From an uncultured Actinomycetota bacterium (GTDB lineage Bacteria > Actinomycetota > Thermoleophilia > RBG-16-64-13), in NCBI GenBank assembly GCA_963721365.1, contig CAVRJE010000016.1, positions 6,701 to 70,700 on the forward strand: a stretch of 64,000 bases of DNA, read 5' to 3'. Below the pieces are notes generated by a model. The model did not search any database, was not told where the DNA came from, and saw only the letters and a program-made list of their open reading frames with translations. How positions within the stretch are numbered: the first letter of the stretch is position 1; each line of letters starts with the position of its first letter. This document shows positions 1-64,000 of the stretch, piece after piece. Position numbers and translations under genes: made by a program.

Positions 1-916
1 GCGGGACCTCGGCTCGGCACAGCGGCTGGGCAAAAGTGCACCTCGGCCGGAAGGCGCAGCCCTCGGGCAGGCGGATGAGGCTGGGAGGCGATCCCTTGAT
101 GGGCACCAGCTTGCCCTTCTCCTCCGCGTCGTGCCTGGGATGGCTGTTCATGAGGCCCCAGGTGTACGGATGCAGCGGGTTATAGAAGACCTCGTCGGCA
201 GTCCCGACCTCCACGGCCTTGCCGCCGTACATCACGAGTATGCTGTTGGCCATGTCGGCGACGACACCCAGGTCGTGGGTGATCATGATGATCGCCGAGT
301 TGGTGCGGGCCTGAATGGCCTGCATGAGGTCGAGGATCTGTGCCTGGATGGTCACGTCGAGCGCGGTGGTCGGCTCGTCGGCGATGAGAAGGTCGGGACC
401 GCACGCCAGCGCCATGGCTATCATCGCCCGCTGACGCATGCCGCCCGAGAACTCATGCGGGTAGTCGCGCGCGCGCTCCTTCGCCCGGGGGATGCCGCAC
501 TGGGTGAGGAGTTCCACGGCCGCGTCGCTCGCGTCTCCTCTCGACATGCCCTTGTGCAGTCGAAGCGACTCCGCGATCTGTTCCCCGATGCGGTAGACCG
601 GGTTGAGGGCCGTCATGGGATCCTGGAAGATCATCGACATGCGGTTTCCGCGGAGGCTGCGGGCCTCCTTGTCGCCCATCGTGAGTAGGCTCTCGCCCTT
701 GAATCGGATGTCACCACTGATCACCTTGCCGGGCGGCTCCGGAATGAGCCGCATGATCGTGAGCGCAGTGACCGATTTCCCCGATCCGGACTCGCCGACG
801 ACTCCGAGAGTCTCACCGGCCTCGAGTTTGAAGGTGACTCCGTCCACGGCCTTCACGACACCGTCGCGGGTGAAGAAGTGCATGTGTAGATCGTCTACTT
901 CGAGCAGGGGCGCCAA
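1..916 (-). CDS. Oligopeptide/dipeptide ABC transporter ATP-binding protein (OppD/DppD-like); 3' end runs off the window
   Basis: Own translation of minus strand from TTG 914-916 (SD GAAGGAG upstream). Walker A GESGSGKS, signature FSGGMRQR, Walker [21 protein letters not shown]-terminal motif. Open to position 1, so absent from the ORF track. Confidence 0.85.
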
Positions 917-919
917 CGA

Positions 920-1867
920 CTACTCCTTCATCTTCACGTCGAGGGCATCCCGCAAACCGTCGCCCAGCAGAACGAAGGCAAGCACCGTTGTGAGAATGGC
1001 GATCCCCGGGTAGAGCATGAGCCAGGGCGCCGTGGTCATGTAGCTGCGAGACTCAGACAGCATTCCGCCCCAGGAGGGTGTGGGCGGTTGGACCCCCATC
1101 CCAAGAAAGCTCAGCGCCGCCTCGGTGAGGATGGCGGCCCCGACGGCCATGGTGCCGTAGACAATGATGGGCGCCATGGAGTTAGGGCTGATGTGCCTGA
1201 ATATTATCCGTCTGTTCGACGCGCCCACGGCGCGGGCCGCGTCGACGTAGTCCGTCTCCTTTATCGTGAGGATCGAACTGCGGAAGACCCGGGCGATGGT
1301 GGGCCAGCCCAGGATACCGATGGCCAAAAAGACGTTCTGCAGCCCCTTGCCCAGCACCGCGATGAGGGCGACAGCGAATAGGACGTACGGAAAGGCGTAG
1401 AAGATGTCCGCCAAACGCATGATCCACGAGTCCCACACACCCCCGTAGTACGCCGCGATGGCTCCCAGGACCATTCCGACCGCGATCATGATGGCCACGG
1501 CAACAACGCCGACAAGCAGTGAGACCCTGGCGCCGTACACCACCCGGGAGGCGATGTCGCGTCCCAGCTTGTCGGTACCGAACGGATGATCCAGGGATGG
1601 TGGCTTCAGGGAAAGGGACGCGGCCTTGGTGGTATCGATGGCTATCGGGTCACCCAGGTACTTGGGAGCCCAGATGTCGGCGGTGGCGGCGACAAGGATC
1701 ACAAAGATGATCCAAATAAGGCCGGCGAGGGCCAGCCTGTTCTTGCGCAGACGCCGCCAAGCGTCGCCCTTCAGGGTTCGGCTGGGCGCCTGTACCTCAT
1801 CGTCCTCGTCCATGAGAGGAAGGGTCGGGGCCTCTACGCCCGGAGCTGTCTGGACGTCGTCGGTCAC
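920..1867 (-). CDS. Peptide ABC transporter permease (OppC/DppC-like)
   Basis: 315-aa ORF with multiple TM segments and a typical BPD-transporter permease core. Lies between the OppB-like and OppD-like genes. Confidence 0.9.
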   Translation of the reverse strand: MTDDVQTAPGVEAPTLPLMDEDDEVQAPSRTLKGDAWRRLRKNRLALAGLIWIIFVILVAATADIWAPKYLGDPIAIDTTKAASLSLKPPSLDHPFGTDKLGRDIASRVVYGARVSLLVGVVAVAIMIAVGMVLGAIAAYYGGVWDSWIMRLADIFYAFPYVLFAVALIAVLGKGLQNVFLAIGILGWPTIARVFRSSILTIKETDYVDAARAVGASNRRIIFRHISPNSMAPIIVYGTMAVGAAILTEAALSFLGMGVQPPTPSWGGMLSESRSYMTTAPWLMLYPGIAILTTVLAFVLLGDGLRDALDVKMKE

Positions 1868-1870
1868 GTC

Positions 1871-2843
1871 CTACCCCTCGGCTGCCTTGCCGTAACGGAT
1901 GCGCGGGTCGAGAAACGCGTAGCTGATGTCGACCACGAGGTTGATGAACATGACCATGAAGACGATGAGGACTACCCCACCGGTGACGATCGGCCAGTCA
2001 CGTAGCTGGATGGCGTTGAATATCTGTAGCCCTACCCCCGGCCAGTTGAAGACTGTCTCGGTCAGGATGGTCCCGCCCACCATGGCGGCCAGATCCAGGC
2101 CCAGAAAAGTGACCACGGGGATCATCGCGTTCTTGAGCCCGTGCTTCCAGATGAGCGAGCGGCCGGAAAGGCCTTTGGCTTTGGCGGTCCGCATGTATTC
2201 CTGGCCGTTGACCTCGAGCAACTGACTCCGGGTGATACGCGCCGTGTACGCGGTGGACACCGCGGCAAGCGTGAACGCCGGCAAGATGAAGTAGACGAAG
2301 GAGGGGAACTCCCCGCTCATCCCCGACATGGGCAGGTACGGGAGACCCCATTCCTTGAACTTGAGCCCAAACATCACCTGCAGGAGCATCCCCAGCCAGA
2401 AGACCGGTATCGCGACCAGTATCGACGTGCTGAGCGTGACCGTGATGTCCCAGAATGAGTACTGCTTTACTGCGGAGAGTATGCCCGCGCTGATGCCGAT
2501 GATCGCCTCGATGAGCAGCGCCAACGCCGCCAGCTTGAGAGTGTTCGGTATCTTCTCGAACAGGATGTCCGATACCGGGCGCTTAAGCTGGTACGAGTTT
2601 CCCAGGTCGCCCTGCACGAGGTTGGTGAGGTATCTTCCAGTACTGGACGTAGATGGGCTTGTCCAGCGCGTTCTCCTGGATGACCTGCTGGCGCACGGCC
2701 GGCGACACGGACCTCTCGCCCACGAGCATCCGGATCGGGTCGCCCGGCACGATGGCCGGCGAGCGAAGGATGAAGAGGATGACGGTGACCCCTATGAAGA
2801 CTGGGATCATCTGCAAGAAACGCCTGCCGATATACGCTAACAA
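1871..2843 (-). pseudogene. Peptide ABC transporter permease (OppB/DppB-like), frame broken as assembled
   Basis: The N-terminal ORF 2583-2843 (MLAYIGRRFLQMIPVF...KPIYVQYW) continues as QGDLGNSYQLKRPV in ORF 1871-2617. The frame offset equals a +1 base near 2631 (aagAtacctc). Confidence 0.8.
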
Positions 2844-2963
2844 CGCCTACCGCGACTCCACTGGGGATTGTCAATAGTGAGGCGGCGGGGTGCCCGGCCG
2901 GGCATCCCGCCGCTCGCAGATGATACTACACCTGGCTCAGCTTACTGCTGTAACCGCCTCGGG

Positions 2964-4695
2964 TTACTTCGCCGCAGCCAGCCAGCAGGAAACGAAGTCG
3001 CTCAGGCCCAGCGGGCTGTACGTGAAGTTGTGCAGCCGCTCGGAGCCTACGCGCCGGTGAGCATAGAACGTGATCGGAACGACCGGGCAATCTTCGCCGA
3101 TGGTCGCGACGACCGCTTCGTAGGCCTTCGTACGCGCAGCCGCGTCGGTCATCTGGCGCGCCGCGTAGATGGCGTCGTCGACAGCGGTGTTCTTATAGCG
3201 CGCGTAGTTGTCGGCCGAGGTGCTGATCAGGTTCGACGCGAGGAAGTTGTCGATGATCGGATAGTCGGCGATCCAGCCGCTGCGGCCGATCTGATACTGC
3301 CCGTTCTGCGCCTTGTCCCAATAGGTCGGAGCGTCACTGGTGTCGAACTCCGCGGTGATGCCGATGGCTTTGAGGTCGGCCTGGACGAGAGCCATGACGT
3401 CCTCATGACCGGCGCCGGAGTTGAAGGACAGCTTGATGGTCGGGAAGCCCGTGCCGTCCGGATAGCCGGCCTTCGCCAGCATCTCTTTAGCCGCGTCACG
3501 TCGTACTTGCTGTACGGCCAGGCGCCCGGCACGTACCCGACGATGCCCGGCGGGATGAAGCTGTCGGCCGGTTTGCGGACGCCCTCATAGGCGACGTCGC
3601 AGATGGCCTGACGGTTGATGGCCAGCGAGAAGGCCTTGCGCACATCGGGATTCTTGAACAACGGATCCTCGTTGTTCAGAAGGAGGTAGTAGATGGCCGT
3701 CTCTGCACCCACCAGGACCTGTTTGCCGGGGTCGGAGGTGTAGCCGTTGCCAGACTCGCCGTACTTGCTCTTGGCGGCCTGGACGTTGCCCGAGGAGATC
3801 TGGGTGAAGTCCACGTTGCCGGCCTGGAACTCCAAGTACGCCGTCTCGATGTCCTTGAAGATCTTGAACTCGATGCCGTCGACGTGCGGCTTCGTGCCCG
3901 GGTAGTCCGGGTTCTTGACCACTTTGACGTACTGGTCGGCGACCCACGGCTCGTTCATCATGAAGGGACCGTTACCGACGGGCTTGAGGGCGAAGGCGGC
4001 CGGGTCTTTGTCCACTTCCTCTTTCGGGATGGGGCAGAGTGACGGATGACCGACTACGTACTCGAATTCGCCGAAGGGGTACTTCAGCGTGACTTCAAGA
4101 GTCTTGTCGTCGATGGCTTTGACACCGCTCAGTTCGGTGGCGGTGCCGGCCTGCATCTCGTCATAGCCCTTGACAACGCTGAGGTGGTAGGAGATACCAG
4201 ACTCGTTGACGGGATTGCAGATGCGTTCCCAGGCATACTTGAAGTCGGCTGCCGTCACGGCGCGGCCGTTGTGGAACTTCGAATCGCCAAGCTTGAAGGT
4301 CCACACCGACGCGTCGGCATTCGCGGACCACTCAGTGGCCACGTCGGGCTTGAGCTCGCTGGTGAGAAGTCGAACTGCACCAGGCTGTCGAACATCGCCT
4401 GGACGACCTCGACGCCCTCCGACTCGAAGGCCTGAGTCGGCTCGATGAACGACGGGTTGCCGATCTCATAGACCAGCGTGCCGCCATCGACGGGCTGATC
4501 GGCCGCGGGCGCGGTCGTCGTGGTCTCCGCCGGCGCGGCCGTGGTGGTCGGGCCGGCCGCGGTAGTGGTCGGGCCGCTCGGGGCGGCAGTAGTAGTAGTG
4601 GTCTCCTCGCTGGAGCCGCACGCGATGGCCAAACCGGCGACCACCACAAGAACGGCTACGAGAGCAAGAACGAGCCACATGTTCTTCTTGTGCAT
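2964..4695 (-). pseudogene. Peptide ABC transporter substrate-binding lipoprotein (family 5 SBP), two frame breaks as assembled
   Basis: Start MHKKNMW at 4695 with SD AAGGAGGG. Lipobox LAIACGSS followed by a Thr/Ala/Pro linker. Three ORF pieces (4255-4725, 3227-4342, 2964-3482) join into one SBP. The breaks are near 4365 and 3490, each consistent with a missing base. Confidence 0.8.
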
Positions 4696-4805
4696 TATAT
4701 TGTTCCCTCCTTGACTTCTAGACACCCCACGCCACTGTTCCTTATTCGACTCTCACCACCTCCCCCGCACTCGCGTGCAGTTCTCGACTCCGTGGTAGTC
4801 AGCCC

Positions 4806-5024
4806 TCACACGATAAAAGCGAGAGCGATCGAGACAATGAAGAAGCCGACCGAGGCGCCAACCGTGAGCCGGTCGAGGTTCTTCTGAACCACGCCGCTTC
4901 CGCCGAATGCGCCCGAACCGCCGAAAGTAGTAGAGAGACCGGCGTCTTTGCCCGAATGAAGGAAGACCAAGAGCAATACCCCTAAGCCAAGGATCGTGTC
5001 CAGCGCCACCAGAACGTATAACAC
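4806..5024 (-). CDS. secG: Preprotein translocase subunit SecG
   Basis: 72 aa with two TM helices and a Gly-rich loop (TFGGSGAFGGSG). Conserved position after tpiA/gpmI. Confidence 0.85.
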   Translation of the reverse strand: MLYVLVALDTILGLGVLLLVFLHSGKDAGLSTTFGGSGAFGGSGVVQKNLDRLTVGASVGFFIVSIALAFIV

Positions 5025-5163
5025 CGCTTTCCTCTCTCTCGAATGCGCGGCCTTGCCATGGGCCGCCCGAAGTCCTGCGACATTTTACTGCAAATTAGCA
5101 CCTTAGGGGCAGCCCTGCATACGAAACTCGCATACTCATCTGTGCCGGCCCGGCTTCGCGCTA

Positions 5164-6696
5164 CTAGCAGAGGGGCGTTCCGGTCATCTCCGCCGGGATC
5201 GGCAGACCCAGGAAACAAAGCACGGTGGGCGCGATATCTGCAAGTCCGGCGCCTTCCCGGAGCTTGATACCCTCGTCGAGCACGATGAGGGGTACCCGGT
5301 CGGTGCTGTGGGCCGTGTCGACGCTCCCATCCGGCTGCAGCATCGCCTCGGCGTTGCCGTGGTCGGCGGTGACCATGATCTTCGCCCCGGCCGCGCCCAG
5401 GATCTCGATCGCCCGGCCAAGGCAGCGGTCCACATGTTCGAGCGCGGAGATCGTGGCCTGGATATCGCCCGTGTGGCCCACCATGTCGGGATTGGCGAAG
5501 TTGAGGACCACGAAGTCGACCGGCTCTTCGGTGATGGTCTTCTCCAGGCAGTCGACCACCTCGTAGGCGCTCATCTGCGGCTTCTGGTCGTAGGTGCTGA
5601 CGTCTTTGGGCGAGGGCACCAGGCACCTCCTCTCGCCCGCGAACGGCGCTTCCCGTCCTCCGTTGAAGAAGAAAGTCACGTGCGCGTACTTCTCCGTCTC
5701 GGCGATATGCAGCTGGGTCAGGCCGGCCTCGCTGATCACTTCGGCAAGGACGTGCCGGGGCTCCTCCTTGGGAAACGCCACCTCCAGGCCCAGCCGGGGG
5801 TCGTACTCGGTCATGCCGACCAGATCCACGAGCGGTGCCGCTTCCCCCCGGTCGAAGCCTTTGAAATCGGCCTGCGTGAGGGCGGCGCATATCTCCCGGG
5901 CCCTGTCGGGGCGGAAATTGAAGAAGACCACCCCGTCGCCCGCCTTGACCCGCGAAGCGGGGTCGGCCGAGACCGCAGTCGGCAGAACGAACTCGTCCGT
6001 CTCCCCCCGGTCGTACGATTCCCGGACTGCAGCGGCTGCGGACGACGCCACGAGCCCGTCGCCATATACCAGCGCGTCGTACGCGAGCTTCACCCGCTCC
6101 CAACGCTTGTCCCGGTCCATGGCGTAGTACCGGCCGGCTACCGTGGCGATCGTCCCCCGGCCCTCGCCCGCCAGGAACTCTTCCACCTCGTTCACATACT
6201 CGATGCCGGCCGTGGGAGACGTGTCCCGGCCGTCCATGAACGCGTGGATGTATACCCGCTCCATGCCCTGCCGGCCGGCCAGTTGGACAAGCGCTTTGAG
6301 ATGCCCGAGCGCCGAATGCACCCCGGCGTCGGAAAACAGGCCCATCAGATGGAGCGATCCCCCGCGTTCCAGCGTGCGGCCGATGACTCCCACCAGGGTG
6401 GGGTTGGAGAAGAAAGTACCGTCGGCGACGGCCCGGTTTATGCGGGAGAGGTCCTGGTAGATGACGCGCCCCGCGCCGATGGTCAGATGGCCTACTTCGG
6501 AGTTGCCCATGACGCCGGCGGGCAGGCCGACGGCCTCACCGCTCGCCTCCAGCAACACGTGCGGGTATCTCGCCCACAAGGCGTCCCACACCGGGGTCCG
6601 CGCCAGCGAGATCGCGTTGCCGGGCCCCGCCGGAGCGCACCCCCAGCCATCGAGTATCACGAGCGCCGCTCGCCGCCGGCCGCCGCCGGTCTTCAT
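5164..6696 (-). CDS. gpmI: 2,3-bisphosphoglycerate-independent phosphoglycerate mutase
   Basis: 510-aa intact ORF with iPGM motifs (LDGWG, MGNSEVGHLTIGAGR, ADHGNAE). Confidence 0.95.
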   Translation of the reverse strand: MKTGGGRRRAALVILDGWGCAPAGPGNAISLARTPVWDALWARYPHVLLEASGEAVGLPAGVMGNSEVGHLTIGAGRVIYQDLSRINRAVADGTFFSNPTLVGVIGRTLERGGSLHLMGLFSDAGVHSALGHLKALVQLAGRQGMERVYIHAFMDGRDTSPTAGIEYVNEVEEFLAGEGRGTIATVAGRYYAMDRDKRWERVKLAYDALVYGDGLVASSAAAAVRESYDRGETDEFVLPTAVSADPASRVKAGDGVVFFNFRPDRAREICAALTQADFKGFDRGEAAPLVDLVGMTEYDPRLGLEVAFPKEEPRHVLAEVISEAGLTQLHIAETEKYAHVTFFFNGGREAPFAGERRCLVPSPKDVSTYDQKPQMSAYEVVDCLEKTITEEPVDFVVLNFANPDMVGHTGDIQATISALEHVDRCLGRAIEILGAAGAKIMVTADHGNAEAMLQPDGSVDTAHSTDRVPLIVLDEGIKLREGAGLADIAPTVLCFLGLPIPAEMTGTPLC

Positions 6697-7487
6697 GCGT
6701 GCTGGGGAGCCGCGAACCGGACGATGCGCGCGAAGGAATCCACCTTGAGGCTCGCTCCGCCCACGAGCACGCCGTCGATATCGGGCTGGGCCATAAGTTC
6801 ATCGATGTTGTCCGGCCTCACGCTGCCGCCGTAGAGGATCCGAACGGCTTCGGCCGCGTCCGTCCCGGCCGCTTCGGCAAGCCTCCGGCGGATGAAGCCG
6901 ACCGCTTCCTGAGCGATCTCCGCAGTGGCGGTCTTACCCGTCCCGATGGCCCAGATGGGCTCGTAGGCTATCGCCACCCGCTCGGCGTCCTCCAACTGGA
7001 GGAGCACCAGCCCGGTGGCGAGCTGCCGCGAAAGGACTTCCTCGGTCTCGCCTTGCTCCCGCTCGGCCTCGGTCTCGCCCACGCACATGATGGGAAGCAG
7101 GCCATGATCGAGGGCGGCGTGCACCTTCTTCTGGACGTTCGCGTCGGTCTCGCCGAAGTACTGGCGCCTCTCGGAATGCCCGATGATGACCGCGCCCACG
7201 CCGAGAGCGGCCAGCATGGGCGGCGAGATCTCCCCGGTGAACGCCCCCTCTTCCTCCCAGAAGACGTCCTGCGCCGCGATCTTGATCTTGCTCGACGAGG
7301 CGGCGCGAACAGCGTCCGCGAGCCCTGTGAAGGGCGGGGCGACGACGATCTCCCGATCGTCCAGATCTTCCACGTGGGGGGCCAGTTCGGTCACGAAGGC
7401 CGCGCCTTCCGCGCCGGTCTTGAACATCTTCCAGTTTCCCGCTATCAGCGGGACACGCAGGCGAGCGGGGCGGGGCTCGACGATCAT
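6693..7487 (-). CDS. tpiA: Triosephosphate isomerase
   Basis: ORF 6693-7556. The likely start is MIVEPRP at 7487, just after the pgk stop. Motifs IAGNWKM, IIGHSERR, AYEPIWAIGTG. Confidence 0.9.
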   Translation of the reverse strand: MIVEPRPARLRVPLIAGNWKMFKTGAEGAAFVTELAPHVEDLDDREIVVAPPFTGLADAVRAASSSKIKIAAQDVFWEEEGAFTGEISPPMLAALGVGAVIIGHSERRQYFGETDANVQKKVHAALDHGLLPIMCVGETEAEREQGETEEVLSRQLATGLVLLQLEDAERVAIAYEPIWAIGTGKTATAEIAQEAVGFIRRRLAEAAGTDAAEAVRILYGGSVRPDNIDELMAQPDIDGVLVGGASLKVDSFARIVRFAAPQHA

Positions 7488-7491
7488 CGGA

Positions 7492-8679
7492 TCACTTCTC
7501 GGCCAGAGTAGCCACGCCGGGAAGCTCCGCCCCTTCGATGAACTCCAGAGACGCACCGCCGCCCATCGACACGTGATCGATCTTGTGCGCCAGCTTGAAC
7601 ATGTTAAGGGCCGCGACGGAGTCTCCGCCGCCCGCGACGGTGACTCCCCGGCACTGGGCCATGGCCTCGGCCACCGCTTGCGTCCCGGCGGCGAACGGCG
7701 CTATCTCGAACACCCCCATGGGCCCATTCCAGAACACCGTTCCCGCTTCCGCGATCAGCGCCCGATACTTCGTGGCGGTAGCCGGGCCGATGTCGACCGC
7801 CATCCACTGCTCGGGGATGGCCTCGACGGCGACCGTCATCATCACTGCCCCCTCTTCGAGCCCTTCCGCGACCAGCACGTCGCCGGGCAGGACCAGGTCG
7901 CAGCGGCTCGTGGCGGCTTTTCGCAGCGCCTCGGCCGCCAGGGCCAGGCCCTCCTCTTCGACCTTGCTCGCTCCCACCGACAGTCCCTGGGCCTTCAAGA
8001 AGGTCAGACTCATCGCACCCCCAATGAGCAGGCGATCGGCCAGATCGAGGAAGCGGTCGATCACCTTGATCTTGTCGGTGACCTTCGCGCCCCCAAGGAC
8101 CACCACGAACGGCCGCTTCGGCTCCGCCAGGAGCCCCTCCAGCGCCGTCACCTCCTTCTCCATCTGCAGCCCGGCCACGGCGGGAAGCACGGTCGCCAGC
8201 CCGGCCGTGGTCGCGTGAGCCCGATGAGCAGCGCTGAAAGCGTCGTTGACGTACACGTCGCCCAGACGGGCCAACTCCCTCACCAGTTCGGGATCGTTCT
8301 TCTTCTCGCGGGGGTCGAAGCGGGAGTTCTCGAGCAGGAGGACATCACCCGGCTGCATCACGGCCACCGCGGCCTCCACCCCGGGGCCCGACAACTCGTC
8401 CACCTTGCGCACCGGGGCCCGAAGGAGCTGGCCCAGGCGCATCGCCACGGGGTCGAGCCTCAGGCCCGGCTCCGGAGCGTCCTTGGGCCGGCCGAGATGC
8501 GACATGAGGATGACACGGCAATTCTGCTCGCGCAGATACTCGATCGTGGGGAGCGCCGCGCGGATGCGGCTGTCGTCGGACACCCGCCCATCCTTGAGGG
8601 GCACGTTGAAGTCGACCCGGACGAGGACCCGCTTGTTGGCCAGGTCGATATCGCGCACCGTCTTCTTCGTCATGCTCAC
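7492..8679 (-). CDS. pgk: Phosphoglycerate kinase
   Basis: 395-aa intact ORF with typical PGK N- and C-domains (RVDFNVP, GGGDS). Confidence 0.95.
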   Translation of the reverse strand: MSMTKKTVRDIDLANKRVLVRVDFNVPLKDGRVSDDSRIRAALPTIEYLREQNCRVILMSHLGRPKDAPEPGLRLDPVAMRLGQLLRAPVRKVDELSGPGVEAAVAVMQPGDVLLLENSRFDPREKKNDPELVRELARLGDVYVNDAFSAAHRAHATTAGLATVLPAVAGLQMEKEVTALEGLLAEPKRPFVVVLGGAKVTDKIKVIDRFLDLADRLLIGGAMSLTFLKAQGLSVGASKVEEEGLALAAEALRKAATSRCDLVLPGDVLVAEGLEEGAVMMTVAVEAIPEQWMAVDIGPATATKYRALIAEAGTVFWNGPMGVFEIAPFAAGTQAVAEAMAQCRGVTVAGGGDSVAALNMFKLAHKIDHVSMGGGASLEFIEGAELPGVATLAEK

Positions 8680-8705
8680 ACCTTTCCTTATGAGCCGGCT
8701 TCAGG

Positions 8706-9701
8706 CTAGGAGAGCCGGCTGCAAAGATCCACCATCCGGTTGGAGAAGCCCCACTCGTTGTCGTACCACACGACGACCTTCGCCTGCCGGCCCATCACCA
8801 TGGTCAGGGCGGAATCGAACACGGCCGAGTGAGCGTTGCCGACGACGTCGCACCCGACGATCGGCTCCTCGGTGTATTCGAGGATCCCGGCAAGCGGGCC
8901 CTGGGCCGCTTCTCTCATGGCCGCGTTGATCTCGTCGACGCTCGCCTCCCGCTCGAGCGTCACGCTCAGGTCGACGACGGAGCCGTCCGGCACGGGAACG
9001 CGCAGGGCATACCCGTCGAGTTTGCCCTTGAGCTCGGGGATGACCAGACCGATGGCGCGGGCCGCGCCGGTGGACGTGGGAATCACGGAGAGCGCCGCCG
9101 CCCGGGCGCGGCGCAGGTCTTTGTGGGGCAGGTCCAGGATCCGCTGGTCGTTCGTGTACGCATGCACGGTAGTCATGAATCCCTGCTCGATGCCGAAGGA
9201 ATCGACCAGGACTTTCGCCACCGGGGCCAGGCAGTTGGTGGTGCAGGAGGCGTTGGAGATGATGTGGTGCCGCGACGGGTCGTAGTCGGCGTCGTTGACG
9301 CCCATGACAACGGTGATATCCGGGTCCTTGGCCGGAGCGCTGATGACCACCTTCTTAGCGCCCTGGTCGAGATGCAGGGCCGCTTTTGCCCTATCGGTGT
9401 AGAGGCCGGTAGACTCGACGACGACGTCTATACCCAACTCCCGCCAGGGCAGAAGGGCGATGTCGGTCACGGAGAGGACTCGTATGGTCTTGCCCTCGAA
9501 GATAAGGCTATCCTCGGTATGCGATATCTCGCCCGGCCAGATCCCGTGGATGCTGTCGTACTTGAGAAGATGGGCGAGCGTGGCCGCGTCGGTGAGGTCG
9601 TTGACGGCCACTACATCGAGGTCGGCCCCCTGCTTGGCGATAGCGCGCAGGATCAGTCTGCCTATCCGGCCGAAACCGTTGATGGCGATCTTGGTGCTCA
9701 T
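8706..9701 (-). CDS. gap: Type I glyceraldehyde-3-phosphate dehydrogenase
   Basis: 331 aa with INGFGRIGR Rossmann motif and active-site SNASCTTNC. Confidence 0.95.
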
Positions 9702-9752
9702 CGACTAACGCTCCTCCTGGGGCTGCTGTCCCCGGTCACGTGATGGGCGGCA

Positions 9753-10746
9753 TCATTTCTTCTGCTGGCGCGACGGCATACTAGCATAAGCCCCCTTCGG
9801 CCCCTTCCGTTCCGCGGCTTCCACCAGGCGGCGAAGACGGTGGTTGACGGCCGAGCGGGTCAGCCCTTCTCCGCCGGCCTCCGCCAACTCGGAGAGGTTG
9901 AGGTACGGGTAGCGCAGACGCAGATCGGCCGCCTCCTTCAGCGCGAAGGGAAGCGTTCCCAGACGGCCCGAACGCTGCAGGATGGCGATGGCTTCGAGCT
10001 GCCGCGACGCGGCGGCGCTCGTGCGCCGGAGGTTGGCCGAGTCGCAGTTGGCCAGGCGGTTGGCGCGCGAGCGCACCTCTCTCACGACCGATTGTTCCTC
10101 CACCTGGAGGGCGGCCTCGTGGGCCCCGGCCAGCGCCAGCAGGCCGGCGACCTCGTCCCGTCCCTTTCAGATAGACCACGTAGCTGCCCCGGCGGTACCG
10201 CATGCCCGGGTGGAACTCCAGGGTGTCCAGCAGGTGGACCAGGTCTTCGGCGAAGGTCTCGTGCGGTGTGAGGATCTCGAGATGAGCCTCTCGTTGAGGG
10301 GCGTTGGCAGTACCTGCGCCGATGAGACACCCGCGTAGGAAGGCGCTCCGGCAGCAGCTCTTCTTCATCAACCTGCGGGAGATGCCGGGCTGCAACTCGA
10401 ACGTATCGCTGAGCACCCCCATCTCGTTCAGGGCCTGCAGGGCCGGGGGCGTCCCCTTCAGGTGCACCTCGTACACCAGCCGGTGCTGGAAGCGCTGCTC
10501 CCGCCTCGTGAGCAACTCCCCCTCCGCCCCGTAGCCCTTGAACACCGAGTAGGCCAGTTTGGCCCCGGACTGAGTGGTCATCGCGATCCGGATCTCGTAG
10601 CGCTCGCTTTCGATGGACCCCCCGCGAATGAGGAAGCTGCCGGCGGTATGCACCAACCCGGCGACAGCGGCAAGACGGCAACACGACTGCCTCTCCTCCA
10701 CCCGGGCCAGCTCTTCCCGAAAGGCGCGTGTGAAGCCGGGCCCCAA
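9753..10746 (-). pseudogene. whiA: Sporulation/cell-division regulator WhiA, frame broken as assembled
   Basis: TTG start at 10744-10746 with SD GGGAGGGG inside the rapZ end. The LAGLIDADG-like N-domain sits in ORF 9781-10899 and the HTH C-domain in ORF 9753-10103. A +1 base near 10160-10165 separates them (YVVYLKG / RDEVAGLL). Confidence 0.85.
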
Positions 10747-10747
10747 G

Positions 10748-20172: not shown

Positions 20173-21744
20173 CTACTTCTTGAGTAGCGCCTCAAGCTGG
20201 GCCACCTTCCCCGCCCCGAAGTAGGCGCAGTTGCCCTTCTTCTGGTCCGGCTCCACCGCGTTGTCCTTGATGGCCTTGCTCACCTTGGCCGCAGATACCC
20301 CGAGTTTTTCGGCGATCTTGCCGGCGGTCAGCAGTTCGTCGCCCATGTCGTCGCCCCCTCCTTCGTCCGGTGCTTCGCTATCCTTGACCTTCCGGGCCCT
20401 GGCCCACGACCGGGCCACGGTCTGTAGTTCCCCCGCTATCGATGGGGGCACCTTGCCGGTGATCCTCACATCTTCGTCTCGATACTCGAAAGTCACGGTG
20501 CCGCGCTCCCGGACCCGGGCCAGCAACTCGCCCTGGGTGTACGGGACGGCTAGGTCGACTTCGCTCCAGAGGTCGCCGAGCACCTCGGCAATAGCGGCAC
20601 GCAACTCATCGATGCCCGCGCCTGTCAGCGCCGAAGCCCTGAGCACGTGCAGATCGTCCCGCCGCACCACTCCCACCGCCGGCGGTTCCTTTGGGTCAAC
20701 GCGGTCGGCTTTGTTGAGTACCACCACCCGCGGTTTGTGCCCCGCCCCCAACTCGTCGAGCACAGTCTGCACCGTGCGCCGGTGTTCCGCCGCGTGCCGG
20801 TCGGCGAGGTCGACCACCTCTACCAGCGCGTCCGCCCGCGTCACCTCTTCCAGGGTGGCCTGGAACGCGTTCACCAGTTGATGCGGCAGCTTGTGGATGA
20901 AGCCCACCGTGTCGCTGACGATGGCCGTCTGGCCCTCCCCCAGCCGCACCCGGCGCGCCGTCGGGTCCAGCGTGGCGAACAGCATGTCTTCCGCCGCTGC
21001 AGCCTCCTGGCCGAACAGCGCGTTCAGGAGCGTTGATTTGCCCGCGTTGGTATAGCCGACGATGGCCACCGTCGGAAGGAGCCGGCGCTCGCGCGACCGC
21101 GCGGCCGTCTCCCGGCGCTGCCGCACCTCGTCCACCCGCTCCCGGGTCTTCTTGATGCGCTGGCGGATGACCCGGCGGTCGGTCTCCAGCTGGGTCTCCC
21201 CCGGGCCGCGCGTCCCGATGCCGCCGCCCGTCCTGGAAAGGTGCGTCCACAGGCGGGTCAACCGGGGCAACTGGTACTCCAGTTGGGCCAGCTCCACCTG
21301 GATGCGCCCCTCATGGGTGTGCGCCCGTTGGGCGAAGATGTCGAGGATCACGGCGCTGCGGTCGAGCACCTTGATGTCCAGCAGCGTCTCAAGCGTGCGC
21401 ATCTGCCTGGGAGAGAGCTCGTCGTCGGCCACCAGCATGGTGAACCGGAGGGAAGACTTGGCCTCTTTCAGCTCCTCGGCTTTGCCGGTTCCCATATACC
21501 AGACAGGATGGACCGACTCCCGGTGCTGCGCGACGCTGCCCACGACTTCGGCCCCGGCCGTCTCGACGAGCGCGGCCAGCTCGCTGAGCGACTCCTCCGC
21601 GGTCCACCCTCCTCCGTCGCCCACGTCCACGGCTATGAGATAGGCCCGCTCTCGCGCCGGAGGCCTGCCATCAACCCGCTCCCGATCGGCCCGATGTCCC
21701 GTAGGCTGGTTGCCGGCGCCGCCATCGCTTTTCGCTCTCGTCAT
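20173..21744 (-). CDS. hflX: GTPase HflX with about 57-aa C-terminal HTH-like extension
   Basis: G1 motif [10 protein letters not shown], plus DTVGF and NKAD. Likely start is MTRAKSD at 21744; the ORF track starts at 21807, overlapping the uvrA end. Confidence 0.9.
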
Positions 21745-24662
21745 GAAGCGGTCCTCCGTCTCGCCGGTGGGCCTCGCCGCGGCGCGGGGCCCGGCGGCCC
21801 GCACCACGGCAGCACCCGCCGCAGCACCTTGCCCGTCTCGCTGTCAGGGTGACCGCAGATGGCCTCGGGGGTGCCTTCGGCGATCAGCTCTCCCCCCGCC
21901 TCCCCGCCCTCGGGACCCAGGTCGATAAGCCAGTCGGCGCACTTGACGACGTCCAGGTTGTGCTCGATGACAAGCACGCTGTTCCCCGCATCCACGAGGC
22001 GCTGAAGCACCTCCAACAGCTTCTCCACATCCGCGAAATGAAGGCCGGTGGTCGGCTCGTCCAGGATGTAGAGCGTGTCGCCGGTCGCGATCTTGGCAAG
22101 CTCGGTGGCGAGCTTCACTCTCTGGGCCTCGCCGCCGGAGAGAGTCGTCGAAGGCTGACCCAGCTTGACGTAGTCCAGGCCCACGTCGGCCAACGTCTGC
22201 AGGCGCCGCCTGATCTTGTTCTGGTTCGCGAAGAATCCCACCGCTTCCTCAACGCTCATGTCCAGCACTTCCGCTATGTTCTTACCCTTGAAGCGCACTT
22301 CCAACGTCTCCCGGTTGTAGCGTTTGCCCCCGCAGACCTCGCAGGGCACGTACACGTCGGGCAAGAAGTGCATCTCTATCTTGAGCGTCCCGTCGCCCTT
22401 GCAGGCTTCGCAGCGGCCGCCCTTCACGTTGAAACTGAAGCGCCCGGGACCGTAGCCCCTCACCTTCGACTCCTGGGTATGCGAGTACAGCTCGCGGATG
22501 TGGTCGAACAGACCGGTGTAGGTGGCGGGGTTCGACCGGGGCGTCCTGCCGATGGGCGACTGGTCGATGTTGATCACCTTGTCCAGTTGCTCGATGCCGT
22601 CGATGCGATCGTGCTCGCCCGGCCGCACCGGCATGCGGTTGACCAGATTGGAGAGGCTGCGGAAGATGATGTCGTTCACCAGAGTGGACTTGCCGGAGCC
22701 CGACACGCCGGTGACGCAGACCAGGAGACCGGTCGGCACCCTCACGTCGAGGTTCTTCAGGTTGTGTTCCCGGGCCCCCCGGACCACGAACTCGCTCCGC
22801 GGCGTCCGCCGGGTGGCCGGCACCTCTATCCGCCGCTTCCCGGACGAGGAACTGCCCGGTGACCGAGCGGGGCTCCGCGAGGATGTCGGCCAGGGAGCCG
22901 CTTGCCACTACTTCTCCCCCGTGCTCGCCCGCTCCCGGCCCCATATCGACGATGTGGTCGGCCGAGCGCATGGTCTCCTCGTCGTGCTCCACGACGATGA
23001 CCGTGTTCCCCAGGTCTCGCAGGCGGAGCAGGGTGTTGATGAGCTTTCGGTTGTCCCGCTGGTGGAGCCCTATGGACGGCTCGTCGAGGATGTAGAGCAC
23101 GCCCACCAGGCTCGACCCGATCTGGGTGGCCAGCCGGATGCGCTGCGCTTCGCCGCCGGAGAGCGTGCCCGCGTTGCGGTGCAGGCTGAGATAGCCGACG
23201 CCGACAGCCTCGAGAAACGTGAGCCGCTCCCGGATCTCCTTGAGCACCCGTCCCCCGATGAGCCGCTCCCGCGGGCTGAGATCCAGCTCTTCCAGGAACC
23301 GCATGGTCCGGATGACGGGCATGCGACTCACCTCGTCGATGTTCTGCCCGCCGATGCGCACCGCGAGCGTGAACGGCTTCAGGCGGGCCCCGTGGCACGT
23401 CGGACAGGGCCGGTCGGCCATGTACTCCTCGATCTTGGACCGCATGTAGTCGGAGTCCGTCTCCCGGTAGCGCCGCTCCAGGTTGGGGATGACCCCTTCG
23501 AACGTCGTCATGTAGCTGCGCTTGAGCCCGGCCCGGTTCACGTACGACACGTAGAGCCTGTCGCCCCTCGTCCCGTACAGAAAGACGTCGCGAACCTCCT
23601 GGGGCAACTCACCCCAGGGCGCCGACACGTCGATCTCGTACCGCTCGGCCACCGCTCTGATGATCTGCTCGTAGTACTTCGAACTGCTACCGCTCCAGGG
23701 CAGGAGCGCGCCTTCCTTGACCGACAGCGAGGGATCGGCGACGACCAGCATCGGGTCGATCTCGCGCCGGGCCCCAAGACCGCTGCAGGTCTCACAGGCC
23801 CCGTGAGGCGAGTTGAACGAGAAGATGCGGGGCGCCATCTCCGGCAGCGACACCCCGTGCTCGGGACAGGCCAGATTCTCGGAGAAGAGCAGGCTGGTGG
23901 GAGACCGCCGCGGCCCGGCGCTCGGTCTCCGCCGTCGCCGGCGTGGACATCGACGACAAGGAGCCCATGGGCCTCCGATAGCGCGGTCTCCACGGAATCG
24001 GAGAGCCTGCGACGCACGCCCTCCTTCATGACCAGGCGGTCGACCACGATGTTGATGTCGTGGCGGACGTTCTTGTCCAGTTCCGGTAGCTGCTCGTCCA
24101 TCGTGTACTCCCGCCCGTCGATCTCCACCCGGGTGAAGCCCTCCTGACGGATGTGCTCGAGGATGTCCTTGTGCCAGCCCTTCTGCCCGCGGACGACGGG
24201 AGCCTTGACGACGAAGCGGGTATCGGACTCCAGCCCCATCACCTGATCGACGATCTGCTCCTTGCTCTGCCCTTCGATGGGCCGCCCGCAGATCCAGCAG
24301 TGGGGATGGCCTATCCGGGCGAAGAGGAGACGCAGGTAGTCGTAGACCTCGGTCACGGTGCCCACCGTGGAGCGCGGGTTGCGGGACGTAGTCTTCTGGT
24401 CGATGGATATGGCCGGCGACAGTCCCTCTATGGAGTCGACGTCCGGCTTGTTCATCTGCCCCAGGAACTGGCGCGCATAGGCGGACAGGCTTTCGACATA
24501 GCGGCGTTGACCTTCGGCATAGATGGTGTCGAAGGCGAGGCTCGATTTGCCCGAGCCGGACAGACCGGTGATGACTATGAATGTGTCGCGCGGGAGGGAG
24601 AGAGAGATGTCCTTGAGGTTGTGCTCCCGGGCCCCCGCGATGACGATGCGATTAGTGCCCAT
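21741..24662 (-). pseudogene. uvrA: Excinuclease ABC subunit A, two frame breaks as assembled
   Basis: Three ORF pieces (23538-24662, 22282-23853, 21741-22823) join into a full UvrA with both ABC modules and zinc fingers. Breaks lie near 23900 (net -1) and 22845 (+1, CAGTTCCTC[G]TCCGGG). Confidence 0.9.
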
Positions 24663-24725
24663 TACATAGGGATTCTAGCAGGTAGGGAGTGCCCTAGACG
24701 GCGCCGGGCGGCCGGCGCCACGGGC

Positions 24726-25845
24726 TCATGCAAAGGCCGCGAGCTGCGCCTTCAGTTGCCTGATCCTGTCCCGCTGGACGTCGATTGCCGGGTGTCCGGG
24801 AGCGTCCACCTTGCTATGGAAAAGCGCCAGGTTCATCTGCTCGCGCTGCAGGCGCTTGAGCACCAGCCGGGCCGTCGGCCCCTTCTGCTTCTTCATCCGG
24901 CGAAGCGCCGCCCGCCGCCGGCGGCCGCTCTTGAGGACCTGGAACTCCTCTTGGGTCACCACGTCGCTCCCCACTTCTTCGGCCATCAACCTGGAAAAGG
25001 CCTGTTCCTCCCGCCGCCGGGCGAAGAGGCCCAGCAATAGGAGAAGGAGGAGGAACGGCAGGCCCTTGATGATCAGAGCCAGGATGAAGGTCCCGGCGCT
25101 GCCGGCCATCAGAGACTCCAGCCAGGGGGAGTTCCAGACGAAGTGCGCCGCCCAGGCCAGAACGGCAAACAGGGCGAAGACCCCGGCTCGGGCCCCCCAG
25201 GGCGCCGAACGGCGAGTGACATAGTAGGCGAAGCCGAATCCCAGCAGGCCTGTGAAGAGCATGTGGCTGTAGAGACCGGCCACCAGAACGCGGACGAAGA
25301 AGGTGGTCACCACCGGCCCTATCTGCCCCCCGTCCGACTGCGCCGCGGCGTGGACGAAGTACTGGATATTCTCCATGACCTGGAACCCAAGACCGATCAT
25401 CGCCCCGTAGACGAGCCCGTCCATCAGACCGTCGATCTCGTTGCGCGCGATCAAGAAGATCATCACGAGACCGGCGCCCTTGTAGAACTCCTCGTTGATG
25501 GGAGCCACCAGTGAGGCCCCCCAGGAGTCCACCTCCTTGGAGGGAAGGATGCTTTGGAGAAACGTCAGGGCCGCGGAGTTGGCGATAGCCGCGAAGCTGA
25601 GGGCCACCACGCCGCCCCACAGCAGAGCGACGGCGATCAGCGAGGCCGGCTCAGGCTCGAACTGGTCGAGGCGGTAGACGATGAGGCCGATAGGTATGGC
25701 AACGACGGCCAGAAGCAGGATCGACAGGAACCACGCCTGAGGATAGTCGGCCAGGAACGCCAAGTTGCTCGGAGCCGACGATCACAAGGCCGGCGAACAC
25801 CAGCATCAGGAACAGCCAGTATGCCGGCTGCCGGGATAGGTTCAC
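24726..25845 (-). pseudogene. prsW: PrsW-family intramembrane protease, frame broken near N-terminus as assembled
   Basis: Polytopic membrane protein with the INEEFYKG (EExxK) motif. A GTG start at 25845 overlaps the upstream stop (GTGA). A +1 base near 25763-25775 joins ORF 25651-25845 to ORF 24726-25763. Confidence 0.7.
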
Positions 25846-26342
25846 CGCGGCATAGCGAGGCTGTTCAGCATCGCGTCGAGGTCAGCTTGCACCTGCGCTA
25901 CCTGACCGGCCGGCGCGACGGCGAGCATGGCCATTCCCGTCCCGCCGATCGTGCCGACCACGAGCTCGCCCTCCAAGGCGCCGGAGTCGGCCGTGCCCGA
26001 GAAAAGCACCTTGAGCGCCGGAACACCTCCCGCGATGGTGGTGGAAGCGGGCGGCAGCGAGCGGAACGACCCGAACTGTGCCTTCAGATCCCCCAGTTGC
26101 TGGTCGAGCAACTCTTGGGTCGTGCCGCTGTAGCTGTCCGCGGCGAAGGCCGCCAGAACACCGGCGTGCTGCAGCGAAACGGCGTCCGGCCCTACGTTCC
26201 AGACATCTTGGGCCGAGACCCATCCGGAGGCCGGGGTCACGGTGACTCCCTGTCGGAGTGAGGCGGGCGTCTGCTGCGCCGCCCCGGCTGTCGGTCCCGA
26301 GAACGCGGCGAGGGCCATGACGAAGAGCATCCAGGCGATCAT
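25842..26342 (-). CDS. Secreted or membrane-anchored hypothetical protein
   Basis: 166 aa with an N-terminal hydrophobic segment. Translationally coupled to prsW. The true start may lie further upstream, because the frame stays open to about 26470 and a possible indel sits in a C-run. Confidence 0.5.
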   Translation of the reverse strand: MIAWMLFVMALAAFSGPTAGAAQQTPASLRQGVTVTPASGWVSAQDVWNVGPDAVSLQHAGVLAAFAADSYSGTTQELLDQQLGDLKAQFGSFRSLPPASTTIAGGVPALKVLFSGTADSGALEGELVVGTIGGTGMAMLAVAPAGQVAQVQADLDAMLNSLAMPR

Positions 26343-26484
26343 GGCGCCGACGAGGAGGAGCGGAGACCGCCAGGGCGACCGCGGACGAGGGTCGGGAACA
26401 GGGCGGGGCGGGGCCCCGCGGGCTTTGTAGACAGGGGGATTGCCGAAATCGACCGTGGCGCCTCACCATCCCGTCAATGAAAGG

Positions 26485-26557
26485 TGGAGGTAAGGGGACT
26501 CGAACCCCTGGCCTCAACGCTGCCAGCGTCGCGCTCTCCCAACTGAGCTATACCCCC
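26485..26557 (-). tRNA. tRNA-Ala (anticodon GGC)
   Basis: Hand-folded cloverleaf: acceptor GGGGGUA/UACCUCC with the G3:U70 alanine identity pair, anticodon loop CUGGCAG, T-loop GGTTCGAGTCC. CCA is only partly encoded. Confidence 0.9.
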
Positions 26558-26575
26558 ACGGCAAGGCGGTCACGC

Positions 26576-26604
26576 ATTATAACGGGTGCCCCCTGGTGGC
26601 GCAA
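26576..26604 (-). promoter_or_regulatory. Putative sigma-70-type promoter for tRNA-Ala
   Basis: On the minus strand: TTGCGC, 17 nt, TATAAT. The -10 lies about 19 nt upstream of the tRNA 5' end. Confidence 0.45.
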
Positions 26605-26671
26605 CCAAGACGCGAAGAGCCGGCGCCCGTGACCGCCCCTGCACGCCGGCCGCCGCGCGCACCGGGTCAGG

Positions 26672-27115
26672 TCATTCGACCGACTCGGCGGGCGCTTGCT
26701 TCCACAGCACGTCCAGGCGGTAGAAGTCCCGGGCCTCGGGCGTGAACACGTGGACCATGAAGTCCAGGTAGTCGACCAGGATCCACTCCCCGCTGCCCGC
26801 ACCCTCGCGGCCGGCCGGGAGGATCCCGTCTTCCTGCTTCAGCTTGAAGGTCACCTCTTCCGCGATCCGTCTGGTCAGACGGGCGTTGCGGCCGGTGCAC
26901 AGCACGAGGAAGTCGGTATAGGTGACCAGCTCGTGCATGTCCAGTATCTTGACGTCCTCGGCCTTGACGCCCGCCGCGGCTCTTGCCGCGAGGAGAGCGC
27001 GCTGGTGGATGGTCTCGAGGTCGACCGGCGCATCTGGGTCGCGCGGGCGTTCCCGCCGGGTGGCGGCCTCCAGAAGCGACGAGGGATCCCCGGCATCCAG
27101 CTCAGGCATATCCAT
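26672..27115 (-). CDS. rsfS: Ribosome silencing factor RsfS (iojap)
   Basis: 147 aa with the core [11 protein letters not shown]...[14 protein letters not shown], typical of RsfS. Confidence 0.85.
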
Positions 27116-27118
27116 CGG

Positions 27119-28636
27119 CTACTCCCATTCGATTGTCGATGGCGGTTTGCTCGAGATGTCGAGCACCACCCGGTTGACTCCCGGCACCTCGTTGATGATG
27201 CGCTGGGAGATGCGTTCTAAGAGGTCGTAGGGCAGGCGAGCCCAGTCGGCGGTCATCGCGTCGTCGGACGTGACGGCCCGCAGCACTATTGGATAGGCGT
27301 AGGTCCGTTCGTCCCCCATCACCCCCACACTCCGGATGGCGGGCAGAACCGCGAACGACTGCCAGACCTGCCGGTAGAAGCCGGCCTTTTCGATCTCCTG
27401 CAAGAAGATGGCGTCCGCCTCGCGGAGAACCCGCAGCCTCTCTTCGGTCACGTCGCCGATGATACGGATGGCGAGGCCCGGCCCCGGGAACGGCTGCCGC
27501 CACACGATGTGCTCGGGCAGACCCAGTTCTTCGCCCGACTGTCCTCACCTCGTCCTTGAACAGCATGCGCAGCGGCTCGACCAGGTCGAAGTCTATGTCC
27601 TCAGGAAGCCCGCCCACGTTGTGGTGGGACTTGATCTTGGCCGCTTCTCTCGTCCCCGATTCGATCACGTCGGAATAGAGCGTGCCCTGCACGAGGAAGC
27701 CCGCCTTGCCGAGTTTGTGCGACTCTTCTTCGAACGTGCGGATGAACTCCTCGCCGATTATCTTGCGCTTGTGCTCCGGATCCGAGACCCCGGCGAGCTT
27801 CGTCAGGAAGCGCTCCTGGGCCTGCACATGCACCAGGGGGACGTGGAAGTGGCGGCGGAAGGTGTCCTCTACCTCGTGGCCCTCGTTCTTGCGCATCAAC
27901 CCGTGGTCCACGAAGATGCAGGTGAGCTGCTCCCCACCGCCTTGTAGGTGAGGAGGGCGGCGACGGCGGAGTCCACCCCGCCGGAGAGACCGCAGACTAC
28001 TCGCTCCTTGCCTACCTGGGCCCGGATGCGCTCGACGGCTTCCTCGATGATCGACACCGGCGTCCAGGTGGGGGCGATGTCGCAGACTTTGTAGAGAAAG
28101 TTCTTCAGGATGTCTTGACCGTGCGCGGTGTGCCGCACCTCGGGATGGAACTGCACCCCGTACAGCCCGGAGGACTCGTCCTCCATGGCGGCCACAGGCA
28201 TGTGCGGGCTCTGGGCGGTGGCCGTGAAGCCTTCCGGGACCTCCACCACCGAGTCGCCGTGGCTCATCCAGCAGGCAAGCTCCGTGGGCACGCCCGCGAA
28301 CAGTCTGCCCTGCTTGGTGACGGTGAGCGGCCTGCCGCCGTACTCGGCCAGCTCGGTCCTCGCGACCCGCCCTCCGCGAAGCTTGGCCATCAGCTGCAAC
28401 CCGTAGCAGATGCCCAGGATGGGCACGCCGAGTTCGAACAGACCCGGATCGGGCAACGGTGCGTCGGCCTCGTTGACGCTGCGGGGCCCGCCGGAGAGGA
28501 TCAGCCCGGCCGGTTTTCGCGCTCGTATCTCCGCGAGCGGGGTGTCGTAGGGGATCATTTCCGAGTACACCCGGCATTCGCGCACGCGCCGGGCGATGAG
28601 CTGAGCGTACTGGCCGCCGAAATCCAGCACCAGCAC
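27119..28636 (-). pseudogene. guaA: GMP synthase (glutamine-hydrolysing), two frame breaks as assembled
   Basis: GATase N-domain ([12 protein letters not shown]) in ORF 27896-28804. ATP-PPase SGGVDS and the middle part in ORF 27102-28577. C-terminal dimerisation domain in ORF 27119-27505. Breaks near 27940 (G missing from a G-run) and 27535 (+1). The start assigned to GTG 28634-28636 is uncertain. Confidence 0.85.
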
Positions 28637-28649
28637 GGTAGCGACACCG

Positions 28650-29621
28650 TCAACCTTGCGAGTCAGCGGGCACCTCCTCCAGTTCCACCCGTTTCGCGAG
28701 TCTCTCCGCATCCGAGGGTAGGAACACCCCGGCGCCGTAGCGGATGAGATTCGCGGTCGCGCAGCCGAGGCCGAACCGCAGGCACTGCTCCGGCGATTCC
28801 CCATCCATGAGCTTTACCGCATACCCGCCCACGAGAGCGTCCCCCCATCCCAGCGGCGAGAGCGTCTCCACATCAGGCATCCTCCCGATGAACGTGCGGT
28901 GGGTGTCCCCGTAGTCCAGTTCCGCGATGCAACCGAAGCGGAAGGTGATGACCACCGATCCCGCCCCCATCTCCCGCATCCGTCGTGCGGCAAGGATGCG
29001 GTCCTCCATGCTGGTGAACTCGTATCCGATGACCTTCTCAGCCTCGATCAGCTTGGGAAAGACAAAGTGGGGGTGCGCCTTGATGCCCAGCCGCAACGGG
29101 TCGCCATAGGTGTAGAAGAAGACCTTGACCCCCAGGGGGCGCACCTTCTGGATGAGGCGGGCGTAGCAATCGTCCTCAAGTTCCGGGGGCACACTGCCCG
29201 CGAACACCACGATCTCCACCGCCCGGCCGAGGTAGTCCAGTTTGTCGTAGAGCGATTCGAGCTCTTCGGGCTGGATATCGGGCCCTTGCTCGTTGATCTC
29301 GGTGATGCCGTTCGTGGCCGGGTCGACGACCGCCGTCGAGATACGAGATTCGCCGGCGACCCGGACGAAATCGCACAATATGCCCTCGCCGTTCAGGTCG
29401 GCCAGAATCTGATCGCCCTTGCGGCCCCCCACGAACCCGGTGGCTATGACCGGTCTTCCCAGCGCCTTGATAGCCCGGGCGACGTTGATGCCTTTACCCC
29501 CGGGCAGGATGACCGTCTCGGTAGCCCGATGCCTCATGCCCGCCTGAAAATTGGGGACGGTCATGGTGCGATCCAGTGCCGGATTGAGAGTGACGGTGAG
29601 GATCATCCCGCGCTCGCCCAT
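28650..29621 (-). CDS. PfkB-family sugar-phosphate kinase (1-phosphofructokinase/tagatose-6-P kinase-like)
   Basis: 323 aa. The N-terminus LTVTLNPALDRT...GGKGINVA and the C-terminal GWGDALVGG motif are typical of the FruK/LacC branch. Confidence 0.8.
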   Translation of the reverse strand: MGERGMILTVTLNPALDRTMTVPNFQAGMRHRATETVILPGGKGINVARAIKALGRPVIATGFVGGRKGDQILADLNGEGILCDFVRVAGESRISTAVVDPATNGITEINEQGPDIQPEELESLYDKLDYLGRAVEIVVFAGSVPPELEDDCYARLIQKVRPLGVKVFFYTYGDPLRLGIKAHPHFVFPKLIEAEKVIGYEFTSMEDRILAARRMREMGAGSVVITFRFGCIAELDYGDTHRTFIGRMPDVETLSPLGWGDALVGGYAVKLMDGESPEQCLRFGLGCATANLIRYGAGVFLPSDAERLAKRVELEEVPADSQG

Positions 29622-30876
29622 CTATCCGATTCCGAGGGCGGCGCCGAGACGGTGCCAGTAGTAGACGAGCTTCGTGCCCAAGGTGGGAGCTGGAAAGGAC
29701 TTGGTGGCGACAAGGTCGGACCTTGCCTATCTCTTTTCCCCCGGAGCTTGCCACCACATGCCCGTACGTCTCGCCGGCCTTGATAGGCAGTTCGAGCGGA
29801 CGTTCCACGGTGACCTTCGTGGTCACGACCTCGTCCCTGCCCAAATCGGTCTCTAACGCGCCGTCGGTGATCAATGCGACCTTGCCGTCCATCTGGTAGG
29901 GGACGTTCGCCTCGGCCAACGTGTCGCCCTTCGCCACGAGCGTCAGGTGCCGGAACTGATCGAGCCCATACTGCAGCAACGCCTTGCTCTCCTTGAAGCA
30001 AAGGTCGGTGTCGGGTTGGCCCAGGACGACACTGAGGACCTCGCGTCCGTCCTTGGTCCCCGATGCCACCAGACAATGATCCGCGTTGGGGGTAGACCCG
30101 GTCTTGATGCCCGTGACCCAATCGTACTGCTGGAGGAGCTTGTTGGTGTTGGTCAGCAGCAGGGGTGCCGCGCCATCGATGGACAACGTGTATTTCTTGG
30201 TGTCGACGAACTCTCGGAACTTCCCGTTTTTCATGGCGTAGCGGCCGAGCGCGGCCATATCGGCGGCAGTAGAGTAGTGACCGTTGGCGTCGAGACCGTT
30301 GGTGGTCACGAAATGAGTGTCGTCCATGCCGAGCTCCTCGGCCTTCTGGTTCATCTTCTCGACGAAGGCGCTGACGCTCCCCGCGTCGTGCTGGGCAAGG
30401 GCCACCGCCGCGCCGTTGGCGCTACGGAGCAGGAGCGCGTAGAGAAGTTGCTCGACCGTGAGCACATCGCCCGCCCTCACCCAGACGCTCGGTTCCCATG
30501 TGGTCGCCGCCTTCGCTGAGACGGTCACCGGCGTGCTGAGGTCCACGCCCGATTCGAGTATGAGGATGGCGGTCATGATCTTGGTCGTCGAGGCCATGGG
30601 CCTGCGGGTGCGGGCGTTGCGCTCGTACAGCACTTTGCCCGTGTCCAGACTCTCGACGATAGCAGCCGGCGACTTTATGGTCGGAGCCGGCCCGCCGAAG
30701 CCTTCGATGTCGGCAGCGCTTACTTGAGAGCTCTCCGTCTGAGAAGCGTCTACCGGCAGGGTGGTCGAGGTAGTGCCGATGGCGACTCCGGCCACGACCG
30801 AGCCGACGACCGCGAGCACCACAATGAAAAAAAGGAGCGGCAGGAGCCGCCCCAGCCTTATGTTTGCACCCCTCAT
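29622..30876 (-). pseudogene. D-alanyl-D-alanine carboxypeptidase (S11 serine peptidase), frame broken near C-terminus as assembled
   Basis: Signal/TM N-terminus and active site ASTTKIMTA (SxxK). A +1 base near 29718 restores the C-terminal anchor ...GKVDLVATKSFPAPTLGTKLVYYWHRLGAALGIG with stop at 29622-29624, abutting the pfkB start. Confidence 0.8.
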
Positions 30877-30943
30877 ACGGGCGAGTATAGCCTATACTTC
30901 CGGCCTAACGGCGTCCGACTGGGGAGGTGCGACCATCGCCGAG

Positions 30944-31690
30944 GTGCTGCGCCAGGCCGGGAAACGCCTGGTCCACAAGCAGTGGTTGATCTTCTATCCG
31001 CTGGCGCTGGCCGTCATCAACACCCTGGCCTTCCTGGCCGTCTACGGCGCGGCCGGTGCGGACCTCCAATGGAGCACGTTCTTCGTCGCGAACTTCGACC
31101 GCTGGCAATTCGTGCGCGACCAGTTCTTCAACGGCTTCTCCTTCACTCCCGCCCTCGGCGTCGCCGTGTTCGTCGGCCTGGCCGTGTGCCTGTTCACCGC
31201 GATGCTCAAGGCCCCCCTCTTCAGGGCCATCGTCGGCCCCGGCTACCCTTTGACACCCCGGAGTTGGGAGGAGACCGGGAGGCTCTCGCTCTTCTACGTG
31301 TTCTTCTATCTGGTGGTAGTGGTACTGCCTCTGGCCGCCCCGTTCGGCACGGCTCTCGACCAGGTCGCGCAGATGGCGGCCCTCGTGATCACTCTGCTCC
31401 TCGTCTACGCCGACTACGTGATCGTGTTCGAAGGCCTGACGTTTCTCCCAGCGCTGCGGCGCAGCGTGCGGCTGCTTTCCAGGCGCTGGCCCCCGGTGCT
31501 GCTGATATTCGTGGTCTTGTACTTCGTGGTCCTCGGCCTCAATCGCCTCTACAGCCTGTACTACGAGGGAGCCGAGGGCGTCTTCTTGCTCGTGCCTTTG
31601 AGCGAGATCCTGGTGTGGTCGTTCGTCAGCCTGGTCCTCGATCTCGTGTTCATCTTCCTCTACGAGCAGGTGAGGAACAGCCCTTCGTAA
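30944..31690 (+). CDS. Polytopic membrane protein of unknown function
   Basis: ORF 30761-31690. The upstream part overlaps the divergent dac gene, so the start was moved to in-frame GTG 30944. At least six hydrophobic segments. Confidence 0.55.
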   Translation: MLRQAGKRLVHKQWLIFYPLALAVINTLAFLAVYGAAGADLQWSTFFVANFDRWQFVRDQFFNGFSFTPALGVAVFVGLAVCLFTAMLKAPLFRAIVGPGYPLTPRSWEETGRLSLFYVFFYLVVVVLPLAAPFGTALDQVAQMAALVITLLLVYADYVIVFEGLTFLPALRRSVRLLSRRWPPVLLIFVVLYFVVLGLNRLYSLYYEGAEGVFLLVPLSEILVWSFVSLVLDLVFIFLYEQVRNSPS

Positions 31691-31732
31691 GGTGCCGGGC
31701 CGCCCGCGGGGACGGGCCGATGCCGCGCCTCC

Positions 31733-31978
31733 CTAGGCCGGCCGGCCGGTCCCTCCGGGCCAGGGCCGCTTATTGGCCGCCCTCGGCTCGATCAACACGG
31801 TCGGCTGGGTCGTCGGCTCACCGCTGGGGACCGCGTAGGTCTTGCCGCCGCCGACCACCCCGCCGAGCACGAGCCCGCACACGACCGCCACGGCCACGAC
31901 CCACACGAGCACGGGCAGGAGAAGGCGCAGCCAGGCAGCCGCTCCGCGTTCCTCGAAGGAGGCGTCGCCTCTACCCAC
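31733..31978 (-). CDS. Small single-TM protein (81 aa)
   Basis: GTG start overlaps the restored pyrF stop (GTGGGTAG). One TM segment (WLRLLLPVLVWVVAVAVVCGLVLGGVV). Confidence 0.45.
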   Translation of the reverse strand: MGRGDASFEERGAAAWLRLLLPVLVWVVAVAVVCGLVLGGVVGGGKTYAVPSGEPTTQPTVLIEPRAANKRPWPGGTGRPA

Positions 31979-32877
31979 GACCGGCCGCGGACCACAGGGC
32001 GGCTTTCATGGCCGCCGCTTCGTCCCGTGCGGCATCGAGCCAGTGCCGCCCGGGCGCCTTCCGGTACGCGTACAAGATGGCGCGGGCCGAATTGACCACC
32101 GCTCCCGTCCCGTCGGCATCGAAGAGAGCGAGCCAGGTCACCGGCCGTAGCGCCCTGTGCGCCGTAGCCCGGGATAAGGAAGGGCACTCCGCTCAGGCGC
32201 TGACGCAGGCGCGCCCCCTGCTCGGGGTGCGTCCCCCCTACCACGGCGCCGATCGACCGGTATCCTCGAGCCCCTGCCGTCTCCCGGCCCCACGCGTCGA
32301 CCAGTTCCGCGACCCGGGCGTAGACCGGTTCCCCGGAGTCGAGCAGCACATCCTGTATCTCCGCCGAACTTGGGTTAGAGGTCTTCACCAGGACGTACAC
32401 GCCTTTGCCTGCATCCCGGCACCGGCGGAAGAAGGGCTCCAACCCATCGCTCCCGAAGTAAGGGTTGACCGTAACGGCGTCGGCGCCGGCCACGTCGAGA
32501 TGGGCCCGCGCATAGGCTTCCGCTGTGCTGCCGATATCGCCCCGCTTGACGTCGGCGATGACGAGATAGCCGAGGCTTTTTGCCAGGCGGACCATCTCCT
32601 CATACAGAGCGTAGCCCCGTGCTCCAAGGGCCTCGAAGTAGGCGATTTGGATCTTCACGGCGGCCGCTTCAGCCGCGAGGGCGGGCAGCAGCTCCGACAG
32701 GAAGTCGCGATAGCACGCGATCTTCATCTCCGTTTCGTCGGGATACCGTTCCTGAGGATGGGCGGAGAGCAACTCCGGGGGTAGGGACCCGTACTCTGGA
32801 TCGAGCCCCACGGCGACATGGGAACGCTTGTTCTCTATCGCTTCGAGCAGCCGGTCACCGAAATGCCCTTCAGACAC
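31971..32877 (-). pseudogene. pyrF: Orotidine 5'-phosphate decarboxylase (type 2), frame broken as assembled
   Basis: Motifs VGLDP, IADVKRGDIG, TVNPYFG. Removing one base near 32125-32130 restores ...ARLFDADGTGAVVNSARAILYAY... ending at TAG 31971-31973. Confidence 0.85.
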
Positions 32878-32908
32878 TCTCCCTCACCTCGCACCGGCAT
32901 TCGTTAGC

Positions 32909-32939
32909 CAAAAAGAAAGGGGCCGCACTGAGCGGCCCC
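32909..32939 (-). terminator. Rho-independent terminator downstream of HU gene
   Basis: Minus strand: GGGGCCGC-TCAGT-GCGGCCCC (8-bp GC stem) followed by TTTCTTTTT. Confidence 0.8.
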
Positions 32940-32964
32940 CGGTGTACCCTTATTCGCTCCTGGG

Positions 32965-33237
32965 TCACTTGACCGCGGTCTTCAGAGCGATGCCCGCGCT
33001 GAATTTGGGGACTTTGCTGCGGGGGATGTTGATCTTGGCCTTGGTCTGCGGGTTGATCCCCACCCTGGCCTCACGGCTCTGTACGTAGAACTTGCCGAAA
33101 CCAGTGAACTGAACGTCCTCGCCGTTCTTGAGCGATTCCGTGATCACTTCCACGAAGGCATCAACCGTTGCGGCCGCATCCTTCTTGGTAAGACCACTCT
33201 TGGCTGCAAGCTTGTCGACAAACTCAGCCTTGGTCAC
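32965..33237 (-). CDS. hup: HU family DNA-binding protein (short, 90 aa)
   Basis: GTG start at 33237 after SD AGGGAGGG. Sequence TKAEFVDKLA...GFGKF...RVGINPQT is typical HU/IHF. Confidence 0.9.
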   Translation of the reverse strand: MTKAEFVDKLAAKSGLTKKDAAATVDAFVEVITESLKNGEDVQFTGFGKFYVQSREARVGINPQTKAKINIPRSKVPKFSAGIALKTAVK

Positions 33238-33338
33238 AGTAACCCTCCCTTTCGCTCGCCAGTACATGCCAACCTTAGCAAATCCTCGCATGCGCACAAG
33301 AACAATTTAGTGCAAATCGGGGCCAAAAACACAATGTT

Positions 33339-33888
33339 TCAGGGCTTGGGAGCAATGCCGAGCTCAGAAGAGGTGAAAAGCGGGCGGAGCGTGAGCCCGG
33401 CGGCCGCCGCGGCAGCCGCGCCTCCCTCTTGCCGGTCTACCACGCAATAGAGATCCCGCACCTCTAGCCCCGCTTCCCGCAAGGCCTCGGCAGCCATGAT
33501 GGCAGCCCCGCCGGACGTGACGATGTCCTCGATGACCGCCACTCTTTCTCCCGGTTCGAACCGGCCCTCGATCTGCTTGCTCGTCCCATACTCCTTCGAC
33601 TTCTTCCTGACGAGCAACAGCGGGATGCCGAGTTCCAGCGAAAGCCCGGCGCCGAGCACCACCCCGCCCAGTTCGGGTGCGGCCAACCGCTCGTATCGTT
33701 CCCCGGCGGCAAGCTGCTCGCGGACGAGCGCGGCGATCTCGAACACGATGCCTCGCAGCACCCGCGGCTCGGTCTCGAACAGGTACTTGTCAAGATAGTA
33801 CTTGCTTCGTTTGCCGGAGCGCAGGACGAAGTCGCCCTCTAAGTACGCGGTCTCCAACAAGCGATCTGCCCAGCGTCTCTTTGTCCAC
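33339..33888 (-). pseudogene. pyrE: Orotate phosphoribosyltransferase, frame broken in first codons as assembled
   Basis: PRPP motif VAVIEDIVTSGG. The well-placed GTG 33886-33888 (SD GGAGGAAGC) gives MDKETLGRSL, and one extra base near 33862 joins it to LETAYLEGDF. Confidence 0.8.
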
Positions 33889-33896
33889 GCTTCCTC

Positions 33897-35279
33897 CTAC
33901 ACGCCCGACACGGTTATACGCTCCACTGCAAAGGACGGGGTGCAGACGCTTCCGTAGAGCGGGATCCACCGCGCATCTCCAGCCACGTCGCTCACGGATT
34001 CCAGGAACGAGATGAAGTCGGTAGCGACCGTCACCTCACGGACCGGGCGACCCAGCGAGCCGTTCTCGATGAGCCGTCCGGTGACGCCGACCGAGATCTC
34101 GCCGCTGATGACGTTCACTCCGGAATGAAGACCGGCCGCGTTCTCCACGTAGAGCCCTGTGCCCACCCGGCCGAGCAGATCTTCAAGAGTACCCGTGCCC
34201 GGAGCGAGGACCAGGTTGCTGGCCGCCACCCGAGGGGCCGAACGGTACGATCCTCGCTCCGCGTTGCCTGTGGAAACAAAGCCTTCTCCGGCTTTGCGGG
34301 CCGTATAGCTGCTGTGTAAATACGCCTGCACGACGCCTGCTTGTAGCAGCGCGGTGCGCTGCCGCGGCACGCCCTCCCCGTCGAATGGGTTCGTCGCCAT
34401 GCCACCGGGGGCGAGACCATCGTCGACGAGCGTCGCGAGCATGGAGCCCACGGTCTGCCCCAACTTACCGGAGAACGGCGAGCGCCCCTTCTGTACGGCG
34501 TCGGCGCTCAGCCCCTGGGCGATGTACGAGAGAAGCGCGGAGCCCACCTCGTGCGCCAAGACGACGGTGTAGCTCCCGGTGCTACAGGGCCGCGCACCCA
34601 GGAGGGCCGCGGCCTTCTCGCCGGCCTCGGCCCCGGCCGCTTCCGCGTCCAGTTCCCCGGGGTCCCGAGCCACGCTGAAACCCAGGCCGGATTGACGGTC
34701 TGCGTCGCGCCCGGCAAGGGCTTGGGCATAGACGAAGCAGAAGGAGTGCTCGGCCTCCGCTTCCACCCCGATGGTCGAGCAGATGGCGATGCGGCTCTCC
34801 TCGTCCGAATACACACTCTCCTCGATGGTGTCGACCTCGGAGCATGCCAGCGCGCGTCGCTCCACGGCGAGAGCCAATGCCACCTTGTCTTCGAGACTCA
34901 TCTGCCCCACGCCGGGGCGCCAGAGACCCGGGATCGACGGGTAGGCGGCCGCCCGAGCAGGAAGACTCGCATACGGGTCGGGGTCGGTGACCCCGACATT
35001 CGCTACGGCTCCGGCCAGGACCGCGTCCAGACCGGCGTCGGAGAGATCCGCCGTGAAGGCGTAGCCCGCCTGTCCCTTCTTGATCGCCCTGACCCCCAGC
35101 CCTCGGGGCTGTGCGACCGCGATGGACTCCACTTCGCCGCCATAGACCTTTATGGCGGCCGTGCGCCCGGCCTGGGAGTACATCTCCAGGTCGGCCCCCA
35201 GACGGCGTCCCCGGTCAAGCGCCCGGCGGGCGATCTGCAGAGGCGATGCTTCGCCGCTCATGCCACGGGAGGGATTCAT
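33897..35279 (-). CDS. pmbA: PmbA/TldE metalloprotease-family protein
   Basis: 460-aa PmbA_TldD family protein without the HExxxH motif, immediately downstream of tldD. Confidence 0.85.
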   Translation of the reverse strand: MNPSRGMSGEASPLQIARRALDRGRRLGADLEMYSQAGRTAAIKVYGGEVESIAVAQPRGLGVRAIKKGQAGYAFTADLSDAGLDAVLAGAVANVGVTDPDPYASLPARAAAYPSIPGLWRPGVGQMSLEDKVALALAVERRALACSEVDTIEESVYSDEESRIAICSTIGVEAEAEHSFCFVYAQALAGRDADRQSGLGFSVARDPGELDAEAAGAEAGEKAAALLGARPCSTGSYTVVLAHEVGSALLSYIAQGLSADAVQKGRSPFSGKLGQTVGSMLATLVDDGLAPGGMATNPFDGEGVPRQRTALLQAGVVQAYLHSSYTARKAGEGFVSTGNAERGSYRSAPRVAASNLVLAPGTGTLEDLLGRVGTGLYVENAAGLHSGVNVISGEISVGVTGRLIENGSLGRPVREVTVATDFISFLESVSDVAGDARWIPLYGSVCTPSFAVERITVSGV

Positions 35280-36706
35280 GCCAGGCTCGTGCCCCCCACC
35301 GTCAGTTCGCGGATGCGCAGGGTGGGCTGGCCACTGCCCACGGAGACATGTTGACCTTCCTTGCCGCAGGTGCCGGGCTTGATATCCAGGTCGTCAGCGA
35401 TGGCGTCGATATTGAGAAGAACATCCACGCCGCTGCCGATGAGGGTGGCGCCGCGTACCGGGGTAGTGATCCTGCCGCCCTCGATGAGGTATCCCTCCGC
35501 CACGCCGAACACAAAGTCGCCGGTGGCCGGATTGACCTCTCCCCCGGAAAGCGACTTCGCGTACAGGGCCCGAGGGGTGTCGGCGATGATCTGCTCAGGC
35601 GAGTATTCTCCGGGGCCGAAGTACGTGTTGGTCATTCTTGGGTAAGGGATATGGCGGTAGTCCTGCCGCCTGCCGTTGCCCGTCAACGGCAATCCGAGGT
35701 GCTCCCCGCGAAGCCGGTCGGTAAGGTAACCCGTGAGGATACCGGCCTCGATCACCGTGGTGCGCCGGCACGGCACCCCTTCGTCGTCGCAGCGCGCACT
35801 ACCCCACATCCCCTCGCCGACTCCGTCGTCGAACGCGAACACGTGCTCGCCCGCCACCCGCTGCCCTTTCTTGCCCTCCCACACGCTGGTCTTCTTGAGA
35901 ATGTAGTCCGCCTCCAGCCCGTGTCCGCAGGCCTCGTGGAACAACACCCCGCCAAAACCGTTCGCCAGGACAACCGGCATGCGGCCCGCCGGTGCCGGGA
36001 CCGAATCGAGCATGATGAGCGCCTTCTGGGCGGCGGTCGACGCCAGGGCAGCGACGGCCTCTTCCTGGAAGTCTTCAAGGCTCCCCTGCACGGCGAGCGT
36101 CTCCCTGCCCACCTGGAGAAGCGCTCCCCGTTGGGCCATGACACTGACGGCGACCATCTTCCGGATGCGCTCGTCGGAGTTCCACGAACCGTCGGAGGCT
36201 GCTATCCATACCCGCTGCCTCGACTCGCCGTAGACCGCGACGACCTGGCGGACTTCTCCGGAAAGTCCTCGGGCCGTCTCGTCGGCCAGACGAAGCAAGG
36301 CCGCGTTCCCGAAGACCCGCTCCCGAGCCGAGGGACTTCCGGCGGCCGTCCCCTGGGGCTCGCCGGCAGACAGTGGCCGCGCGCCATCCGGCCGCACGGT
36401 GTCGCGCTTGCCGGCCTGCTGGGAGGGCGAGCGTCCGAGTTCTTGGGCAAGGCCGAGGAGAGATGGCTCGTCCGCCGCGTCCACATACCCGAAGTCGGTA
36501 GACAGACCGCGGATGACCCGAACCGAACCGCCCCGATCTACCCCGGACACCGCCTCCTCGATCTTGCCGTCCTCAAGGCGAAGAGAAAGGGACGCCCGGT
36601 CCTCCACAAAAACCTCGGCGCGTTGCGCACCGCCCCGCATGGCCGTCTTGACGACGGCTTCGAGCATCCCAGGATCAGGCCCGGTGAAATCGCCCCCGTT
36701 CGTCAT
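35276..36706 (-). CDS. tldD: TldD metalloprotease
   Basis: 476 aa with HEACGHGLE zinc motif and 4-nt overlap with pmbA. Confidence 0.9.
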   Translation of the reverse strand: MTNGGDFTGPDPGMLEAVVKTAMRGGAQRAEVFVEDRASLSLRLEDGKIEEAVSGVDRGGSVRVIRGLSTDFGYVDAADEPSLLGLAQELGRSPSQQAGKRDTVRPDGARPLSAGEPQGTAAGSPSARERVFGNAALLRLADETARGLSGEVRQVVAVYGESRQRVWIAASDGSWNSDERIRKMVAVSVMAQRGALLQVGRETLAVQGSLEDFQEEAVAALASTAAQKALIMLDSVPAPAGRMPVVLANGFGGVLFHEACGHGLEADYILKKTSVWEGKKGQRVAGEHVFAFDDGVGEGMWGSARCDDEGVPCRRTTVIEAGILTGYLTDRLRGEHLGLPLTGNGRRQDYRHIPYPRMTNTYFGPGEYSPEQIIADTPRALYAKSLSGGEVNPATGDFVFGVAEGYLIEGGRITTPVRGATLIGSGVDVLLNIDAIADDLDIKPGTCGKEGQHVSVGSGQPTLRIRELTVGGTSLA

Positions 36707-36720
36707 GCCGACGAAATCGG

Positions 36721-36936
36721 TCAGTTCGCAAGCGGACTGTTCGTGAGTATCTCAGTGGCGGCGGCGATGAAGGGCGCCGCTTCGTCGGTGTTGCCGGGGA
36801 AGGCCAGCATGGAACCATCATCGAAGTAGAGCTCCACCTGCGGGCTGCGAGAGCGCACGAACAGGAAGTAGTAGACACCGGCGATGATGCTGCCGACGAG
36901 GGCGAAGATCCCAAAGATCTTGAACAGGCGTTTCAT
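36721..36936 (-). CDS. Small single-TM protein (71 aa)
   Basis: ATG preceded by GGAGAGGAGG. One N-terminal TM helix. Confidence 0.5.
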   Translation of the reverse strand: MKRLFKIFGIFALVGSIIAGVYYFLFVRSRSPQVELYFDDGSMLAFPGNTDEAAPFIAAATEILTNSPLAN

Positions 36937-37333
36937 CTAGGCCTCCTCTCCCTGCTCGATGCTGCGCCGCCGTGCCCGCCGCTTCGCGCGCGTCGCGCAG
37001 GCAGGTCTTGAGATCGTAGAGAGCCAGGCCTACCCGGCTGCCTTTCTTGCCTGTCGCCACCGCGGTCATGCCGTCGGACCCCAGCTCGCGGACGAGGAAC
37101 ACAAGGCCGCCCGGGGTTTCCACCACCAACTGGGTGAGCGGCTGCGAACCCGACTTCTCGGCACTCGCCTGGCCCAGACTCACCAGCTCTTCGGCGCGCG
37201 CGACGGTGACAGAGAGCGCGGGCTCGCTCATGTTGGTCGCCACGACTCCCTCCGACCCGAACACGACCGCCTTGTCTATATCGGTCGAGATATCCAACAT
37301 TTCCGCGAATGCGGCTTCAACCTCTTGCTTCAT
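36937..37333 (-). CDS. Roadblock/LC7-like domain protein (C-terminus uncertain)
   Basis: Length and pattern (DKAVVFGSEGVVA...LVVETPGGLVFLVREL...) resemble Roadblock/MglB. The ORF track runs to 36818 through the next gene. A +1 indel between 36950 and 36990 would end it at TAG 36937-36939, directly before the next ATG. Confidence 0.45.
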
Positions 37334-37403
37334 CAGCGCCTCCGTTCCCAGTGATCGGCAATCCTTCCGCCTTCTGCGCCCAGTTTACCACCGGGTCCGG
37401 ACC

Positions 37404-37432
37404 CTCAAACGAGACGGGGCCGCCGCGGCCCC
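37404..37432 (-). terminator. Possible terminator after groEL
   Basis: Minus strand: GGGGCCG-CGG-CGGCCCC (7-bp GC stem) followed by a weak U-tract GUCUCGUUU. Confidence 0.4.
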
Positions 37433-37509
37433 TGGCGCACCTCCCGGTGCGCCGGCCGTGACGGCCCCGAACGGCGGCGCCTAGCGGCGCCGGCCGGCCG
37501 TTGTCTCTC

Positions 37510-39153
<1,644 letters not shown>

Positions 39154-39205
39154 TTACTTACACTGAGGAACCGACGTCTGGAAAAGCATTGATACTCGAA
39201 GAGGG

Positions 39206-39502
39206 CTACTCTCCCGGCAGCACACCGATGATGTCGGTGAGGCCGCGCAGGACCAGGTAGTCTTCCCCATCAAGCTTGAGCTCGGTGCCCGCGTACTTCG
39301 CGAAGACGACGAGATCGCCCACTTTGACCGGCATGGGGATGAGATCGCCCTTTTCCGAGTATTTGCCCGGACCGACCGCCTCGACGCGCCCTTTGGACGG
39401 CTTCTCTTTGGCCGTGTCCGGAAGGACGATACCAGTCGCGGTCACTTGCTCTTGCTCAATGATCTTAATGACGACTCTGTCCTCGAGTGGCACTAGTTTC
39501 AT
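39206..39502 (-). CDS. groES: Co-chaperonin GroES
   Basis: MKLVPLEDRVVIK..., 98 aa. The ORF track start at 39589 is upstream of the CIRCE-proximal leader. Confidence 0.95.
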   Translation of the reverse strand: MKLVPLEDRVVIKIIEQEQVTATGIVLPDTAKEKPSKGRVEAVGPGKYSEKGDLIPMPVKVGDLVVFAKYAGTELKLDGEDYLVLRGLTDIIGVLPGE

Positions 39503-39582
39503 GCGCAACCCTCCTATCCATCGTGTTGTTGACTCTTGCTCTCTTGTGCCTGGAACAGGCAGTTGAAACCTGTGTCGCAGAA

Positions 39583-39609
39583 TTGGCACTCTAGACCAGC
39601 GAGTGCCAA
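39583..39609. promoter_or_regulatory. CIRCE operator (HrcA binding site)
   Basis: TTGGCACTC-N9-GAGTGCCAA, a perfect 9-bp inverted repeat matching the CIRCE consensus TTAGCACTC-N9-GAGTGCTAA, in the groES leader. Confidence 0.85.
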
Positions 39610-39618
39610 CCGGCGGAT

Positions 39619-39647
39619 ATATTATGCCCAGACCGAGGATTTGTCAA
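39619..39647 (-). promoter_or_regulatory. groES-groEL promoter
   Basis: Minus strand: TTGACA, 17 nt, TAATAT. Confidence 0.65.
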
Positions 39648-39667
39648 ACGTCACGGGAGAGTGCCAA
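39641..39667. promoter_or_regulatory. Second, degenerate CIRCE-like element overlapping the -35
   Basis: TTGTCAAAC-N9-GAGTGCCAA. The right arm is perfect and the left arm matches 6 of 9. Confidence 0.4.
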
Positions 39668-39709
39668 CCGACCGCCGTCTGACTCCGAGGCGGCGGCGGG
39701 AGTCGCCCG

Positions 39710-41225
39710 CTACCGCTCTCCCCCGGGCGCGGTAGACCACCGGCCAAGGGGAAGCGAGGCGGACGCGTCGACGTCGAGGTAGTCCGGGTAGGGCAACCAC
39801 GGCCCCGCAAGTGCGGCCGCCCCGATCATGGCGGCGTTGTCGGTGCAGTAGGCGAACGGCGGGACCACGACGTGCAGCCCGGCGGCTTCTCCCCTCTCGC
39901 GCAACCGGCGTCTGAGGAGCGAGTTCGCCGCCACCCCGCCGGCCGCGCCCAGAGTGCGCGCGCCTTCGCGTTGCGCGGCCTTCACAGACTTGCTCACCAG
40001 AGCCTCGACGATCGCCTCCCGGTACGAGGCGGCCACGTCGGCGGCGCGTTCCACCCGCTGTTCGGCGCTCATGTCCCTGAGCAGGTAGTAGAGTGCCGTC
40101 TTGACGCCCGAGAAGGAGAAGTCGGGCCGAGCCGACCGCTTTAGTCCCACCGGGAACTCGAACGCTTTCGGATCGCCTCTTTCGGCCAGTTCGTCCAGCT
40201 CGCGGCCGCCGGGATAGCCCAAGCCCAGGAGGCGTGCTCCCTTGTCGAAGGCCTCTCCGGCGGCGTCGTCCAGCGTCTGGCCCAGGAGCCTGTAGCTTGT
40301 CCGGTCGTCGACGGCGACAAGCGAGGTGTGTCCGCCCGACGCCACGAGGGTGACCATGGGAAGAGGCGCCTCGCTGTCGGCCAGCCAGACCGCCGCCAGA
40401 TGGCCGTGAAGATGGTTCACCGGGTACAGCGGCAGGCGGCGGGCCCAGGCTATGGCTTTCGCCGTCTGCACCCCAACGAGAAGAGCGCCGATGAGCCCCG
40501 GCCCCACGGTGACGGCCACTCCGCCCAGATCGTCCATGCCCACGCCGGCCTCGTCCAGCGCCTCTCGGACCACGGCGCTCATCCTCTCGACGTGCGCCCT
40601 GCTGGCGACCTCAGGGACCACCCCGCCGTACCGCTCGTGGATGGAATCCTGCGAGTGCACCACGTTCGCGAGCACCTCGCCGGCCGGCGACAGCACCGCC
40701 GCGGCCGAGTCGTCGCAGGAGGATTCGATGGCAAGGAGCGGTCCTCGCGACTCAGGGGGCCCGTCTTCCGCCGGTTCGGCGGTCCCGACCGGGCGCATCA
40801 TCACCAGGGCGTCCTCCCCCGTGTCGGAGTAGTAGCGCTTGCGGGCGCCGACCCTTGAAAAGCCCCACTTGCCGTAGAGGGCGAGCGCCTCCTCGTTCCG
40901 GGGCCGCACCTCCAGGAAGACGGGGCGGCCGGTCGTCATCGGCGGCCCGAACGAACCCACGGAGCAGCCGCTCCGCGACGCCACGCCGGCGCGCCCATGG
41001 CGCGACCGCCACGTCCATCAGATGCCAGGCATCCGGGTAGATGCGCCCGATGAGGAAGCCCGCCACCTCCCCCCGCTCGGTCTCGGCGACTTCGCGCCAG
41101 CTCAGGATCTCCTTGAGCTCTTCCTCGAACATCTCCCGCGTCCAGGGCAGGGAGAACGACTGGCGCTCGATGGCGATCACCGCGTGAACATCGCCCGCGT
41201 GCATCTTCCGGATCTCGATGGCCAT
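39710..41225 (-). pseudogene. tsaD: Fused RimI N-acetyltransferase / tRNA t6A transferase TsaD, one frame break as assembled
   Basis: RimI GNAT domain (MAIEIRKMHAGD..., ...FLEVRPRNEEALALYGKWGF) runs without a stop or start codon into TsaD (LLAIESSCDDSAA..., HLHGH, GGVAAN). A +1 C in a C-run near 40922-40925 splits ORFs 40752-41252 and 39710-40984. Confidence 0.8.
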
Positions 41226-41232
41226 GCGCGTC

Positions 41233-42141
41233 CTACCGGTCCGGGACCGCACCGGCCCACGGGTCCCTCATCTTGGTGATGTGGATGTCGGCGTCGGGGG
41301 AGCGGACGTAGATGGGCTTGACGGCCTCGGGGCTTCCCGGCTCGCCCGTCCGCCACGTCTCGTGTGCGCCGGCGGAGCGACGAGAGAGTAGCGCCTCCGA
41401 TCCAGGGCGCCAGGCGGGACCCCTCTACTGGGCCCGGCTCCCCCAGCCGGCCCTGGCCGGCCAGCAGACGCTCGGCGCTCACCTCGAGCGGCAGCAAGGT
41501 CACGCCCGCCCCCAGTTCGGGCCCGTTCCCCGGAAGCCCGCCGACCTCACCCACGATCAGCGCCCGACGCTCCCCTGCCGCCTTGCCGCCCAGCTGCCGC
41601 CACGTGCGCCGCGAGCGCATCCCGATCGCAGACGGCAAACGGCTCACTCCGCACGTAGAACTCCCTCCCTGCCGCACGGTACACGCCGTAGAACACCTGG
41701 CCTCGGCGCGCGTCGACAACGGGAACTATGAGGTCCGGGGGTTCCCCCTGGTCCCCTTGGTCCAGACGCGACGCCGCGTCGGCGACCAGCGCGCTCAGGG
41801 TGCTCACCCCGATCACCGGGACGGCGAGAGCGAGGGCCAGCGCGCGCGCCGTCGCCACCGCGATCCTCACCCCGGTAAAAGTCCCCGGTCCGATACCGGC
41901 GACTATCGCCGCGATGTCGGCCGGCGCTCCTCCAAGCTCGTGCAGCATGTCGTCCACGCAGGCGCAGAAGCAGGCGGGCCTGCCCCCGGCTATCGATATC
42001 GGTGCGGTGCGCCAACACCTGCCAGCCCTCGGCCGTCCCGCGGCCGGCCCCGGCCGGGGCCGGCGCCTTCGCAGCGACGAGCAGAGCCGTCGTCGAGGCG
42101 TGGGTCGAACCATCCATGGCCAGGACCAGTCCGTCGGTCAT
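41233..42141 (-). pseudogene. tsaB: tRNA t6A protein TsaB (YeaZ), three frame breaks as assembled
   Basis: The pieces MTDGLVLAMDGST..., ...GIGPGTFTGVRIAVATARALA... and the C-terminus ...KPIYVRSPDADIHITK are each in a different frame. Three successive +1 offsets bring the end (TAG 41233-41235) back in frame with the start. Confidence 0.75.
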
Positions 42142-42145
42142 GGTG

Positions 42146-42616
42146 TCACACCGCCTCCCAGCGCTCGCGGGCCTCGTCTGTCATCGCTTCGATCTCGATC
42201 GAACGCTCGTGCAGAGACTCGTGATCCAGGCGAACCCTCCAGGTGGGCGGGCCCAGCCGGCCGATGCCGGCCTGGGGCCACTCCACCAGCGTCACCGCCT
42301 CGCCCCCGACGTACTCCTCGAGGGCGAGGGCGTCATCATCCCCTATCTCGTCCAGACGGTACAGGTCGAGGTGTTGGACGAGCAACTTGCCCGCGTAGAT
42401 ATTGGCCAGCGTGAACGAGGGACTGCGGACGGGGTCGGTGACTTCCAGGGCTTCGGCGATGGCTCTGACGAGCGTCGTCTTGCCGGCGCCGAGGGGCCCG
42501 TAGAGAAGGACGAGGTCGCCTCCTCTAAGCGCTCTCGCCAGCTTGCGGCCGATCCGTCTCAGCTCGCCCAGACCCACACCTTGCCGGCGCAGCACGAGGT
42601 GACCCTCGTCTACCAC
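42146..42616 (-). CDS. tsaE: tRNA t6A ATPase TsaE (YjeE)
   Basis: GTG 42614-42616 overlaps the udg stop. P-loop GPLGAGKTT and SPSFTL motif. Confidence 0.85.
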   Translation of the reverse strand: MVDEGHLVLRRQGVGLGELRRIGRKLARALRGGDLVLLYGPLGAGKTTLVRAIAEALEVTDPVRSPSFTLANIYAGKLLVQHLDLYRLDEIGDDDALALEEYVGGEAVTLVEWPQAGIGRLGPPTWRVRLDHESLHERSIEIEAMTDEARERWEAV

Positions 42617-43296
42617 AGAGGCAGTTGCTCCACCCGGGTCGAAACGCTGCCATGACCCTCGGTCTTGTCGGCCGGACCCTCGTCCGGCCGGGGCGCCAGG
42701 CCGTGAGAGAGGAGGTGCCGCAGTCTGGCGAAGTCCTGTTCGAGAAGCTGACGGTTGGAGGGCGTGTACAGCGCCGCCGCGGGATGGAAGACCGGGAAGA
42801 TGATGAGACTCACTCCCGCGATCTCGCGCTGCTTGGCCTTGCCGTGGATGGCGGTCATGCTCAGCTCGGTATCGGCCAGGAGCTTGGTGGCGAAGCGGCC
42901 GAGGGTGCAGATGACCCGCGGCCTGATGATGGCTATCTGGTTCATGAGGTGCGGGCTGCAGGCCTCGATCTCGTCGGGGGCGGGGTCGCGATTTTCGGGG
43001 GGACGGCACTTGACGACATTGGCGATGTAGACATCACCCCGGGTCAGGCCGATCTGGCCCAAGAGTTCCGTGAGCAGCTTGCCCGCGGCGCCCACGAACG
43101 GCTCGCCCTGCTTGTCCTCGTGAAAGCCAGGGCCCTCGCCCACGAACAGTAATTCGGCGTGCGGGTTTCCCACCCCGAACACCACCTGGGTCCGGCCTTC
43201 GCAGAGCCCGCAGAGACGGCACTCGCGCACCGACTCCGCGAGCGCGCGAAGAGTCTCCGCCCCGCTGTTTACGCCTGTCTCCCTAGTCTCGCCCAT
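42610..43296 (-). CDS. Family 4 uracil-DNA glycosylase
   Basis: Fe-S Cys pattern CRLCGLC and motifs GEGPG...EDKQGEPFVG, VVKCRPP, HPAAAL. Start chosen at MGETRE; the ORF extends to 43359. Confidence 0.85.
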   Translation of the reverse strand: MGETRETGVNSGAETLRALAESVRECRLCGLCEGRTQVVFGVGNPHAELLFVGEGPGFHEDKQGEPFVGAAGKLLTELLGQIGLTRGDVYIANVVKCRPPENRDPAPDEIEACSPHLMNQIAIIRPRVICTLGRFATKLLADTELSMTAIHGKAKQREIAGVSLIIFPVFHPAAALYTPSNRQLLEQDFARLRHLLSHGLAPRPDEGPADKTEGHGSVSTRVEQLPLW

Positions 43297-43486
43297 ACTG
43301 CAGTCAGGGTAGCAGAAGAGACCAGAGCGCGGCGCCGGGATGGCCCGAGGCGCGGGCATCGCCGTTGCCCGGCGTTGGGGAGACTGTTATGCTACCCGGG
43401 CACCGCGCGGGGAGCCGAGCGTCGATCTGCCGCCGGACCGCCTACCTTCGGGAGGCGTAGCCGGCAACGCAGGACCAGGATGAACC

Positions 43487-44479
43487 TTGCGGTCGAGGGA
43501 AAGACCGAGCCACGTCTGGTATCTCTGGCAGAACTGGAACAGGCAGGTATCCATCGAAGCCTCAGTCGCATCTTTACGCTTTGCCGTCATCGGCGCCGGC
43601 CGCCTCGGCGCCAGCTTGGCTCTGGCCCTTCGCCGACACGGACAGACACTCGTCGGTTTCACCGCGGCTTCCCCCGCCGGCCGGGTGCGGGCCGAGGAAT
43701 GGCTGGGTCTCCCGGCGTCGCCCGCCCTCTCCGACCTGGTGCGGCTGCGCCCCGACCTCTACTTCGTGTGCGTGCCCGACGGCGCGGTCATCGACGTCGC
43801 CGCCGAATTGGGCACGGAACTGCGGGCGGGGATCGAAGCCGTTCCGGATGGGGCGGCGCGCCGCCCCGTCGTCGCCCACACCAGCGGGGCCACGTCGGTC
43901 TCAGCGCTGCTGCCCTGCGAAGTAGCGCATGCGGCCACCCTTGTGTTCCACCCCCTTCAGACTTTCCCCGAGCCTCTCACCGGTGCCACGCGCTTCGCCG
44001 GGGCCGGAGTAGCGATCACCCCCGGTTCCGCCGATCCCGACGCAGCCGGGACGATGGGAATGAAGCTCGCGGACCTGCTGGGCATGCGCCCCTTCTTCCT
44101 CGCCGACGACAAGCGCGGGCTGTATCACGCCGCAGCCACGGTCGCGTGCAACTATCTGGTGACCCTGGAGTACCTGGCGGACGGGCTTTTCGTGAAGGCG
44201 GGCGTGCCGGAGCGAGTGACTCTGTCCCTCTTCCTGCCGTTGGTCCGAGCCACGCTCGAGAACCTGGCCGCCCGCGGACCGGTGGATGCGCTCACCGGCC
44301 CTCTCAGCCGGGGCGATGCGGCCACTATTGCCGGGCATCTGGAAGCCCTGGCCTCCGACGCCCCCGAGATACTTCCGGCGTATCGCGCACTCGGCCTGGC
44401 GACTCTCGACCTTGTCGACGCCCGGCGCGAGGTGGCGCCGGAGGTACTGGCCCGACTGCACGACCTGCTGGCCGAGTGA
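43487..44479 (+). CDS. Rossmann-fold / DUF2520-type putative oxidoreductase
   Basis: The FAVIGAGRLG dinucleotide fold and an Ala/Leu-rich C-domain resemble the DUF2520 proteins usually found next to panC in actinobacteria. The exact start is uncertain. Confidence 0.6.
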   Translation: MRSRERPSHVWYLWQNWNRQVSIEASVASLRFAVIGAGRLGASLALALRRHGQTLVGFTAASPAGRVRAEEWLGLPASPALSDLVRLRPDLYFVCVPDGAVIDVAAELGTELRAGIEAVPDGAARRPVVAHTSGATSVSALLPCEVAHAATLVFHPLQTFPEPLTGATRFAGAGVAITPGSADPDAAGTMGMKLADLLGMRPFFLADDKRGLYHAAATVACNYLVTLEYLADGLFVKAGVPERVTLSLFLPLVRATLENLAARGPVDALTGPLSRGDAATIAGHLEALASDAPEILPAYRALGLATLDLVDARREVAPEVLARLHDLLAE

Positions 44480-44519
44480 GACGATGACAACAGATGAACG
44501 CGAACAGGAAGGAACCCGA

Positions 44520-44972
44520 ATGTCAGTAGTGCCTGGAACATCGGGCCCCGTGACGGTGGTCACCGACACCGTACAGTTCAACACCAAAGGCGACGCGGAC
44601 ATGGTGAACCTTACCGAGGACGTCCGCCGCCTGGTACGCGAGGCCGGCCTGCGCGCCGGCACCGTGACCGTCTTCGTTCCCGGGGCCACCGGAGCGGTCA
44701 CCACGCTGGAGTTCGAGCCCGGGGTCGTGCAAGATTTCCGCGACCTGTTCGACCGCATCGCCTCCCCCGGCGAGCACTACAACCACAACGACACCCACCC
44801 GGACGTGAACGGGCACGCCCACGTACGCGCCGGTCTGCTGGGCCCTTCTCTCGTGGTCCCGTTCGACGGCCATGAGCTCTGCCTTGGTCGCTGGCAGGAG
44901 ATCTGTTTCGTGTGCTTCGACAATCGCCCCCGCGAACGCACGGTGATCGTGCAGACGTTCGGGGTCCGCTAG
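44520..44972 (+). CDS. YjbQ/UPF0047 family protein (secondary thiamine-phosphate synthase-like)
   Basis: About 150 aa with conserved ...GHAHVRAGLLGPSLVVPF...G.WQ.I. ATG 44520 has SD AGGAAGGAA. An alternative in-frame ATG lies at 44484. Confidence 0.7.
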   Translation: MSVVPGTSGPVTVVTDTVQFNTKGDADMVNLTEDVRRLVREAGLRAGTVTVFVPGATGAVTTLEFEPGVVQDFRDLFDRIASPGEHYNHNDTHPDVNGHAHVRAGLLGPSLVVPFDGHELCLGRWQEICFVCFDNRPRERTVIVQTFGVR

Positions 44973-44992
44973 ACCACCGAGGAGGAACGCTC

Positions 44993-46279
44993 ATGAAACC
45001 CGTTCTGCAGTTGGCCCTTGATTTCGTCGACCTACCGCGCGCCCTTCTGGTCGCGGAGGAGGCCGTGGCGGGAGGCGCCGACTGGTTGGAGGCGGGCACC
45101 CCGTTGATCAAGAGCGAGGGCCTGGAGGCGGTGCGCCAGTTGAGAGCCCGCTGGCCGGATCATATCGTCGTGGCCGACATGAAGACCATGGATGCGGGCC
45201 GGGCAGAGGTGGAATACGCGGCCAAGGCCGGGGCCAAAGTGGTGGGAGTGCTCGGCGCTGCCTCGGACGCCACCATCGGGGAGTGCGTGGAAGCGGCCCG
45301 CAACTATGGGGCCGAGATCATCGTGGACATGATCCAGGTCGACGACGTCGTCGCCCGGGCCAAAGCGGCGGAGCAGATGGGCGCCAGCTACATCGGCATA
45401 CACATCGCCATCGACGAGCAGATGCAAGGCAAGACCCCTTGGGACACGCTCCGTGAGGTAGCGCGGGCGGTGTCGATCCCGATCGCGGTCGCCGGCGGCA
45501 TAAACTCCGAGACGGCTCCCTTGGCGATCGAAGCGGGCGCCTCCATCGTCGTCGTCGGGGGGGCCATTACCAAGGCCGCCGACGCGACCGCGGCGACCTG
45601 GACCATCAAGCAGGCCATCGAGACGCTCGTACCTGTCGAATCGGAGTTCTTCGTGCGCGCCACCGGCCCCGACGTGCGCGACAAGCTCGCCCGGGTCTCG
45701 GCGGCCAACGTTTCCGACGCCCTCCACCGTAGCGGCGATATCCCGGGGTTGCGGCCGCTCACCCCCGGGTCGAGATTGGTGGGCCCGGCATTGACCGTCC
45801 GCACCTATCCCGGCGACTGGGCCAAACCGGTCGAGGCCATCGACCACGCCCAACCCGGTGACGTCATCGTTATCGACGCGGGCGGCGTGCCTCCCGCGAT
45901 CTGGGGCGAACTGGCGACCAACTCGGCCATACAGCGGGGCGTCGCGGGGGTGGTCATCTTCGGAGGAGCACGAGACACCGGCGACATCCGCGAACTCGGC
46001 TTTCCGTTGTTCTGCTCGCTGGTCACTCCTACTGCCGGCGAGCCCAAGGGTTTTGGCGAGATCGGAGTCCCGATACGGATCTCGGGCGTCCGGGTCTCTC
46101 CTGGGGACTGGATCATCGGAGACGACGACGGGGTCTGCGTCATTCCTCGGGAGAAGGCTGTGGAGTTCACGAACAGAGCCATGGACGTGCTCGAACGCGA
46201 GAACCGGCTCCGCAAGGAGATACAGGCAGGCAGCACGCTCAGCCAGGTCGGGTATCTCCAGCGGTGGGAGAAGCGCTAG
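44993..46279 (+). CDS. Bifunctional 3-hexulose-6-phosphate synthase-like (OMPdecase fold) / RraA-like aldolase-family protein
   Basis: The N-half LQLALDF...EAGTPLIK...ADMKTMD is HPS/KGPDC-like. The C-half NVSDAL...WGELAT...GVVIFGGARD is RraA/HMG-aldolase-like. ATG follows SD GAGGAGG. Confidence 0.75.
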   Translation: MKPVLQLALDFVDLPRALLVAEEAVAGGADWLEAGTPLIKSEGLEAVRQLRARWPDHIVVADMKTMDAGRAEVEYAAKAGAKVVGVLGAASDATIGECVEAARNYGAEIIVDMIQVDDVVARAKAAEQMGASYIGIHIAIDEQMQGKTPWDTLREVARAVSIPIAVAGGINSETAPLAIEAGASIVVVGGAITKAADATAATWTIKQAIETLVPVESEFFVRATGPDVRDKLARVSAANVSDALHRSGDIPGLRPLTPGSRLVGPALTVRTYPGDWAKPVEAIDHAQPGDVIVIDAGGVPPAIWGELATNSAIQRGVAGVVIFGGARDTGDIRELGFPLFCSLVTPTAGEPKGFGEIGVPIRISGVRVSPGDWIIGDDDGVCVIPREKAVEFTNRAMDVLERENRLRKEIQAGSTLSQVGYLQRWEKR

Positions 46280-46306
46280 AACGAACCCCGGACCTGGGAG
46301 ACGCGC

Positions 46307-46900
46307 GTGAAGTCATTCTTCGGTTGGACGGCTCCCCTGTTCAAACTCAGCCGGCACCGGTTCTCAGATGCCGATTTCCAGCGCTTCGCGGACCACGTGC
46401 GGCCGTGCGTGCCGTCCGGCGGCCGGTTGCTCGACTTGGGCGGCGGCACCGGGGACCTAGGCCTGGGGGTCGGAAGAGCGCTCGGCGCCGATGTCGTCGT
46501 GGCGGACGTCACCCCCGAGATGCTCTATCGGGTCTCCGCGCATCCGTCCATGTCGGTCCGGCTCACGGCCGCCGAATCCCTCCCCTTCGCCGATGCCTAT
46601 TTCGACGGGCTGCTTTGCTCGGACGCCTTCCATCACTTCCGCGACCAAGCAGCCGCGGCGCGAGAGATGGCCCGCGTGGTGCGGCCCGGGGGCTGCATGC
46701 TGGTGCTCGAGTTCCGCCGAGCCGGCTTCGGCCACTTTCTGGTATTCGCTGAGCGCCGCCTCGGGGAGCCCGGCTCCTTCCTCGAGCCCGAGGAACTTCG
46801 TACCCTACTGGCCGCGGAGGGCGTTGACGGCTCGATTACCCAGAAGGGGCTGATCACCTACACGTTCGCCGGCTACAACCGGGGAACGCACACGGCCTAG
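46307..46900 (+). CDS. Class I SAM-dependent methyltransferase
   Basis: Motif [10 protein letters not shown] and post-I/II motifs, 197 aa. Confidence 0.8.
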
Positions 46901-46913
46901 CCGAGGAGCCGGA

Positions 46914-47006
46914 GTGTCCGTGTTCCGTTGGGCCGCGCCGCTCTTCAAGCGCGGCGCCCGTCACTGGGGCGATGGCGACTTCCGGTTCATCGCCGGTAGG
47001 CTGCGG
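46914..47006 (+). pseudogene. Truncated paralogue (first ~31 codons) of the adjacent methyltransferase
   Basis: GTG start with [39 protein letters not shown] aligns with [32 protein letters not shown] of the upstream gene. The similarity stops where the convergent panC core begins. Confidence 0.6.
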
Positions 47007-47859
47007 CCCACGGTGATGTTGTCGATCAGCCTCGTCTCGCCGAACCAGACCGCAGGCGCGATCAGGCAGGTACCGACGACGACGTCGCAGCGAGGCCAGG
47101 TCGTCCGTGTCCACGATCTCCACGTAGTCGATCTTCGCGAGGTCCGCTTCCGCGACCAGCGCGCAGATCTCGTCCTTGAGCCGCCGGACATCACGCTCTC
47201 CGTTCTCCACCAGCGTCAGCGCCGCCGACAGAGCCCGGTGGAGCACGGGCGCCTGCGCCCGCTCCTCCGGGGAGAGCCGGACATTGCGCGAGCCGAGGGC
47301 AAGGCCGTCGGGCTCGCGGACGGTGGGGCAGGGCACTATCCGGACGGGGATGTCGAGTTCTCTCACCATCTTCTTGATCACTGCCAGCTGCTGAGCGTCC
47401 TTCTCCCCGAAGTACGCCCGGTCCGGCCGGCAGATGTTGAAGAGCTTGGTCACGACCGTGCACACACCCACGGAAGTGGCCCGGCCTTGATGCTCCGCAC
47501 AATCCCTGGGTCAGCCCTTCCACCTCGACCCAGGTGGAGAAGCCCTTCGTCGGGTACATCTCCCACACCGGCGGGCTGAAGACAAGGTCGGCGCCGGCGT
47601 TCCGCGCGAGCGCCAGGTCACGTTCCAGGTCGCGGGGATAGGTCTCGAGATCCTCGCCCGCCCCGAACTGAGTTGGATTGACGAAGATCGATACGACGAC
47701 GAACCCGTTTTCGGCTCGCGCCCGGCGGATCAGAGAGAGGTGCCCCTCGTGGAGGGCCCCCATCGTAGGAACGAGCCCGATGGTCGCGTCCCGGCCTCGA
47801 GCCTCTTCGAGCACGGACCGCACGCCGGCGATCGTCTCGATGCAGGGGATGCGCGCCAT
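46961..47859 (-). pseudogene. panC: Pantoate--beta-alanine ligase, two frame breaks as assembled
   Basis: Motifs [35 protein letters not shown] spread over ORFs 47191-48129, 46854-47471 and 46961-47194. Two +1 offsets lie near 47470-47490 and 47090. The ATG overlaps the upstream stop (TGATG). Confidence 0.85.
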
Positions 47860-48848
47860 CAACCGCGGGCTCCCGTGCCGCTGCCTGCCTCCGCGTCCCG
47901 CCCCGCCCAGTCGGACACCGACGGCGCCCCTCCCAGGCTCTCGGCCTCCCGCACCGCCCGGCGGATGCTTGCCGCGACCGCTTCCGCGGCGGCCACCCCC
48001 ACCTGGAACACGTTGCTCGTCCGGCGGCCGGTCGCCATCACGAAGACACAGTCTCCGTCTCGAGGAGTGTGAACGGGGTCTATCGCCCGAGCCATACCAT
48101 CGTGAGCCATGCGAGCGACGATGGCGCATTGCAGTTTGTCGAGTGCGGCGTCGGTCATGACGACCGCGAGCGTGGTGCTTTCGATGGCGCCGAAGACCGG
48201 CGCCGAGGTCATGGCGAGCAGCGAGGCCTTGCTGCCGGCGAACCCAGCGCCGCGGCGCGCCCCTGCGAGGATGTCCCCCCGCTCATCCAGTACGTCGCCC
48301 AGCGCGTTCACCACGGTCAGCGCGCTCACGGTCACGCGGCCGCCGATCTCCACCGAGGCCAGGCCTACCCCGCCTTTCATCAGCCCCTCGAAGTTGAGCA
48401 GCTTGCCGACCGTCGCTCCCGTGCCCGCGCCCACCGACCCTTCCCCGACGATATGCCCTGCCGAGGCCGCCGCCTGATACGCCTCCCGAGCGCGCGGGCA
48501 GGCTTCCGCGCTCCCGAGGCCGAGGTCGTAGATGACCGCGGCGGCGACGAGGGGGATCTTGGCGAACGGGGTCTGGTATCCGTGCCCGCCCTCCTGGAGG
48601 AAGGTGGTGACTCCCGCGGCCGCCGCCAATCCCGGTGCGCTCCCCCCGGTCAGAAGAACGGCATGGAGCTCCGCTACCGAAGCGTACGGCGAAAGAAGGG
48701 CGGTCTCGAGCGTCCCCGGGGCTCCTCCCCGGATGTCGACCGACGCGACCACCCCTTGGGGAGCCAGCACGGCCGTGCAGCCGGTCAGCCCCTCCAGGTC
48801 GGAGTAATGACCGATGGAGATCCCTTCGAGCGGGAGTTCGGCCGCCAT
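47859..48848 (-). CDS. P1 (DmpA/S58) family aminopeptidase
   Basis: 329 aa with conserved GxTGCTAVL, GGAPGT and the self-cleavage-type GxGT(G)A pattern typical of DmpA/BapA-like Ntn hydrolases. Confidence 0.75.
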
Positions 48849-48877
48849 TTCGCCTCCGGGTCTGCTCGGGTCCGGAC

Positions 48878-50182
48878 CTACCGCGAGTTCTTCCTCATCT
48901 GGTCAAGGAACTCCGTATTGGACTTGGTCTCCTTGAGCTTCTGGATGAGCAGCTCGATGGCGGCGTTCGGGTCGAGCGCATGGAGCACCGACCGCAACTT
49001 CCAGACCATCTTGGCCTCGGCCGGATCCATCAGGAGCTCTTCCTTCCGCGTGCCGGAGTTCTCGATGTCGATGGCCGGGAAGATCCGCTTGTTCGCCAGC
49101 TGGCGGGTGAGCCGTACTTCCCAGTTGCCGGTACCCTTGAACTCCTCGAAGATGACCTCGTCCATCCGCGACCCCGTCTCCACAAGCGCCGTGGCGAGGA
49201 TGGTGAGCGAGCCCCCCTCCTCGATGTTCCGGGCGGCCCCGAAGAATTTCTTGGGCGGATAGAGCGCGGTCGAGTCCACCCCACCCGAGAGGATGCGGCC
49301 GCTGGCCGGCGCCTGCAGGTTGTAGGCCCGGGCCATACGGGTGATGGAGTCAAGAAGCACGACCACGTCCCTGCCCACTTCAACCAGGCGCTTGACCCGC
49401 TCCAGCACCAACTCGGTGACCTGCACGTGGTTCTCGCCCGGCATGTCGAACGTAGAACTGACCACTTCGCCCGTCACCGTACGCTCCATGTCGGTGACCT
49501 CCTCCGGCCGCTCATCGACGAGCAGCACGAGCAGGTGCACCTCGGGGTTGTTGGTAGCGATGGCGTGCGCCAGATCCTTCAGGATGGTTGTCTTCCCCGC
49601 CTTCGGAGGCGAAACGATCAGGCCTCGCTGGCCCTTGCCGAGGGGACTCATGATATCCATGACCCGGGCGGAGAGGCGATCGGGCGTGGTCTCGAGCCGC
49701 AGGCGCTCATCGGGGAACAAGGGCGTCAGCGAATCGAAGGTCGGGCGGTGGCGCGCCTGCTCGGGATCCATACCGTTGACGGTCTGGATCTTGAGGAGGG
49801 CGTGGTACTTCTCGTTGTCGCGCGGGGTCCGCACTTGGCCGTTGATCTCGTCGCCCCGACGCAGCTTGAAGCGTCTGATCTGAGACAGGGACACATATAT
49901 GTCGGAGTCCGACTGGGTGTAGCCCTGGGTCCGCAGAAAGCCGTAGCCATCCGGGAGGATATCGAGCAGCCCGGTGCGAAAATGCAGGCCTCTGTCCTGG
50001 GATTGCTCGTTCAGGATCTTCATGATGAGATCCTGCTTCGAGTACTTGCGGAAGTTCTTGATGCCGAGCTCCCCGGCGACCATGTGCAGGTCGGACAGGA
50101 GCTTGGGCTCGATCTCGGCCAGCGAGGTGGCTCTTGCCGTCGTGCGGCTTTCTTGTTCGTCGTTCTCGTTCATTCGCAACAA
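48878..50182 (-). CDS. rho: Transcription termination factor Rho
   Basis: 434 aa with Rho N-terminal and CSD-like RNA-binding domain, Walker A PPKAGKT, and the RecA-type core. The start may be MNENDEQ three codons in. Confidence 0.95.
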   Translation of the reverse strand: MLRMNENDEQESRTTARATSLAEIEPKLLSDLHMVAGELGIKNFRKYSKQDLIMKILNEQSQDRGLHFRTGLLDILPDGYGFLRTQGYTQSDSDIYVSLSQIRRFKLRRGDEINGQVRTPRDNEKYHALLKIQTVNGMDPEQARHRPTFDSLTPLFPDERLRLETTPDRLSARVMDIMSPLGKGQRGLIVSPPKAGKTTILKDLAHAIATNNPEVHLLVLLVDERPEEVTDMERTVTGEVVSSTFDMPGENHVQVTELVLERVKRLVEVGRDVVVLLDSITRMARAYNLQAPASGRILSGGVDSTALYPPKKFFGAARNIEEGGSLTILATALVETGSRMDEVIFEEFKGTGNWEVRLTRQLANKRIFPAIDIENSGTRKEELLMDPAEAKMVWKLRSVLHALDPNAAIELLIQKLKETKSNTEFLDQMRKNSR

Positions 50183-50216
50183 TCTCTTCTTTCGTTCGTT
50201 CGTTCTTTGAACCTGG

Positions 50217-51254
50217 TCATCTGATTCCGAGAGCCACCATCGGGCCCCCGTTCTCGGAGCGATGCAACGTCCTTATGGTGCGGACCGCGTGGCAGTTGGA
50301 GCACAGCACCAGCGTCTCGGTCTGCACGCCGTCGGGCCGCACGTCTATGCCCCGGAGGAACCTGCCCCCGGTCACGCCCGTGGCTGCGAACAAGACACCG
50401 TCGCCGGCCATGTCGGCAGTGGCCAGAGGAGCCTCGACATCATCGAGACCGGTCGCCCGCACCTGCTCCACCTGATGGCGGGATACCGGCCAGAAGCGGG
50501 CGCGTATCTCGCCGCCGAGGCAGCGCATGGCCGCCGCTGCGATCACTCCTTCGACGGAGCCTCCTATCCCGATGGTCATGTGGACTCCGCTGTCTCTGGC
50601 CGCAGCCGCGATGCCGGCCGAGATATCGCCGTCGGGTATCAGCCTGAGACGCGCGCCCGCCGCCCGTATCTGAGCGGCCAATTCGTCGTGCCGCGGCCTG
50701 TCGAGGACGACCACCACGAGCTCTCCGGGCTCACGCCCAAGGGCCGCGGCGACGCGGCGGATGTTCTCGCCCACCGACGCGTCGATATCGACGGCAGCCC
50801 CAGCACGGCCGGCGACCATCACCTTCTGCATGTACATCTCGGGCACCGGCATCAGGCTTCCCCGGGGTCCCGCAGCTATCATCGCCAGTGCGCCCTCGGC
50901 TCCGCGGGCAAGGGCGTTGAGGGCTTCGAGGGGCTGCACCACGGCGTCCCATACCGGGGAGAGGCTTTTGGCCTCGCCGGTTTCGCTGACCTCGCCGGTC
51001 TCGCCGGCCCAGTCCCCGGGGACGCCGCCCAACTCGTCTCCCGGCTGAAGCAAGGCAGGCCCCCGGCCGCTGCCGCGGCTCGCGACCACTCTGACCTTCA
51101 CAGGCATCTCGGCCAGAGCGTCGGCCATCGCCGTGCGGGCCGCCATTTCACCGGCCAGCCCATCGCCCCGCCCGATCCAGTCCGCCGCTCCCAGCGCGGC
51201 CGCCTCGGTCACCACCGCGAAACGCGCACATATACAGCGGCCCTCAGCGTTCAC
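50217..51254 (-). CDS. glpX: Class II fructose-1,6-bisphosphatase (GlpX)-like protein, divergent
   Basis: GlpX signature VTEAAALGAADWIGRGD, IPDGDISAGI, GIGGSVEGV. It has an insert, and two canonical metal-ligand positions are non-canonical (see findings). The GTG start overlaps the 2PGK end. Confidence 0.75.
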   Translation of the reverse strand: MNAEGRCICARFAVVTEAAALGAADWIGRGDGLAGEMAARTAMADALAEMPVKVRVVASRGSGRGPALLQPGDELGGVPGDWAGETGEVSETGEAKSLSPVWDAVVQPLEALNALARGAEGALAMIAAGPRGSLMPVPEMYMQKVMVAGRAGAAVDIDASVGENIRRVAAALGREPGELVVVVLDRPRHDELAAQIRAAGARLRLIPDGDISAGIAAAARDSGVHMTIGIGGSVEGVIAAAAMRCLGGEIRARFWPVSRHQVEQVRATGLDDVEAPLATADMAGDGVLFAATGVTGGRFLRGIDVRPDGVQTETLVLCSNCHAVRTIRTLHRSENGGPMVALGIR

Positions 51255-52222
51255 CAGCCTGCACCTCAGTCTGCTCGATGACTCCGTACAGCGCGTCCAC
51301 TACCGTCCCGACCGTGTCGTCGATGCTCACGTTGTCTACCACGAGCGTGCCCTCCGTCGCGGCCCGCTCGAGGATGAACCCCTGGATCTTCCTGATATCG
51401 TCGAACCCCTGCAGATATCGGGCCAGCTTTCTCTTGCCGGAGGTCTGCTGCTCGCGCACCATGAAATGGCTCCTGTGAAGCGCGGGGTCGGTCACCGAGA
51501 CGACCAGTGGCAGCAGCAACACATCCGACATGCGCTCTTCGCTCGCCCTCGGCGCCAGCATTCCCGGCACCATATGTACCCCTTCTACCACCAGACTCGT
51601 CCGCTCCCTTATCGCCCGGTCGATGATGGCGAGCACTCCCACCGCGACCATCTCGACCTGCTCCATGAATCCCAGCAGCCCCGCGTCGAACCCCGCGCCC
51701 ACCGGGATCCTCACCGCCATACCCGCCTCGTACGACGAGTAGTGGATGGACGGCATGCAGCGTCTCCGAAAAGAACGCCCGCATCGCCTCCCGGATGGAA
51801 TCGGTGGAAATGATCCTCACGATCCCCAGCCGCTCCGCCACCTGCGCCGCGATGGTGCTCTTCCCCACTCCCGTCGCGCCGCCGATGAGTACGACGACCG
51901 GTCGGTCTTCGGCCGCCATTCGGTTCCAGACCCGGTACCGCAGCAGATACCGGGGCTCCACGCTATCGGCGAGCACCGTCTCCACCAACCGGCGAAGCTC
52001 GACCACGCTGATCTCGCGCTCCGCGGACTGCAACAGCTGCCACTCCACATCGAGCGCCACTGCATATGCCCGCTGCGGCGAAAGCCCGGTAGAGGTGAGA
52101 GCCGTCGCGAGAAGCCCCTTGGAGAACGGGACCTTGTGCCCCTCGCTCACCAGCTGGATGGGAGGCCCCTCGGGCTTCCCTGTCGCCTCGCGCGACTCTC
52201 CCTTCTCCATGGGACCGTTCAC
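51244..52222 (-). pseudogene. 2-phosphoglycerate kinase (ATP-cone + P-loop kinase), one frame break as assembled
   Basis: N-terminal ATP-cone-like segment (VPFSKGLLATALTSTGLSPQRAY), P-loop LIGGATGVGKSTIA, and C-terminal half in ORF 51244-51756. A +1 offset lies near 51750. Confidence 0.65.
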
Positions 52223-52226
52223 CTTT

Positions 52227-53627
52227 TCACAACCGCTCCTCGAACCTCTCTCTCGCCGACGCCGCCAATCCCCGGGCCAGCGCCTCCAGCGCCCCGCTGC
52301 CCTCCTCGGGCTCGCCCTCCGCAGAGACCTCCATCGGCACGTTGTCCATGAAGATCACCGGGAGCCCTCGCGCCACCGCCTCTTCGGCCACCACGTCGAT
52401 GGCCGCCGCCTTGATCTCCGTGAGCACTGCATCGACCCGGCCCATCGCCTCGCTCTGGAGGTCCTGCCTGAGTGCCGCGCGATCGGCGAGGTGGGTAGAG
52501 AACAACTCGATCCGGCATCCCCACCGCTCCTCCAGATGCCTGCGCAGTACCGCTTTCTGCGCCTCGGGCGCCGTCGAGAAACAGGCGACCCTTCGGCCCC
52601 GCACGTCCTCGACGGGCCGGGGGCGGAACACCACGGGCAGCACGGGCATACCCGGCCGCACCCTCTCCACCGCTTCCCGGACCATCCGGACCTTCTCCGG
52701 CGACGCCAACGGCTCCTCGGCCATCGTCAAGACGACCGCGTCGCTGATAAGCAGCCGGTAGGCGCCCAAGTAGCCGGCGATGTCGTCCACCGCCTGGTGC
52801 GCCCCTGCCACCAACAGCCGGGCATCGCTGCCCACCGGCGGCTGAGCCGCTCCGCTCCCTTCCAGCACGATCAACTCCGGCCCCAGGCTGTTCGCCAACC
52901 TGACCCCCTCGGCGACGTTGGTAGCGAACGGCTGTCCCGCCATGCCTCCCCCGCAACGCCGGCACCCAACGGTCACGACTCCGCTCAGAACGGCGTCTTC
53001 GAAGTGATCCGAGGCCGCATGGCGCCCCCGCCTACTCCAGGCAAGCAGGTCTTCTGCCTCCAAACGCCGCTTGGTCCCGTCGATGACCTCGGGCTCCGCC
53101 GGTCCGCCCCGCCCCATGGCAACCACGACGATCCCTGGGTGTCCCGCCCGCGCGGGGACGGCTGCTTGAAGGACCCGGGCCACATACCCGCTGATGGCGG
53201 TCTTCCCCACTCGCTTGCCGGTACCGATGATGGCCAACGAGGGAGCCGTGCAAATACGTTCGGAAGTCGCGGGGCTGAAGTGGAAATCGGGACCTACGTA
53301 GCCCACCTCGCGCGCCAAAGTCTTGCTCGCAAGGCGAAAACGTTCTACGTATCCTAGCACCGGTTCGTCACTAAGGTCAACGACCACTTGGGGGCGATAA
53401 CGGTCGATGGCGGTGTCGAGCCCCCGCGACCAGTCTTCGTCGAAGATCACGGGCAGGCCATACGCCTCCTCCGCCCCTTCTTCCAGACCGCCCCGCAGGA
53501 TCTTCTCCGCCCCCCCAAGGAAGAGGGCCGCCCGGAAGTCGAACCGGTCGGATGCCTGCCGCAGCGCGTCGACGACCACCGGAGGGTAGTGCTCGCCGTC
53601 GATCAGGACTACGGCCGAGAGTCTCAT
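52227..53627 (-). CDS. Putative cyclic 2,3-diphosphoglycerate synthetase
   Basis: 466 aa. The N-terminus LIDGEHYPPVV, the internal P-loop IGTGKRVGKTA, the size, and adjacency to a 2-phosphoglycerate kinase fit my recollection of the cDPG synthetase family. Not verified by search. Confidence 0.55.
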   Translation of the reverse strand: MRLSAVVLIDGEHYPPVVVDALRQASDRFDFRAALFLGGAEKILRGGLEEGAEEAYGLPVIFDEDWSRGLDTAIDRYRPQVVVDLSDEPVLGYVERFRLASKTLAREVGYVGPDFHFSPATSERICTAPSLAIIGTGKRVGKTAISGYVARVLQAAVPARAGHPGIVVVAMGRGGPAEPEVIDGTKRRLEAEDLLAWSRRGRHAASDHFEDAVLSGVVTVGCRRCGGGMAGQPFATNVAEGVRLANSLGPELIVLEGSGAAQPPVGSDARLLVAGAHQAVDDIAGYLGAYRLLISDAVVLTMAEEPLASPEKVRMVREAVERVRPGMPVLPVVFRPRPVEDVRGRRVACFSTAPEAQKAVLRRHLEERWGCRIELFSTHLADRAALRQDLQSEAMGRVDAVLTEIKAAAIDVVAEEAVARGLPVIFMDNVPMEVSAEGEPEEGSGALEALARGLAASARERFEERL

Positions 53628-53646
53628 CGCGTCGCGAGGCGCCGCA

Positions 53647-54402
53647 TCAGCCGGGAGAGCGATCGAATTCCACGATGCTCTCGCCGCCGTGGAACGGGTA
53701 GCGCCGCGACACCGTCACGTGCTCGCCCTTGATCTCCACGACGTTGTAGCAGGGCTTGGTATCGCCGCGCAGACGGAGCGTGGCCACGGTGCCGGCGTTG
53801 ACGACGTACATGTTCTCCAGACGCCACGCGTACGGCACGTGCTTGTGGCCGGAGAGCACAAGGTCAACCCCGCACTCCACCAACACTTCCAGCACGTCGC
53901 CCGCGTCGTTGACGATGTTGCGCTCCCTTCCGGTGCCGGGGATGGGCAGCAGGTGGTGGTGGAGCATGAAGATCTTGACGTCGTCCGGGTTCTCCATGAA
54001 CGCTTCCCGGATCCACTGGTACCGGTGCCGGCCGATACGGCCGTAGTCGAGGTCGGGTTCGGTGGAATCCACACCTAGCAGCGTCACCCCCTGCTTGCGG
54101 ACGATCGTCTGGCGGGCGGCGAAGAGCCGCTCGAAGTGGGCGTACCCCACGTTACGGCTGTCATGGTTGCCAGGCACGACGAGAACATCGGGGCACGTAA
54201 GCCTGTCCAGGTACTCGCGCGCCTCCCGGAACTCCTGGCGGTATCCCATGTTCGTCAGGTCGCCGGTGACGGCGACGATGTCGGGGCTCAGGTCGTTGAC
54301 CTCCACCAGCGTCCGGTCCAGCAGGTTGGGCACGAAGTACTGCGAGCCCAGGTGCAGGTCGGACAGGTGAGCGATAACGCACGAGCGGGTCTGATCTCCC
54401 AT
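53647..54402 (-). CDS. Calcineurin-like metallophosphoesterase
   Basis: Motifs SDLHLG, GDLTN, GNHD, HHH, GHKH. 251 aa, 19 nt upstream of the synthetase gene. Confidence 0.85.
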   Translation of the reverse strand: MGDQTRSCVIAHLSDLHLGSQYFVPNLLDRTLVEVNDLSPDIVAVTGDLTNMGYRQEFREAREYLDRLTCPDVLVVPGNHDSRNVGYAHFERLFAARQTIVRKQGVTLLGVDSTEPDLDYGRIGRHRYQWIREAFMENPDDVKIFMLHHHLLPIPGTGRERNIVNDAGDVLEVLVECGVDLVLSGHKHVPYAWRLENMYVVNAGTVATLRLRGDTKPCYNVVEIKGEHVTVSRRYPFHGGESIVEFDRSPG

Positions 54403-54428
54403 CGTGACTACTCCGCCCGGGGACGCGC

Positions 54429-54588
54429 TTCAGAATGGAGTTTCGCCGGGTGCCCACCGCGGGCGTGGGACGCGATGGGCGAGTGCGAGGCTAGGACGCA
54501 GGAGCGGCGTAGCGGCGCTACGCGCGCGACCGAGGACGACGCATCGCGCCGACCAGTGCGCACTAGGCGGCCGCAACTTCATTCTGAA
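54429..54588. repeat. ~160-bp nested imperfect palindrome between thrC and the phosphoesterase gene
   Basis: Outer arms TTCAGAATGGAGTT (54429-54442) and AACTTCATTCTGAA (54575-54588), 13/14 complementary. Middle arms CGCGATG (54471-54477) and CATCGCG (54542-54548). Central hairpin GCGTAGC-GGC-GCTACGC (54507-54523). Confidence 0.7.
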
Positions 54589-55654
54589 ACGGGTCCTTGG
54601 CGATGATTTCCTCGACCGCGGCAAGATCGGCAGGGCAATGGATGATCGGGCGGGACTGATCGATGGCGGTCTGCGGGTCCTTGAGGCCGTGACCGGTGAG
54701 CACGCACACAAGGGTGTCCCCCTTCGGAAGCCCGTTGGCACCGTACTTGAGAAGCCCGGCGACGCTCGCCGCCGAAGCGGGCTCGCAGAAGACACCCTCT
54801 TTCTGGGCAAGCAGCCGCTGCGCCGCTAGGATCTCCTCGTCCGTCACGTCGCGGATGACGCCGCCCGAGTCGCCGGCCGCGGCCAGGGCTTCGTCGCCCC
54901 GCGCCGGGTTGCCGATGCGGATGGCCGTGGCGATGGTCTCCGGCTTCTCCACGATGTGACCGCACACCAGCGGGTTCGCGCCTTCCGCCTGGAATCCCCA
55001 GACGACGGGCAGCCTACCCGCGAGGCCCCGCTCCTTGTATTCGCGGAACCCCTTCCAGTACGCGGTGATATTCCCCGCGTTGCCGACGGGGATGGACAGC
55101 ATCGCCGGGGCGTCACCCAGGGCGTCGACGATCTCGAAAGCCGCCGTCTTCTGTCCTTCGATGCGGTAGGGGTTGAGAGAGTTGACCAGGGTGATACGCC
55201 GCCGTTCGGAGAGTTCCTTGACGTACTCGAGCGCCAGGTCGAAGTTGCCCTCGATAGCGATAGCGACCGCGCCGTGCATCAGGGCCTGGGAGAGCTTGCC
55301 CATGGCGATCTTGCCCTCGGGGATGAGCACGACGCAGCGCAGTCCCGCCCGGGCGGCGTAGGCGGCCGCCGAAGCGGAGGTGTTGCCGGTCGAGGCGCAG
55401 ATGACCGCGGTCGCGTCGTCTTCGAGGGCCTTGGTGATGGCCACCGTCATCCCTCGGTCTTTGAAAGACCCGGTGGGGTTGGCGGCCTCGTACTTGAGAT
55501 ACACCTCGCAGCCGAGCTCTCCGCTGAGCCACCTGGCGGGGACTAGCGGCGTGCTTCCCTCCCCCAGCGTCGCCGGGACGGTATCGGGCTTGAGCGGCAG
55601 GAACTCCCGATAGCGCTCGATGACGCCGAACGGCGCCGCTGCGCGGGCGCCCAT
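54563..55654 (-). CDS. thrC: Threonine synthase
   Basis: 363 aa with PLP-lysine motif [10 protein letters not shown]. Confidence 0.95.
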
Positions 55655-56932
55655 CTAGAGGACCCTCAGCGTCATCGGCTCGCTGCTGCAACAGCTCAAG
55701 GCGTTCGCCTCCCGGATGGCTGCGAAGAAGTTCTTCTCCTTGGTGGGGTGCGTGATAAGCACCAACTCCGCCTCCGCGCCTCTGCCCTTCTGGATCATGC
55801 TCGCTATCGATACCCCGTGATCGCCGAACACCGAGGCGATGCGGGCGAGCACTCCCGACACGTCCTCCACGTTCATCTTGATGAAGAACGCCGACTCGAC
55901 CTCCTCGGCGGGGTAGAAATCGAGCTCGCGGTAGCAGGAGCAACTCTGGAGGAAGCCCACGTCTTTCGTGTTGGCGATCGAAACGATGTCGCTCACCACC
56001 GCAGTGGCGGTCGGCACCCCGCCGGCCCCCGGACCCATCAGCATGATCTCCCCGATCTCGTCTCCACGCAGGAACACGGCGTTGTTGGAGCCGTTGATGG
56101 CGGCCAGCGGATGATCCACCGGCACCAGAGCGGGGAACACGCGCACGCTGACCCTGTCTTCGATGAGCCGAGCCGCTCCGATGAGCTTGACGGCAAAGCC
56201 CAGGTCTTTGGCGTACCGGACGTCATCCAGGCTGATGTTCTCTATACCCTCGTAGGCCACATCGGCAAGCGTTACCCGGGAGTGGAAGGCGATCGACCCG
56301 AGGATGGCCATCTTGGCGGCCGCGTCGGCCCCGCCGACATCCGCTGTGGGGTCGGCCTCGGCGTAGCCCAGTTCCTGCGCTTTGGAGAGGATCTCGGCGT
56401 AGTCGCCCTCGTTGTTGTACATCCGGGTGAGGATGTAATTGGTGGTGCCGTTGACGATGCCGTTGACGGTCTTCAGGCCTGCCGCGATCATGCTTTCGCG
56501 CATCACCTTGATGATCGGGATGGCGCCGGCGACCGCGGCCTCGAAGCGCAGATGCCGTCGCTCCTCGCGGGCCAGGGTGAATAGGGCCTCGCCTCGGCTG
56601 GCCAGCAGCTGCTTGTTGGCAGTCACCACGTTCTTGCCCTTGCGCATGGCAGCGTCGAGGAAATCGAACGCCGCGCCGGTGCCGCCGATGACCTCGACAA
56701 CGATGTCGATGGACGGGTCGTCCACTATCGCGTTGAAGTCGGTGGTGAACAGACCATCGGGAACGTCCTCCGGCTGCTTGCTCGGGTCGATCTCGAGCAC
56801 GCGCGCCACCTGCAGGTCTACACCGGTGCCTTCCAGGATCTGATCGTGCTCTCTCTGGATCAGCCGGTAGACACTCGACCCGATCGTGCCGAATCCCAGC
56901 AGACCTATGCGCACGACCCTATCCCGGCTCAT
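55655..56932 (-). CDS. hom: Homoserine dehydrogenase
   Basis: 425 aa with the GFGTIGSSV NAD fold, catalytic domain and C-terminal ACT domain. Confidence 0.95.
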   Translation of the reverse strand: MSRDRVVRIGLLGFGTIGSSVYRLIQREHDQILEGTGVDLQVARVLEIDPSKQPEDVPDGLFTTDFNAIVDDPSIDIVVEVIGGTGAAFDFLDAAMRKGKNVVTANKQLLASRGEALFTLAREERRHLRFEAAVAGAIPIIKVMRESMIAAGLKTVNGIVNGTTNYILTRMYNNEGDYAEILSKAQELGYAEADPTADVGGADAAAKMAILGSIAFHSRVTLADVAYEGIENISLDDVRYAKDLGFAVKLIGAARLIEDRVSVRVFPALVPVDHPLAAINGSNNAVFLRGDEIGEIMLMGPGAGGVPTATAVVSDIVSIANTKDVGFLQSCSCYRELDFYPAEEVESAFFIKMNVEDVSGVLARIASVFGDHGVSIASMIQKGRGAEAELVLITHPTKEKNFFAAIREANALSCCSSEPMTLRVL

Positions 56933-56946
56933 GCTCTCCCTCGCTC

Positions 56947-58272
56947 CTATTCGCTATCGTGCAGTGGACGGTGCTTGGCCACGAGGTCGGCATAGCTCTC
57001 GCGTTCGACGATCACCCGCGCCTGCCCATCGCGAACCAGGATCACCGCGGGCCGCGGACTGCCGTTGTAGTTCGACGACATCGCAAAGCAATACGCACCG
57101 GTGGCCGGCATCACGAGAATATCTCCCGGCTCTGGCCGGGCAAGGACGACGTCCCGAATAAGGATGTCTCCGCTCTCGCAATGCTTACCGGCCACCGTGA
57201 CTCTGGTATCGGCAGCAACGCCGGCTTTGTTAGCGAGCATGCCCTCGTAGAGCGCGTCGTAGAGCATCGGACGGATGTTGTCGCTCATGCCCCCATCGAC
57301 GCTCACGTAGGTGCGGACCCCGGGGATCTCCTTGATGGTGCCCACGGTGTAGGCGGTGACGCCCGCCTTGCCCACGATCGAGCGCCCCGGCTCGATGAGC
57401 ACCCGCGGCATGGGCAGCCCCCGGGCCGCCATCTCTTCCCTCACGCCCTCCACCTTGACGGCCGCGTAGTCGCCGATGGACGACGGGGTGTCTTCCTCGG
57501 TGTAGCGGATACCCAGCCCGCCCCCGATGTTGAGAGAGCGGCACTCGAACCCGAGGCTCTCGCCGGCCTGGGCGATGAGGCCGACCAGGATGTCGATGGC
57601 TTTGCGGAACGACTCCAGTTCAAAGATCTGGCTGCCTATGTGGGCGTGCAGACCGGTCAGTTCGAGATGAGGGGCTGCCATCGCCCGCCGGATGGCCTCC
57701 ATGGCCACCCCATCCTCGAGGCCGAACCCGAACTTGGAGTCCACCTGCCCTGTCTGGATGTAGGAATGAGTGTGCGCCTCGATGCCCGGGGTGATGCGTA
57801 GCAGTACCTTCTGCCGCCCGCCTCGCGCCCCCACCAGCTCGTCGAGCAAAGCCAGTTCCTGGAAGCTATCGACCACCACAAAGCCCACGCCGCCGGAAAG
57901 GGCGAACTCGAGCTCGTCCCGGGTCTTGTTGTTGCCGTGGAAGAAGATCTTCTCCGCCGGGAAGCCGGCCACCTTGGCCACGTGGTACTCGCCGCCCGAA
58001 GATACGTCGATCGACAGGCCCTCCTCGAGGACCATCTGGGCGATCGCTACCGTGGAGAACGCTTTGCTCGCGTAGATGATCTCGAAATCCTGGGTGTGTT
58101 CCCCGAACGCGCTCATGTAGCGGCGGCACTGGTCGCGGATGGAGGTCTCCTCGTAGACCACCAGCGGCGTGCCGAAGGTCGCTGCCAGCTCGACGACGTC
58201 GCAGCCACCGATCTCGAGATGCCCGGCGGCGTTGTGAGACGAGGTGATGGGATAGACGAGCGTGTGGGTCAA
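56947..58272 (-). CDS. lysA: Diaminopimelate decarboxylase
   Basis: 441-aa fold-III PLP decarboxylase (YASKAF, GGGLGI, CESGD). TTG start after SD GGAGG. Confidence 0.95.
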   Translation of the reverse strand: MTHTLVYPITSSHNAAGHLEIGGCDVVELAATFGTPLVVYEETSIRDQCRRYMSAFGEHTQDFEIIYASKAFSTVAIAQMVLEEGLSIDVSSGGEYHVAKVAGFPAEKIFFHGNNKTRDELEFALSGGVGFVVVDSFQELALLDELVGARGGRQKVLLRITPGIEAHTHSYIQTGQVDSKFGFGLEDGVAMEAIRRAMAAPHLELTGLHAHIGSQIFELESFRKAIDILVGLIAQAGESLGFECRSLNIGGGLGIRYTEEDTPSSIGDYAAVKVEGVREEMAARGLPMPRVLIEPGRSIVGKAGVTAYTVGTIKEIPGVRTYVSVDGGMSDNIRPMLYDALYEGMLANKAGVAADTRVTVAGKHCESGDILIRDVVLARPEPGDILVMPATGAYCFAMSSNYNGSPRPAVILVRDGQARVIVERESYADLVAKHRPLHDSE

Positions 58273-58395
58273 GACAGCCTCCAGACGGGAAACACGGGTA
58301 CGTTACCACAGAGGCTGCTGGAGCACGACGCCTCGCGTAGGAGCGCAATGGGCGAGTGCGAGAGAAGGAGCAGGCTGATAGAATGGACATCCAGC

Positions 58396-58752
58396 ATGAC
58401 CGAGCAGCCGTCCATCTTCTCCTATTACCGGGGCACCAAAGAACCCAGTTTCGCCACCCGGACCGAGCTCGAGGCGGCCAAGCTGTTCGACTATCACCGC
58501 ATCGCCTGGGAGTACGAGCCACGCACATTCATCCTGGAGCAGGACGAGAGGGGGAACATCCTCGAAGCCTTCACCCCGGATTTCTATCTGCCCGACCTGG
58601 AGTTGTTCGTCGAGGTGACCGAGATGAAACAGTCCCTCGTGACGGCGAAGAACCGCAAGGTCCGCAAGCTCAGGGAGAAATACCCGGAGGCCCACATCAA
58701 GCTCCTCTACCGCAAGGACTTCGTCCGGATGGCTCAGAAATACGGCTTGTGA
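58396..58752 (+). CDS. Small PD-(D/E)XK nuclease-fold protein (TnsA/Vsr-like pattern), function unknown
   Basis: 118 aa with the pattern ...TELEAAKLFDYH...FTPDFYLP...LFVEVTEMK. ATG lies 11 nt after a TAGAAT -10 box. Confidence 0.45.
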   Translation: MTEQPSIFSYYRGTKEPSFATRTELEAAKLFDYHRIAWEYEPRTFILEQDERGNILEAFTPDFYLPDLELFVEVTEMKQSLVTAKNRKVRKLREKYPEAHIKLLYRKDFVRMAQKYGL

Positions 58753-58759
58753 GGCTCTG

Positions 58760-59332
58760 ATGGAAGCGGGTGAGCCCACCAGTCCCGAGATAGGCCCGAT
58801 CTTCCTGACCGCGGACGCCATTTCCGCCCGGGTACGGGAGATGGGCGCCCAGATCAGCCGCGACTACCAGGGCGAGGAACTCCTCCTGGTGGGCCTGCTC
58901 AAGGGCTCCGTCTTCTTCCTGGCCGATCTCGCCCGGGCGATAGACCTCCCGCTCGAGATCGACTTCCTCAGCCTCAGCTCGTTTGCGAAGGAGCACGCCC
59001 AGGCCGGCGCGAAAGCCATCCGCTTTCTCAAGGACCTCGACCAGCCGGTCAAGGACAAGAACGTGATCGTCGTGCAGGACATGATCGACTCGGGGCTCAC
59101 GCTCCACTACATCAATCGCTCGCTCAGCCTGCGGCGGCCCCGCACCCTCGAGGCCTGCATCCTCTTCGACCGTCCTCAGTTGCGCCTGGTGGATCTCGAG
59201 GTGCGCTACCGGGGCTTCGAGGTGCCCGACGACTTCTTCGTGGGCTACGGGTTCGACTACCATCAGTTGTTCCGCAATCTCCCTTACGTGGCCTATCTGA
59301 GGACCCGCGCCTACCAGCCGACTCTCTTCTAG
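58760..59332 (+). CDS. hpt: Hypoxanthine phosphoribosyltransferase
   Basis: 190 aa with the PRPP loop VIVVQDMIDSGLTL and FVVGYGFDY-type motif. Confidence 0.9.
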   Translation: MEAGEPTSPEIGPIFLTADAISARVREMGAQISRDYQGEELLLVGLLKGSVFFLADLARAIDLPLEIDFLSLSSFAKEHAQAGAKAIRFLKDLDQPVKDKNVIVVQDMIDSGLTLHYINRSLSLRRPRTLEACILFDRPQLRLVDLEVRYRGFEVPDDFFVGYGFDYHQLFRNLPYVAYLRTRAYQPTLF

Positions 59333-59342
59333 GCCCGCGGCG

Positions 59343-60134
59343 ATGCGAACGTCCACAGTCCGGTTGCGCTCCGCCCGCGCCTCGGGCCTGGCGGCCGATC
59401 TCGAACTTGCGGCGACCCTGTATCTCCCCGATCCGCCGGACGGTCTTCCCGCCCCCGGGCTGGTGGTGGGACATGGCGCGGGCAGCCGCAGAGCCAGACA
59501 CGATGCCTTCTGCCGCGAAGCATGCTCCCAGGGGTTCGCCGTCCTCGCCCTCGATCTTCGCGGCCACGGGGACAGCGCGGGTGCCTCGGACGGGCCGTTG
59601 GAGCTGGACATCCTCGCGGCGGCCGGTTTCCTGCGCGATCATCCGGCCGTCGATGGCCGGTATCTCTGCTATCGCGGCTCGAGCATGGGCGGGTTCTACG
59701 GGCTGAAAGCGGCGCCCGAGGCCGGCTTCACCGCGCTCGCGCTTCTCTGCCCGGCGAGCGAACAGGTGATCCTCGATGCGCTCGACGGAGACGGCGCGGA
59801 ACCCGCGACCATGGCGGCAGGCGGAGGCGCGGCGCAGCCCGCCGCCCCGACTCGTTGGGATATCCCCCGCCTGAGGGCCTACTTCATGGGGCAGCACAGC
59901 GTCACGTTGGCTGCTCGCGTACGTTGCCCGGTGCTACTGGTCCACGCCCGGGCGGACTCTGTAGTCCCCTTCGCGCACTCTCTCGCTCTGGCCCGGCACC
60001 TGGCTGGGGATGCCACCCTGCTCGCCCTCGCCGGCGGCACACACACGAGTGCTCAGCACGACCCGGCCATCCACCGGTTGACCGCCCGCTGGCTAATGGA
60101 TCAGGTCAAGAGCGCATGCACTGAACGTACTTGA
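59343..60134 (+). CDS. Alpha/beta hydrolase
   Basis: 263 aa with HGAG oxyanion region, nucleophile elbow GSSMGG and a C-terminal His. Confidence 0.75.
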   Translation: MRTSTVRLRSARASGLAADLELAATLYLPDPPDGLPAPGLVVGHGAGSRRARHDAFCREACSQGFAVLALDLRGHGDSAGASDGPLELDILAAAGFLRDHPAVDGRYLCYRGSSMGGFYGLKAAPEAGFTALALLCPASEQVILDALDGDGAEPATMAAGGGAAQPAAPTRWDIPRLRAYFMGQHSVTLAARVRCPVLLVHARADSVVPFAHSLALARHLAGDATLLALAGGTHTSAQHDPAIHRLTARWLMDQVKSACTERT

Positions 60135-60414
60135 AGAAGACGTCGAAGGCCTTCTCTAGGGCCACCGGATCGAGACGGGCGCCCGTCTCGTCCTCGAGGC
60201 AATCCTTCATGTGATGGCTGATGAGGTGAGTCCCAACCTTGTCCAGAGCGGATTTGATGGCCGCCAGTTGGGCGAGGATCTCCTCGCAATCCTTGCCTTG
60301 CTCGATCATCCGCTGCAGGCCCCGTACCTGGCCCTCCACACGCGCGAGGCGGTTGAGTATGCGCGCGTCGTCCTCGGTCATAGCGCGCTTCGCGTCGGCT
60401 GCGTCAGGTGACAT
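60106..60414 (-). CDS. csoR: CsoR/RcnR-family metal-sensing repressor (C-H-C, CsoR-type)
   Basis: 102 aa with RLARVEGQVRGLQRMIE, Cys in GKDCEEIL and H-x3-C in HHMKDC. SD GAAGGAGG. Confidence 0.8.
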   Translation of the reverse strand: MSPDAADAKRAMTEDDARILNRLARVEGQVRGLQRMIEQGKDCEEILAQLAAIKSALDKVGTHLISHHMKDCLEDETGARLDPVALEKAFDVFFKYVQCMRS

Positions 60415-60459
60415 CCGTCCTCCTTCGCCCTGGGAGCGTTCTCGCCCCTGCCTCGATGA

Positions 60460-60473
60460 TACTCACCGGGGTA
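60460..60473. promoter_or_regulatory. Possible CsoR operator-like GC pseudo-palindrome
   Basis: TACTCACCGGGGTA (minus strand TACCCCGGTGAGTA), 46 nt upstream of csoR. It resembles the TACCC...GGGTA type boxes only partially. Confidence 0.25.
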
Positions 60474-60531
60474 CCGGGGAGGCAAGAGTGCGCAGAGCAC
60501 GCGGAAAACGAGGAACCCGCCGGGGGGAAGA

Positions 60532-60607
60532 TGGAGCGGAGTACGGGGGTCGAACCCGCGACATCCAGCTTGGGAAGCTGGCACTCTACCAACTGAGTTA
60601 ACTCCGC
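60532..60607 (-). tRNA. tRNA-Gly (anticodon CCC), CCA encoded
   Basis: Hand-folded: acceptor GCGGAGU/ACUCCGC, anticodon stem CCAGC/GCUGG with loop UUCCCAA, T-arm GCGGGTTCGACCCCCGT, discriminator U + CCA. Confidence 0.9.
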
Positions 60608-60746
60608 CCGCCGTAGCGACCTACTGGGGGGCCGCGATTCTACCATAACCCAGGCGGCCGCCTCGTACGCCCCAAGCGGACGGCTTTTCCGCTGCGAGTT
60701 AGCGGTACCACCGATATCTTTCCCCTGGAAAAGGGCCACAACGGCC

Positions 60747-60774
60747 TTGACTGGCGCGCGAACCTGAGTAGAAT
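60747..60774 (+). promoter_or_regulatory. Promoter of orphan sRNA candidate
   Basis: TTGACT, 16 nt, TAGAAT. The divergent tRNA-Gly has an extended -10 TGGTAGAAT on the other strand near 60633-60641. Confidence 0.5.
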
Positions 60775-60780
60775 ATCTAC

Positions 60781-64000: not shown

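Follow-up and report, generated by a model that had tools for sequence, protein, structure and literature searches.

A conserved metallophosphoesterase, synthetase and kinase gene cluster of Actinomycetota with a possible role in cyclic 2,3-diphosphoglycerate metabolism

Introduction

The protective solute cyclic 2,3-diphosphoglycerate (cDPG) has been described as confined to hyperthermophilic methanogens (PMC10690619, PMC12136491). A previous sequence-only reading of the DNA studied here had likewise given the pathway as biochemically characterized only in these organisms, in agreement with the searchable papers; in the searchable literature, no bacterium was found for which biochemistry or metabolite data point to cDPG. 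The compound has been tied to gluconeogenesis and to carbon and phosphate storage, the cDPG synthetase (cDPGS) of Methanothermus fervidus has been reported to be reversible, and a separate hydrolase activity has been described (PMC1224877). The only cDPG hydrolase activity recorded in archaea was bound to the membrane, and both K+ and Pi inhibited it (PMC1224877). The cDPGS superfamily also includes ArcE (TK2200) of Thermococcus kodakarensis, an arginine synthetase that catalyzes a quite different reaction (PMC11032458). Here, we describe a gene cluster related to the archaeal cDPG pathway in a stretch of 64,000 nucleotides from an uncultured actinobacterium (hereinafter referred to as the window).

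Results

On the minus strand of the window, a gene encoding a metallophosphoesterase of class III phosphodiesterase-like type (MPE, 251 aa; 53647 to 54402) was followed by genes encoding a cDPGS homologue (466 aa; 52227 to 53627) and a 2-phosphoglycerate kinase (2PGK)-like protein with an ATP-cone and a P-loop (51244 to 52222), with gaps of 19 nt and 4 nt, respectively. The three co-directional, closely spaced genes proposed earlier were thus confirmed, including their quoted motifs. Strong homologues were found for each, indicating that the trio consists of real genes rather than chance ORFs. The 3′ end of the kinase gene was also correctly said to overlap a GlpX-like gene: the overlap, also present in the related locus L084, was 11 nt, and the GlpX-like gene started with GTG. 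This gene (50217 to 51254, minus strand) encoded a GlpX-type class II fructose-1,6-bisphosphatase (Pfam FBPase_glpX, 301 bits; TIGR00330, 207 bits, under the cut-off of 259). Further downstream, the gene for transcription termination factor Rho (48878 to 50182, minus strand) anchored the conserved neighborhood, and its Pfam domains were also recorded in L084.

Upstream, the neighborhood was anchored by thrC (54563 to 55654), hom (55655 to 56932), and lysA (56947 to 58272), all on the minus strand and identified as ORFs with tblastn synteny; the Pfam labels of these genes were also present in L084 and L085. No thrB followed thrC, and no homoserine kinase of GHMP type or apgM type was found within the window. 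An element of approximately 155–175 nt inserted at the thrC/MPE junction (54421 to 54596) accounted for the 160 nt that separate the trio from thrC. It had 25-nt imperfect terminal inverted repeats (arms 54421 to 54445 and 54572 to 54596, 84% complementary) and a predicted RNA fold of −100.5 kcal/mol (z = −2.57). L002 carried the element and L003 a short remnant of it; L001 and L084 had none, with thrC directly adjoining the MPE gene.

The host had been taken as actinobacterial from synteny, and this was borne out by the nearest loci, which belonged to MAGs of Actinomycetota, Thermoleophilia, and Gaiellales with 99% identical Rho (L001 and L002). The host is a soil-type actinobacterium.

A species-representative genome collection contained at least 512 stretches that matched, and the following counts rest on the best 80 related loci. 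The gene order MPE-cDPGS-2PGK recurred in most of these 80 loci, which included Thermoleophilia, Gaiellales, Coriobacteriia, and Aquicultor. The position of the module was constant, with threonine genes on one side and glpX or transaldolase plus rho on the other; where a locus extended far enough, Rho almost always came after the module, and a TAL_FSA gene replaced glpX in other lineages. The MPE gene was directly upstream of the cDPGS gene in 71 of 79 evaluable loci, and the kinase gene lay 3′ of it in 73 of 80, while five loci with downstream room had no kinase. Of 65 loci, 36 had a 4-nt overlap between the MPE stop and the cDPGS start, and a further 12 had an overlap of 1 nt. Exceptions to the three-gene order were five Coriobacteriia-type loci, which kept cDPGS and kinase and were missing MPE, Rubrobacter MAGs, which carried the MPE-cDPGS pair at the same place without the kinase, and an Anaerolineae locus, in which the partner of cDPGS was a phosphoglycerate-mutase-like gene. 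The cluster had been read as an archaeal-type gene pair in a bacterial operon. Both families were indeed present, but the module was widespread in Actinomycetota and not a lone oddity; a one-off archaeal import was rejected, as the module was conserved across deep-branching Actinomycetota, and vertical inheritance within them is the best reading.

The 466-aa protein, which carries LIDGEHYPPV and GTGKRVGKTA, had been assigned to the cDPGS family from its size, motifs, and gene context. The assignment was confirmed, with a match to PDB 8ORK/8ORU (E = 1.3e-113, residues 6–435) and 44% identity over 422 columns to cDPGS of M. fervidus. Relatives 92% identical to the window protein carried the Pfam domain CpgS_N (PF27272), and annotation pipelines have already named the bacterial synthetase as such. 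Based on the residue roles published for the M. fervidus enzyme (PMC10690619), all substrate, Mg, and ATP residues were conserved in the window protein. E45, K46, K145, R146, K149, T150, D208, T353, E404, and K406 were invariant in all 81 sequences compared (the window and 80 relatives), and E305 was kept in 79.

A homologue with another substrate or direction (an ArcE-like reaction, another cyclic pyrophosphate, or the reverse reaction yielding ATP), in which case the cluster would yield no cDPG, appears quite improbable. The divergent chemistry of ArcE, the reversibility of the M. fervidus enzyme, the lack of reports of bacterial cDPG in the literature searched, and a kinase score below its equivalog cut-off (see below) would be in line with such an activity. 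On the other hand, the similarity of ArcE to cDPGS is described as no more than "low", in contrast to the 44% identity of the window protein to the characterized enzyme, and the invariant E45, K46, K145, and R146 are the residues that contact 2,3-diphosphoglycerate (2,3-DPG). In addition, no gene for ornithine carbamoyltransferase or carbamate kinase was found between lysA and panC, the fixed downstream partner was a 2PGK homologue, and the phosphoglycerate-mutase-like partner in Anaerolineae still indicates phosphoglycerate chemistry.

The kinase gene, carrying LIGGATGVGKSTIA, had been taken as one gene, but its 979 nt are not a multiple of three and do not form one ORF. The N-terminal part with the ATP-cone and P-loop was in frame from 51266 to 52222 and real up to approximately residue 155, and the C-terminal 170 residues were encoded in another frame (51244 to 51756). 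Alignment with five relatives located a single extra base at 51758 (a plus-strand C, read as G in the coding direction; ACGCT[G]CATGCC on the minus strand), which was absent in all five (L001, L002, L003, L005, and L084). An intact kinase cannot be made from the sequence as read; minus one base, the gene would encode 325 aa.

The N and C parts aligned to positions 10–139 and 140–296 of the PRK04220 profile (NCBIfam), respectively, and the repaired protein scored 282.5 bits (E = 4e-84, positions 10–296 of 306). The proposed 2-phosphoglycerate kinase is therefore a full-length homologue once the frameshift is removed, but it scored below the NCBI equivalog cut-off of 343 bits, so that its substrate is inferred rather than assigned. 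The family includes enzymes acting on other substrates, and a mevalonate-3-phosphate 5-kinase model also matched (72 bits).

The frameshift is most probably an assembly error, since two similar 1-nt insertions (47088 and 47470), isolated and uncompensated, break panC nearby, a gene that is normally indispensable. The insertions at 51758 and 47088 have the plus-strand context G[C]AGCG in common, so that two of the three look like a systematic consensus error, and housekeeping genes were also split in several related long-read MAGs (e.g., rho in L003 and hom in L004). The entire kinase gene had only this one indel, both halves were open with 86–91% amino acid identity to relatives on either flank, and 71 of 73 relatives gave an unbroken single alignment across the gene. 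We consider it unlikely that the frameshift is real and that the kinase gene is a fresh pseudogene in this strain, with the module decaying or running without its first step, even though the extra base lies outside any homopolymer, the Rubrobacter pair persists without an adjacent kinase, and the window also has a 20-nt insertion relative to its relatives that abolishes the conserved MPE/cDPGS overlap. If the extra base were real, the module would have been disabled only just now.

MPE matched Pfam Metallophos with 69 bits (cut-off 21.5) and had all five metallophosphoesterase motifs, with the catalytic motifs intact; its AF2 model had a pLDDT of 85. Additional basic residues (R125, R159, R161, K187, and R210) were invariant across 72 sequences. 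MPE was more conserved than its partners, e.g., 89% versus 63% and 67–73% in L012. No long hydrophobic stretch was present in its sequence, and the protein looks soluble. No characterized close relative was found: the nearest matches in Foldseek and phmmer were GpdQ and the cNMP phosphodiesterase Rv0805, with best folds only 20–24% identical.

Conserved adjacency and overlapping stop and start codons make MPE a plausible candidate for a hydrolase or turnover enzyme of cDPG or 2,3-DPG. It is somewhat unlikely that synthetase and kinase make cDPG next to a functionally unrelated cyclic-nucleotide or general phosphodiesterase that merely resides in an old common operon. Such a bystander would fit the JGI name (Icc/3′,5′-cAMP phosphodiesterase CpdA), the similarity to GpdQ and Rv0805, and the five Coriobacteriia-type loci without MPE. 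It would also agree with the archaeal arrangement: no MPE homologue was seen near cpgS in four methanogen loci, and in Methanothermobacter and Methanobacterium, cpgS was flanked by UPF0058 on one side and a RimB-like gene on the other, and neither kinase nor MPE was nearby. Against it, the adjacency to cDPGS has outlasted class-level divergence, 48 of 65 loci have the 4- or 1-nt overlaps, and Rubrobacter retains the MPE-synthetase pair even without the kinase. Further, MPE reached 45 bits with the CpdA equivalog model, far under the cut-off of 225, and has its own invariant Arg/Lys-rich motifs (HHHLxPxPGTGRERN and GHKHVPxxW).

Discussion

We read the cluster as the local copy of a three-gene, vertically inherited Actinomycetota module that makes and turns over cDPG, with a probability of roughly 0.55. 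Homology and gene context suggest that the first step, phosphorylation of 2-phosphoglycerate (2-PG) to 2,3-DPG, is catalyzed by the ATP-cone/P-loop kinase. The synthetase would then close the intramolecular pyrophosphate ring with ATP, giving cDPG, ADP, and Pi; with every published active-site residue conserved, this predicted step is the best supported of the three. MPE, coupled upstream, may reopen the ring or dephosphorylate 2,3-DPG, as suggested by gene coupling only. Carbon and phosphate would thereby return to 2-PG/3-PG and gluconeogenesis, in keeping with the co-transcription of GlpX here and of transaldolase/FSA in sister lineages.

Several points argue against this module. Co-expression of synthetase and hydrolase would be futile unless regulated, the kinase falls short of its equivalog cut-off and also matches a mevalonate-3-phosphate 5-kinase model, MPE is absent from five bacterial loci and four archaeal cpgS flanks, and the kinase is missing in Rubrobacter and interrupted in the window.

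Among the carriers are MAGs whose record names suggest permafrost, peat, groundwater, and digesters, and bacterial cDPG is therefore likely to serve as a store of phosphate, carbon, or energy or as an anionic solute rather than in heat protection. Because many deep-branching Actinomycetota share the trio, cDPG, described as methanogen-only, may be common in bacteria.

Compared with the methanogen pathway (M. fervidus, Methanothermobacter, and Methanopyrus; 8ORK/8ORU), the same two enzyme families are present. The alignment of the window synthetase runs from end to end and takes in the N-terminal domain that has been called unique; the P-loop GTGKRxGKT is shared, as is every named ligand residue, and the kinase has the same ATP-cone and P-loop layout as methanogen 2PGK. 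In contrast, the host here is bacterial, as indicated by Rho and actinobacterial synteny, the record names of several related MAGs suggest non-thermal habitats, and the genes form a single operon with MPE and a gluconeogenic gene. Synthetase identity is only 44%, and the bacterial product is a predicted one.

ArcE is distantly related within the same P-loop superfamily and shows that enzymes bearing a cDPGS or "predicted GTPase" annotation can catalyze other ATP-coupled reactions (PMC11032458). The published description sets ArcE apart, with cDPGS paired with it as an outgroup; ArcE tends to adjoin arcB/arcC, whereas the partners here are a 2PGK homologue and MPE.

MPE resembles the class III cNMP phosphodiesterase/GpdQ branch (Rv0805, CpdA/Icc, and Enterobacter GpdQ) in fold, five metal-binding motifs, top matches, and pipeline name, and differs from it in its low identity and CpdA score, its own basic motifs, and its fixed translational coupling to cDPGS.

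To our knowledge, no gene has been assigned to the membrane-bound cDPG hydrolase of Methanothermobacter thermautotrophicus. The reaction of that enzyme, cDPG to 2,3-DPG feeding gluconeogenesis, is the same as that proposed for MPE (PMC1224877), but the archaeal activity is membrane-bound and K+/Pi-inhibited, whereas MPE is devoid of a long hydrophobic stretch. Given these differences and the archaeal cpgS loci without a homologue nearby, MPE may represent a non-orthologous, bacteria-specific solution to cDPG hydrolysis.

Organization of the gene cluster

A closely packed run of genes, from lysA through rho, was found on the minus strand at 48.9-58.3 kb. It contained lysA (56947-58272), hom (55655-56932), and thrC (54563-55654) as upstream neighbours, followed by a trio of genes encoding a metallophosphoesterase (MPE; 53647-54402), a 466-aa P-loop protein homologous to cyclic 2,3-diphosphoglycerate (cDPG) synthetase (cDPGS; 52227-53627), and an ATP-cone/P-loop kinase resembling 2-phosphoglycerate kinase (2PGK; 51244-52222, in two frames). 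Genes for a GlpX-type fructose bisphosphatase (50217-51254) and rho (48878-50182) were located downstream. The sequence-only reading had described the trio as three co-directional, tightly spaced genes, and this was borne out: the motifs that it quoted were found, with spacings of 19 nt between the MPE and 466-aa genes and 4 nt between the latter and the kinase gene. The kinase stop overlapped the glpX start by 11 nt, which argues for co-translation. A promoter and terminator scan of 48500-58600 gave no signal exceeding shuffled expectation, and an Rfam search of the window detected two tRNAs only, with no match in the cluster.

The GlpX protein scored 301 bits against Pfam FBPase_glpX (cut-off, 27) and 207 bits against the TIGR00330 equivalog (cut-off, 259). 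Its gene carried a variable Gly/Glu/Thr-rich insertion at 50958-51022 (...GDWAGETGEVSETGEAKSL...), the length of which varied among the closest relatives by indel multiples that keep the overall frame.

Between thrC and the MPE gene, an element of about 155-175 nt (54421-54596) with 25-nt imperfect terminal inverted repeats was identified. It changed the ThrC C-terminus, which ended in a different stretch (14 residues) instead of ...IIATAE, and folded as a long hairpin (z = -2.57). L002 also carried the element and L003 a short palindromic remnant of it; L001 and L084 lacked it, and no further copies were found within the window. It resembles a small insertion of the MITE/REP type.

cDPG synthetase homologue

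A local profile search with Pfam-A and NCBIfam returned no match for the 466-aa protein, the Pfam copy apparently being without PF27272. The family was settled instead by sequence search against the PDB, in which the protein matched the Methanothermus fervidus cDPGS (PDB 8ORK; phmmer E 1.3e-113, query 6-435, chain 8-435) with 44% identity over 422 columns. This full-length homology included the N-terminal domain of about 127 aa that is unique to cDPGS, and a precomputed PF27272 (CpgS_N) match was available for relatives 89-92% identical to the window protein. The ligands for 2,3-diphosphoglycerate (2,3-DPG), Mg2+, and ADP reported for cDPGS are E45 and K46 of the partner subunit, K145, R146, K149, T150, D208 (the Mg ligand), E305, T353, E404, and K406 (PMC10690619). 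All of them were kept in the window protein, and they were invariant or nearly so in 80 relatives. The Walker A motif GTGKRVGKT (residues 135-143) and the Mg ligand D207 were invariant in 81 sequences, as were the partner-subunit and C-terminal contacts (E41, K42, E304, T352, E404, and K406 in the window protein), except for E305 (79/81). The assignment to the cDPG synthetase family was supported by the match to the solved enzyme, the identity, and the conserved ligands. At the sequence level, the window cDPGS retains everything required to bind 2,3-DPG and catalyse its cyclisation.

The arginine synthetase ArcE is a distant paralogue with low similarity to cDPGS (PMC11032458). ArcE (TK2200) was considered as an identity for the 466-aa protein and not adopted; judged by its published description, it is probably not the better match. 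No ornithine transcarbamylase (OTC) or carbamate kinase gene was present between lysA and panC in the window or in the related loci L084 and L085. That the homologue acts on a different substrate or in a different direction, as its kinship with ArcE might allow, is quite improbable alongside the conserved ligand set.

Kinase gene and frameshift

The sequence-only reading had treated 51244-52222 as a single 2PGK gene. The range is 979 nt long and is read in two frames, so its description as one continuous gene did not hold. The ATP-cone and P-loop lay in one frame ending in ...FFSETL, and the C-terminal 170 residues in another, beginning with MPSIHYSSYEAG; the NCBIfam 2-phosphoglycerate kinase profile was covered at positions 10-139 by the first piece and 140-296 by the second. 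In DNA alignment with five related loci, the sole indel of the gene was one additional base, at 51758 (ACGCT[G]CATGCC on the coding strand). The alignment was unbroken across the entire kinase in 71 of 73 relatives, and the intact proteins of the nearest genomes had 321 and 327 aa.

The repaired protein matched NF003259/PRK04220 end to end (E 4e-84, profile 10-296 of 306), with a score of 282.5 bits that lay below the equivalog cut-off of 343; the orthologue in the related locus L061 scored 302.6 bits. The family assignment stood, short of equivalog level. Pfam domains comprised an ATP-cone (residues 27-100) and an AAA_33/Zeta_toxin P-loop (104-150), of which the motif GGATGVGKST was kept across the relatives. 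The kinase is a full-length family member, and 2-phosphoglycerate (2-PG) as its substrate is suggested by context, as it adjoins cDPGS in 73 of the 80 best loci. By analogy with ATP-cones elsewhere, this domain suggests control by the adenylate level.

Other single-base indels were found in the window. Compared with three relatives, the panC gene (46854-48129) was interrupted twice, by isolated 1-nt insertions at 47088 and 47470, and L084 and L085 each had one Pantoate_ligase gene (products of 284/290 aa, partly extending past the fetched DNA). The insertions at 47088 in panC and 51758 in the kinase gene, two of the three coding insertions, had the plus-strand context G[C]AGCG in common, which may point to a systematic error of the consensus, perhaps connected with a methylation motif. 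Split housekeeping genes were likewise present in several related MAGs, and at 60418, in an otherwise alignable stretch near the tRNA at 60535-60607, one base was missing in comparison with four related genomes. Because of the isolated panC insertions, the common context, and the split genes in related MAGs, an error of assembly or consensus is the most probable cause of the kinase frameshift. A real frameshift, with the kinase as a fresh pseudogene, is considered unlikely. Programmed frameshifting at 51758 was dropped as an explanation: no slippery sequence is present at the site, and the relatives are all in frame.

The usual actinobacterial gene order is thrC-thrB-rho. The 64-kb window gave no match to a homoserine kinase of either the GHMP or the apgM type, including between thrC and rho, unlike in sister lineages, where one or the other is present in this operon. 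Replacement of thrB by the 2PGK-like kinase was nevertheless rejected, as the gene persists in lineages with a GHMP thrB or apgM-type kinase in the operon. Against the P-loop homoserine-kinase model, the 2PGK-like kinase gave a match to the P-loop only (E 0.0015).

Metallophosphoesterase

MPE matched PF00149 with 69.2 bits (cut-off, 21.5), and its five metal-binding motifs (SDLH, GDLT, GNHD, HHH, and GHKH) were conserved. The closest structures to its AlphaFold model (pLDDT 85) were GpdQ and Rv0805, with 20-24% identity. Relatives of MPE are labelled Icc/CpdA by JGI; the score against the CpdA/Icc equivalog NF008359 was 45.3 bits and did not reach the cut-off of 225, and the pipeline name is unsupported at the equivalog level. 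The label "cAMP phosphodiesterase (CpdA/Icc)", carried for this phosphoesterase by thousands of database entries, is probably wrong.

Judged from sequence, MPE is catalytically intact and usually translationally coupled to cDPGS. Of 65 loci, 36 had a 4-nt overlap and 12 a 1-nt overlap between the MPE stop and the cDPGS start. The 4-nt ATGA overlap found in most relatives was absent from the window, where a 17+3-nt insertion (53628-53648) puts 19 nt between the MPE stop and the cDPGS start; the insertion replaces the overlap, so this genome has lost the usual translational coupling. MPE could instead be an unrelated phosphodiesterase retained by synteny, which is rated as fairly unlikely.

Distribution and neighbourhood

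Among the scored candidates, the synthetase family comprised no fewer than 8000 clusters at 90% identity; at 50% identity, 231 clusters had E <= 1e-30. A scan of one genome per species yielded at least 512 matching stretches, and neighbours were counted in the best 80 loci by tblastn with the window proteins. Nearly all of these loci were from Actinomycetota MAGs (Thermoleophilia, Gaiellales, Rubrobacter, Coriobacteriia, and Aquicultor); two archaeal and one Anaerolineae locus were included. Some record names suggested an origin from permafrost, palsa, groundwater, or digesters.

Of 79 evaluable loci, 71 had MPE immediately preceding the synthetase; the kinase followed the synthetase directly in 73 loci, and both neighbours were present in 66 of 80. 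The 2PGK-type kinase is a fixed partner of the synthetase. The module was always found in one chromosomal slot. Gene order was lysA-hom-thrC-MPE-cDPGS-2PGK-glpX-rho in the clade of the window, thrC-thrB-MPE-cDPGS-2PGK-tal-rho in Aquicultor-type loci, and hom-thrB-S49 peptidase-MPE-cDPGS-2PGK-tal-rho in Coriobacteriia-type loci, with MPE missing in five of the last; Rubrobacter MAGs had MPE-cDPGS-glpX-rho, without the kinase. This is the pattern expected from vertical inheritance from an early actinobacterial ancestor, not from recent transfer into this genome.

In the five Coriobacteriia-type loci that lost MPE (L026, L038, L041, L048, and L062), a gene for a membrane-anchored S49 (SppA-like) peptidase was directly upstream of the synthetase gene; in L061, the S49 gene was just upstream of MPE. 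In the Anaerolineae MAG (L053, 11383-13017), the 2PGK gene was replaced by a phosphoglycerate-mutase-like gene overlapping the cDPGS homologue by 4 nt. Its product was of the cofactor-independent type and circularly permuted, with the Metalloenzyme core first and the iPGM_N domain last, and may provide an alternative route to the substrate of the synthetase.

Proposed pathway and role

In the proposed pathway, the kinase would phosphorylate 2-PG to 2,3-DPG, and the synthetase is predicted to cyclise 2,3-DPG to cDPG, ADP, and Pi, spending a second ATP. MPE would then reopen the cDPG ring or remove a phosphate, and carbon and phosphate would return to the lower part of gluconeogenesis. In a review, cDPG synthesis is described as a diversion from gluconeogenesis, a separate cDPG hydrolase is reported for M. 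thermautotrophicus, and storage of carbon and phosphate is given as a proposed role of cDPG (PMC1224877). A gluconeogenic link agrees with the co-translated GlpX, in whose position sister lineages have transaldolase/FSA; as functional evidence this linkage is weakened, since tal or glpX beside rho is apparently an older neighbourhood that accommodated the trio, and the adjacency may reflect that synteny.

A more far-reaching interpretation, given a probability of roughly 0.3, is that deep-branching Actinomycetota, including the Thermoleophilia and Gaiellales lineages represented by MAGs here, make cDPG at moderate temperatures and use it as a regulated reserve of phosphate, carbon, or energy, with the coupled MPE as its hydrolase. 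Thermoprotection is unlikely to be the primary role here because several related MAGs apparently originate from non-thermal samples. An IVYWREL estimate of growth temperature from nine proteins (63 C) was discarded, as the same formula, applied to the enzyme from M. fervidus, gave 52 C for an organism that grows up to 97 C.

Comparison with known systems

The enzyme families are already known, and the bacterial synthetase is named by the JGI and NCBI pipelines. The searchable literature yielded nothing relevant that linked Actinobacteria, Thermoleophilia, Rubrobacter, Coriobacteriia, or Aquicultor with cDPG or its synthetase; it also yielded no report of cDPG in any bacterium and no recognition of the conserved pair-plus-phosphoesterase operon across deep-branching Actinomycetota. 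The Gaiella occulta genome paper makes no mention of cDPG.

If the more far-reaching interpretation is true, MPE would be the first cDPG hydrolase with an assigned gene and would add a new substrate class for metallophosphoesterases. The activity of M. thermautotrophicus is the only cDPG hydrolase described in the literature covered (PMC1224877) and to our knowledge has no gene assigned to it; MPE offers a concrete, testable candidate for cDPG turnover, together with a probable correction of the widespread "CpdA" annotation. The view of cDPG as a methanogen-only thermoprotectant would be overturned, and an operonic version in hundreds of Actinomycetota genomes would shift its role toward phosphate/carbon storage or osmotic balance. 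The operon would also supply bacterial, possibly mesophilic enzymes for cDPG production. In recent structural and biotechnological work, cDPG figures as an extremolyte of hyperthermophilic methanogens only, and papers of 2023 and 2025 describe it as exclusive to them.

The bacterial neighbourhood differed from the archaeal one. Even with the threshold relaxed to E <= 1, none of four archaeal loci showed an MPE homologue within 8-10 kb of cpgS. In Methanobacteriales (Methanothermobacter/Methanobacterium, L081-L083), a small UPF0058 gene was located upstream of cpgS and a RimB-like gene (PF05618) immediately downstream. In the Methanolliviera locus, the kinase gene adjoined cpgS.
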